Origin: Octopus sinensis
Taxonomy: Eukaryota
Assembly (NCBI RefSeq): GCF_006345805.1
Contig: NC_043013.1
Location: 55,056,001 to 55,120,000, forward strand
Direction of reading: 5' to 3'
Length of the DNA stretch: 64,000 nt
In this document: positions 1 through 64,000 of the stretch, piece by piece
Numbering within the stretch: position 1 is the stretch's first letter
Layout: the number at the start of each line of letters is the position of its first letter
Notes under the pieces: generated by a model
The model's database searches: none
Told to the model about the DNA's origin: nothing
Seen by the model: the letters and a program-made list of their open reading frames with translations, nothing else
Made by a program: the position numbers and the translations under genes

Positions 1-154
1 ACTCACAGAGGGGTTGGCGTTAGGAAGGGCATCCAGCTGTAGAAACACTGCCAGATCTGACTAGCCTGGTGCAGCCTTTGGGCTTCCCAGACCCCAGTTG
101 AACCGTCCAACCCATGCTAGCATGGAAAGCGGACGTTAAACGATGATGATGATG
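1..154 (+). mobile_element. 3' part of SINE/RTE-tail family ('family C') ending in (GAT)n
   Basis: GTTGGCGTTAGGAAGGGCATCCAGCTGTAGAAAC...CCATGCTAGCATGGAAAGCGGACGTTAAACGATGATGAT; the same sequence recurs at 1635-1828, 39160-39400, 45560-45780 and 55266-55645. Confidence 0.85.
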
Positions 155-621
155 TAAAATATGAAGAAATTATTGATCATCTGGTTTCCAGCTGATCAGT
201 TGCAGTTGTTATCAAAATAAGTTCCATCCTGGGACTTAAAACAGCAGCTTATCTGCCCAGAAATGTTTACAGGGAATAATAATAAATGAAGTGAGCCAAC
301 AAGAAGCATCACTATCAAGCAGATAGATTTACAGTGGTTAATAGCAGCGAGAAATATTTTCACTGGGTCTCCCAAATGGACCCAAAGTTGCTGTTTGTTT
401 ACTGGTTTTATCTTTGAATAAACACCAGCATCATGAAGCAAGAGATAATATTAACCAGAGCGTTGTATATACTTTGGCACACCCAAATAGAAGAAACAGG
501 AATACAATTTAAATTTATACTCAAACTTATCCATCCAAAACTCTATATCATAAGTTTTAGACATTTATCAGAGAAAGCACAAGTAGCTGTTCAGGATTCT
601 TTAAAAAAATATTCAGCATAT

Positions 622-723
622 AGGCACAAGAGTGGCTGTGTGGTAAGTAGCTTGCTTACCAACCACATAGTTCTGGGTTCAGTCTCACTATATGGAGGCT
701 TGGGCCAGTGTCTTCTACTATAT
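622..723 (+). mobile_element. tRNA-derived SINE ('family A'), 5' half, interrupted by PLE insertion
   Basis: GAGTGGCTGTGTGGTAAGTAGCTTGCTTACCAACCACATAGTTCTGGGTTCAGTC head matches full copies at 3587 and 29993. It stops at CTACTATA and resumes at 2469. Confidence 0.8.
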
Positions 724-877
724 ATGTATATAGTATTAATAAAATAGATGGAATAAAAGATTTTATTTAGTATGAACACCAAGTGATAATAAAATGATAA
801 TACCAACAGCCAAAATACCAAACAGAAACAATCCCTCCAGCACTCGATGTTCATAAGCCACCAAAATCAAACCGTTA

Positions 878-1308
878 TGCTCATGCCGAGATAGATCCAA
901 TTGCCCTTTGGATAACCAATGTATGACTAAGAATGTCGTATACAAGTGAACTATAAACACTCGAAGAGGCTTCTACGTATATACTGGGGCATCAGCCGAT
1001 TTTTTCAAAAATTGATAGTGTAGCCACATTGCCGGCTTTTGAAATATCCTTAAATGACATGTAACATCACTGGTTGTTTTATCTGGTGGCTTAAGGAAGC
1101 AAAGACAAAATACGACCTTACACGGTCCACACTTAGATACATGAGTCCCTACAACACTATATCCCGCAAATGCCAATTATGCTCCAAGGACACACTCTCG
1201 ATAATGTTGAGAAAAGAGCACATTATAAATAAATTCACGGAACAATTACCCAGATGCCTACATGCAGCTAAACACACATTTACATACTACAATCCAGATC
1301 ATGCATAA
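878..1308 (+). pseudogene. Degenerate PLE Cys-rich linker + GIY-YIG endonuclease C-terminus
   Basis: Translation CSCRDRSNCPLDNQCMTKNVVYK*TINTRRGFYVYTGAS...(stops, frameshift)...FIWWLKEAKTKYDLTRSTLRYMSPYNTISRKCQLCSKD...INKFTEQLPRCLH resembles the typical PLE pattern CNCRxxxxCPLxGxCLxxNVVY...YIG...YIWxLK...CxLCxxEK...LNKRxELxSxCRH. Confidence 0.8.
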
Positions 1309-1407
1309 TTTAATATATACATGGCACTCACAACTCTTAATACATATGAACTTGAGGAACCATATTTGAATAATCTGTATTTGACATATGATCTTGCAAT
1401 CTAGATC

Positions 1408-1415
1408 CATATATG

Positions 1416-1467
<52 letters not shown>

Positions 1468-1625
1468 CTGTATATGTATATATGCCTGTATATGTATGTA
1501 TATATATATATATATATATGTATGTATATATATATATGTGTATGCATATATGTGTATGTGTATATATGTATATGTGTGTGTATGTGCACGTGTATGTGTA
1601 TATGCATGTGCACCTGTATATATGA
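1408..1625. repeat. Compound (TA)n/(TG)n/(TATG)n microsatellite
   Basis: Directly visible; source of the YI/CV/HT-rich ORFs. Confidence 0.95.
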
Positions 1626-1634
1626 GTTCCTATA

Positions 1635-1828
1635 CATCATCATCATCATCATCATCGTTTAACGTCCGCTTTCCATGCTAGCATGGGTTGGACGGTTCAA
1701 CTGGTGTCTGGGGAGCCCGAAGGCTGCACCAGGCCAGTCAGATCTGGCAGTGTTTCTACAGCTGGATGCCCTTCCTAACGCCAACCACTCCGAGAGTGTA
1801 GTGGGTGATTTTATGTGCCACCGACACA
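1635..1828 (-). mobile_element. Family C SINE/RTE-tail copy, inverted relative to 1-154
   Basis: (CAT)n-CGTTTAACGTCCGCTTTCCATGCTAGCATGGGTTGGACGG...; 4 mismatches to 12-154 over 143 nt. Confidence 0.9.
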
Positions 1829-2234
1829 TATATATATATATATATATGTATAAGTCCATACATGTGCTTATGCACATGTATCTTGTTGTATTATATACCC
1901 ATTTACTTGGACGTGCATGTGTGAGTGTGTATGTATAAGTGCTATATATGTATGTGTGTGTATGTATATGTGCATCTAAGCACAAATACAAAAAAAATTT
2001 CTGTCTAAGTATTATCTCCCTTTCATCTACTTCTTTTCTTTTTCTTAACAGTTATAACATTGATGGCTCATTAAATTATTTTCTCTAAATTAGAATGTAT
2101 AATTTTCACGTCCATATTTGAAACTTTGCATTTCAATTTTTCGCCGTTTTTTACTCATTCCCAAAGTTGATGGACATATAGTGATTCGTAAAACCGAATC
2201 AGAAAATCTTTAGGGAGACTTTCTATTTTTTAAA

Positions 2235-2291
2235 TTTATTTATGTACCCGAAGAGACCCAGAACAGGTCGAAACGTGTCTTACTAAATAAA
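2235..2291 (+). ncRNA. Type I minimal hammerhead ribozyme of PLE pLTR (probably inactivated)
   Basis: Stem I 5' TTTATTTA(T)GTAC; core CCGAAGA (CUGANGA with U4>C); stem II GACC-cagaaca-GGTC; GAAAC-gt-GTC; stem I 3' TTACTAAATAAA (11 pairs, one bulge, first pair mismatched). Confidence 0.8.
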
Positions 2292-2436
2292 ATCTTTTAT
2301 TCCATCTATTTTATTAATTCTGTTACCCCAACTGCCACTACAAAGTTCCTGCAATAAATCTACAGATAACAACAAATAATCAAAAATGTGCTGTTACTTT
2401 ACTCATCATCTATTTATACATTTTGTATAATTTCTC

Positions 2437-2468
<32 letters not shown>

Positions 2469-2472
<4 letters not shown>

Positions 2473-2522
2473 CCTTGTGAGTGGATTTAGTAGATGGAAA
2501 CTGAAAGAAACCCATCATATAT

Positions 2523-2554
<32 letters not shown>

Positions 2555-2716
2555 ATTGTATCTGTGTTTGTACCCCACCCCACACCATTGCTTGACAACC
2601 AATGTTGGTGGAATATGTACTAGGTTTACAAAGAACAAGTATCCTGGGGTCGATTTGTTCGACTAAAGGCGATGCTCCAGTATGGCCACAGTCAAATGAC
2701 TGAAACAACTAAAAGA
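2469..2716 (+). mobile_element. Family A SINE, 3' half
   Basis: AAAGCCTTGTGAGTGGATTTAGTAGATGGAAACTGAAAG...GCTTGACAACC...GGGGTCGATTTG...CAGTCAAATGACTGAAACAA. Confidence 0.85.
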
Positions 2717-3586
2717 ATTGAACTTGTCTATGACCAAGAAGTTCCCACAGGGAACCTATATTTATTTGTGTTACATACAATATGGTTCACAGGAACACAA
2801 GTAAATGCAGGTGATACACTTTCTAACCTTTTCAAACATGAAAATCAATGTATTTTTAACAGTTCTTTTAACCAGAATTTACCATTAATAACTGAGTAGT
2901 GTATAACCAAGTGGATCCCTATTCAATCAGAATTCTAGAACTCTCTTATATACAGTTCTGATGCAATGGTGGAAATATGGAAAATTCAACACTGGAATCT
3001 ATTGATTATTCACACCATGTACATACGGCTATACTACTAACATATGTGTGTATAACTTTATACATATATGTTTATACATGCAAGTATGTGTGAATGTATC
3101 TATACAAGTGCTATATATACACTTATACAATCCCCTCTCTCTCTACACACACATGCTTGCATACATTACATATACACTTATATACATACTGTATATAAAG
3201 CAGGTGGCCTTTCGAATTCTGAGTGAAGCTATCTTTTTTTCTTTTTCAAATCATGTTTTAAAGATATTTTACTGCTTCTAAATATATTTCTCAAAGCAAA
3301 TTTCTATACCCAGAACTTTTGAAGAAAAATTTATTTTGCAAATATATGCAAGTTCAGTATCATTCCTTTTGCGTGAATTTGTGAAGTGTTCAAAGAAATA
3401 GAGTACAAATGTGGCTGACTTGTGTAACAAGTGCAACTCACTTCTACAAATGCAACTAACTTTTGAGGTAAGTGCAGCTAACTTCTGCAATGAATGCAAC
3501 TGGCTCCTACCAAGTGCAGCTGCATTCTACTGCAATAACTGCGTTTAAAAACGAATCTGTAATCATAATTTTGAAAACAATTAAAA

Positions 3587-4005
3587 GGAGCGGCTGTGTG
3601 GTAAGTCACTTGCTTACCAGCCACATGGTTCCGGCTTCAGTCCCACCTTGTGGCACGTTGGGCAAGTGTCTTCTACTATAGCCTCGGGCCGACCAAAGCC
3701 TTGTGAGTGGATTTGGTAGACGGAAACTGAAAGAAGCCCGTCGTGTATATATAAAGATATATATATATATATATGCATGTATGTGTGTGTGTATGTTTGT
3801 GTGTCTATGTTTGCCCCCCCCCAACATTGCTTGACAACCGATGCTGGTGTGTTTACGTCCCTGTAACTTAGCAGTTCGGCAAAATAGACTGATACAATAA
3901 GTACTAGGCTTACAAAGAATAAGTCCTGGGGTCCATTTCTTCGACTAAAGGCGGTGCTCCAGCATGGCCGCAGTCAAAACCGAAACAAGTAAAAGAGTAT
4001 AAGAG
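3587..4005 (+). mobile_element. Family A tRNA-derived SINE, near full length
   Basis: tRNA-like head, internal (TA)n(TG)n, tail GTAAAAGAG; collinear with 29993-30427. Confidence 0.9.
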
Positions 4006-4083
4006 AAAGGAGAGGTATAACATTTCCGTTGTTGTATCAAGGTAAGTTTGACATTCTTGCTGTCATTTAATGAAACCTGAGAA

Positions 4084-4299
4084 TCTTTTCTACTCTAAGC
4101 ACAAGGCCTGAAATTTTGGTAGGAGTGGTCCAGTCGATTAGGTTGACCCCAGTGCATAACTGGTACTTAATTTATCAACCCCAAAAGGATTAAAGACAAA
4201 GTCGACCTCAGTGGAATTTGAACTCAGAATGTAAAGACAGATGAAATACTGCTAAGCATTTCGCCTGGTGCGCTTACATTTCTGCCAGCTCACTGCCTT
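4084..4299 (-). mobile_element. tRNA-derived SINE ('family B')
   Basis: Reverse complement of GGCAGTGAGCTGGCAGAA...TTCTGAGTTCAAATTCC...GTCGACTTTG...GATAAATTAAGTACCAG; recurs many times in the window. Confidence 0.85.
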
Positions 4300-4699
4300 A
4301 TGAAAACTAATGATCATGAGGGCCATTGCATTTGACAGAGTACCCTTTGTGTGGCAGTTTGGTCGCATAGTTGAGTAAGGCTTTTGGAAGTAGAGAACCT
4401 AAGGAACAATGAAACAGAATTACTTGTAAGAATACTTAGTATCAGGCATAAGTGAGGGAACTTGCTTCGGGGCTGCAAACCCAGGTCTAACCCTAAATGT
4501 TCAAAGCATTTTCATTGCTCCACCAAAAATTATAGGGCTGCAAAATCATCTCCCGTTCCTGAGTCTCTGGCTTTAGGATTTCGTTAGAGGTCTTGACCAA
4601 AAATTCCAGCAGATATATAAGTGACCACTTTGTTTACTTGGCACAGCAAATCTAAAACAGCATGTTTATTTCTACAGCTGAAAAACTAGTAATCTCTGC

Positions 4700-5950
4700 T
4701 ATTACCATTATGGTATTTTTCAATCAAGTTCTTCATTATATGCACCACTATGAACCCCCTACCACTACTTCACAAATTTGGGTTTTTTTCTGTTGTTTAA
4801 TCATTTTTATGCCATCCTTGTACAATTCACTGAATACAATTTTTGTATTTCTCTGCACAAATTTCCTAAATATTTCAAAGTTTGTCTTTGTCTTTTTTGC
4901 TCTAGCTCTCTCTCTTCATTCTTTATCACCAACATAGTTTCCCTTCTAACTTGATTATGCATCAGGCATGAGATATCTCTCTCTCTTATCTCTCATCATA
5001 GTCTCTAAGCATTCCCATAATCTTTCTTTCCTTTCTTTCATCAACCATAGTTTTCTGGTCATTGGTATTTCAGGATTAATTCTACATCTCATTTTATCAC
5101 TTTCCTGAAATTCTCAACAAGGAATATATTCATTTATTACCTTTGGAATTTACCCATAAAACCCTGTCTCATATTTCGTCCACATAATTTACTCCCTAAA
5201 TGCACTCACCAATTTATCTCTAGTTTCAGTTTCAGAACTGCATTGTCGGCTTTCTCATTGAGGAAACCCATTCTTTTAACTCCTCCATCTGCTAGTTTTG
5301 CATCACATTTGAAATGATTGCCATCATGGTAACTTTAGCCTAATGGACTCATTATACATACATCATCCAACAATCCCTTCATCTTCACAAATTACTAAAT
5401 CAAGAACGTTTTCCTTTTCATTACTCCTGAATCTTGTTATGTCACGAACATGCTGTGTTAAATAACAATCTCTCTCTCCATATATTCATATTCTAGAGTA
5501 CCTTCTCCTGAAGCCACTGATTTCCAATCAAATTACAATTCCCCCATCACTAATTTACTCTTGGTTCCATACTCATTAATCTCCTGTAATAACTTCAAAA
5601 TCCTATGTTGTTGTCATTGTTTTTGTTAGGACTTCTATCAATGGACACCATTAACACGTCATTATTTCTGATTTTTTTCCCTCTTTCTGCTAGTACACTT
5701 GCAGAGATATTTCTCAAATTCTACCTTGCATAACATAAAATAACATGCCTCTATATTCTTTATTATTTGTTGTATGATTTTTATGATAATTCTTATCTTT
5801 CTACATCAGATTTCAAAAATAGTTGCCCAAATCTAAAAAAAAAATTGATTTAACTTTTGAAATTCCAGTCACATCCACTAACTGTTTAATTTCCTCAGGT
5901 TTATCACATCTGCATTATTGAACATTACCTAAAACTGTTAGCATCATCAA
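4700..5950 (-). mobile_element. Old CR1-type LINE fragment (APE endonuclease + linker)
   Basis: Minus-strand translations with stops and frameshifts: DRSPN..NNI, LLQEINEYGTKSKLVMGE, VLDLVICEDEG..DDVCIMSPLG*SYH, HNQVRRET..KTNFEIFRKFVQ. These match the CR1 APE motifs YRSP / MGDFN / LDLV / PLG.SDH and the RNQV..FWKYV linker. Confidence 0.7.
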
Positions 5951-6582
5951 TGTTTTTTTTCTTTTCTGACTTATTCTCATTTCCTTCTTGAACGTTGAAC
6001 CCATCTTTTCCAACCTCCTCATTCATCTCTCCTCACTCTTCCTTCATTGTTATTCTACCACATTCACATGTAATGGTTCAATATTCACTTCAGATCTCTC
6101 TTCACATTCAGTACAGGACATTCTCAAGGATTGTCCTTGACCATGAAAAAAAAAAAAAAAATCCCAGAATTCTTTTCAACTTCATTCCTATCTTTAGCCT
6201 TCCTTCTCAGTTTTTTTTTTCCTCTTTTATCTCTCCTTTGTCATGTGACATCCCAGTATTTCTGTACACTCTCACCTCTGCTTCCTTGCTATTCTACACC
6301 TTTCTTATGATTCTTACCTTCAATTCATCATCTGCTCTCCCATTCATACCAATCCTATTCAGACTCTCAACATTACTCACTGAACAATTTCTATTTTCTC
6401 AGGATATTCTTTTCTTTTTCCTATCTTTCCTGTTCGGTCTCTAAGTTCAAATCTAGGATGCCTTTCTGATTTAACAGGCTCTGGATTTACTGATTTATTT
6501 ATTAACTTATTATTAACTACCTACTCCTCCCAATATCTTAAATCGCAAGACATATTTGTTGCTTATACTGGCCAGGTCCCAT

Positions 6583-7211
6583 TTAACCCTTCAGCACTCA
6601 GAATACTCAGTCAAATGTAATACTCATTCTTTCACATTGTTTTCAAATAATTATGCATTATTTTTTTAAGCTTTGAGATTTCAATGAAGTGATTATTTAT
6701 GTTTTGAAGGATATTATCAAATGGGTGTGAGAGGCCTGATCTGGCCAGTCTTCATATATAAAAGTAAGGTTGTGTGTCTGTCTCCTACGATTTAGATTCC
6801 TAACTACTCTCACATTTTGCGGTGCAGTTTAACCAAAACCGGGTATCTTATAGTCGTGATTCATATCGAGCCCTTCTGGGTATTAGAGTGCATCTACGAT
6901 GAGTCTACGATTTTAAAAATAATTTACCATCATTTTTTTCCATTTTAATGCATTTTGTCGCTATTATATAAGGGAAGTAACTCTCTAAAACTGTCTACAA
7001 TGAGTCAACGTTTTAAAAAAAATTTACCATCATTTGTTTTCCATTTTTAATGCATTTTTTTGCTATTTTTTGCCTATAACTCTCTAAAAATGCTTATATA
7101 GTTATTTCCCTTACAAACCCGAGCAACACCGGGTGATACTGCTAGTTTGCATATAAAACAAAGTAGAACATTTTGGGCCAGATTCGACTGGTTTAAATGC
7201 TAAGGGGTTAA
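6583..7211. mobile_element. piggyBac-type MITE with TTAA TSDs, interrupted by a Helitron
   Basis: TTAA|CCCTTCAGCA ... TGCTAAGGGG|TTAA; uninterrupted relative at 34215-34442. Confidence 0.75.
6749..7145 (+). mobile_element. Non-autonomous Helitron
   Basis: 5' TC(TTCATATATAAAA), 3' hairpin ACCCG-agcaacac-CGGGT (7117-7134) then CTAG (7142-7145), no TSD, internal ~100-bp tandem duplication (6893-6992 / 6993-7092). Confidence 0.75.
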
Positions 7212-8007
7212 CCACACAAGTGGAGAAGAGTAGGGGACCTTCTGAGTGTTGGCAGCTATTATAAGTGACTATGTCACATTTCTATAGTTATTACTCATTG
7301 TGTATATGTTTATTGGTCTGTGTGTGTGTGTGTGTTAATCATATCTGAATTAATGTTTATAAGAAGAACCACTTTGTTTTCTGTTTACCACATGATGGTA
7401 AACATTCAGCTACTTTTTGACAATGAGCATTTCCTGGTCAAGTAAATGGCCTACTAATGGAATTAGTGAGTAAGTAATTGAGTAAACCCTTAATGTAATT
7501 CAGGAGCTGCATCAACATGAAATAAAATATGGACCTTTAAATTACAGGTACAATCCTTCGAATAGGCTTCCACACAATATCCATCTCCTCACTTTCACTC
7601 TAAAGGCTTGGCTAAACATGAAAGCAATGGTAGAAAGTAGTGGTTCAAGTTCTCTGTGGGATCATTGCAAAGTAAGACTTCTTAACCACTCAGTTACACC
7701 TGTGTTTATAAATGTCACCAAGGGATACAATATGTGAAATACCTATCTCTGTTGCTACTGTTACTAATGAGAAAAGAAGTACTTGAACTCCAGCCCCACA
7801 TATTACTGTCAACTAATAATGGTGTTTTACACAACAGGAGCCTCAAAACCACTGCCTTGTCAGACCCAAACCATAATTCTATTGCAATTTATACTACAAA
7901 ATTAATCAAAATTACCATTCACATCAAATGTTATAACTATAGAAAAGAGAAATCTTAAGAACACAATAACAACACTTTTGTAATGACAGTTGGGATGCAT
8001 AAAACAG

Positions 8008-8210
8008 TTATAGGTATAAGGCCTGAAGTTTGGGAAAGGAGTCTAGTCGATTACACTGACCCCAATATTTCACTGTACTTAATTTATCGACCCAGAAAGG
8101 ATGAAAGGCAAAGCTGACCGTGGCAAAATTTGAACTCAGATCGTAACAATGGGCGAAATACTGCTAAGCATTTCATCCAGTGTGGTAACAATTCTGCCAG
8201 CTTGCCACCT
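8008..8210 (-). mobile_element. Family B SINE
   Basis: Same core (AATTTATCGACCCAGAAAGGATGAAAGGCAAAG...GAACTCAGA). Confidence 0.8.
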
Positions 8211-9457
8211 TTTGGCTACATAAAAAAAAAATGTTACACTAACCCCAACCTCTCAACTGGCTGATTACAACAACCCCAGTACAAGACTGGTACCTATTTT
8301 TTTAACCCTGAAAAGATGAAAGACTAAGTCAGAATTTGAACTCTCTACGTAATGATGGGTGAAGTGCTGTTAATGGCTTTGTCTGCACACTACTTTAGTC
8401 ACTAATTACATATTAAATTTTTTATTATGATTAATACAGAATCATAAATATTATTAACACTTATAAATAATTAAATAAGTTTTGAACATTCTTCTATCTT
8501 TGCTGCTCTCCTAAGCAAAGGTGTTATGTTATAGAATGGATATGTGTTTATAGTTCTTCAGATTCTCTGCATTAAGGACAGACTGAGTTCTAAAGAAAAC
8601 ATATTTAATGCATCTGAAATTCTAAGCTTCCAATTTACTGAGAACTTTTTTTTCTCTTAGATGTTTATGCAGTACTTCTTATGCTGTCTTGTAGTGATAC
8701 TTCAACATGGTAAGATATCTGTTTCATTTTAAATATATCATTTTCTAGTAAAAGATAGGAAAAAAAAAACCAAACAAATTATCACAATATTCTTAGAAAT
8801 TAATAATTTAAATAGAAATTTTAGTTTTACAAAGAAGCGAAGAACACCAGAAAATTTGATAATATAAAATGCAACTAGGATTGGTATGTTTACTGAAAAC
8901 CATCTGAAAATGTCTCTTCCCCTCTCTCATACACACTCATAACAAACACATATAAGCACATACACATGAAAACACATAATACCATGTAAGTGCACACACA
9001 CACACACACACACACACACAACTAAATCTCTGTTGAGAGGTTAATATATCCTATTCTTTTCACAACTTCTATTGTATCATTTCGCTTTCTAGAGATAAAA
9101 GCAGGTAAATAAATCCCTACCATTCCTATATCAAAGAATTTTCCTGATACCATAAACTGGGACCAGATGGACATTTAGAAATTCGTTAAAGTATGAACAT
9201 GCTTAAGGTATATTTATTCCCCTGGGTATTTTGTTCCTGGAAGGAAGCAGTTTTATTGCCAGTCAGTCTTAATAAAATGAAGAAAGTGTACTTAAGGTTT
9301 GAATTAGTGTGAAACTTGAAACTAACATAAAAGTAGCAACGTATTCTTGAGAAAAATGGTTGAAAGAATTGAGGAATGAAACAAAGTTTGATAAAAGCTT
9401 TGGAAGTAACACCTTAACAAATGAAGATTATACTGTACTGAATGATAATAATAATAA

Positions 9458-9670
9458 TCCTTTCTATTGGAAGCACAAGGCCTCAAATTAAGGGGAAGGG
9501 ATTAAGTCGATTACATCGACCCCTGTGCGTAACTGGTACTTATTTAATTGACCCCAAAAGGATGAAAGGTAAAGTCAACCTTGGTGGAATTTGAACTCAG
9601 AACATAGCGAAGCTGAAATGCCACTAAGCATTTCGTCCAGCATGCTAACGATTCTGCTAGCTGGCCACCT
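9458..9670 (-). mobile_element. Family B SINE
   Basis: Same core; (AAT)n on both sides. Confidence 0.85.
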
Positions 9671-9727
9671 CAATAATAATGATAATAATAATAATGATAA
9701 TAATAATAATGATAATAATAAAGAACA

Positions 9728-10100
9728 TGTATGATTATCGACATAGCATGTCCCAGTGACAACAGGATCAATGTGAAAGAAGAAGAAAAAATAAACAACT
9801 CTGACGATTTGAAGTGGGAAATACAAAGGTTGTGGTCAATGAAGAGAGTAGATGTGATAGCAATAGTAATTAGTGCAGTTGGGAGTACCAGTACTCAACT
9901 ACTAACATGGCTGAAAAAGATCAGTGCAAAAAAAAAAGCATTGCTTGAAACTGCAAGAATTCTTGGCAGGGTTCTTGGAGCATGACCAATAAACAAGTGT
10001 CACCTTAGTCTGCTGGCTGTGGGACAACTGACACTTTCCATCATAACCAGCAAAATAAGCTGTGAGTTTCCATATGATAATAATAATAATAATAACAATA
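9728..10100 (+). mobile_element. R4/Dong-like non-LTR retrotransposon 3' end (REL endonuclease C-terminus)
   Basis: ORF IIDIACPSDNRINVKEEEKINNSDDLKWEIQRLWSMKRVDVIAIVISAVG...KALLETARILGRVL fits the REL D..P...KEKxxKY.DL..E..RLW..V.G.LG...ALLGTARILR pattern; (TAA)n tail. Confidence 0.8.
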
Positions 10101-10754
10101 CTTTGTGCAAAACCAAATATATGGCACCCTAGCCATAACACCAACTTGAACGTCTAACTTGTTGTCTCATGAGGTCCCTGAGTGAGACTTGAAATCCACT
10201 GATACAAATACAAAGCAAAAGTCAAACATATAATAATAACAACAATGATAATCCTTTCTACTGCAGGCACAAGGCCAGAAATTTAGGGCAGGGAGAAAGT
10301 CATTTGCAGCGAAGTCAGTACTCAACTGTTATACTCATTTTACCGAGTCCCTAAAAGATGAACTCAGAATGTAAAGAATGAAAAACAAAATTATTTTTGC
10401 ATAAAACATTACATCAGTTTGGGAGTTGTGTTGTCCAGAAGCTATTTTAAAGGGGCAAAACATGTGAAGAACATCAGAAGTTTAATATTTCACAGTACAG
10501 AATTATTATGTTTACTGAAAATGACCTGAAGTTGCCCCTGATCCAGAATGAATTTTTGAATATTAATAACTGAATGTCATATTTTTTATCCATGTTCTTT
10601 TCATTGCAGTTTTAGCTGCTGTTGCTACTATTTTGGTGGATTAGAAATTAAAAACAGGCAGGTCACAAAAATTTAAACTAAAAGGATATTTTCTGAAAAA
10701 GAAATGAAATATAAATTACTTCTAAAAAAAAATTAAGGATATATTCTGTATTAT

Positions 10755-10809
<55 letters not shown>

Positions 10810-12439
10810 ACGCACACACAGATATTTGTATGAATGTGCTTTGATATTAGAGATGGAAGATAGGATATTGGTTTGTTTGTGCAGCTCCCAAAGGGCATGA
10901 GGTAATATACATGAAGTGAAATGGTTGTCACAAACATATTATAATGAAGCAGCGAATAGAGAGATTATTTGGAACTATGTTCCTCTCAGCAGTGTTTGTC
11001 TTTGTTACCAGATATTGACAAGGAAATATATTCATCTGTTTATTTTTATCCCACTGTACACAGCCTGGGTGTGTTATCTCTGAAGCCACAAATATCCATC
11101 CATCCATCTATCCATCTACATATATGTGTGTGCGTGTGTGTAGGGAGAGAGAGAGAGAGAGAATGATAGGTGGATAGCTAGATGGTTATGCATGTATTAC
11201 CATCATCCATCATCATCTCTATTTTGTGCCTGCTTTCCATGTGTTAGGTGAGACTGATGCCATGAACATCATCATCATTGTTTAACGTCTGCTTTCCAAG
11301 ATGACCGTTTTCCATGTAACTGTTCTTCTTAAACCATTGCAGTCATAGTTGATACAACACGATTCCACATTTTTTTTTCATATGGCAAATTTACTCACAA
11401 GTTGGCGATTAGCCAGGAGGTGTAGTAGAGGCACTTCCTCAAGGTGCCACACAGTGGGCCTAAAATATAGACCACATAGGTTCAAAGGGAACTACTCAGT
11501 AACATAAACATGTTTGCATATATATATATATATATATATATACACAAACATACACGTACATATATAGGCATACACACACACACATGTATAGTGTATACAC
11601 AATTGTGTAATCCTGGCTTGCTGTAATAACATATATATTTTGACTTTTGATGTAATTATGCATGTGTGTGTGTGGTGTGTGACAGAGAGAGAGAGAGAGG
11701 GGGGGGAAGGAATGACGAAATAGACAAACAAACAGATAGAAGAATTGTAAAAGAGCTGGAGAGAATGAGAGAATTTTTTTTCCATCCTAAATTAGTATTT
11801 GTTGGTTAAATGTACATTTTGATGCCATTAAGATTTACTGCTGTTTACCTTAACTTTCAAACAAACATGTTATTTCCTATACTTTTATTCTTACCATTTT
11901 CAAGAAAATATAAAAAAGAAATATAAAAGAGAAAACAACTTTGTAAAAAAAAAAACAACTCTGGAAGTGTGAAGGTATAAACATGGTATTGCTTGATAAA
12001 TAAACAAAATAATGGTAATGTAGAACTTAATGCGAGTAATTCTGAACTTTGTTCATTTTTAATAGCAACTGTCCATAGACCTAACTTGTAGTGAATTACT
12101 TTTATTTTCTGTATTTGAAGCAAGAATTATCTCAGGACTTCTTCATAATAAAGACAGAACAACTTCTACATGAATTTAATAGATGTGATTTATCAATACT
12201 GAGACATTATTGGTCCATGGAACACGATTGTTTATTATCAGTTTCATCCAATCCATCTCAATGTAGAAATGTCAATAGCTTTGTCTTCTACTAATAAAGG
12301 TAGCATATGAACATATGTGTGTGTGTGTATGTATGTATGTATATATGTATATATATAATAATAATAAAAATATAATGTAACAACATATAGATACATACAT
12401 ATACACACACACCCACACATATACATATATATGTATTAC

Positions 12440-12728
12440 AGTTCTATATTTAAGAGATGAGGAATTATGTACATTATTTAATTTATTTACATTTGATGGA
12501 TATTTGTCCTCATCTTGTTTGTTGTTAACAGAATGTTTCGGCTGACATACCCACCTGCCTTCATCAGGTGTCTTGGGGAAATTTCGAATCTGGGTTCTCA
12601 TTCCTAAGGTATTTTTGCATGTTGTTATTGTTATTGTTGTTATTATTCAGGTCACTGCCTGGAATCGAACTCGGAATCTTGGGGTTAGTAGCTTGTGCTC
12701 TTAACCACTATGCCATATGCCTGTGGGC
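12440..12728 (-). mobile_element. Complete tRNA-headed SINE carrying a hammerhead motif, flanked by 11-bp TSD
   Basis: A-box TGGCATAGTGG (12715-12705), B-box GTTCGATTCC (12670-12661); TSD ATATGTATTAC at 12429-12439 and 12729-12739. Confidence 0.85.
12527..12572 (-). ncRNA. Degenerate minimal type I hammerhead ribozyme within SINE
   Basis: Minus strand: GACAC-CTGATGA-A-GGCAG gtgggtatgt CAGCC-GAAAC-ATT-CTGTT. The core boxes are intact; stems I-III carry substitutions, including the cleavage triplet. Confidence 0.65.
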
Positions 12729-14276
12729 ATATGTATTACTTTAATACTAAATTATGATGAACACATAAAGCAGTGTGAATCAAAACAATTTGAATGTAAA
12801 TATTCAAATTTTGATTCAGAGATATGAGGTTAGTTTTCATTGAAGAAATATAATGGTTTTGAAACATTGGTGTCTCAGAGTAATCCTTACATCACTAAAC
12901 TGAGGTGATGTCAGCACACATCTTTTGAAGGGAGGAGTTGCTCTCCAAACATGTAATACACCAGTGATTAACAATCATATTTAAATCTGCTGGAAAGTGT
13001 TAAGGATGAATATATTATTGTCATTAATTGAATACTTACCTCTTCATGAATAAAATTATTATAAAAGGTGTTAATATTTGGGAATGGCATTAAGATAGCT
13101 TAATATGATTATTTTAATATTTCAGACTTTTACTTCATCCTTAGGGATGGGAAAACTGTTCAATATTTATATGTTCACCATATTTTGATCAGTTTGATTT
13201 CTCATCAGTTTGTCGTATTCCTGAATTTGTTCATAGACTCAGACTAGACTTAAATTAGGATCCTTTATTCAGGAACTAATTAAATATTTATATATATATA
13301 TTTTCTTTTCTTTCTTTTCTTTTTTTTTTGGTCACTGACATATAAATGATCTTGTTGGGTTTCAAACCAGATCTATTTAAACATCTAGGAGCAAAATAAT
13401 CGACGATGACTGGAGATCAAACAAATTCAAATACACTATAGCAGTAAAAATTGGGAAATATTTTATCTCTAACAATGAGGTTAGTAGTCTGAAAAATCAT
13501 AGCCTTATTAACCACAAATCATTTCAAATATTTAGATATCTAATTATGTAGCTCGTTTGATGCCAAATTTACCATCGTTTCAGCTTGCTTGTAATTGATG
13601 ACATTTTCTGTAACCATTCCTCTAGGTGCCATAAAACATACCATTTAATGAAATATTCACATGTTATGTCAGCACCTACTTCAAGTTACCATAACTGCTT
13701 CTCTAACTAAGAACACTATTGTAAACAATTATTTGAAGCTGTGAATGCTATTTTTTTTTAGAACAACAAAAATAAAGAAAAAGAAGATAATTGCCTTTGT
13801 AAGACACCACTTCACCTATGATAACTTCTTTCACAATGTTCTAGAAATTACTAAAATACACAGACTGTAAAAATTCCACCATCAGTAAATTGTTGGTTAC
13901 ATAAGTTTTTGATACAAAATGATGCTGGAAATTTACATTATGATTCAATAATAGGTCATTTTAATGGAGTTTAAGAAATTTGCTTAAAAACACAAACTTT
14001 ATGATTTCTTCTAACAACAAGTTTTACTAAATCTCTAAGAGATGAAAACAAGTGAAAGTTAAGATTCATTATCCTCATAAAAACGATACTACGTAATACA
14101 CATATGTGTCAGTGTAGATACGCAGTGGTAAACTGCCCTGTCAGTACATAGACTAGCGTTATGTTTGTGGCTATAAGGGTCTTTGAGTCTCATTTCTAGC
14201 AATGTAGGTGACATTGTTAGTGACAATTAAAGTTTTCCTTTTTGGTTTTATATTGTGTCTAGTCACCTTTATTATA

Positions 14277-14278
14277 TT

Positions 14279-14318
<40 letters not shown>

Positions 14319-14324
14319 GTAATA

Positions 14325-14369
<45 letters not shown>
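14277..14369. repeat. (AAT)n microsatellite
   Basis: Directly visible; source of the poly-I/poly-N ORFs. Confidence 0.95.
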
Positions 14370-16433
14370 TATATTACGTTTATATATTTGTTGTGCAAAT
14401 ATATAAACAAAACAAAAAAGAGGTAAATGCCATTTAAAGTACACAGATACAAATTACTAATAGTCTCATGTGATGGAGACAATAATTGGGCAGATTTCTA
14501 CAATGTGCCTTGTGTCTCCAAGCAATCGTACAGGCTGGGACTAACCATGAGCAGTGATCTTGAAAGCCTTTTCTGTAATCAGCTGAATTATTGTGACACC
14601 ATGGCATGAAACTATTAGGTCATATTTAAAATACTGTGCACATTAAATGATATCTAGCTATCTGCCTGTCTACACACACACACACTCATAGAAATCAAAT
14701 CAATAATGAAACATCTGATTGAAATATTGAGGTGAGAAGTCCCCCACTCAAATATGTGCTAATTCTGACTGTGGTAACCTTGTCCCATCGTGTGAACAGG
14801 GAAACTGGGTATAAAATAATATATACATAATGATTATGACACATACTCACACACATGCACAACACACTTAATAAAGGGATTTCTAAAAAGCGCCATGCCA
14901 CTTTACAAGAACTAAAACAAAACTAATAAGAATTCTGTGAAGTATATAGGAGTCAAGATAAGTTTGTATATTATTAGAAGAGGAGAGGAATTTGACATTT
15001 TTAAGCTGTTGTATCATTTGAGAAAAGGAACATTTTTTTTTCTGCTGAAATGTCAAATATTCTTTCTCCCCTTGCTAAATGAATTTACCCAACTCAAAAA
15101 CTTTCCTGTATTATTTTGGCAGACACACAACCACCAGTTATCCCCATAAATTATTTCTTCCCTAATCATTATATTCTCTAATATTCTTGCATTATATTCT
15201 CTATATTCTTGCATCATCATCATCGTCGTCATAATTTAACATCCTTTTTTTTTTTTCAATTAAATGATGATGGTTGCATTAAACTACATCTGCACACACA
15301 TACACATACAAGTATATGAGAGCTAAAAAGGCCCAGATTTATAAAGTACAGGGTTCTAAATTGAAAGATCAGTAAGTGATGTCTTGTTATTAACATTATA
15401 ATGTCTCAGACATATTTATAGGTTTATTTGTGTGAACGATGATGTAATATCTATTATACAAATGACATGATGGGGAAACAGTTGTAAATTAATGACCAAC
15501 TATTCTCTAACTTCCCTTCTCTTATCTATTCAATTCAAACACACACATTTTAGGGTCTTTAGATTATGTAGATTACTATGGAATGTAATGAGATTTGGCT
15601 TTAATAGATTAATCTTTCTTGGAAGCATAAAATCCATCACCTAGAGGCTCAGAGACTTGAGTGAAGAAGGGAGGGGGGGAGGAGAAAGTTATATTCAGAC
15701 CAGGCTAGAAATTTGGCCTAAATGCTAGTTGCAGAGTAGCCACTAATAAAGGCTCTTGAAGGTGAAGTGGTGGCAATAAACACATGGCAGAGCACATGTT
15801 ACTCAAGAAAATGAAAAATTCCTCTGACTGACTTTTAAATAGTTTCCTTCAACCAAATTTCATTCATTGAGGTGAGGTTACGGTGCTGTACAGTGGGACT
15901 GAAACCAGATCTTGCTGCAAAGCAAAGTTTTTAACCTCATGACAACCCTTGCATCAGGGTTATCAATGTAAAATATACTTTGAGATAAAAAAAAAGTATT
16001 AAATGGTGCTTGTACAACCCAAAAACTTGTGATCGTAATATAGTGTATATAAATATTTGTGTTTTCTTATGCTCAGCTCCAGATCAGTCTTTACTGAGCA
16101 GACCTGTGCTCAATGGGGCTCTATAACAAATCTGTCCATCCTTAAACATCCAGAAATCTATTTATACAATATGTCCCCTTCATCTTTAAGGGTGCAATTG
16201 GAGAGAAATTTAGCTGCTCTTTGTAGCAGGTCTGTTTGTATTGATTGTACTTTCACACAAACATTCCCATCATCCAGTTGGGAAGTTATAAAGAGTAGAT
16301 CTTTCACCAGAACATTAAAAAAAATACATACGAGTAATCCTTACAGAGAAGTAAATTAACCCATTGATTTAGTTTGACAAGAGTCATGTCAAACTAAATT
16401 GTTTCTCTTCCTGCCTGCTTGCCTGCCTGTCTG

Positions 16434-16489
<56 letters not shown>

Positions 16490-17499
16490 AAATATCAGCC
16501 ATGGTCATAAACAGTCAATGCGGATATCCTTTAAAATGAAAATATTAATAAAAAAACATACTTATATCAAAATATGTTGGTACCTTTTAAACAGGGTTTA
16601 AGAGTAAACATACAACGCCCCAGTAAAATCCGACAAAAACTGATTGTCTAATGAGAATTAAACATCATCTTGTTTGTTGATTGCTCACAATAATTACTAG
16701 TATATTGTAATCCCTCAATCATCATATAAACAATCTTTATATCCCTACACAGAAAAGTCTGTAATTGTTTTTAAGAATGTGTCTGTTGATGGCTGGTATT
16801 TGAATTCTTTAAGAAAGCTCTGAAGGAATTAAGAAAAGGTCACTACATTTAGTGTCAGAATAACAAGGAAAAGAGGTTTAGCTACAACAAGCTGCCATCA
16901 AATCAGAAGACAGAATCAAAACAAACAAATGCATAAATTAGCTTGCCAAGAATCTAAAAGTGATTACAGATTCCCTGATTAAAAAGTATTAGTGTAATGT
17001 CTAGTATGTGTCAGGGGCTTTCTTGTACAACAGTAATTATATCAAGGCATCAACAAAGGAAATAACAGTTCAATTCTCACTAGACACTCTTTTTTATGCT
17101 TTATTTTCTTAGACATTGATTTTGGTTATAACCCCACCCCCATGCACATACACTCATGCATACAAAAGAAGGAAAAACAGAGTTTAGAAAATATGAACAT
17201 TTGTTCAACAGACATGATATGGTGATGATGATGGTGGTGGTGGTGCTCCATCATTCAACTACGAGGATTCAGTTGTTTGGTCCACTGACTTAGCTTCCGA
17301 ATTAAAATGCAGGTGACTGAGTATTTCACAGATGAATGTGTCTTTGACATAATTCTCAGACAGAACCAAAGTGACACACTAACCCTATTGAAACACAGAT
17401 ACAATCCACCAATCAGCCTTCTGTACAATTTCTATTGACTCATTTTTATTTATAATGTTTGGTTTGAGCAGGGCAACGATCTAGCAGAATCGTTAGTAT

Positions 17500-17720
17500 A
17501 ATCATTAGCAGAATCGTTAGCACAATGGGTCAAACACTTGGCAACATTTTGTCTGTCTTTAGGTTCTGAGTTCAAATTTCACTGAAGTTTACTTTGTCTT
17601 TCACCCTTTTAATATCAATAAAAAAGGACCAGTTGTACTCAGTGGAATGGTTGCAATCGATCTGCCTCCCCTCCCCTGAACTTGCTGGCCTTGTGCCAAA
17701 ATTTGAAATCAATTTATGGT
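17500..17720 (+). mobile_element. Family B SINE (duplicated head segment at 17485-17520)
   Basis: TAGCAGAATCGTTAG present twice; core TTCTGAGTTCAAATT. Confidence 0.75.
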
Positions 17721-20519
17721 TTAACAAACACATCACTACTGAAAGGGAAACAACAGATAAATTCAATTATATTAAAATAGTTTCTTCAAGAAAATTCTCA
17801 TCCAATGAAAACTGATGACAGAAATGTCTTATCATACACAAGAGATATGACTTATCCTAAATATTACAATAATGCAGGCATTAAATAACTACAAGGCAAG
17901 TCTCCAGATTTATAGGCCAAGTGAAGTGCAATTGGGATAGTCACAATGTCTTCATGGATTTTTGCTGCAAACTTAATGAAGTAAAATAGCCATAACTGAG
18001 AATCAAAAATGGTCATGAAGACACAGTTGAATCTATTTCCATTTTGAAAGTCCCTTTTTTTCTTACATAACTGAGCTAATAATCAGAACAGTGTAATAAT
18101 GAGACAATTTAGAAAACAACTGGCAAGTCTACTACATGCAACAATGGGTTTTATTGTGGTTCTGACTTGTTTCAATAAAATTTTGTGATCTCCTAATTTC
18201 AAATCCTCTGTCATTCAAGTTCCTAAAAATTGGTGTGTAGCCCCACTTTGCCTATTTTATAAAGGGCTAACAGAGTTTTGTTGATCACAATCATAGCTTC
18301 ATGGGATTGAAAGCATAGCAGAATACTGAAGAGGTGGCTCTGGGTTCAATGCTAATGCATTGCACTTTTGTTAAGTGTTTCCTAGATTAGCTTTTAGGAA
18401 TTTGGGTGTGAGAAGCTGTGTGGAAGTCTGATGTGTGCATATGTGTGTGTGTGTGTGTGAGAGAAAGAGAGAGAGAGTGAGAGAGAAAGAGAGGGAGAGA
18501 GTGGACAGTTTTTGATATTAGTAAAAGATGTAAACACTGGGGAGAGAAATGACACTGATGATTATAAACGAAGTCCCTTGTAATATTTATCTGGTCCAAA
18601 CTTCACAGACAATCTCTTCATGCTCTTACTATCATAAATGTTGTGAACCAGCAAGTGAGCAACGAGCAACTCATAACCTACAATAGTAAGGTTCTAAAAT
18701 TAAAATTCAGCATGAAAGAGCCATGAAATGCTATGATTTGCTGATGAGGTCAAGACAAGGCAGAAACATGCCTAGGATATTTCCCATACTTGCCAGTGAT
18801 GAAAATAATACTAGCCATTAAATAATACTGATTTTTTTCCTCATCATATTTATTTCCATTCAGCTTTCTTCATAATCCATACATTAAAACATGCAAACAC
18901 TAACTTACCAAATGTAAGATTGTTTCAAGGAAAATCCTGTCAAAACTGAACAACTATCATTATCTCAGAATGTGTGCGTGTGTGTGTGTGCTGTTGTTGT
19001 TGTTGCAAAAGCCTGAGCATTGTTAGATAAAAACTGATAAATAATCTGCATTGAAACAATTATATCACTAAATAAACCACCAACAAACTGTTCTCATTTT
19101 CCATAAAACAATAAAATATGAAGTAAAAAAATAAAGACATTTGTTATTCCATGAGAGATGATGAATGATAACATGGAAGTTTTAACAAGACTAACTCATT
19201 AGAAAAAATCCATAAATTTTGACAACTATAGATATCAAAATGTGATTCTGTTGTTATATTTTAGAAAAGTTGAATTCATAGTCAAGATATAGTATTTGGA
19301 ACAAAGAAATTAATGAGAGATAACATGATATTGATTATCTAATGCCTAAGATAATGTATAAATTATTGGTAAAATGACTGACAGACAAAGTCCATATGAA
19401 TAAAATCGGGAAAAGAATCTTGTAGACATTTTTTATCACTTTTATTAAAACATGTAGAATTGTTGTAGTTGTTATTGTTTGAAAATGTTATAGCCATCAC
19501 TATTATTGTTACTGTTGTTTCCATAGCTATGGTTAGAAAGGAATAACTCACTTTTGCTTTATAAATTGTATATTTATGATGCCTTCAGATATTTTTTAGC
19601 TTGACAGACGTTTTAAAACAACCAACATCCAATGTTGCTCACAGAATAAAAGAGGGGAAACTGCAAGGCAGTATTGATCAACAGCCTAATGATAGGTCTA
19701 ATTTGAACAATGTTGTTCTTATTTTTTATCCCTTCTTTTATACACCTTAGAAAATCTTATCAAATTAACTCAAAGAATTATTTTTAACACTCCTATTGAT
19801 AAAATGGGAAATGAAAGCAAAAATGGAAAGATGAATAAATAAACATGTAGACAAGTTGGTGAAAATAAAAATAAAATCAACATGAAGAAGCATAATAAAA
19901 AAAATCTGTCTAAAGGCATTCTAAGTGTTTTAAAAATAGGTTCGGTGAACATAAGGAAAAGTTGAAAAGTGAAATCTTTTCAATGTGACAGCAGCCAAAT
20001 TTAGGACATTACATGGTAGATAACAGGAATAAATGTTTATGGGTGTTGGTTGGTTGAAAAATATTTATTTCCTCCATTTAGAAATTCTCTTTGAATTTGA
20101 TTGTCTGTTTTCTAAGAGAAATTCTGAAAATAATCTACCACTGATGACATTGTCAATGCAAGTAGCTAGGAGGAAGGAAAGCTATATTCTTAGAAATATG
20201 GCATTCACAACTTCCAGTTTGGTTCTTGCAAGAATAATAAGAATCAAAGTTAAATTTGTCAAACCTGATGGAAAGGATCAGCAAGTGACATCCACTGGAA
20301 CTTAGAAAATAGTTTGTAAGTTCCAGTTTGGAAAAACAAAAAAAGAAGACCCAAAAATTTCTTTAAAAAGACTAAAACATGTTTACTAGCAGAAATAATT
20401 AAATTTAAATGCCAACAATTTGATATCAAATTTCAGTAAGTGTATATCTCTCTCTCTCTTTTTCTCTTCACATGCACGCATGCATATGCGCACACACACA
20501 CACACACATACACACATAT

Positions 20520-20690
20520 GAGGCATAAGCATAGGTGTGTAGTTAACAAACTTGCTGCCAACCCATGGTTTTATGTTCCATCTTATTGCATGGCACTTTG
20601 GTGACAAAGTGTCTCCTACTATGACATTGAACTTACCAAAGCTTTGTGAGTAGATTTCATCAATTACAGCTAAAACAAGCCTGTCTTCTG
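20520..20690 (+). mobile_element. Family A SINE, diverged
   Basis: AGGTGTGTAGTTAACAAACTTGCTGCCAACCCATGG...GCTTTGTGAGTAGATTT. Confidence 0.7.
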
Positions 20691-21033
20691 TGTGTGTGTG
20701 TGCGCAAGTGTGTGTATATGTATGTATGCATGAGTGTTTCCTTATCTTGACATCATGTGATAATTGTAAACAAGTGTCAGTATCATACAGTTGGTGTCAT
20801 TTATTTACAATTTGCCATGGAAACATGTCTGGCCCAGGGAGAAACATTGCCTTACTTGGAAACAGATGATGGAAACAGATGATGGAAACAGATGATGGCT
20901 TACTTGGAAACAGATGATCGTAAACCTCAATGAGATACTGGAAAGCATTAAGTCTGATGTCTTATCCAAGGTTAATATTAGTGAACTACCTTAGGCGACA
21001 ATCTGGCAGAATCGTTAACACTCAGGGTAGTAA

Positions 21034-21470
21034 GGTGGCAGAATCGTTAGCACATTGGACAAAATGCTTTGCAATATTTCATGTCTTTATACTCTGAGTT
21101 CAAATTCCGCCAAGGTCGACTTTGCCTTTTATCCTTTTAGGGTTGATTAAATAAGTACTAGTTATACCCTGGGGTCGATGTAATTGACTTAATCCCTTTA
21201 TCTGTCCTTGTTTGACCCCTCTGTGTTTAGCCCCCTGCCATCCACCACTGTGGGCAATAAAGAAATAAAAATTGTTAAACACCAGGAAAATGCTTACTGG
21301 CATTTCATGTCTTTATGTTCTGAGTTCAAATTCCACTGAAGCCAATTTTGCCTTCCATCCTTTCAGGGTTGATTAAATAAGTACTAGTTATGCACTGGGG
21401 GGTCAATGTAATTGACTTATCTCCTAACATGAAATTGCTGGCCTTGTGACAAAAATTTGAAGCCAATCAC
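21034..21470 (+). mobile_element. Two tandem family B SINEs
   Basis: Cores at ~21095-21180 and ~21320-21415. Confidence 0.8.
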
Positions 21471-22639
21471 AGCAAACTGCCTTCTTTAGGATGCAAACAT
21501 AAACTGTTACAACCCTGAACATAAGAAGTCACAGTTTCTTTCAATATTCTTTGTTTATTATTGAAACCGAATTCACAATTTTATGCTGATTGGTAATTAA
21601 ATAGAAATAAATCTCTCAGACATCAGCTATATCGTTTTTTTTTTTCATATCAATAACTTTTGTGCAAGTAAATAGCGATGATACAAGCCAAAGAGGGTAC
21701 ATTATGTAATCATATGGCCTGGTAGGGGCAGGGTCCAGATTTCCAAAAATTACATCTACTATCTAAAAAAATATGATGCTCATATCAGCCATCATAATTC
21801 TAGGCTAAGCTTGCTAATATAGGCCGGATGGTCATGGTTGGAACTTCTTTGATTATTGATCTGAACATTGACGGTTACCCTGAGCTAAACAACAACATGA
21901 CTTAAATATGAAATTTATGGATATTTAAGAAAGCTTTATATATTCCAAACATTACTTATATTAAGACACACATATACACACATACACACATACACACACA
22001 CACACACACACCGGAACAAACTAACAAAATCCTTAGCTTTAAACAGTAGCAAACATATTTCTTTCTAAACCAATCCTTAACTCTGATACCTGAGTTATAT
22101 TAACAGTCCTGAGGCAAAAAGTATTTATTTATTTTTAGTATAGTTAATGTTGATGTGTTGCCGACACTTAAGACACTTAAGATATATTGCTTGGAGGGAA
22201 CTTGTCTCTCAGTTCCAAAATATTTTATTAAATTCTATCAAGAAGCACATAACTTCTATAATCACATCACATCTCCATCATCATCACCATCATCATCATC
22301 ATAAGAAGAAATGTGTAAATATTGATACAAATCATGTGTGTATTTGATATTGTTAAGACATGTAGAGACTGTAAGTTTGGTAGCTACAGATGGTGGTGTA
22401 TTTAAGTTTATGCGCGAGCTGAACATAATTTCCTTGTATTAAACAACCTCAATATTCAGATTAAATGTATAATATAAAGAAACTAGATTTCTGGAGAGAC
22501 ATTTCCTTTTTACTTATTGAGTTCACTTCCCATTCTACTCATTAAGGCCAACTCTGATTCTCAGTTGATCGAGGCAGTTTTCTTGAATTCTTGAACTAAA
22601 TAATTTTATATCTCTTTACCTTATTAAAACCGTTCAAAT

Positions 22640-22985
22640 ATTGGTTTCCCTAAGTCGATTGTATCAATCCCCGTGCTCAACTGAGGCTTATTTTATTGAT
22701 CTGCAATGGATGAAAGGCAAAATTGACTCAGAATGTAAAAACAGACAAAATGACACCAACCGTTTGTCTGGCATGCAAATGATTCTGCCACCCTAAAACC
22801 ATTCAGCACGTGGCCAGCAATTTTGAGGTGTGGGGGGGGGGCAAATCAATTACATCGACCCCAGTGCTCAGCTGGTACTTAATTCATTGACCTCAGTGGA
22901 ATCTGAAATCAAAATGTAAAGATAAACGAAATTCTGTTATGCAGTTTTCCTGGGGTGCTAAAAATTCAGTTAACTTCCTGCTTTA
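22640..22985 (-). mobile_element. Two tandem family B SINEs (reverse)
   Basis: Reverse cores at ~22690-22790 and ~22850-22980. Confidence 0.7.
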
Positions 22986-23111
22986 AAAGAAATTGCTTTA
23001 GGGTCAATATTATGCGATTTTTTTTTATAGAATCTTGTTTTTATACAACAATCTAAACTTTAAAAATTACTATTTGTAAATCTCATAACGAGAGATATTC
23101 AGCAACAGAAC

Positions 23112-23472
23112 ATTGCAGTAAAGATTGTTTGCCAACATAACATGGCAGTCCTGGTTTAGGATGAATGTTGCTGTAATTTAGCCCCTGGAGACATTGTATC
23201 CAGCCAGCTATATGACACAATCTGTGTCCTTATATTTTCAAGCAAGGGAATCTAGCACCCCCACTCAGCTCAAAACAATAACCCAGAAATCGTGATACAC
23301 AGATATTGTTTTGAGCTGAGTTGGGGTGCTAGATTCCCTTGCTCAAAAATATAAGGATACAGATTGTGCCGTATAGCTGGCTGGATACAGTGTCTCCAGG
23401 GGCTAAATTACACCAACATTCATCCTAAACCAGGACTGCCATGCTATTTTGGCAAACAATCTTTACTACAAT
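23112..23472. mobile_element. Foldback/MITE-like long inverted repeat (169-bp arms, 23-bp spacer)
   Basis: 23112-23280 vs reverse complement of 23304-23472: 11 mismatches, no indels. Confidence 0.9.
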
Positions 23473-26400
23473 CTAAAATTTGTTTTACTATTTATTCAGA
23501 GGAAAGAATTAGGTTATGCCCATGACTTTATTCTAAGGCTTCTGAAGATGATGACAGGAAAAAAGGAAGAATCAATCAGAACTCAAGGTTTTCTAGAATC
23601 TTGAAACTTGGTCAAAAGGCTTGCAACAAAGTGGACTTTATAAAAGATACCCCAACATGGGTGGAGGGGTTAAGACAAGAGATATAAAGTGCATCAGAAA
23701 CTGTTGTGGCAATTTCAGTTCCTTAAAAAACATTCTGAGGAATAGTCATTATCATTTAAAAGTAATGTAAGCATCTTTAAATCAAATTGAATTAAGCCAT
23801 GTATTGAATTCTTAATGCAACTAAGTTTGGTATTTTCTATAGCAGTTATTCACTGAATCTGTAGGATTCCAAAGTAGATGGCATTTTAACATATATATAG
23901 ATGTCTCATCTGATTTATACTCCTCAGAAGATACACTTGTTAAAAGATATCAGTTCATCTGCTGTATTGCTAAAACATGTTCTTTGTTTATAATTTCTCT
24001 CAACATTCTATAGAATTGCATTGTTCTTGTGTTCATGCAGTTAAACCGTTTTTGTTAATAGATGCAACTCTCTTTACAAAGCCACTGCATCTCTGACAGA
24101 ACCAGGTTACATTTCTCAAGAAGCTCACAGAAGCCTTAACTACTTCATGTCTTAATTACTTGACTCAGCATTTGTACAGAATAAAAAATTGGGGGAAAAT
24201 CACAAATGAAGAACATTTAAAAATAAATTCTATTGGATATATTGTTTTCTTAGCTAAATAAAGAATTCAAGAATGTTTATCTGAATTTTGTAACATTGAA
24301 ATAATTCTAAATTATTGCTTAGAATTAAAATAAACTTCCTAACAAAATGCAATAATCCACATTCTCCTCTGAGAATATGGATTACTGTATTTCCCCAAAG
24401 CCAGAGAGACTGTGCACTCAACACTAGTGAATTCTATTTCACAACCGGTCCCTATTCATGTTAGACATGCAGCTTTACTAAATTTAATATTAAATCTGGT
24501 TAGATCCTCATTAACTTGGGAAATGTATATCGTTATAGATCTCTTCTAACATGATAATTCTATCAAGGTTTATTTTTGTGAGTCTGTAGAGAGATCAGTG
24601 ATATTTTTTATTTTCTCTAACAATGTAGAACTGAAGTTAATGTTTTGAATATAAAATGCTACCAAATGAGTCAGTCTGTATTCTTGTAATCAATCTTATA
24701 TTACTTTTTCTAGAACTACAAACCTTAAACCTCACCCCACCTGCCAGCAATATCTAGAGCTTATCTCTTCTGTTAGTCCTTTTGTTATTGTCCATGTCTT
24801 ACTACAAGGCAACAGAACATATATTTAGATTGCTGAATATCAACAGAAAGTCTGGTAAAGCTTAAACATTCATATTTCTAGACAGAAAAATCAGTGATCA
24901 TATGTATCAATTTTTGTTGAACATAATTCTAGTAAATATATAAGTATTCGGTTGCCAATGGTGCCTGTGTGAGTAAAGATTAAAGACACATAACTTCAGG
25001 TTTCAAATTGCCAAGATGTTTTTTACTTTGTCTTTAAGTTTCATGAATTAGGGCCATACTAAAGAAGCGATTCTGTTTGGTGCTTCCAGTTGTCATTTGC
25101 AAAAGCCATGATACAACTCTCACTTCTATGCCATCAAGTACATCATCTAGACTTTTTTTGTTTTGATATTTGGCTATGGATTCAGTGGATGGCTTTTCGC
25201 TAAGATGCCATGCATTGAATTTGAAGTTACAACAAGAAGGTTTTAAAGCAAATTTTAACTACATTGCTAAACCTCCATCTATCTATCTATCTAAATGTGT
25301 GTGTGTAGTGTTTATCATTTGCATATTTGTGTAAGATGCACAAAATAGCATAAAAGTTTAACCAAGAAAACCATGTGATACTTATTCCTTCCAACTTGGA
25401 CAGATGCTCCCTTATCATTCTCAACATCATATCTACAGTGGAGCTATGATTGGCTTGTTGGAAATTATAATCAACAATGCTATTTACAAAGTGATATATC
25501 AAAATAAAATAAATAGTAATTTAAGAAAAAAAACTACTTTAAATACGTAAAAAAGATAAAATATAACTGTTTCAGAAGATGCAAATTAATGCCAATAATT
25601 TTGTAAAATAAGTTCGAAATAATTAAATCATTAAAAATTTAAAACTCGCCCCCACCCCACCCAGTGTACTCAGAGCGAGCAATTTCAGTAAATATATTGA
25701 TGAATAATTTTCACTGAGAAGATCTATAAATTAATATAATTTCAAAGAAAACTGATAAAGACTATGTTTTTTTAATCTTATTGTAATGTAATTTAGAAGT
25801 AAAAAAAAAAAAAAACTGAAAATTAGTTACCAAAGCACAAGATAGGAATTCCTCTCTGTATGTCATTTTTTTCTTCTTTCATTCCACAGACAGAGAAGTG
25901 AAATGTTAGTGGCAATCTAAAAATATTCATTGCTACATAATATGACTGCACAGAGGTAAAACATTATAGCACACTAAACCTATCTCATACAATTGTGTTT
26001 GAGAATAAAAATGACCTGCTTACCAATTTTATATTAATAGAGAATGCTCTGAAACAAGCACTGAAATTATAACAAGAGTAGTTTATTTCATTAATATTAG
26101 CACAATTTATTCCACAACGACTATCTACCATGTACCATGTGCTAGCTATTAGTAATTATGTATCTAATTGGCTTAAGTTGCCTATCAGAACAACCATAAG
26201 AGTGGAGATAGGGATAGCCCAAGAGGCCTGGAGCCAGCATAATTGGGGAACTTCAGAGATGATAATGGAAACCAACACAGAAACATGATCGGTGATGAAG
26301 TCAAGATGACTCAATTGAAGCTGACTGCTATCAATTAACACACACACACACACGCACACACACACATACACACACACACACGCGCGCACATTCAAAACTA

Positions 26401-26537
26401 TGGTGAAGGTCTCTACTGAATGTATGCATACACATGCAAATGCATATGTATAGTGTGTTTATATATATATATACGTGTTTGTGCATGAGTGTGTATATAT
26501 GTATACGTGTGTGTATGAGTGTGTATATATGTATATA

Positions 26538-26571
<34 letters not shown>

Positions 26572-29218
26572 CATGTGTGTATGAGTGTGTATATATGTAT
26601 ATAGTGCACATATATATATATATATATATATAATATATATATATATAGATATATACGTGCATGTGAGTGTGTATAGATATATATATGTTTGAAGTACAAG
26701 TGAAAGAATGAGCTTATTTATTCAGAAGAAGCTAATTCATTCCGTCACTACTCCCAGTTTCCTTGTACCTGTAGCTAAGAAGTTCCTACTCAATTAACAG
26801 GGACCGGAAATTCTTAGTTATGTTAGTAAATACATTCTTCATGCTTTAACATGCTTTTAATGCAATTGCTTTTCATTCTCAACCCAGCCATGCCAGAGCC
26901 TTGCATAGAATTATGATGGGAAGTTTTAATTTGAATATTAAGTCTTTTGTGTCACAGAACCAGAAGCAGTCTCAGATAGGTAGAGATCAAAAGAGATGAG
27001 TTCATGTTAACATATCTAATGCGTGTAACATTAAAAAGTTAACTTACAATAAGATTTTGTCTTTTTTTAAAAAAATATTTTGTCGCTAAAATATGAAATA
27101 AAACAGATGCATTTGACTGTCAGTGGTTCTTTTCATTCCTGAAATACTAATTTCCCTTTTTAGTCAACTAAACCTGAAATAAGTTACACTCTATTAGAAA
27201 AGAATTTCAATATCATATTTCATTTTTTTTCTCCCTAAACTGAGAAAGTATATCATAATAATTTAAATCTTCAATCAATTACAGACTCTGTAGGGTACCC
27301 CATTAACAAACGTCACATGTCCTCACATCTTTCTAACAGTACATGAGAAGAAATGAACCTACTAAAATATTTCATGTTCATGTTTATCAGTTTTTAGTTG
27401 GAAATAGAGTTTCGCAGCAGGTTTATTTTCCATGTCAAAGAATGTTGCCATGTTATATTCCAGCACTTATATTACAAGTTAATCATCAAAACTTCCAATA
27501 GACAACTCATAAATTTCTATTTTCATCTTCTTTGATTCCATTAAAAGTTATTTGAATCCCTACAATGATAATGCCTTCGAAAATTTACAAATTATAATAT
27601 AAATAATAAAAATGATTATCTGTATAACAACTTCTTTTATTGACAGAAGACTAAATTAATTATTTCTCAGAAATATTTGAGCAAATCTTTAGAAAGATTA
27701 ACAAACAGTAACAAGATTACTGAAACTTGAAATTGCAAAATATATATGGGGCTAAATGGAAACTTCAGTCTTGCTTCTTCCTTATCAAGATGGATATAAA
27801 AGCCAGTTTTTCTTTTGTCAAATATTCCCGGTATTTATTTTATATAGAGAATTTGCTTTTATACATTATCTTCATTTAGTATCAAATGCCATCAATGCTT
27901 CACTATTGGAACTGTCAAAATCTTCAGAAAATTACATTTATATTTAATACTGTTATCAGTTGAATGCATTTCCTTAATTCCATTACATTGTTCCTGTCAA
28001 TAAGGAAACTCTCAGTCGCACAAGTCACCCTCGGATTTCAGTTTGATTCCTCTTTCTGCAACAGTGTTCTCTTCATAGCAACTCAGCAACATACAGTCAT
28101 CTTTCCTAGCCATCGTCATCATCATCATCATCATCATCTCCTCACTGCTTCTCAACCACTGAAACCCCTCTATCATGACCCCCAACATCTTCTCTCCTCC
28201 CATAATACACAAAGTCCCTTTTCCCTACAGTCTCTTCACACCTTTGTTGTCCTAATCCTTCTTACTCTACCTCACACCCCATTCCTCACACACCTTTGAA
28301 TTATATTCACCTGTATATCATGGGGTAATGCTGCATCCTTCCTACACTCCTCCCCCTATGCATAATCCTTCTACTCTTCCCCTTTCTCTGTTTCTCCACT
28401 TACCCCTGACACTATAACTCCTCCTTTCCCCCATTCCATAATGCTCCTCCGTATGTTATATAACCAGTTACTCACTCCACCACCTCCCTCTCACAACAAT
28501 AAACTTGTCTCTTGCACAACTCTTACCCCTTTCATCACCTTAAAGCCATTACCCTCTTCCTCGCAATTCTTCTCTCAGGTGTGGCAGTTATTTTAGACTT
28601 ACCAGGTGTGAGTGACCTTACAAATGCTGGCAATGCATAAGAATGCACCCAGTACACTCTGTCAAGTGCTTGTCTCTACGAAAGGAATATAGCCATAGAC
28701 ACAGGTATGTCATAACGGCGATGGCAGAACATGACATGTTCACCTGACACACCAAATCCTATTCAATTGTGCAACAAATGGAAAGTAGATGTATGATGAT
28801 GGTGATGATGATGATGATATTTTTGTTCTGTTGTTACCATACATTCCATATACAACCTTCCATAGATTTCTTTCTTAGAGTAGTTCTATAATTTATTTTT
28901 CTTTCATATTTAATTCATACAAAACCTCAGAGCAACACATTGTAACTAACCTCTGGTACACACACACATACAGGTGGGAGGGAGGACTAGAGTCCTATGA
29001 CTGAAAAATGAGTCAGTTTATATATATATATATACATGTATCTATATATATATATATGTATGTATGAATATATACATATATTCATACATATACATACATA
29101 TACATACATATATATATATAATAATTTTGATATATATTTAAAATAATATAAATTAATCTTATGTATTGGCTTAAGTTTTTCATTGTATTTGCCTAATAGT
29201 GGTTTAATCTCTCATTTA

Positions 29219-29261
<43 letters not shown>

Positions 29262-29265
<4 letters not shown>

Positions 29266-29600
29266 CATCGTTTGTTTTTACTGTGTTATTCTCTTTGTTC
29301 TTTTACTGTTTCTAATGTCGTGTTTTGTTCTTACTGTCCTGTTCTTGTTACTATTTTTACCCCTCTGCAAAAAATCCCAAATCTCATTTAATTTGCTGTG
29401 CAGGAAGGACTGTTTCAATGAAGTCACGTCTTGTCCTTACATTCGAAACGTGGAGTAAATCAAACAGGGACAACTGAAGAAGGGGAATATTCCTTGTACT
29501 CTGTTTTTACATTGTTTGAAAAATGTTCATTTCCATGTTTTCGTTTTTGTTTTCGTTTCTCATTGTGGTCAATGTTTTTTGATGTCCTGTACCCATATAG
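29262..29600. mobile_element. T-rich interspersed element with hammerhead-like boxes (PLE pLTR-like?)
   Basis: Bounded by TA-rich microsatellites; contains CGAAAC and CTGAAGA boxes and T-rich tracts reminiscent of PLE UTRs. Confidence 0.4.
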
Positions 29601-29992
29601 GTATATATATATACATATAGATGTAGGTATGTGCATATATGTATATATAGATGCATATATTTATATATTATTATATGATCGAACGCCACACCTTTTCCAA
29701 GTAAGTTTTATACGTATACATATATATGTGTATACATATATATATGCAAATATACATATATATATATATACAGATATATATGTATACTTATATATATGTA
29801 TATACATATGTATATCTATACTATACTACATAGATAAACACACACACATATATATACATACATATATATATATACATACATATATATATACATAAATACA
29901 TATATATATACATACATACATATACATACATATATATATACATAATACATATATATATGCATACATGCATATATATATACATAATACATATA

Positions 29993-30157
29993 GACGCAGG
30001 AGTGGCTGTGTGGTAAGTAGCTTGCTTACCAACCACATGGTTCTGGGTTCAGTCCTACTGCATGGCACTTTGGGCAAGTGTCTTCTACTATAGCCTCGGG
30101 CCGACCAAAGCCTTGTGAGTGGATTTGGTAGACGGAAACTGAAAGAAGCCCGTCGTA

Positions 30158-30209
<52 letters not shown>

Positions 30210-30427
30210 CCTGTGTGTTTGTGTGTCTGTGTTTGTCTCCCTAGCATTGCTTGACAACCGATGCTGGTGTGTTTATGTCCCTGTCACTTAGCGGTTCGGC
30301 AAAAGAGACCGATAGAATAAGTACTGAGCTTACAAAGAATAAGTCCCGGGGTCGAGTTGCTCGACTAAAGGCGGTGCTCCAGCATGGCTGCAGTCAAATG
30401 ACTGAAACAAGTAAAAGAGTAAAAGAG
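29993..30427 (+). mobile_element. Family A tRNA-derived SINE, full length, well preserved
   Basis: Head GGAGTGGCTGTGTGGTAAG...GGTTCAGTCC, CpGs retained, tail (GTAAAAGA)2. Confidence 0.9.
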
Positions 30428-30439
30428 TATATACATACA

Positions 30440-30488
<49 letters not shown>

Positions 30489-33400
30489 GAATATATACAA
30501 ATATTTATTAACATGTACACGCAAATGCATGCATACTGATACACACACATGTATTGATTTGAATGCATAGGAAAGCTAGAGATAATGAAATGAGATAAGG
30601 GAGTTAGTTAATAATGGAGAGTATTTTTTAAAAAGACATGAAGAAAAGTTTAACAGAAACTACAGCATCAAGTGAGGAGAGTGAGGGAGAAGAACAAGAG
30701 AGAGAGAGTGGGGGGATAGTGAAACTGAAAGAGAGAAAATTGCGTGAATGTAAATGAGTGATGAGGCAGATATGAAAGGGGAAATGAAAATGTAAGGGAG
30801 GCTAGTGTCAAAATGGAAAAAGATGATAAAATGTAGTAATTAAAATGAGAGAAGAAGAGGGTTATATGAAACTGATAGAAATGTGGGGTGGTGATGGAGC
30901 TGAAACTGATGAGAATTAAGGCAAGTAATGAATAGGGGGGGGGGAAAGCAAATGTGAGTTAAAGGAAATATATAAAAACATGGAGAGGAAATAAAATACG
31001 TGTGTGAGAGAAATATTAACAGGAGATAATGAAAATAAATAGAGAAAAGCTATGAAAAAAAGATGAATAAAAGCCTCTGGAATAAAATAAAATAAGACAG
31101 AGATGAGAGAAGGAAAAGAGAGTTGAGTTTTTTTTTTAATCTGTAACAAAGTTCTTTTTAAAAGTGAATATTGATTTCAAGCGGTAAAGCTGCTCTAGAT
31201 GTGGATTTTATTCCTGTTTTTCTAATGAGTCAAATATATTTATAAAATATCATTGATCTGTTTTTAGAGAAGAAGCTGTAATATAATCTGAATTTCAGTT
31301 TTGATTTCTCTCTCAGTGAATATCATAAATTATAGTGCTCTGTAAATATCAGGTTTTACTAAACAGTTTAATCTTGTATGGGGTGGATGAGAGAAAGGAG
31401 GAAAGGCTGGAGAGATTGTGACAAGGAGACAAGGAGACTCAAACAAATGGTTGCAAAGAAACTGAACTTCACAAAAGCTACTATAAATATTAATTTTGTA
31501 GTGATCTTAGTTTTACCAAAAGTATATCATGATCTCAAGTAAATCAGAGAGTGACCAGCTGCTATTTATTCCTGTCAAAAATTTCACACTGGTCTTCCCA
31601 GAGATGATACAATTTGTGCTTTGTAAAAGTTTCTTTAATCAATAAAACTTTTCAGTAAAAATTGGTCGACTGCCAAATACAAACTCAGAAACTCTTTTGT
31701 TTTTCCATAAATGTATGAGAATGGATCAAGGGAGAGGGTAGAAGCAAAGGTAGAATAATGGGGGAGAAGGAAGTAAGAAAATTTGAAATTTCCTGTGCAG
31801 AACAAAATATATTGAATGCTGCTGTTAAGCAGATTAATGCTAACACCTTTGATAATTTTGGTTTTTTGATTTATCTTTTAGAACGTTTTTTTTCTTTTTT
31901 CACAGAAAATAATTCTGTAATATAATTACAAATGTCTGATGATAGGATGAGAGGAACAGAAGACAAATAATAGTATGATATCCAGTAAAGTACAAAAGGA
32001 AAAAAAAAAACATTTAAAAATCAAATCAAGAAATTTAAAAAATATAAATTTGTTGATCATCTCATTTTATATATATAAAAACAAAAATTGGCATGTATGC
32101 AGAACAACAATCAGTAAAAGAAATTGAGATAAATACAGGATAGTCTGAAGTATTACAACATTTCTTTGGAGTTGCACATCAACACTGTAATTACAATAGT
32201 TGGCAACGAAAATTTTCAGCAATTTAATTAGGAGCAAATGTAATAATTCTTTGATATAATATTTAAATAAATACATTACAGATCTGTTTTGTTTCTGCAT
32301 TTATTAGACATGTCACATTAAATTTGAAAATTTCATTTATTTAAATGTGTCAATAAAAATTAAAATCAAATGCTGTTATTTTTTTGAAATTATTTTCTTT
32401 CTTTTAAAATATTATTAAGTTACTTTAAACCAATTAGTTCAGCCCATCTGAAGTGTTACTAAGCCTGTCTTATATATTTTCCTTTTGGAAACAACATTTT
32501 GTCTTCAAATTACAATAATTTATGACTTCAATCAACAGAAGAATGTTTGTAAGGGGAAAAAAAGAAAAAAAATGGAATCACTTATATTTCATTTTTCATT
32601 CTATAATTTCAAATGGGTATTGAACCCACAAAGAGTTTGAGCAATTGACAAACCACTAATAAATTAAACTTTTTTTTTAGCACTTTTGATCTTTGCTTCT
32701 AAATGCAGTTTATATATATATATATATGAAAAAAATATTAAAAGGCTGTTTTAGACATTTTAGACACGCAGAATGAAAACTAATCTGAATAAATGGTAAA
32801 ATATTTTGCTAACTAGGGTTCAGTTTTTCTCTCAAATGAAGAAAAATTATTTTCCGTATGGAAAACATAAAGTTAGTTAATATTGTTAATTTTTTAAAAA
32901 TCAATTTATATAGTTTGTTGTTTTTTCCTTGTTGTATATTTAAAGATTGTTATAAACACATTAATGTATGGGAAAGAAAAATAAGTAAACATAAATAAAC
33001 TCAGCTTTTTGAGGATCCTACAATAGAAAGTATAGTTTTAATAGATCTATGAGTCGTTTAGGTGGATAATACTATGGTTTCTTCAAATATATAAACAGAC
33101 ATAACTCATTTTCATCAACTCAATCATCCTGAGATTGCTCTCAGCTACATGACACAAACTTCCATAATCTCCAAACTTTCATCAATATTCTACGTTAATT
33201 TATGCACCAAACACCAGCATCATAATTATTTTACTGGATTCTTTATTTCCTAAATATGTTTAAAGAAAGGCAGTGAGCTTCAACACTAATATGATAACAA
33301 AACGGTTAAGTGATAGTAAGTAGGAATGATTAACAGCCAAAAGATTTTATAAACATGTGTAAATTCTTTTGGCAGTAGATGTGTGTGTGTGTGTGTGTGT

Positions 33401-33579
33401 GCAGATTTGTTTGAATAACTTCAAGAAATACAACCCAAAACATGAGTTTATAATATATAAGATAATATATAAGGAAAATAAAATAATAATAATAATAATA
33501 ATAATGAAAAAGTATATATATATATCCATGTTACTTGCAGTTTTATTCAGAATTGATTTTTAATGTAATCTGTTATTCC

Positions 33580-33620
33580 ACTTACCTGTAAGAAAGAAAG
33601 AAAAGAAAGATGTGTTAGTT
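33580..33620 (-). other. Candidate recursive splice site (ratchet point)
   Basis: Minus strand: AACTAAC-acat-(Y)21-ACAG|GTAAGT. Confidence 0.55.
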
Positions 33621-34214
33621 ACAGCAAATGTTATATTTGAGTTATACAAAAGTGAGATAACTTATTAATTAAACATTTTGTATGAGGAAATCTGTTTCCA
33701 ACAAATATTAAATTTTACGTTATTAAGGCGCTTGGAGACAATTTCAAAGGAAATGTATTCCAGCCAACTTAGAAATAGTTAACAATTGACAGTAAAGAAT
33801 ATTATGTTAAAACATTATGTAAGAAGGAGAGAAAGAGAGAGAGGAAGAGCAGAGGAGAGAAAGCTTTTATTGCAATTCATAAAGGTTGTACCATACCAGA
33901 TAATGCTAAAAAAGGAATTTCAAAAAGGAAATTCAATTAACAGTTAAAATTAATTTTTTGAAAATTTATATAAGCAACAAGACTCTACTTTTATAAAATG
34001 GCTTTCTTCCATTTTGAAAAACACTCTTCAAATATGCAACCACAAAATCTGTAAAGCCTTAACCTTCGGATGTTAGAGAGAATTGAATTCTTGTTGTTTT
34101 CTGCAGATCATCTCTGTTGCAGCAGCAGCAGATTTATGATCAATGGTACTCTATTCATGACCACCCTGCTTTAAAAGCCTACTTTATTTAACCCCTTGAT
34201 ACAAACTTTCACCT

Positions 34215-34442
34215 TTAACCCTTTAACATTCAGATTTTCCTGTCAAATGTTGTGCTTATTAATTCAAAGGGTTTTCAATTAATCCTGCATCATCTCGTAG
34301 CTTCAGGAATTTTATGATGTGATTGTTTATTTTGAGAAGTACATTGTAGGGTAGGTGTGAGAGACTGGATCTGGTTGGTTTGAACAAAAGACAGGTAGAA
34401 TATTTAGGCAGGACATGGTCAGTTTGAATGTTAAATGGTTAA
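34215..34442. mobile_element. piggyBac-type MITE with TTAA TSDs
   Basis: TTAA|CCCTTTAACATT ... AATGTTAAATGG|TTAA; body collinear with 6587-6748 + 7146-7207. Confidence 0.75.
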
Positions 34443-35671
34443 AGTGATCTAAATTCTAACCTCTCACCAAAACTACATGTTAATTTAAGTTACAAACAGT
34501 TTAATAATAAGAAAGTTATTTTAACTAAGTTATTCACTATTTACAAAATTAATTGAGATAAAGCCATGAATATGTCCTTCTTTTTTTAAGATTGCAGAGG
34601 GAGATTTGATTGCTATTTTTGGAAGGTCAGTCAGGTATATATATATATAAACTCTTTCATTGATGTGTGCAATTCATTTGGATTCAAAATGGCTATATAT
34701 TTCACGATTTGGATAATTAAATCCTCTATGCTAACAATACAAATAAAGTGCATACATTTATGAAGTTACAAAGAAAATGTACAATAATTGCATATTGAAG
34801 ATATCAAATATATTTTCATGACTTCACAGGAAATAAAGGAACCCCCGTTTCCTTCAAGTATGGAGCTCATAAAAATGACTTTTAAATAGTGGGTCAGCAT
34901 GCAATAATTTATGATTTCATTAATTAAGTAAATTCATATTAAATAGCTTTTATAAGATTGCATACAAATTGTACTAATTGTTTCACTTACTTCATTAACC
35001 TAATTACTATTTAAAATTCAGAAGCTTTTTTAGCCTTATTACACACTAAATAGATAGAGGTAAATAGAACTGCGAATGAGATATATATTTTATATAAATC
35101 AGTGTTTCACAGTTATAACTGTGTGTGTGTGCATAATTATTAGAATGTCAATAAAACAGGAATCCTAAATAAATAGATAGAGTATCATGTGCACTCATCT
35201 AATATCACTATGAAAGTAGTTCCAGAAGGGACTTTTTGGCAGCTTGGACAAGGACAGAAGTAACTTGTTACTGCTTCTTAACAACTCTTCAAGATTGTCT
35301 TTCTTTCCAAAAATGGGTCAAGCCCAGCTCATTTGCATGATACTACATGGTAGGTGACACATTACGAAATACTTTATGTTTGAATAACTCAATATATTTG
35401 TTTTCCATACATACTTTCATACATTTCTGCCACTTCTTTGAGACAGTTTGGGCCAGTTTGTCCATGTCAGGTTCTGTCAGATGTCTTCAACAATGACCAT
35501 CAAAACTGCTTGTAAACAGGCCTTCAATAAACTGTTTTTGATATATAAGAAATGATACATCTGGGTGATTCAAAATTAGTGATTTCTAAACATTTTAAAT
35601 GTTTAAATATTTAATTAGCTTCATCTTTAGGGAAGAAATATTTTTGATAATCTTTACATTCACACCATATT

Positions 35672-36135
35672 TTGATGCAGATTGGTGAATGCAATTGTCT
35701 TCCCAATAGCAACATATGGATGCGAGACCTGGACACTAAAGAAAGCTGACCAGAAGAGAATTAATGCATTCGAGCTTTGGTGTTGGAGAAGACTTTTACG
35801 GATTCCATGGACAGTGAAGCTCACCAATGGAGAAGTTCTTAACCAGATCAAGCTGAAACTGTCGCTAGAAGCTAGGATCACCAAGCATAGATTGACGTAT
35901 TTTGGTCATATTATGCGGAGAAAATCCCTGGAGAAGGACATCATGCTCAGAATGGTCAGTGGCAAGAGAGGAAGAGGCCGACCAAGAACCCGCTGGCTTG
36001 ACACCATCAAGAGTGATATGGGAATGGACATAGCCAATCTGAAAGAAGCGGCCCAGGATAGAACTGGCTGGAGGACACTGATCCATCGAGTAACTGAGAG
36101 TCGACTTTGACTGAGCGGATAAATAGATAGATAGA
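35672..36135 (+). mobile_element. RTE (BovB-like) LINE 3' fragment with uninterrupted ORF2 C-terminus
   Basis: 142-aa ORF with VFPIATYGCETWTLKKADQKRINAFELWCWRRLLRIPW...YFGHIMRR..LEK.IML..VSGKRGRGRPRTRWLD...AQDR..WR; (ATAG)n tail. Confidence 0.92.
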
Positions 36136-37077
36136 TTGTCAACTAGTTACTTAGTGCTGAATTTGCACTAATAAACCTCTTTTTATGAATTAATTGTAGC
36201 AGCACACTTATCCATGATGTAGTCTTATGAACATATTCTTTATGCTCCTCACATTAAATGCATCAGTAGCATAGATGATAAGAAACTTATTATTAATTTA
36301 GAACTAGAGGGTCTTAGTTCTTATTCTGTCAGGTAAAGATATGTTATCTTAGAATAACACAATTGAGGAGGAGTAAAGAACAAACCACTTAAAACATAAA
36401 TGGGATTTAAAAAAATTTTTGCTTTGGAGACACAAGGCCTGCAAATTTGAGAGGTGGGAAGTCAGTTACATTGAATGGTACTTATTTTATTGATCCTGAA
36501 AGAATGGAAGGTAAAGTCAACCTCAGCAGAATTTGAACTCAATTCTGCCTGCTTGTTGCCTTAAAGGGAATGAAAATATTAAAAGCATGTTCTCGTTTCT
36601 AAAAAAAAAATGAGATTTGATGATCTTTGAAATTAAAATTTTATGATTAAGAATATCTTTTACATATATTATTTAACATTTGAAGTGTTTTCTAATTCCT
36701 AAATTTGTAATTTCAGGAAAGTACTTGCTGCAATCCTCTTCTGCACACTGAATATTAAAAACTAATGATGGATATGAAGGTAATAATGGTTTCAAAATTT
36801 GGCACAAGGCCAGCAGTTTTAGGGAAGAGGTGGGGTAAGTCGATTACATCAACATGAATGCTAAACTGATAACTGGTACTTATGTTAACCATGCATTATT
36901 ATTCTTATATAAGGCAGTGAGCTAGTAAAGTCTACCTTTGCAGAATTCGAACTCAGAATGTAAAGACAGCGGAAATTCCATGAAGCAGTTTGCTTGGTAT
37001 GCTAATGGTTCTCCCATCTCGCTGCCTTGTATAATGGAGATAATTCTTAGATGTATTATATCAAAAAAGATATTTTA

Positions 37078-37467
37078 TCTTTTACTTGTTTCAGTCATTG
37101 GCCTGTGGCCATACTGGGGCACTGCCTTGAAGAATCTTAATCTAATGAATCGACTCCAGAACTATTTGCTTTCAAGTACTGGTCCATATTCTATTGGTCT
37201 CTTTTGCTGAACCACTAAGTTACAAGGGCATAAACACACCACCATCAATTGTCAAGCGATGGTGGTGGACAAATACAAGGACACACACACACACATACAT
37301 ACACGACTGGCTTCTTCCAGTTTCCGTCTACGAAATCCACTCACAAGGCTTTGGCCAACCTGAGGCTATAGTAGAAGGCACTTCCCCAAGTTGCCACGCA
37401 GTGGGACTGAACCCTGAACTATGAGGTTGGGAAACAAGCTTCTTACTACACACCCATGCATGTGCCT
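37078..37467 (-). mobile_element. Family A SINE (reverse)
   Basis: TTTACTTGTTTCAGTC...TTTCCGTCTACGAAATCCACTCACAAGGCTTTGG...GGGACTGAACCC. Confidence 0.85.
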
Positions 37468-37668
37468 ACATTCAAATTCTTTTACACAACATTTCTTATT
37501 TTTTCCTGTAAACCAAATTCAGAAAATAATGAAGACCAGTAAATCCACATTTAAATAACATGCTTCCATAGACATTTCCCTATTCATGTGATGAGATACT
37601 TAAACGTAATACAGTTTCTCTATGTGGTTAATATGTCTTGTGTTCTGCAAAGCAATATTTGTTGTCAG

Positions 37669-37708
<40 letters not shown>

Positions 37709-37812
37709 ATAATAATAAAGGGTAAATTTAATCAATTAATTTATAATTAATAATTCCAGCAAGTAGCATTTGGCATGTTAAAGGGACCATTTTTGGTAAA
37801 CTTAAACAATAT

Positions 37813-38021
37813 TTTTTATAATTATGACTATAATTATAATTAGGGTTCTGCAAAAATTTTGCTTCACCAAACTTTAGAAATAGCAGCCAAAGAATCTAGC
37901 TATTTCTTCTACTATAATAAGAAACTCCCAGACAACATATACTAAAAAACAATTGTTCAGTATGTGGTGAGGCAAATTTTTTGCCGAACCCTAATTATGA
38001 TTATACTCATAATTATAAAAA
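37813..38021. mobile_element. Small TIR element (57-bp TIRs)
   Basis: 37813-37869 vs reverse complement of 37965-38021: 5 mismatches. Confidence 0.75.
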
Positions 38022-38385
38022 GTATCATATATATATATATATATATATATAAATTAAAAAGTCAACTATTCTAACATTACACTGCCCATACTGAGAAGTA
38101 GCTGCTTAAAGAAAAATCTCAGCTACACATAAGTGAAGAATATTGCTTTGCCAGGGTTTCACATGTATTTTCAAAACTTATCTGAAAGGGCATCAGAGAA
38201 GATAAACTTCCACAAGAGTTAAGATAAAAACCTGTTTCCAAGAAATTCCAACATCTTATTGCTTAACTGACTGACACCTTCTAGCATCCTCTTGCCTTAA
38301 ACTACCGTCAGTTAAAAACTCCCTAAAAAAACAGTAGAGCCTTAATTATCTCTCATGACCACCAAAGATAATATTCTTCACGATC

Positions 38386-38416
<31 letters not shown>

Positions 38417-39159
38417 TATATGCTGATGTCATGGATATAAAGATATCAAGTGTAATTAATGTGTTCAACATGGCAGATTAATTTTACAAGATATCTGCAA
38501 TGTTCAACATTCTAATTCTGTGCCTACAGTTCTAACAAATAAGACAGTGCATACCTACATGTATGTGTGTGAGTCCGTGTGTGTGTGCGTGTATGTATGT
38601 ATGTATACACATGCATGTATTGCTCATGTATTGCTCATGTATTACTCATGTACATGTATGTCTGTATGCTTGCGTGGGCGTCTGGACTTGTGCATGTGTG
38701 TGTGTGGAAGCAGATTCAAGCAGTGCTGCAGTCATACATTATTCATAAATATTGTTAGAGAAAATATGGATTACTAATTGATGTTGTTAGATTGTGTGGG
38801 TGTGTATATGTGTAGCTGAGTACATACCTATACACATGCACACACACATATATTTATGCTTCCAGTGAGTATGTATGTATGTATGTGTGTATACACCTAC
38901 ATGAATACATATGCACATACTCACACACACATACAAGAATGTAAAAACTGTAAAACTGATACAAGTGCATCTTATACAAGCTGTCAACAAAATCTACTGT
39001 AGAACTCAATACTTGGTTTGGAGTAGGGAAATATGTTTATTATTTCAAAAGTAAACACTTGTTCAATAATCAAACAACAGTTACACAGCCTCAGGTTGAC
39101 CAAATCCTTCTGAGTGGATTTGGTAGATAGAAACTGAAAGAAGCCTGTTGTGTATATAT

Positions 39160-40430
39160 CATCATCATCATCATCATCATTTAGTGTTCATTTCCCATGC
39201 TGTCATATATTGGGCAGTTTGACTCGTATGCTGGATAGCTGCACCAGACTCCAGTCTGGTTTGGCTTGGTTTCTAGGGCTGGATGAACCTTTCTAAATCC
39301 AGCCACCCCACAGAGTATATCAAGAGACTTCTACATGTCACTGACACTGGCCACGACTACAATTTCACTTAGCTTCATGCGTCTTCTCAAGCACAGCAAA
39401 TCACCAATTGTCTAAGCCACTTGCCATTGCCTGCATGGGACTCAACATTGGAACATTATATTTGCCCATTTCACATCTTCCTGAGTCAACCTCAACCACA
39501 GGTTCCCTCAACAAATAGAAATCAACACTTCTTTCTGTTGTTGTCCTCATCCAAACACATCCCATGGCCATACCAGCACAGTCTTCTCTCTTGCACACAA
39601 CAGCTGATGCCCCTTATACTCACCTTTTTCTCTTAAGACACTTACACTCTGTCGTACTTGCACACTGACACTGCACAGCCAGTGGAACACACCAGTTACA
39701 TTGCTTTCAAACCTTTGCATGGCTCTCTACAGTTATAGCCTATGTTTCACTGCCATGCACCATGGCCGTTCACATGCAGGTATCATACAATCTGCCTTTA
39801 CCTCCAAGGGAGAGACACTCTTTGTTATCAACAAAAGTAGCAACAGTGTGAACTTCACCCAGCCTGTTCTTATTCTATCAGCTATGCTTTCAGAGCATCC
39901 TCCTCCACTGCTGACTTGGTCACTGAGCTAACAGAAACTATCTACTACTTCTAAGTATTGCCCTGGGCTTTAGACAAAGTCTATTCCTTTGTACATTCCT
40001 AGTGTTTATTGTGCCTATACACCTGCTACACACAAAGACTACTTTCTCTGTTAACCTCCTGACACGACTGCACTTCTAATGTGTCCATAGCTTGCTCTGG
40101 GTACATCTTATGGAGTTTCTACCTACATCTTTTCTACATAATGAGAAGGGCTATTGCCCTGATGGGATTTGTGATTTCTCTGTTTTCCTACTAGCTAAGA
40201 CTTTGGTCTTTGTTAAATCAACTCTTTGATTCTAGATCTTGCTTCCACACCTGAAACTTCTTCTCTAGTTCTGGTAGTGATTCAGCTATAAGAACATGGT
40301 CATCAGCATAGAGGAGATCCCAAGGGCAGCCCTTCTTAAATTCTCTGTTGTGGCATCTCATATAAACACTGTCAGCACAAAATGGTGACATTTGTTTATG
40401 CCTCTTGTAAACATGTTCCATAGCTCAAAA
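39160..40430 (-). mobile_element. RTE LINE 3' fragment (RT domain to 3' UTR with family C tail)
   Basis: REFKKGCPWDLLYADDHVLIAESLPELEKKFQVWKQDLESK (YADD motif); degenerate C-terminus, then the family C tail ending in (GAT)n. Confidence 0.85.
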
Positions 40431-42784
40431 ATTTTAGTGTGTAAAGAGCAGTGAAATAAACTCTTACTTGGCAAAGAAGTGTTGGCGACAGGAAGAACAT
40501 CAAACCACAGAATACTGTCTCAGGAATTATTGTCTAAGCCAAGTAAAGTTGGAGACGCAGATATAGAAATTGTTATAATGATGATGATGATAATGGTGAT
40601 ATAAAATCAGTATCGGTTTTATGTCTGCTTTTAACAAGCAAGTATGGGTTGGAAAATATGTGTGAATGTATATATTTATGCTAAAAAGTGATTATGTATG
40701 TATCTGTATATAATGAGTATGTATATATATAATTAATCTCCGAGCACCCTTAGTAAATAAATGTCTTGATTAGCTGAACTAAGATGAATCTTGTGAGGTT
40801 CATATGTGTCTTATTACCATATGTGTGTGTGTGTTTGCATTAACAGATTATCGATTGCTAATTTTAGTATATAGCATATTAATTAATGATTTATAATCCA
40901 AGAATATAATGCATAGATTGTTGATTATATGTTTCAACTGCAAGGCACCAATTATCTATACAAACTGAATATGAAAAATGAAGAATAGTATAATACGTTA
41001 TTCAGAAATCTTCATGACTTGTCTCAGATCAAATTTGTACAGTAATTATAAATAAAGTAATCTTAATACAAAAATTATATATATGTATTCCATGACTTAA
41101 ATATCTTGAGAGCTTTCAGGAAACCAAATATATGACAAAAGCTTTAAAAAAGAATACAAAAGAAGTATATTTCCTTTAAACACTATGATGGAATGCTTCA
41201 GAATTATTTCTCTTTCCTCAATTTTTTGCGAACTTAAGAGGATTGGTTGAACGAATATATTAACAGAAGTATTGCAAAGAATATACAACAGTCCCTCACT
41301 TCTTCTCTTGAAGAGCTGTTTCAACAGGGTTCCATCCAAATCTATGGATTTAGCAGAACCACTTGAAATCCTAAGAAATTGCTTCACTAACATTATAAGT
41401 TTTAAGAACAGATTATTTCATATGCTTGAATCTGCTTTTTAAGGTCTGAAATATCTCAGCAATTACAAAAGAATTTGAAAGTGACTTTCTAGGCAGGAAT
41501 AAATGGAAAATACCATCAGAAAACAAAAAAAGAAACATACAATTATAATTAAATTAAAATTAACTTTGAACAGGAGGCTAATCAATGTTAATAAAGAATC
41601 TCAAATTTTTCAAATAAATTTTACCTAATTCAAAAATAAAAGGAAATTAAAAGATATTTGGAGGAAGAAATCTGTACTCTATGAAAAAAACAAAAACAAA
41701 CAGAACTGCCAAAGATTATTCCAACGCTGATAAGGGATGTGTGTGTTTACTTTTGTTTTATTAGAAGCTGTGGCCATGCTGGGGCACCTCAACTGGATTG
41801 ATTGTTAGTTTATTTCATTTCATTTCCATGTGCTTCTTGCTTTGTTTGGTTTTGGTGACTGAGTAAATTTTAAAATGTTGCCCTTTAAAAGAGACGTGGG
41901 ATCATCTCATCTCTCAGACAAAAATTCATCATAGTATATCTTGAATACATCCACATTTATGACATAGATCTCTGAGGTATTTTCATAATGTATTGAAAAG
42001 CTATGGACCAATGAACCCTAAGCCATTACAGTATTGGGTCCCTACACTAGACAAAGAGTGGGCAGACGACTGATACTATAAAGTGGCTTCCAGTTCAGAG
42101 TTAGGTTTAGCTTTCAACCACAAAGTTAGGCACTAAACCATCTGGCTCTTAACCACATACCTTTTGCATCTTTGCTCAAGGAAGTTGAGTCTCACTTCTT
42201 TTAGTCTTTCCCTGTATACACTACGACCCATCCACACACACACACATATGTACATATACCTGTTTCAGTAGGAATTGAAAGAAAAAATGGAATCTTTGAA
42301 GATGATCAATTCAAAAAGTGGTGTGGTTTGATATGGTTATTTTACTGACTGGCATGGATCCATTCCCCAACATGTTACAGTCTTTTCTTCATATGTGCAA
42401 TTCTTCTTCTTTGGCATTTCTGTTGCTATATCAATCACTTCTGCTCCTCTGAACAAGCTCTCTACATATTTTCTTCATCAATCTCTTTTTCCTTCCATCA
42501 TGCTTCTAAAACCCAATACATAACACTTTGCACAAAGCTATCCTTTCCAGAGCTGCAAATTTTCTGGACTTCTCTCTTCACCCAGTCTTTTCCTACAGAT
42601 ACCAACCTACAAGATGCCCATCAGCTTTATTTGAGGGCTTCAGAAGAAACAGGCTGAATAGTGTGAAGAGCCTTGTAGGGGAGAATCGGGAATGCAATTC
42701 CATGATAGCCAACACCTGTAGGCATAGCACTATCCTTATTCCTTCTTGGACTAATTAAAAAATCCTACACACAAACACACATAC

Positions 42785-42802
42785 TCTCTCTCTCTCTCTC
42801 TC

Positions 42803-42840
<38 letters not shown>

Positions 42841-42856
42841 TCTCTCTCTATTTCTC
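42785..42856. repeat. (CT)n homopyrimidine tract
   Basis: Directly visible. Confidence 0.95.
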
Positions 42857-45559
42857 TCACACACACAAATATTCATCCACTATCTTACACACACAAAGAA
42901 GAACTGAATGATAAATAGTGCAGAGAAAGACAGACATTGAATCTTTAAAATTATTCAGCATCATAAACTAAAAAGAAAAAGATAATTGAATGCCAGATTG
43001 TAATAAATTACAAACAGTATAATTTTTCAATGTAAATCTTTTTATTAATATAAGATTACTATGTGTCTTTCAATGGCAAGATGTTTATAGATTAGTGGTA
43101 GAGAGCACTTCCTTTTATGAAATTCTATCACCAGACATCTGGTCTCTATAGTAAATCCCTTTATAATGAAGCAAATATAGAATTCTTCAACAATACTTAA
43201 ATAAATTACTTTTATAACTTTAATATTACACACATACACGTACACCCACACACAGAGTATATCTTCTAATGGAAATTATTGATAGAATATTATCAAGAAA
43301 GTATTCTTTGTTTAAATACATTTATCTATCTACGTTTTATATATAAGTCTTCAATAACAAAATAGTTTATGATATCTTAAGAAATACTTATAAGGTTAAA
43401 TTGCTGGGCTACAAAGTCACATGGTCAAGCTGTTCATACCATGCTCCAGGCTTTAAGTTCAGATCCTTCTGCCAGCACCTTATCTTGGATTGTGGTTCAG
43501 AGGGTACACCATAGAACATAATGTCTCTGGGATTCTTTTGGTTTTAGTTCAGAAACTCTTTGGTTCTACTAAAAATTTTAAAAAATGGATATTATGATAT
43601 TCTATATCTTTATCTCTCAATACAATTCGAGGTAGGTACCTAATCTGTCTTATTGAGACAAATAATGGAGTTGCTAGTGTACCATTATTGCAGCAAAATG
43701 GTTTATACTTTGGTATTACACAGCCCCTTTAACAGAAATATTTAGTTCTCAATGAGAGGGAACTGCCAAATAGTTGTTCACTTTGCTAGAAATTGCAGCT
43801 GAATCTCTCGTGATCGACACTCTGCTGTCTTAAACAACTAAGCACAAGGAGATGGTATAGCTCCATCCAGTCTTAAAAAGACAAGATGGTCACAACTGGA
43901 ATGTCTTTGACCATGGATTTGTTCCATGGGGCTAATCTCTTATTATAATCTCCTTATAAGACAGTGTTTAGCCATAATGACATATCAATGATGCAGAAGT
44001 ACCATTTACTATTGAAAGTAGCAATGATATATTTAGTTCATAGGAATGAAATTAATTCTCTATGAAACTTGATTCTGTCCCATGAAGAGGTAGCATGGAT
44101 ACCATATTCCTTATGAGACAAATATAAAAGAAATACAAGGCTACAACTAAGTTCCTATTCCTAACATTCGCTGATCTTTGTGTGTGTGTGGGGGGGGTAC
44201 GTTAGAAATCAGTTCTCACCCCACTCATATTTATTGATGCTCAGTCTCATCAAGGTGTTTTCTCTACTACTTTTAGTTCCTTTCAGACAGCTGGTTTCAT
44301 TCCACCTCCATCCTCACCTAATTCTGCCAGCTATTCTCTTTCTATCACCTGTATTCTTTTGCCTCATCCTTTAGACCCAGTACAAACTATTACCCCCAAT
44401 CCTTCCTCATTAGATCATCACCTCTGGAATTGTCTGTCACTCATGATTTTTGATACAACATGCAAGAGTACTAGTCACATCAAGCTCACCTGTCTTAAAG
44501 GAGTTGCAAAGAATATGCCTACAACCCATCCCTCCACATTAGACTATTGAAAAATAAATAATTATATTGCTGTTATTTGTTTTATTGATCACTGGTGGAT
44601 GAAATTAAAGTCAATCCTGGCAGAAAATGGGGGGAAAAAATCTGCAAATGAATAAAAGAAGATAACACTGCAAGGGGATTTCTTCTCCAGTGCTATTATT
44701 TCTACCAACTCCCAATTTTAGATTATGGTCAGAATATTGACATAAAGGAAAAGAATAAAATTATTACTGCAGCAACTACTAATGATAATGTTGATGATGA
44801 TGACAATGATGATTATCACTATAATGAAGATGATAGCAATTATTTTATGAGTAAAATATTACCATACTGTTGCTTCTGATTAAAATGATGATAATGGTGA
44901 TAATGAAATTGTCTTTCCTATCGCTGACTGTAATTACAATGACAATAAACTAATCAGTAGAATATGATATGGATTTGGACAAGATCGGTTTCCAACATGA
45001 GCAAATTTCAAATCAATAATATAAAACAGCACATTATTGGCTGAAATTAATTAATTGCAGTTTTAACTGTTGCTTGTTAATAAGCTAGCTGGTTTTTAAT
45101 ACGCTGCAGTCCATTGCTCATAAGACTCCTATAACTTCAAGTATCATGCATAATTCACAATTGGGAAAAATGGAGAAAATATCTTTTTAAAGTCATATTT
45201 TCGTTAATTACTCCAGCTTTTTGGTTTTTGTTTGATAATTTCCCTTTGTTTACCTATAGATTTTTTCTCCCAGTAACATGGACAGGAAACTAAACTTTAA
45301 TGAATTGTTTATTATGCTTAACTTTTTTTTTTGTTAATTAAAGAAACTCATTAAAACACAAATCATTTAAATAATTTTAAAAATGACAATATTACTGATA
45401 ATAATTTTGATTTATATATTAGGTGCAAAACCAATTATTTATTGAGGAAGGCTGTAATTAAGATCCAATCAACTGCCGTATATTTTTGATGCTTATTTTC
45501 CATCAAAGATAATGAGAGAAGCTGGCTTGGGAAGAATTTTGAAAACTAAAAGCTGCACT

Positions 45560-45780
45560 GAATTTAATCATTATCATCATATAATTACAATCTTCCATGT
45601 TGGTATCAGTCGAACAGGATCTGACAAGTCAGAGGACTGTGACATGCTCCAGTATCAACCTTGGCACGGGTTTGATGGCTGGATGCCCTTTCAAATGTCA
45701 GCCGCTTTACATTGAGTACTACATGGTTCTTTTTATTGCCCTGGCATTAGTGAAGTCAGCTTGTAATATAAAAGAGCCCC
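45560..45780 (-). mobile_element. Family C SINE/RTE-tail, diverged
   Basis: TTCCATGTTGG...GGCTGGATGCCCTTTC. Confidence 0.65.
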
Positions 45781-45829
45781 ACTACCACCACCACCACCAC
45801 AACAACAAAATGGGCATAATTAGATGGGA

Positions 45830-46400
45830 GCTGGAAAGAGTGATCAAGACAGGGTGATGCGCTATCTCAGTGTATACCAAAGGTACAAAAAGGTGAGTAG
45901 AAGAAAGTGCAGTGATAGAAATCTTCCAAGGGGACAAAATATCATAAAAGAAGAATTAGAAATTCTGATTTTTACTGTTTGGAACCAATACTCAGTCACT
46001 AAGAATTACAAGAATATAATAATGAATGAAAGGTTCTAACATCATATACAAACTGTGCAACCAGGACAGTGATGTAAGTGACCACATCATTTCCAGCTGT
46101 GCAACCCTTGCCTTGCCTGAGTATATTTACAGATGTAATTGAAGCAGTGTCTACAAGACACAAGGTCAGCACTTTGATATGATAGGCAAGAAGTGGAAGA
46201 GGGAAAAACTGTCAAAATACAAGGATCTTAAAACTGTAGAAACAGTATCAATAATATTTGGAATACAAGAAATGATAAAAAAGAAAGATGACATAGAAAG
46301 CAAAAACATATCAGGGACCACAATGTTACATAGAGTCCGAAAAACAGCCCTGCTGAAAACAACCAATGTCCATCATCCAACAGAACAAGACAGCACTTAC
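45830..46400 (+). mobile_element. Degenerate R4/Dong-like LINE C-terminus (CCHC + REL)
   Basis: KEELEILIFTVWNQYSVTKNYKNII; YKLCNQDSDVSDHIISSCATLALPEYIYRCN; KREKLSKYKDLK...RKTALLKT. Confidence 0.75.
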
Positions 46401-46534
46401 ACTTAAATAATCATCACCCAATAGAATAACACAGCAAATACTCTTACATAATCGATGCAATCCCATCAACTCAAATTGTACACAGCTGCCATCCATTTAT
46501 ACAAAACGCACAACACCAATCACAAAGCACACAC

Positions 46535-46632
46535 TTTTGTGTTTCTCTTCAAGTGGTCCTTGAAGGAGGTGATGAGGAGCTGTTCAAATCTTTCAGCTGC
46601 ATCCATCATATTGCTTTCTTCCCTTCAGCCAA
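46535..46632 (-). other. Candidate exon; possible start of ORF MMDAAERFEQLLITSFKDHLKRNTK (46609-46535)
   Basis: Acceptor ttatttttccttgtcag, donor AAA|GTGTGT; protein not recognised. Confidence 0.3.
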
Positions 46633-46891
46633 CTGACAAGGAAAAATAATCCTGTTCTTCCATGTCAAAGGGAGGCGATGATAGGTTGACCTGTGCAATA
46701 GACATAGCTGTGCACGACAACAGCTGTTTGACATAAACAAATTCAATAATAGGCAGACATTGAAGCAATGAGTGCTGGGTGGGTTATCATGGAGAACACA
46801 TCACATATTAGTTCAGTTGTCGGTACTTAGAACATTGCCATGCCTGTAGTGATTAACCTGAACAGGCAATGTCATCCGCCCCCCCACTTAC

Positions 46892-46919
46892 CTTCACTTC
46901 TCTGCAGCAGTGTCATGTG
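46892..46919 (-). other. Candidate 28-nt exon
   Basis: Acceptor ctctttactcccttacag, donor AAG|GTAAGT followed by a G-run. Confidence 0.4.
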
Positions 46920-47511
46920 CTGTAAGGGAGTAAAGAGTGTGTGTGTACATGAGAACCTGTGCATGTGTGTGTGTGTGTGTACGAGAATGCATGTATTTGC
47001 TATATAAAAGTAGTAAGCAGAGAGAGCGAGAGAATGTTAGAGTTGTTAAGCTAAGGTAAAGTTATATGAAAATAGAAATCCAACAGGATGAAACAGTGTG
47101 GAGAGGAGAATAGGGAGGGACAGTAGGAAAGATATAGAAGAAGGAAAGATATAGAAGAAGGAGAGAGAGGGAGTTGAAAAGATATGAGAGAGAGAGAGAG
47201 AGGGAGGAGAGAGAGAGAGAAGAGACTCATCAAATACAGATGTACAAAAAGCAAGTGAAAATCACAAAGAAAGAAACCATGATAAAGAAATGGTTTCGCA
47301 AATGTGATAAAAGAAGGAACAGAATAATGGCTAACTCTCATTTTTGAGTCAGATTCTAATGGTAAACTCAATGTGTTCTTAATTATGAAAAAAAAAACAC
47401 TTATTCAAGAAGATTTCAGGGTCAGAGGATTGTCTCTCAAATCTTTACAGAATAATAGTAATATTATTAATAATAATAATAATAATAATATTAATAATAA
47501 CAACAACAACA

Positions 47512-47565
<54 letters not shown>

Positions 47566-47689
47566 TATTCTTATTTCTATCAGGTACTTTCACTGCACTA
47601 CCAAGTTGCAGTTCTTTATGCCTTGGGCATGTGCTGTGGCTCGTGATCCATGTTTAAACCCTTCAGACAAGATTCTGAATATCAACTCA

Positions 47690-47829
47690 GGACTTGTTTG
47701 TTTACCAGCCACAGGGTTCCTGGTTCAGTCCCACTGGAGAGCACCTCAAGCAAATATCCTTTACTAGAGCCTGAGGCTGATCAAAGCCTTAGAAATGGAT
47801 TTGGTAGCTGGAAACAAAAGGAAACCTGC

Positions 47830-47830
<1 letters not shown>
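47690..47830 (+). mobile_element. Family A SINE 5' part
   Basis: TTGTTTACCAGCCACAGGGTTCCTGGTTCAGTCCCACTG...AAAGCCTTAGAAATGGATTTGGTAG. Confidence 0.75.
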
Positions 47831-47903
<73 letters not shown>

Positions 47904-47906
47904 GTG

Positions 47907-47937
<31 letters not shown>

Positions 47938-49799
47938 TGTGTGTGTATGCATGCATGTGTGCACATGCATGTATGTTTGTACCACTTGTCTTTATAAGAT
48001 TCTTATAGACAAATGTCATTGTTCATACCATTTGAGTCATTCATTTCTATTCTTCCCTGAAGATCATAGTGAAATATTCCATTTCTTGGGGCTGCACCAG
48101 GAAAAGGTACACAGCCATAGAAAACTTGCCTAAATGAATTCCATGGGACTTCTGCAAGCATGGGGGATTGGATGGTAGATGATGAGGATGATGATGCTGA
48201 TGCTGATATATATATATATATAAAATGTTTCTTGAGAAATATTCCATACACTTAATACAGCTTAAAATCGATTACCTGGGCTATATAAAGGTTATAATCT
48301 TCATAGTATACATATGTAAATGATTTCAAGAATATTAGCTTTCACAAATCTTCCCTGAAAATCTTAATTTATAATTACAGATCAAAAGCATTTTATCTAT
48401 AAACTGATATTCTGAGATGTGGAATTTACTTTGATTGCAATATTTCATTACATATTTTACATCCTGAATTATTTAATTTTCAAACAATTATATATTTCTT
48501 AAACACAGTATATAGCCATTCATTAGAATATTGGACACAGAATATCAAGTTCTTTTTAATTCCAACACTTTGTCCTCTGAGTTTAGATCCTGTCAGGGTC
48601 AATTTTACCTTTTATCCTTCCAAGATTGATACTGCAAGCACTAATCAAGGGTGGTGCTTTGGTGGATGCGTCCAACCCATGCCAGCATGGAAGGTGGATG
48701 CTAAATGACGATGATGATGTTAATGTCTCAGATTGGATGTCTTCTAGAATTTGTTTCAACTCTTTTTCTGACTTCAAATCTTATGGTCTATTTGGATGGT
48801 AACCTTAATTCCCCACCCACCTAGTTCTTGGGTGCCTCTCCTGGAAGATTTCACTTTGTTGCAATGTAATCAATTGGATTAGAATTCTAGTTTGAAGATC
48901 TCTCTCTCAGAGCCTCTCTAATGAAGCATAACTGCTGACCTAACCAATATCTTGCCCCTTTAGTGATTCCTCTGATGACAAATATATAGAGAAGTTTGTT
49001 TGGCTAATGAGTAATAATTGATTCTAACAAAGGTACGTGACCAAAAATTTGAAAGAAGGGAACAGATAATTGGATTGTCTCCAGCACTTTACTGCTTCTT
49101 TATTTTGTTGTCCTCAAAATAATGAAAGGCAAAGTGACCTCGCTAGGGTTTGATCTCAATGCAAAAAGTCAGAACATAATATTTGAAAGGCATTTTGTCT
49201 AATGTTCTGCTGGTTATTCTATCAGTCAACTGCCTTATTAATTAAGTAATTAGTTTGGTTTCTAATGTAGGCATAAGGTCGACAATTTTGAGCTGACTGG
49301 TTTATTTACTGCTTTTGACCTCAGTATTTGGGTGATGATTATTTAACTGTAAGTGCTGTATTGTTCTGTTGGATGATGGACATTGGTTGTTTTCAGCGGG
49401 GCTAATTTACCAGCTTACTAACGAGGTTGTAAAAAAACAAAATTTTATCTCCTGTCACCCCTTGAATTATTAAAAAAATATGAAGCAAAGCAAATATTGT
49501 TTTGTTTTCTTGTTGCAGAATTATTAATTTTAGTTTTACTGCTCCATGTATTAATAGTTGATACTAACAGGTTTATGAAAAAATATTTCAATTTATTTAT
49601 TTATTTTTTATGAATACTCATTTTCAATTATTTGTAGAACTAAACTTGTATGTTGATATTTAAACTTTCTTAAAACAACAATACCTGCAGTGCTAGAAAA
49701 AGTTTACACCACATCTCCCACCACCAAGGAAAGCACAAAAGTAAAAAGGTACAACATTTGATTATTAGGTCACAGGATAAAGGGGCAAACTGAAGAATC

Positions 49800-49980
49800 A
49801 TTAATTTGCTGGACAAAATGCTTGGTAGCATTTCTCGTGGCTTTATATTCTGAGTTCAAATTTCACTGAGGTCGACTTTCATCCTTTTGGGGTGAACCAA
49901 ATAAGTACCAGTTGTGCACTGGGGTTGATCTAATCGACTTGTCCCCTTCCCCAGAATTTCAGGCCTTGTGTCTATAGTAT
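49800..49980 (+). mobile_element. Family B SINE
   Basis: TTCTGAGTTCAAATTTCACTGAGGTCGACTTTCATCCTTTTGGGG...ATAAGTACCAG. Confidence 0.8.
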
Positions 49981-52704
49981 AGTTCATATCCAATTTAGTT
50001 TGTATCCAATTTAAACAACCTTAAAACCATTGCGCAATTGGAAGGGAAGAGTGGCACATGTCAAATAAGGAGATTATATCACAGGTAAATAAGTTTACAT
50101 CACAAATGCATTTTAAGAAATGGTGTTTTTTAAAAGGATTTCTTATAAAATTTGATTTCTATTCAGCTATTCAGATATTAACATTCCATGACTTCTAAAT
50201 GTTGCTTATAAGTGAGAAGGTTGAAAATTTAAACTTTGAATTTAATTATGAATTTTGATGTAGTTTGTCATGTGATGAATGCAGCCTTTCAATGTTTTTT
50301 ATGTCCTTGTTTTAGCAAGTTGTAGAAAATAATGTATGAAGGATTTTAAGACATCCTTAGGGTTTATTATCTGACAAAATTATCAACACCTAAAACGCAG
50401 GTTTTAAAACATCATGTCTTTACAACTAGGAATTTAATAATCAATTCTCTGCAATTTAAAATTTAAAAAAAAAGACGAAATCATTTTCGTATTTATTGTT
50501 GTTTTGTTTTTCCATTCCCTTTATTGCTTTCATTTATTGATTTATATTATGTAAATTTACACATAAATGGGAAAATTCTGAAGTTGATATATTACAAACA
50601 ACATAAAAACTCTACAGTGAAGAATTCGATTAGAAAAAAAAAGTTATCCTATGACAGATTCAATGTTTTTTTTTTTTAAATCTTTATATTTCATTCTAGA
50701 AACTTCTCTTATTTTTATGTCGAACAACTAATGTGGACCATTTTCAGTTCCATTTGCCTGTTTTGTTTTTTCTCTCATTACCTATTAGATAAGAAATATG
50801 GGTTCCATATCATATTTAATAACAGCTTTTGACATTTTACAATATTCAAATTAATATACCCCCATCTATACTGTTCAACAATTTAAAGAGCAAGATAATT
50901 GCCAATTGGTGGAACAAAATATTTATACTGATTGAAAATGTCAGGAAAATATCCCATTATTCTACGCAATCACTTTTTGTTGGAATCTACTCCTGCTAAT
51001 ACTGACATTAAAATGACAACTAGATACTATCATAAACATAGAGCAGCACTGATTTTATATTCTTACGTACCGATTTTATATCTATGTCAAGAAATTTCCA
51101 AAATATCCAGATATCTCTGGAATTATGTTCGACACTATTAAGATACTACATTTATTTTCGAATATAACAATAGAAATACTGAAATATGTGTTGATACATC
51201 TTTTATATACCTGCTGATATTCTCAATGTCATTAGAATAGGTTCTCTTTTATTTTTAAGCTACCAGGAACAAGAAGTGTTTACTACAGAAGATCACAATG
51301 CCTGTAAACTTGGTATAATTACAATATATATGTTATATATTTCTAAGAATATACATTAAACCAAAGATAAAATGTCTTTTCATTCTCATTTGTTCTTTCT
51401 TTTCAACACCTGTTGTTCCATGCGAGCATGGCTTTCAGGGAAAGAAAGTGAGGCATAATTTTTTTATGGATGGATGCACATGCCACACGGTAACAGCATA
51501 TGAGGGGGTATATCTCATGGAAATAGGGACTGACTGGGACTCAGCTTCATGGGTCACGTGGGAAAACCCAGGAATATTTTGACAAATGGTGAATGCAACA
51601 ATGCACTGCAACAGCGAATGACCTGACATTAAACCTGACCTGATACACTTTCTATTATCAGCTCTAACTTGTTTTTAAATGGACAATTATATTTTTATTT
51701 GAGAGGAGTTCGAAAGTGCTGAGCTACTGGACAATTTGTTGACAGGAAATATCAAAAAAAAGTCACTATCAACAAAGGCCAATGACAAATGGTGACATCA
51801 CCGTAGACTAATTCAGTGCGGTTTTTGGACACATTTACACACACACAAATACATGCATACTTGTGTATGACAAGCTTCTTACAGTTTCCATCTACCATAT
51901 TATCTCACAAGACATTAGTTTGCTTGAGGTTGAAGGAAAAAAACATTTGCCCAAAATGCCATTCACTGGAACTGAGCCCAAAGTCACATGGATCAGAAGT
52001 GAACTTCTTTACCAGACAGTCATGTCTCTGTGCCTGTATTAGAATATGTTCTACAAAATTGTTCTCCATAATTCAAATCTGGCTGCAAAGCCAATCAAGT
52101 AAATTGCTTTTACATTCTTTTATTTAATAAAATATAAAATGAGGTAAATAAAAATTGAAAAAATAAAGACATAATGGTTAAATGGTTGATTTGTGGAATC
52201 GTTAAACTAATGAGTATTAAACCAATAAAATTAGAAGTCAATTCCATTTCTAAATTCTGTTTGTCTTGTGTCTAATCTCACTTCCCAAGGGAATATCTGA
52301 TTCTTTTGCATCTCTTTGGCTGCCATCTTTCTTGTTATTGTCTGCTATTATCAGCAACATTGATGTACATTCTATATATAAGACAGTATTACCCATCTGA
52401 GAAAACCATAGGTTGACCTGCTAGTAATAGTAACGAAACCTACCTCAAACCACATACCCTATTATCTTAAAAGAAGGATGATATCCATTTATGTCTGAAG
52501 AAGACATGATGGTCACAATTAGAAGACTTTTGATTCTACGTCTGCTTGTTTGTTTAAATCACTGGTTTCCAACCATTTTCTACTCCCAGGGACTCCTTTG
52601 TTTCCCATTTTTACTCCAGTGCACCTTCATAGACATTCAATGGTTAAAAGAACTGATTAGATTTTTAGAATGAAATATTATTAGGAATTTTAAAATCTTT
52701 TTTT

Positions 52705-53082
52705 TTGTTTTATTTGTTTCGGTCATCAAACTGCAACCAAGCTGGGGCTCTGACTTAAAGAATTTTCGGTTGAATGAATTGGCCCCAATGCTTTTATTTT
52801 TAAGCCTGGTACTCGTTCTTTGTCAAACCACTATGTTACAGGGATGTAATTAAACCAACATCGATTATCTAGCAGTGGTGGGGGACAAACATAGACACCC
52901 ACACATAGATATATAATATATATGATGGGCTTCTTTTAGTTTCCGTCTACCAAATCCACTCACAAGGATTTGGTTGGCCCAAGTCTATAGTAAAAGACAC
53001 CTGCTCAAGATGCCACATAGTGGGACTGAACCTGGAGCTATGTGGTTGTGAAGCAAACTTCTTACCAGACAGCCACACTTGC
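52705..53082 (-). mobile_element. Family A SINE (reverse)
   Basis: TTTCCGTCTACCAAATCCACTCACAAGG...GGGACTGAACC...CTTACCAGACAGCCAC. Confidence 0.85.
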
Positions 53083-54482
53083 ATAAACACTTAACATTTT
53101 TTGTGTATTATAGAATTATAAACAATTTATTGCACATAAATCTTAACAAAATCACATACGGACACCCAATGGTGTCCGTATGGGGTGTGTATATGGCCCA
53201 TATACGGTGAGAGTATAGATAGGTAAACTCTTTGGTTTAGAAAACAAGTTAGCAGCAAGAAACAGCAAATGGCTGCAAAAACAAAGCTTCAACAATATGT
53301 ATTCATCTAACTGATGCTGTATAGAAAAAACAGACATAAAACAAACAAGTCAGATACACACTTAAAACTGGTTTGATACAGACTATATTCTCAATAATAA
53401 GTAACAAAGCTAAAGGATTTCTTCTGAAATTAATCAGCTTTATTAATTGTGATTCTAGAAGAAAACATTAGTTATATATCACATTAACACAATATGTTGA
53501 TAAATAAAATGAAGGAATGTACATAATTTTATTTAAGATAAATGGCTTTAGAAATGTTCAATGTGTAGGAAAAAATATATTGTTTCTTACCCCAGGAGGG
53601 AGAAGGAATCCTTTAAGATATTGTTTGAAACTGTAGCCAGTTTTAGAATAGTGAAATTGCAAGAAGTATTATGATTCCTATAAATGAGAAACTAAACAGA
53701 GCTAAGGACTCCAAATAAATGTTAGATCTGCATTGCTGGCTGAGTAAAGGAACTGGCTTAAGGAAGAAGGCTACAGCAGTGTTACTTCAATTAGTTCTCA
53801 TATTGACCTATGGGGTGGATTTTAATCAGGGACAAAATGACTCAAACATGCATTTTAGGGGTTTAAAAAAATGTAAATTGATTGAAAGTTATTAACAGAA
53901 TTCCCTTATTATGCCACATTCACAAGTATCTAGTTTTTTAGGAATCCGCTAGTGATATCATTGGAATAGTGTACCACAGAAATAACAGCTGTGATACACT
54001 GTACCAATGTACGGCACCCAGCAATGAACATCATTGAGAGTGCCAGTCAGTGGCTTACATTTGATGCATGGCAGCCAACACAGCTACATGTGAGTAATAC
54101 AATAATCCTACATGTCTACAGAGCTGAAAGAACAGACAGGAAGTTATCGTGTTTTTCCAGCTGATTTCCATTCTCTACATTGGTTGTGTTACTTAAATTG
54201 TTTACATGAAATTATCGGATTTTGCAATCATCACTTCTGGTCAATTTACTTTTATTTTTTTTAAACCCTTAAACTACATAGAAAGCCATTTATCTATGAT
54301 GTTAATGCTTTATTTTATAAATAAGTTTTCAAAACTAAAATTATATTTGCAACTGTTGTCCCAACTTTCAGTGGAAAATTAAGAGTAGATTACCTCCTGG
54401 GGTACCATGTTCTAAAAAGTAGTTTAAAAGTCAAATGAAAAAAATGTGTTAATTTTAAAGTTACTGCAAACTTAGCAAAACA

Positions 54483-54518
<36 letters not shown>

Positions 54519-55265
54519 GTTGTTGTTGTTTCTTACATTATCAGTTGAATTAATGGCTCTTCCTTGAGGTATGAGTGTATCATGTTCTGACCTCTAACCC
54601 TGACATCCTAACTACTGACAGCTACTGAATGCAGAACTAGATAACCAAAGGCAATGAATACCTTGTATTTTATTTTCTGTCATCTCACTGATTAACCCTT
54701 GTTCTCTTCTCTCTCCTACTTTAAATGATATTTTACTAAAGACTCTGCTGCTTATAACCACAATATCTTAGTTGAATAAGTTCCTTTAAGTGTTCTACTT
54801 TAATATATTTATTCTCCATTTTGCACACTATCATTCACAGTATTGCAACAATAACAGGGATAATATTTTTGCAACTAAAGGACACCCTTTACAAACTGGT
54901 GTCCATTCGTCCACTCAATCATAAACACGTTTCTTTTCATTTTCAGCTAAGGTTCACGATAATGTTAAACCACAAACTACAGAAGCCATCAATCATTGCC
55001 ATCGTTATTACATAATATAGAGTAATACTATTTGCGAATAAATAGGCACAGGTGTGGCCACATCGTTAAGAAATTTGCTTTCCAAATACATGGTCTTAGG
55101 TTCAGTTCCACTCTGCAGCACCTTAAGATTTGAGAGCGAATTTGGCTGATAGAAACTGAGAGAAGCCTGTTGTGTGTGTTTGTGTGTAGGTGCACTCACA
55201 CATATAGATAGATAGATAAATATATGTATATATGTATATATATATATTATATATATATATATATA

Positions 55266-55645
55266 TCATCATCATCATCGTTGTCGTCATTTAACATCTG
55301 CTTTCCATGCTGGCATGGGTTGGATGGTTTGACTGGGCTGGCACACTAGAAGGCTACACCAGACTTCAGTCTGATTTGGCATGGTTTTCTATGGCTGGAT
55401 GCCCTTCCTAATGCTAACCACTTTGAGAGTGTAACTGGTGCTTTTATGTGCCACCAGCACAGGTGTCATTTGTGTGACACCAGTATCTGCCACGACTGCA
55501 ATTTTGCTCAGCTTAATGGGTTTTCTTCTCAAGCGCAACATAATGCCAAAGGTCTTGGCCTTTGCTTCCATGAGGCCCAACACTCGAAAGGACCTCAGCC
55601 ACTCTGCCTCCATGAGGCCCAATGCTTGAAATGAACTCAGCCACC
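55266..55645 (-). mobile_element. Family C / RTE 3' UTR copy with internal ~43-bp duplication
   Basis: (CAT)n...CTTTCCATGCTGGCATGGGTTGGATGG...GGCTGGATGCCCTTCCTAATG; CCATGAGGCCCAA repeated at ~5557x and ~5561x. Confidence 0.8.
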
Positions 55646-58600
55646 TCGCGTGTGTAGGCAGATATGGTTATGTATGTACACATGCTTGTGTGCTGCAGTG
55701 TTTTTCTTTCCATTTGTGTTCCATGAAAGCTGTATACTATGAACAGTTTTATTGTTATCCTTTCTCCTGTCATCAATTTTCCTACTTTTGAAGATGTATG
55801 AAATAAAGGATCCCTTACTTAAAAAACTGGAAAGAAGTTGGTGACAGGAAAGGCATTCAGCTGTAAAACAATGCCACAATAATATATTCGTCTAACTCAT
55901 GCTAACATGGAAAGATGGACATAAAAACAAATACAACAGACATATAAACTGATCATTCCATTTTACATGTGATATCATCATCTTGTGGTTACTATGGCAA
56001 ATCATCTCTATGCTTTGTCGAATGAAAGTACCAGAGATATTTTTATTGGTGAAGTAACAACCAGCATTTCACATGCCTCCATCTCCACCTTGCTTATTTT
56101 ATCAACCAGTGCCAATTCCAACACTATAAACATCACAAACACTATTTGTTTTTCTTGTTAAAACTTAGAGTGTGGCTTTTAAACTCATATTTCCATCATC
56201 GACTCCTTCAATCCTCGCTGTGCTCTTTCTCTATTTGTTGGTTATCTCTAATGCCAGCCAAATGCCATAATTAGCAGTTATTGGCAGGTTTAGGTCATTT
56301 CTCCGGCACTTAGCAGATACATTCTCGCTGATGTGATAGTTTCTAAAACAAACACAGCCACACACAGCTACACACACACACACACACATGCAAGCACTGT
56401 AAGTACCTTTAGTAATGACCTGAGAAGCCATTAGCACCTTCTGATGGAAAGCCGTTAGGTTAGAATCAGCTCAAATGAGGAAAAACAGAGCTGAATAACA
56501 GATTAATAGCTTACTTAGGTGCTAATCTTTGATTGAGGCTTTTCTAAGACAAAGAATAGTACACAAATAAAGCTTATTATTACCAGAAACTACCATTATA
56601 GCAGTGCCAATTGAAATATTTTTCCCTTCCTGCTAACTGTTCCTGCCAGCTCACTCAGTACCAGTTTGTAATAGTCAAAAATTTACTTTAGTTTTCAGAT
56701 AAATACAAACAATAGACAGAATTTTTAAGTAATATATTGAATGGAAAGAGATATACATAAAAAAAAATATCACCAAGCATGTAAAAAAACAAAAAACAAA
56801 AAAAACATTTCAACCATTTCAGTGGAGAAAAATGGATCAAAAACGTATCTTTTATAGTAGATAAGTGATGGAAATATAGTTGCTAGAATACCATACACAA
56901 ATTTCCAATAAATTATATTTGAAATATAGTTTCAGTTTTAAAAATGTATCATAGGCTCCTTTGATCTATTGAGTGCTAATTAGTTGATTAGGACCACATA
57001 AGGGGATGACCATTAAAATACAATCTATATTTTAGCATCTTTGAGAAAATGTGTGTATGAGAGAGACTCACACACACACAGTGCACCTAAACATAAGTTT
57101 TCAGTTTATATGTATGGAAAAAGCATTTGAAAATGTATAGAAATGAAACTAGGGACTTTGAGGATGTAGAATAGTGATACTGGTAACAATGAACTCCCAA
57201 GTTTAGTGACCTTTCAAGCTAGAGAGCCTACTTTCCATTTATGATGAAACATCCCTCATATCAAAATAGCGAAACTGGTCACCTCACTCATGGGAAATTT
57301 AAATCAAATTTTTCAATTAATTACAAAAACTAGCAATATTTCAAATATTAACTTCAATTTCTGCTGATCACAAAAGCAGAACAATGCAAACACAATATGA
57401 TTATGAAGCAACTCTCATGTTGTAATTGATGTTAAAGATCGCTACCTCTTTCTCTCCCTATCCTGTTGTCTTTGGTTGTTCTATTGTGCAATATCAGAAT
57501 TCAATGCATATTTCTATTCATAACAACATTTTAAACTATTTTATTTCTTGTGCTGTTACTTCCTGTATCTCTGGCACTATACACAAACTGATAAGCTATC
57601 ATAAAAAGCCATATGTGTATTTGAAAAGATGGGAAAATGCATGATTATACATACACAGACACACATAAATACATACATTATATTACTTTGTCTAAATATA
57701 TATCTTATTGAAAGCAGGAGTGAAGTGAAAAACAATCAGGGCTAGATTTGAATCCAGAATGCATAGTAGTGTAATCAAATGCTATAGGAACATATATTTC
57801 ATAGTATAATGGCCATTGATTGGTGGACAATAAGGAGAATGATTGTTTCTGTGGGTCAATTGAAATAGAAAAACTTGAGAGCATAAAAATAAAAAGATGT
57901 ATGGTAAATATTTATGGAAACAAAAGTCCTCATAACAAAATAAGCTTCTCACACCCAAAGATGTAGCAAAAGGGAAACAAGATGGAGCAATCCCCCCTGA
58001 GGTGTGGAGGGGTACCAATAAAGTTTTTGTTCAGTGCTGTGAACCATTGTTAGGCTACTACTCACATCTTATCATTAAATAGGGTTGGAGACATTTGTCA
58101 GTCAAGCAAACTGAGGTAAACAGAATTACAGTTCTCTGCAAGACCTGAACTTTTAACCATGTGGTCGATAGATCATACTCTTAACTTGATAAGCCTTGTG
58201 ACTGTTAGTTTTACAACTTGGATGATGTTGTAATGCTTAATATTATTGAGAAATGTTCACTTAAGCATGAGTAAGCCAATAATTGGTGATTGATAAAAGT
58301 TATATTGAAACAGGAACAATTTCCTTGCCTTTTCTTACAAATAGTTAGAAATTGATGGTTTAACTCACAAGTAGTTGAAGAATATTGTGAAAAAAATGAC
58401 ATTAAGAGAAGAACTGGTATATTTTTCAATGAAAAAGTTACAAAAATCTCTCTGATAAGAGAGTATCATTAATTTAATTTGAACAGCAAAGAGAAAATGT
58501 CAGCATTTCTTAGCTATAATAAATCAATGAGTTGTTGACAGACATTTGACAAAATTATAGTGAGAAGAAACAAGTTTCTTCTTTTGCTAAGCAGTCAAAA

Positions 58601-59149
58601 TGAAATAAATTCCAAGAATGGTATTTAAGTTGGAAGTCATGAACTGTATGTTTCTCTTGAGATATAGTAGGGATGAAAGGGAAATACTTACTTAGTGACA
58701 TAGACAAGCAATCATATATACAACAAATAAATTATACACATATATGTCTGTATGTCTTGTGTATCCAAGTTATAGATACATTTCACAAATTATAAGATAG
58801 TAAAAAAACGGTAAAATAACATGAGTATAGTTATAGGCTTTTATCTATTCTTCTATTACTGTCAGTCTGTGAACTGCTGCCATGGTTAGATGGAACCCTG
58901 CCCCAAGACTAATTGCACTCTGCTACTTATTTTATTGATCTCTAATTATTGAACCACTAGGTCATGGAACTTCAAGGGATACAATATAGACACAGTACTG
59001 GTTTTTTAGATTGGTATAATCCTTAACATAAATATGGACACACACACACACACACACACTCTCTCTCTCTCATGCGTGCACGCACACACACACTTTCTCT
59101 CTCTTGTGCACACATGCACACACACACACAACTTCATCATCAATTTATG

Positions 59150-59500
59150 TTTTTTGTTTCTTTCTGCCCATGCATGGGTTGGATGGATGATCTCCAGAAC
59201 AGCATTTTACCATTTGTGATCTTCTGTGAGGTTCAGCATCCTGAACCACGACTTCTCTTATTTCCCATGGTCTTCCTTCTATTTGCATCACATGTCTTTA
59301 TCTATCATCACTCTTTCCTCTTGCACTCTGTATTTTATTATATTTGTAACCCAAATTTTCTCCCAGTTCATTTGTGTTCCATCATTTCATATCACCATTT
59401 TAAAATCCACTTTTCCATTCTTGCATGGTCCAATTAAATATCATCGACAGAAATTCTCTATTCTCTTCTTGTTGCCAGTCATCACCTGAATCCAAGCAAT
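59150..59500 (-). mobile_element. Highly degenerate RTE C-terminus
   Basis: Weak resemblance to RLRWYGHV...GRPRKTW.EVV plus a family C-like tail. Confidence 0.45.
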
Positions 59501-59639
59501 GTAATATTCACCCCATGGCTAGACAATGCTTTCACAAAATATTGCAAACAAATAACCCCGCTTGTATGGCAGTTGAAATGTTTGTTCATAAGTGTCAAAT
59601 GATGTCAAGACGAGGACCCCCCCCCCACACACACACACA

Positions 59640-59790
59640 ATGGGCTTCTTTCAGTTTCTCTTCACCAAATCCATTAACAAGGCTTTGGTCAATTCAGGGC
59701 TATAGTAGAAAATACTTGCCTAAAGTGCCATGCAGTGGAATTGAACATGAAAACACATGACTGGAAAGCAAACTTCTTAAGCACACGCCA
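59640..59790 (-). mobile_element. Family A SINE 5' part (reverse)
   Basis: CTTCTTTCAGTTTCTC...CAAATCCATTAACAAGGCTTTGG...GCAGTGGAATTGAAC. Confidence 0.75.
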
Positions 59791-59940
59791 TAACTACATC
59801 AGTGTGTGTGTGTGTGTGTGTTATCAAGAAATGTTTCTCTTTGTTTCACTGCTTCTCTCCAAACTGAGTGAAGTGATAATCAGTTCTTGGTCACAGACAG
59901 GGTTATGATTATTTAATTTTTATGGAAACAAGTAATACAA

Positions 59941-59976
<36 letters not shown>

Positions 59977-62900
59977 ATATATATATATATATATATACAA
60001 GCAAACCTTGTCCAGAAAAAGAGACACAACTGAAAAATAGAGGGACAAAGATGACAAGAAAGAGTGGGGAGAGAAGAATTACCAACAGCCAATAACTTTA
60101 TTTAAGTATAAAATACAAAATGTCACTCACTAATACAAGCTAAAGAAATCAGATGTATATCCCTATAAATTCTTGTAGAAAAACACTATGGAACCAAAGA
60201 TGAACCATGAATGTTATTAATGATTAGAATAAAACCTTAATATCTTGAATAAAGTCAATATTTATTTATTGTTCATTATTTCATCCCGTTTGGGATTTGG
60301 ATCCATTTATCCATAAAAAGGATTTAAATGTATTACTCCAAGGCTAATATCCCAACACTTTAATAGGAGACACAAAATAATAACTTAATGATGAACCAAC
60401 TGAAAGAGGAAATGCTTAAATATACTTGATGATGTTTTCCAACACCAAGAATTGGCAGAGAAACAGTGAAGGCTAAACAGATAAATACTTCAGCTTGTCC
60501 TTTATTATTAGTATCTGAAGCAGAATGTGTAGTTATTATATGATAATACTGAGAATTCTTTGAAAAAGATGTATTAGAAAAGATAATGATATTTTGTATT
60601 CTTGTGACTAGGTTTTGCACTCTTTCAGTTTAGCTACAAAACTTTGCTAAAAGATTTATACTCAAACATATGGAAAACATTGATGCAGTTTGGAAAACTA
60701 ATCGAATAGTTCACGCATCAGTATAACAACAACAGCATGCATAAAAAGAAAACATATTTGTTAGCAATAAATCTATAACTACCGCCTAGAATAGAATGTG
60801 TCTGTCAGACATAGAGGAAGGATTGTATAGTCATATTTATTCAGAGAAGAAAATAATGGATAGAGTGACAAAGACTTCTCTGTTCTAGAATTGAAGAAGC
60901 TATAGTTCTTTAAATAGATACTCTTTGAAAGTTTGTAACAATTCACAAAATAATGCAAATATCCAATCAGGAAGAAAATATGCTTATTTCAAAATGCATT
61001 CCATCATTTTACAAATTAAATAATCCAGAAAATGATAAACTTGTGCTGTAAAGTAAAACAGATGAGAAAGGGAAATAAAATACTGGAGCCAAAACTCTAT
61101 TTTATCCGAACCAGGTTTTGTTTCTTTGTTAGAGAATAGATATGATTCAGAACAACACCTTTGTCTTGTATTTGCTTTATTTCAGCAACAGCGAGTTTTC
61201 TTTATGAAAAAACCCCAATATGTTTAACTAAATCTATGACTGGTTGAATCAGGGAAAATAAATATAGATTTCATTTGGAGTTTACATCTGTTTTTCAGAA
61301 GTATTTATTGATTGGTTTTGCAAAAATGTACATTTACATGAATATTTCTGGTGAAAAAAGAAACCATCTGATGTAAACAAATAACTTCTCCTGTATTTGT
61401 TGTCCTAGAAAATGCTTTTGAAATGGTTCCATCATTGATCTGTAGTATAGCAGGCATTAAAAATGATGGGCAAATAACTAGAGAAAACTAGTAAGGTCAT
61501 GTACGACACTTGTATAGTGTAGAACCAAGATCTGGGATAAACTTATTGAAGAATTTCTAGTCCACTCTACAAGTTTTAATCCTTAATCATCTAGCATTCC
61601 CTCAAACACAAAGGAATTCACGACAGATTCTCAAACAGTGATTCTGCATGCCTCCAGACTGAATCATGCTAAAGAATTTGTCTGCCAAAGAACTTTAATA
61701 TGTGTCAACATTGTGATGCTATAGTAAATAAAAAAACAAATGGTTTGAAGATGCAAGAAAAAAACAACAAAAGAGAAACAAGTTGAGTAAAATCCGACAG
61801 ACATACAATGTTCAGTTGTGAAGCAAACAGAATGCAGAGACAGAATATACAAATGACAGAATATCAAAACTGAAAACGATCAGAAAACTTGTTCTTACAC
61901 GATTCTACATAGAATTAATCCATTTCATCGTTCTTAATTGTAACTTCAATATCAGTGAAGTGAAATTATCAGATTTCTTTAACGTTTAATGTAAAACTAA
62001 TCCTTCCTGTTAAACAAAATCTATGACATGGAATAAATTGCCAAGTTGAGATTCATTTATTATTCCAATCCACTCTTAAAGAGTTTGGAAAACTGTGTTA
62101 AGTACAAAGATATCTAAAAAGTACTTGAAAAAAAGTTCCATATTTATGGGATTATATTTTGGTAATTGTAGATGTTAGTAACTTATTTGTAGAATTATAC
62201 TTCTAATCTGAATTATCATCTGGTATTAAAATAGGACATCAAAGAGAAACATATTGAAGAAACTGATTTTTGTCTGAAGAAATTTACAGTAATTTTCTTT
62301 GATGCTGTGAGAAAATGGAAGAGATGTCTCCTTATTTTGCTGGATATCAGTACTAAATGTCTTAAGTGAGCAGGTGAATTAGAGGCTGCATATTTCAGAT
62401 AAGTAATTCGTTGTGGTAGAAATATTTCCTGTATACTATCATCCTCCAGTTGCAGAGAGAAAAGTGGTTAAGTGGGCGAGGGAGAAAGAGAAGCTGAAAA
62501 CTGATCAGATCTATAGCAGCAGAAGGTGTTCAGAAAAATCTGCCCCTGTGCACAGGTTAACAATTATGGTGGGAGAAAAAAATAATCATACTGTGTTATG
62601 AATAAATTCAAGCAAAAGTTTGTAAATTACGAATATTGCCTGAGGCCTATAAGTGTGTATCCCCAAACAAGTATTGTGTGGAATTTATACAAGACACTTA
62701 ACTCTACTTACACTATAGAGATAATGTGGTGCCAATAATATTGCCACACTCTCTTCTTGATCATATTGGCATAGATAAGACACGAGTTTTGGCATATGTA
62801 CAAGCCAACAATAAAATACAGTTGTACTTGTATTTCTATGTATGAGCTTATTTTCAAATCAATTTATAAGATTTTGAGAATTTCACAAAGATTTTGGAAC

Positions 62901-63250
62901 AACAGAATTGAAATAATATCATTTATATCTATGCTTGGAAAGTATACCAAGTTATATACATCAATGCTTTCTTAGAATATGTTCGATATAAACCTCCGCA
63001 ATGATTTCCTTACAAAGAACAATAGCTGCATCGGATATGAAAAAAGTTGGGCAAAAAAATATTTTACATTTGAATAAAACAAAAGTTTGCCAAAACAACT
63101 TCAAGAAGATTGTGGTTTAAAAAAAATTCATAGATGTACAGAAACCTACAAAACTGACTGAGGTTAATATGATTAAAATTATGTAGGCTTTTTTCCTACT
63201 TATATTAAAAAAAATATGGTTGTGCAACAGGTGTTTTTTTAATTCGTCTT

Positions 63251-63254
<4 letters not shown>

Positions 63255-63315
<61 letters not shown>
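63255..63315. repeat. Long perfect (AT)n
   Basis: Directly visible. Confidence 0.95.
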
Positions 63316-63319
<4 letters not shown>

Positions 63320-64000
63320 GGAGATATAGGAATCAAAACAAAATAGTACTACTAATCCTATCAAAAATAAAAGATTATTATTAATCCAAAGAATGTTAAA
63401 CTATATTTATCACTATGTTCTGTCGACTGACATATTTATTGCTACAGAAAAATGTTTCCTTATCTGCTACTTGTTTGCAAAGAATTATGCAACATAAATA
63501 CACTTTGTTTTAAAACTTCAAATGTTCCTTTTGCTTTGAATTCTATTTCAATTCCTGTTTACTTATGTTTATCTTTCTCTTTAGTTTAAAAAGAAAAAAA
63601 ATGGAAATTACACTTAGATCAAACATTTTATTTTCTAAGATTTTAAACGTTTCCCACTGGGAAACTTCGTTGGAACTGGGGGAGTGGGGGGAGGATACAA
63701 GCATCTGTTGTTGCAGCAGAATCATTCTACCATGCAGCTGGGTGAAAAACATTTAACTATTGCTAAACACATCCAGCTTGGGAGACATTATTATCTTTGA
63801 TTACACTTGTATTTCATTTCGTTTCCCTATAAAACTATTTTATACACAACTTAGAAAATCTTAAATTTGATTTAATTCCATCTTTCACAATATCCTGCCT
63901 CAAACATAATTCCACCACCTTCAACAAACATTTAATGGGGTTTTTTTCTTTACTTTTAAAAGAAGATTATATTTGACTAATCAATCATTTTGGTAGAGTC

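What the first reader, a model, noticed from the sequence alone, without database searches (positions are those of the whole stretch)
33535..33620. Textbook recursive splice site with an all-frame-stop RS-exon (minus strand)
Seen, minus strand: branch-point AACTAAC (33620-33614, branch A 29 nt from the junction), 21 uninterrupted pyrimidines (33610-33590), ACAG, immediately followed by a perfect GTAAGT (33585-33580). A second donor CAA|GTAACA 51 nt downstream defines 33585-33535, which has stops in all three frames. Established: AG|GTAAGT ratchet points with downstream cryptic RS-exons subdivide very long introns in Drosophila and vertebrates. Inference: the window lies in a giant minus-strand intron processed recursively; I know of no characterisation of recursive splicing in cephalopods. 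Caveats: the Y-tract resembles a (CTTT)n microsatellite, and the site could be an ordinary acceptor of a terminal or UTR exon.
Basis: partly seen in the sequence, partly recalled or inferred. Interest (0 to 1): 0.7.

Follow-up and report, generated by a model that had tools for sequence, protein, structure and literature searches.

The report
Candidate recursive splice site in octopus
A near-perfect back-to-back acceptor and donor splice signal sits on the minus strand of this octopus DNA, exactly like the "ratchet points" that fruit flies use to remove giant introns in steps, but nothing available here can show that it lies inside a gene or is ever used.

Summary
It has AACTAAC, then 21 pyrimidines, then ACAG|GTAAGT. 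A 51-nt stretch with stops in all frames follows, ending at a weak CAA|GTAACA donor.

The composite site scores 21/21 on a simple ratchet-point consensus. The next best site in the 128 kb of both strands scores 16. Pairing acceptor-like and donor-like halves from this window at random predicts about 0.0016 such sites per window. That is rare locally, but it means tens of chance copies in a 2.3-2.8 Gb octopus genome.

The second donor, the stops in all three frames and a nearby AATAAA are each common by chance, so they add little.

Shared SINE copies (96% identical) at an Octopus bimaculoides locus show that the window is octopus DNA.

I found no minus-strand exon, no strand asymmetry and no orthologous sequence. 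RNA data cannot be reached with these tools. The site meets every sequence-level criterion of a ratchet point. The defining functional criteria (sense long intron, conservation, junction or lariat reads) are untested.

My estimates are about 0.42 for a real recursive site, about 0.40 for a chance motif and about 0.10 for an ordinary exon boundary. If real, it is a new member of a known kind, of modest interest.

The parts
33614..33620 (-). Branch-point-like heptamer AACTAAC (branch A at 33615, 29 nt upstream of the AG)
   Evidence: Read directly. CTAAC lies in the -15..-45 window of only 4 of 158 acceptor-like sites in the window.
33588..33660 (-). AG-free (AG-exclusion) zone upstream of the acceptor AG
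   Evidence: The previous AG is 75 nt upstream. This gap is in the top 2.2% of AG-to-AG gaps in the window.
33590..33610 (-). Run of 21 pyrimidines, TCTTTCTTTTCTTTCTTTCTT, with a (TTTC)3 core
   Evidence: It is one of 19 pyrimidine runs of at least 18 nt in the window (both strands). Tandem Repeats Finder does not call it.
33586..33589 (-). Acceptor ACAG (the junction follows G33586)
33580..33585 (-). Ratchet-point donor GTAAGT. With the preceding CAG it matches CAG|GTAAGT 9/9
   Evidence: It is the only CAGGTAAGT in the window on either strand.
33535..33585 (-). Putative 51-nt cryptic RS-exon, with stops in all three frames
   Evidence: The length matches the roughly 50-nt cryptic RS-exons of Drosophila (PMC8605326). 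However, 24% of random 51-mers in the window also have stops in all frames.
33529..33534 (-). Weak downstream donor CAA|GTAACA (6/9 match to the consensus)
   Evidence: It is the only plausible GT within about 140 nt downstream. A GTAA 30-100 nt downstream occurs at 28% of random positions.
33541..33546 (-). AATAAA hexamer 40 nt downstream of the acceptor; relevant only to the rival 'cryptic last exon' reading
   Evidence: Read. There are 213 AATAAA in the window on both strands, with no strand bias.
34213..34444 (.). Context: a 232-bp MITE-like element with 20-nt terminal inverted repeats, about 600 nt upstream of the site in the minus sense
   Evidence: A diverged partial copy lies at about 6582-6760.
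35676..36107 (+). Context: 3' fragment of an RTE-type LINE ORF (the C-terminal end of the reverse-transcriptase protein)
   Evidence: Full-length relatives of about 1000 aa carry the endonuclease PF03372 and the reverse transcriptase PF00078.

Best explanation
The site is a composite 3'/5' splice site (a ratchet point) on the minus strand of octopus DNA.

Proposed mechanism, if a long minus-strand intron is transcribed through it:
1. U2AF and U2 recognise the CTAAC branch site, the 21-nt pyrimidine tract and the CAG. The weak GTAACA donor 51 nt downstream may help by exon definition.
2. The upstream exon is ligated to G33585.
3. That ligation regenerates a perfect GTAAGT donor at the new junction. 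It out-competes the weak GTAACA donor.
4. The 51-nt stop-filled stretch and the rest of the intron are removed in a second step. Nothing is left in the mRNA.

Shown: the sequence anatomy and its rarity within this window. Inferred: transcription in the minus sense, location in a long intron, and actual use.
For: - All elements are present exactly as described.
- The consensus score is 21/21, against 16 for the next best of 322 AG|GT sites.
- The expected number of such composites from this window's own half-site frequencies is 0.0016. With a branch motif required it is 0.0002-0.0005.
- Dinucleotide shuffles give 0.04 sites with a tract of at least 16/20 pyrimidines, and none in 300 shuffles at 18/20 or more.
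- The AG-free zone of 75 nt is in the top 2.2%.
- The ratchet-point donor matches 9/9 and the downstream donor 6/9. The cryptic exon is 51 nt. This matches the published Drosophila architecture: an RS-exon of about 50 nt and a ratchet-point donor stronger than the RS-exon donor (PMC8605326).
- Ratchet-point motifs are 4- to 22-fold enriched on the sense strand of large introns in all five invertebrates examined, including sea urchin (PMC2773006). The mechanism is therefore plausibly ancestral.
- Octopus expresses long neuronal genes (PMC7222433).
- The site is not part of a repeat family within the window.
Against: - No host gene was found. No minus-strand ORF matches any Pfam family, and there is no strand asymmetry in AATAAA, GTAAGT or acceptor-like sites.
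- A 64-kb stretch without exons is a priori more likely intergenic. The median octopus intron is 2.5 kb and there are 8.4 genes per Mb.
- Extrapolating 0.0016 per window to 2.3-2.8 Gb gives roughly 60-70 equally good chance sites per genome, or about 10-20 if a branch motif is also required.
- The pyrimidine tract is microsatellite-like, and three long pyrimidine runs lie within 1.3 kb on this strand.
- The downstream donor lacks G at -1 and at +5, and is no better than chance provides.
- Vertebrate genomes, which octopus resembles in size and repeat load, show almost no ratchet-point enrichment.
- No conservation or RNA evidence could be obtained.
Confidence: 0.42

Rival explanations
1. Chance motif. 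A microsatellite-like (CTTT)n pyrimidine run happens to abut a fortuitous CAGGTAAGT in DNA that is intergenic, antisense to a gene, or simply never used by the spliceosome.
For: - The window has 19 pyrimidine runs of at least 18 nt, 7 strong acceptor-like sites and 30 GTAAGT hexamers.
- The joint expectation of 0.0016 per window scales to tens of sites in a 2.3-2.8 Gb genome.
- No exon, host gene or strand asymmetry was detected.
- The all-frame stops (24%), the downstream GTAA (28%) and the AATAAA (213 copies) are background features.
- The region is the most AT-rich of the window (GC 0.254), with flanking (ATT)n and (CA)n microsatellites.
Against: - It is the single outlier of 322 AG|GT sites, scoring 21/21 against 16 for the next best.
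- It also has a CTAAC branch motif at -29 and a 75-nt AG-free zone, which a pure chance site need not have.
- If octopus uses ratchet points as other invertebrates appear to, real sites would outnumber chance sites of this quality.
Confidence: 0.4
2. Ordinary, non-recursive exon boundary of an unannotated transcript. It could be the acceptor of a 51-nt poison or UTR cassette exon ending at GTAACA. It could be the acceptor of a short cryptic last exon using the AATAAA 40 nt downstream. Or it could be only the donor of a non-coding first or UTR exon that ends in ...ACAG.
For: - The acceptor features are excellent.
- There is one downstream donor at +52, and 51 nt is a multiple of three.
- AATAAA at 33546-33541 is followed by T-rich sequence.
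- Cryptic last exons in long introns are a described class (PMC7997972, listed).
- Mammals have thousands of expressed exons that begin with a donor-like sequence (PMC8605326).
Against: - The GTAACA donor matches only 6/9, and it would have to beat a perfect GTAAGT regenerated at the exon start.
- AATAAA is not enriched here.
- No coding potential and no evidence of any transcript were found.
Confidence: 0.1
3. The signal belongs to the plus strand or to a mobile element. Examples are a U1 snRNA-like sequence (the plus strand reads ACTTACCTG, the U1 5' end) or a splice-site-bearing transposon fragment.
For: The plus-strand complement of CAGGTAAGT is by definition identical to the U1 5' end. 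The region lies between a MITE and microsatellites.
Against: Rfam finds no U1 or any other family in the window, and ARAGORN finds no tRNA. The 33535-33620 block has no second copy in the window and no match in metagenome contigs.
Confidence: 0.03

Closest known systems
Drosophila intronic ratchet points with cryptic RS-exons (Ubx, kuz, Bx and others; Burnette 2005, Duff 2015, Joseph 2018, Joseph & Lai 2021)
   Same: The consensus is the same, (Y)nNCAG|GTAAGT. A cryptic, non-coding exon of about 50 nt ends at a second donor that is weaker than the ratchet-point donor (PMC8605326; PMC2773006).
   Different: Fly sites are defined by RNA intermediates, by location in the longest introns (over 10-40 kb) and by ultraconservation. 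None of these is shown here. The 51-nt length is a multiple of 3, whereas fly cryptic RS-exons are described as generally out of frame. The host is an octopus, where the process has not been described.
Vertebrate RS-exons in long neuronal genes (Sibley 2015; Blazquez 2018), as summarised in PMC8605326
   Same: An acceptor is immediately followed by a reconstituted donor. A downstream donor provides exon definition. The stop-containing exon would be harmful if included. The genome is large, repeat-rich and has long genes.
   Different: Only a few fully suppressed intronic sites are established in mammals. Vertebrate long introns show almost no motif enrichment, with sense/antisense ratios of 0.9-1.5. 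By that analogy a lone motif is weak evidence.
'Zero-length exon' / pseudo-exon of rat tropomyosin (Grellscheid & Smith 2006, cited in PMC2773006)
   Same: A 3' splice site is directly followed by a 5' splice site inside an intron.
   Different: That case is thought to be a regulatory or NMD-linked alternative exon, not a device for subdividing a long intron. No transcript is known here.
Cryptic last exons / intronic polyadenylation sites in long introns (SFPQ-repressed CLEs, PMC7997972)
   Same: A strong intronic acceptor is followed closely by AATAAA.
   Different: AATAAA is at background frequency here. A perfect donor directly at the acceptor is not a feature of that class.

Membership tests
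Recursive splice site (intronic ratchet point) | [quoted passage not shown] | tested here: met
   ACAG|GTAAGT is preceded by 21 pyrimidines. The site scores 21/21 on the consensus and the next best scores 16. The in-window chance expectation is 0.0016.
Recursive splice site (intronic ratchet point) | Usable branch point and AG-exclusion zone upstream of the acceptor | tested here: met
   CTAAC has its branch A 29 nt upstream. The AG-free zone is 75 nt, in the top 2.2%. This is sequence-level evidence only.
Recursive splice site (intronic ratchet point) | Cryptic RS-exon of about 50 nt, ended by a downstream donor weaker than the ratchet-point donor | tested here: met
   The exon is 51 nt. The downstream donor CAA|GTAACA matches 6/9 against 9/9 for the ratchet-point donor. 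The criterion comes from PMC8605326. It is weakly informative, because a GTAA occurs 30-100 nt downstream of 28% of random positions.
Recursive splice site (intronic ratchet point) | Lies on the sense strand of a long intron (over 10-40 kb) of an expressed gene | tested here: inconclusive
   No Pfam match in the 144 scanned minus-strand ORFs of at least 42 aa between positions 1 and about 56,000 (19 ORFs beyond that were not scanned). None of 20 window ORFs is in the protein collection. No strand asymmetry was found.
Recursive splice site (intronic ratchet point) | Strong evolutionary conservation of the acceptor|donor block against poorly conserved flanks | not testable with these tools
   There is no DNA search of cephalopod genomes. 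The only octopus locus retrieved (L002) is unrelated. A metagenome scan found nothing.
Recursive splice site (intronic ratchet point) | RNA evidence: ratchet junction reads, saw-tooth nascent-RNA profile, lariats | not testable with these tools
   No RNA-seq access. The criteria are those of PMC6110457.
Recursive splice site (intronic ratchet point) | Genome-wide sense-strand enrichment of the motif in long introns of the species | not testable with these tools
   Only 25 kb of annotated O. bimaculoides DNA could be fetched. The published ratios cover insects, sea urchin and vertebrates only.
Simple-sequence repeat (CTTT)n with a fortuitous flank | The tract is a tandem repeat array | tested here: inconclusive
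   The exact core is (TTTC)3, in an imperfect array of about 5 units. It falls below the Tandem Repeats Finder threshold.
U1 snRNA gene or pseudogene (plus strand) | Match to the U1 covariance model | tested here: not met
   There are no Rfam matches at gathering threshold anywhere in the window.
Cryptic last exon / intronic poly(A) site | Acceptor followed by a functional poly(A) signal | tested here: inconclusive
   AATAAA lies 40 nt downstream, but the hexamer occurs 213 times in the window. No 3'-end data are available.

The most novel reading that the evidence does not exclude
The site is a working ratchet point in a giant (over 64 kb) minus-strand intron of an octopus gene. It would be the first recursive splice site described in a lophotrochozoan. 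It would imply that fly-type stepwise removal of long introns, with cryptic RS-exons, is ancestral to bilaterians and is used in the very long (often neuronal) genes of cephalopods.
Probability: 0.4. Interest if true: 0.5.

Novelty: new member of a known kind. Interest (0 to 1): 0.3.

Why it matters
Recursive splicing has been shown experimentally in Drosophila and in a few vertebrate genes. Motif enrichment suggests it also occurs in other insects and in sea urchin. I found no paper on it in octopus or any cephalopod.

Octopuses have large, repeat-rich genomes and long neuronal genes. They are therefore a natural test of two alternatives. Either ratchet points are an ancestral answer to long introns, or large genomes abandon them as vertebrates largely did.

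One motif cannot answer that. It does give a concrete coordinate to check in existing octopus RNA-seq, and a template for a genome-wide sense/antisense count.

Tried and rejected
1. **Host gene by homology.** I scanned 144 of the 163 minus-strand stop-to-stop ORFs of at least 42 aa (those between positions 1 and about 56,000) against Pfam and got 0 families.
2. **Exact look-up of window ORFs.** I looked up 20 window ORFs, hoping to reach the window's own annotation or Logan contigs. None is on record.
3. **Non-coding RNA reading.** Rfam and ARAGORN gave no matches, so there is no U1 gene on the plus strand.
4. **Repeat origin.** The 33535-33620 block has no other copy in the window. A 25-mer across the junction has no match in metagenome contigs.
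5. **Annotated cephalopod loci via the RTE LINE ORF.** Neither the plain query nor the X-padded query returned a cephalopod protein. The closest hit is an unnamed Logan contig from run ERR11630394.
6. **SINE-derived peptide.** Padded to 300 aa, it returned one Octopus bimaculoides protein and a 25-kb locus. That settles the organism, but 25 kb is far too little DNA for a sense/antisense motif count.
7. **Strand-of-transcription proxies.** Base skews, AATAAA, GTAAGT, acceptor-like sites and SINE orientation (7 plus, 3 minus) all lie within noise.
8. **Literature search for the SINE sequence.** No hits.
9. **Papers not held.** Duff 2015 and Albertin 2015 are not in the library.

Full report
**Observation.**
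On the minus strand the sequence reads ...GCTGTAACTAACACA TCTTTCTTTTCTTTCTTTCTT ACAG|GTAAGTGGAATAACAG...CTGCAA|GTAACATGG. A script confirmed each coordinate:
- AACTAAC at 33620-33614, with the branch A at 33615, 29 nt from G33586.
- 21 uninterrupted pyrimidines at 33610-33590.
- ACAG at 33589-33586 and GTAAGT at 33585-33580.
- A 51-nt stretch, 33585-33535, with stops in all three frames, followed by GTAACA.

I add three features. The acceptor AG is preceded by a 75-nt AG-free zone, in the top 2.2% of AG-to-AG gaps in the window. GTAACA at +52 is the only plausible donor within about 140 nt downstream. An AATAAA lies at 33546-33541.

**Is it more than chance?**
- The window has 7 AG|GTRAGT sites on both strands, against 3.8 +/- 1.8 in dinucleotide shuffles. 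Only this one has a pyrimidine tract, 19 of 20.
- I scored sites on a 21-point ratchet-point consensus: 16 pyrimidines at -20..-5, Y at -3, and R-A-G-T at +3..+6. This site scores 21. The best of the other 321 AG|GT sites scores 16.
- Shuffling destroys the microsatellite structure of this genome, so I also used a decoupled empirical null. The window holds 7 strong acceptor-like sites (at least 18/20 pyrimidines plus YAG) and 30 GTAAGT hexamers in 128,000 strand positions. That gives 0.0016 expected composites per window, or 0.0002-0.0005 if a CTRAY/CTAAC branch motif is also required.
- The composite is therefore a genuine outlier locally. Octopus genomes are 2.3-2.8 Gb (PMC10700109), so the same rate predicts roughly 60-70 equally good chance sites per genome, or about 10-20 with a branch motif.
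- The supporting details add little. In this window 24% of random 51-mers have stops in all frames. A GTAA or GTRA lies 30-100 nt downstream of 28-43% of random positions. AATAAA occurs 213 times with no strand bias.
- The tract has a (TTTC)3 core and looks microsatellite-derived, but Tandem Repeats Finder does not call it. Three long pyrimidine runs lie within 1.3 kb on this strand.

**What surrounds it, and whose DNA is it?**
- The window is 33% GC and packed with microsatellites (110 Tandem Repeats Finder rows).
- It carries ten copies or fragments of one SINE.
- It carries a 232-bp MITE with 20-nt inverted ends at 34213-34444.
- It carries RTE-type LINE fragments at 35676-36107 on the plus strand, and pieces with a YADD motif (typical of reverse transcriptases; read by eye in the translation, no domain match at E<=0.01) at 39.7-40.4 kb on the minus strand.
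- A peptide derived from the SINE found one named relative in 5.8 billion proteins, an uncharacterised Octopus bimaculoides protein. Its genomic locus, on GCA_001194135.2 chromosome CM046609.1, holds SINE copies 96% and 94% identical to the window's, plus two other shared repeat families.
- Published statements agree with this picture: SINEs dominate octopus repeats, and RTE LINEs are present (PMC9068888, PMC9115989).
- The candidate site itself is single-copy within the window. It is not a U1 or any other Rfam family on either strand.

**Host gene.**
This is the crux, and I could not settle it.
- The 144 minus-strand stop-to-stop ORFs of at least 42 aa between positions 1 and about 56,000 that I scanned match no Pfam family at E<=0.01; 19 further ORFs beyond that were not scanned.
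- Twenty ORFs looked up exactly are not in the protein collection.
- Proxies for the transcribed strand are uninformative. AATAAA is 108 against 105, GTAAGT 17 against 13, and strong acceptors 3 against 4.
- Base skews on the plus strand (AT +0.016, GC -0.023) point the way mammalian introns would for minus-strand transcription. They are well within the scatter of 2-kb windows.
- SINE orientation is 7 plus to 3 minus, which is not significant.
- O. vulgaris has a median intron of 2.5 kb, a median gene of 20 kb and 8.4 genes per Mb. A 64-kb stretch with no visible exon is therefore a priori more likely intergenic than one giant intron. My exon detection would, however, miss short exons.

**Mechanism if real.**
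The anatomy fits the exon-definition model of recursive splicing (PMC8605326; PMC6110457).
1. The acceptor (CTAAC branch, pyrimidine tract, CAG) is recognised together with the weak downstream donor.
2. The upstream exon is joined to G33585.
3. The regenerated perfect GTAAGT (9/9 to CAG|GTAAGT) out-competes GTAACA (6/9).
4. The 51-nt stop-filled exon is removed with the remaining intron.

In Drosophila, mutating the ratchet-point donor forces inclusion of the cryptic exon. The same experiment is the obvious functional test here. The sequence is shown; every step of use is inferred.

**Comparison with what is known.**
- The site matches the (Y)nNCAG|GTAAGT consensus of Drosophila ratchet points and their cryptic RS-exons of about 50 nt.
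- The defining criteria of that family are location in the longest introns, ultraconservation, and junction, saw-tooth or lariat evidence. These are untested here, so I do not file the site as a member, only as a candidate.
- Shepard et al. found ratchet-point motifs enriched 4- to 22-fold on the sense strand of large introns in four insects and a sea urchin. The ratio was only 0.9-1.5 in eight vertebrates, against a background of about 0.07-0.12 per 100 kb (PMC2773006). Which pattern octopus follows is unknown, and it largely decides the posterior.
- If octopus is invertebrate-like, real sites of this quality would far outnumber chance ones. If it is vertebrate-like, chance and real sites are comparable.
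- I combined an even prior on these two scenarios, a low prior for 'sense strand of a giant intron', and a modest likelihood boost from the branch motif and the AG-free zone. That gives about 0.42 for a functional recursive site, about 0.40 for a chance motif, about 0.10 for an ordinary alternative or terminal exon boundary, and a few per cent for anything else.

**Novelty and interest.**
The held library has no paper on recursive splicing in octopus or cephalopods. The single co-occurrence of the two terms is in a reference list. If confirmed, this would be a first example in a lophotrochozoan. It would still be a new member of a well-described kind, in a lineage where the mechanism is expected rather than surprising. 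A single uncorroborated motif warrants modest interest. Its value is as a precise coordinate to test in existing octopus RNA-seq and genome alignments.

Noticed in passing
window 627-722, 2469-2520, 3586-3744, 20536-20657, 29996-30158, 39087-39151, 47698-47826 (+); 37303-37456, 52920-53082, 59642-59790 (-): Ten copies or fragments of one SINE family, usually followed by (TA)n/(TG)n microsatellites. The best copies are 96% identical to SINEs in an Octopus bimaculoides locus (L002). The SINE itself contains a GGTAAGT donor-like string, so it contributes to the window's GTAAGT count. Several copies keep open reading frames in more than one frame.
   Followed up: partly
window 34213-34444; partial copy about 6582-6760: A 232-bp MITE-like element with 20-nt terminal inverted repeats (CTTTAACCCTTTAACATTCA / TGAATGTTAAATGGTTAAAG, 95% complementary). 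A diverged partial copy lies elsewhere in the window.
   Followed up: partly
window 35676-36107 (+); 39736-39927 and 40221-40424 (-): A 5'-truncated RTE-type LINE. Its C-terminal ORF is 83% identical to an ORF on a Logan contig from run ERR11630394. It is 62-68% identical to frog and mite copies and 55-59% identical to lizard and gar copies, a spread across distant animals that resembles the RTE-BovB LINE family named for squid in PMC9068888. A separate degenerate reverse-transcriptase fragment with a YADD motif lies on the minus strand.
   Followed up: partly
window 21100-21320, 21326-21419, 49856-49948 (+); 4132-4221, 9496-9594, 22843-22887 (-): Another short interspersed repeat family, about 90-100 nt, with 74-87% identity between copies. 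Two copies are adjacent in tandem at 21.1-21.4 kb.
   Followed up: no
window 55357-55618 and 1635-1821 versus L002 4444-4704 and 7738-7925: Two further repeat families are shared with the O. bimaculoides locus at 82-85% identity. The first contains a 42-bp tandem duplication at 55563-55644.
   Followed up: no
L002 10001-15284 (O. bimaculoides LOC106867260): The annotated 358-aa 'uncharacterized protein' contains a SINE-derived segment (...HLPKVPCSGTEPGTMWLVSKLLTTQPLL...). It looks like a repeat-derived or doubtful gene model. The locus also has a 1.8-kb run of N.
   Followed up: partly
window 33849-33821, 33610-33590, 32572-32551 (-): Three long pyrimidine runs (29, 21 and 22 nt) lie within 1.3 kb on the minus strand, in the most AT-rich part of the window (GC 0.254 for 32-34 kb). 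The first ends ...CTTCTTACAT and so resembles the ...TTTCTTACAG of the candidate site.
   Followed up: no
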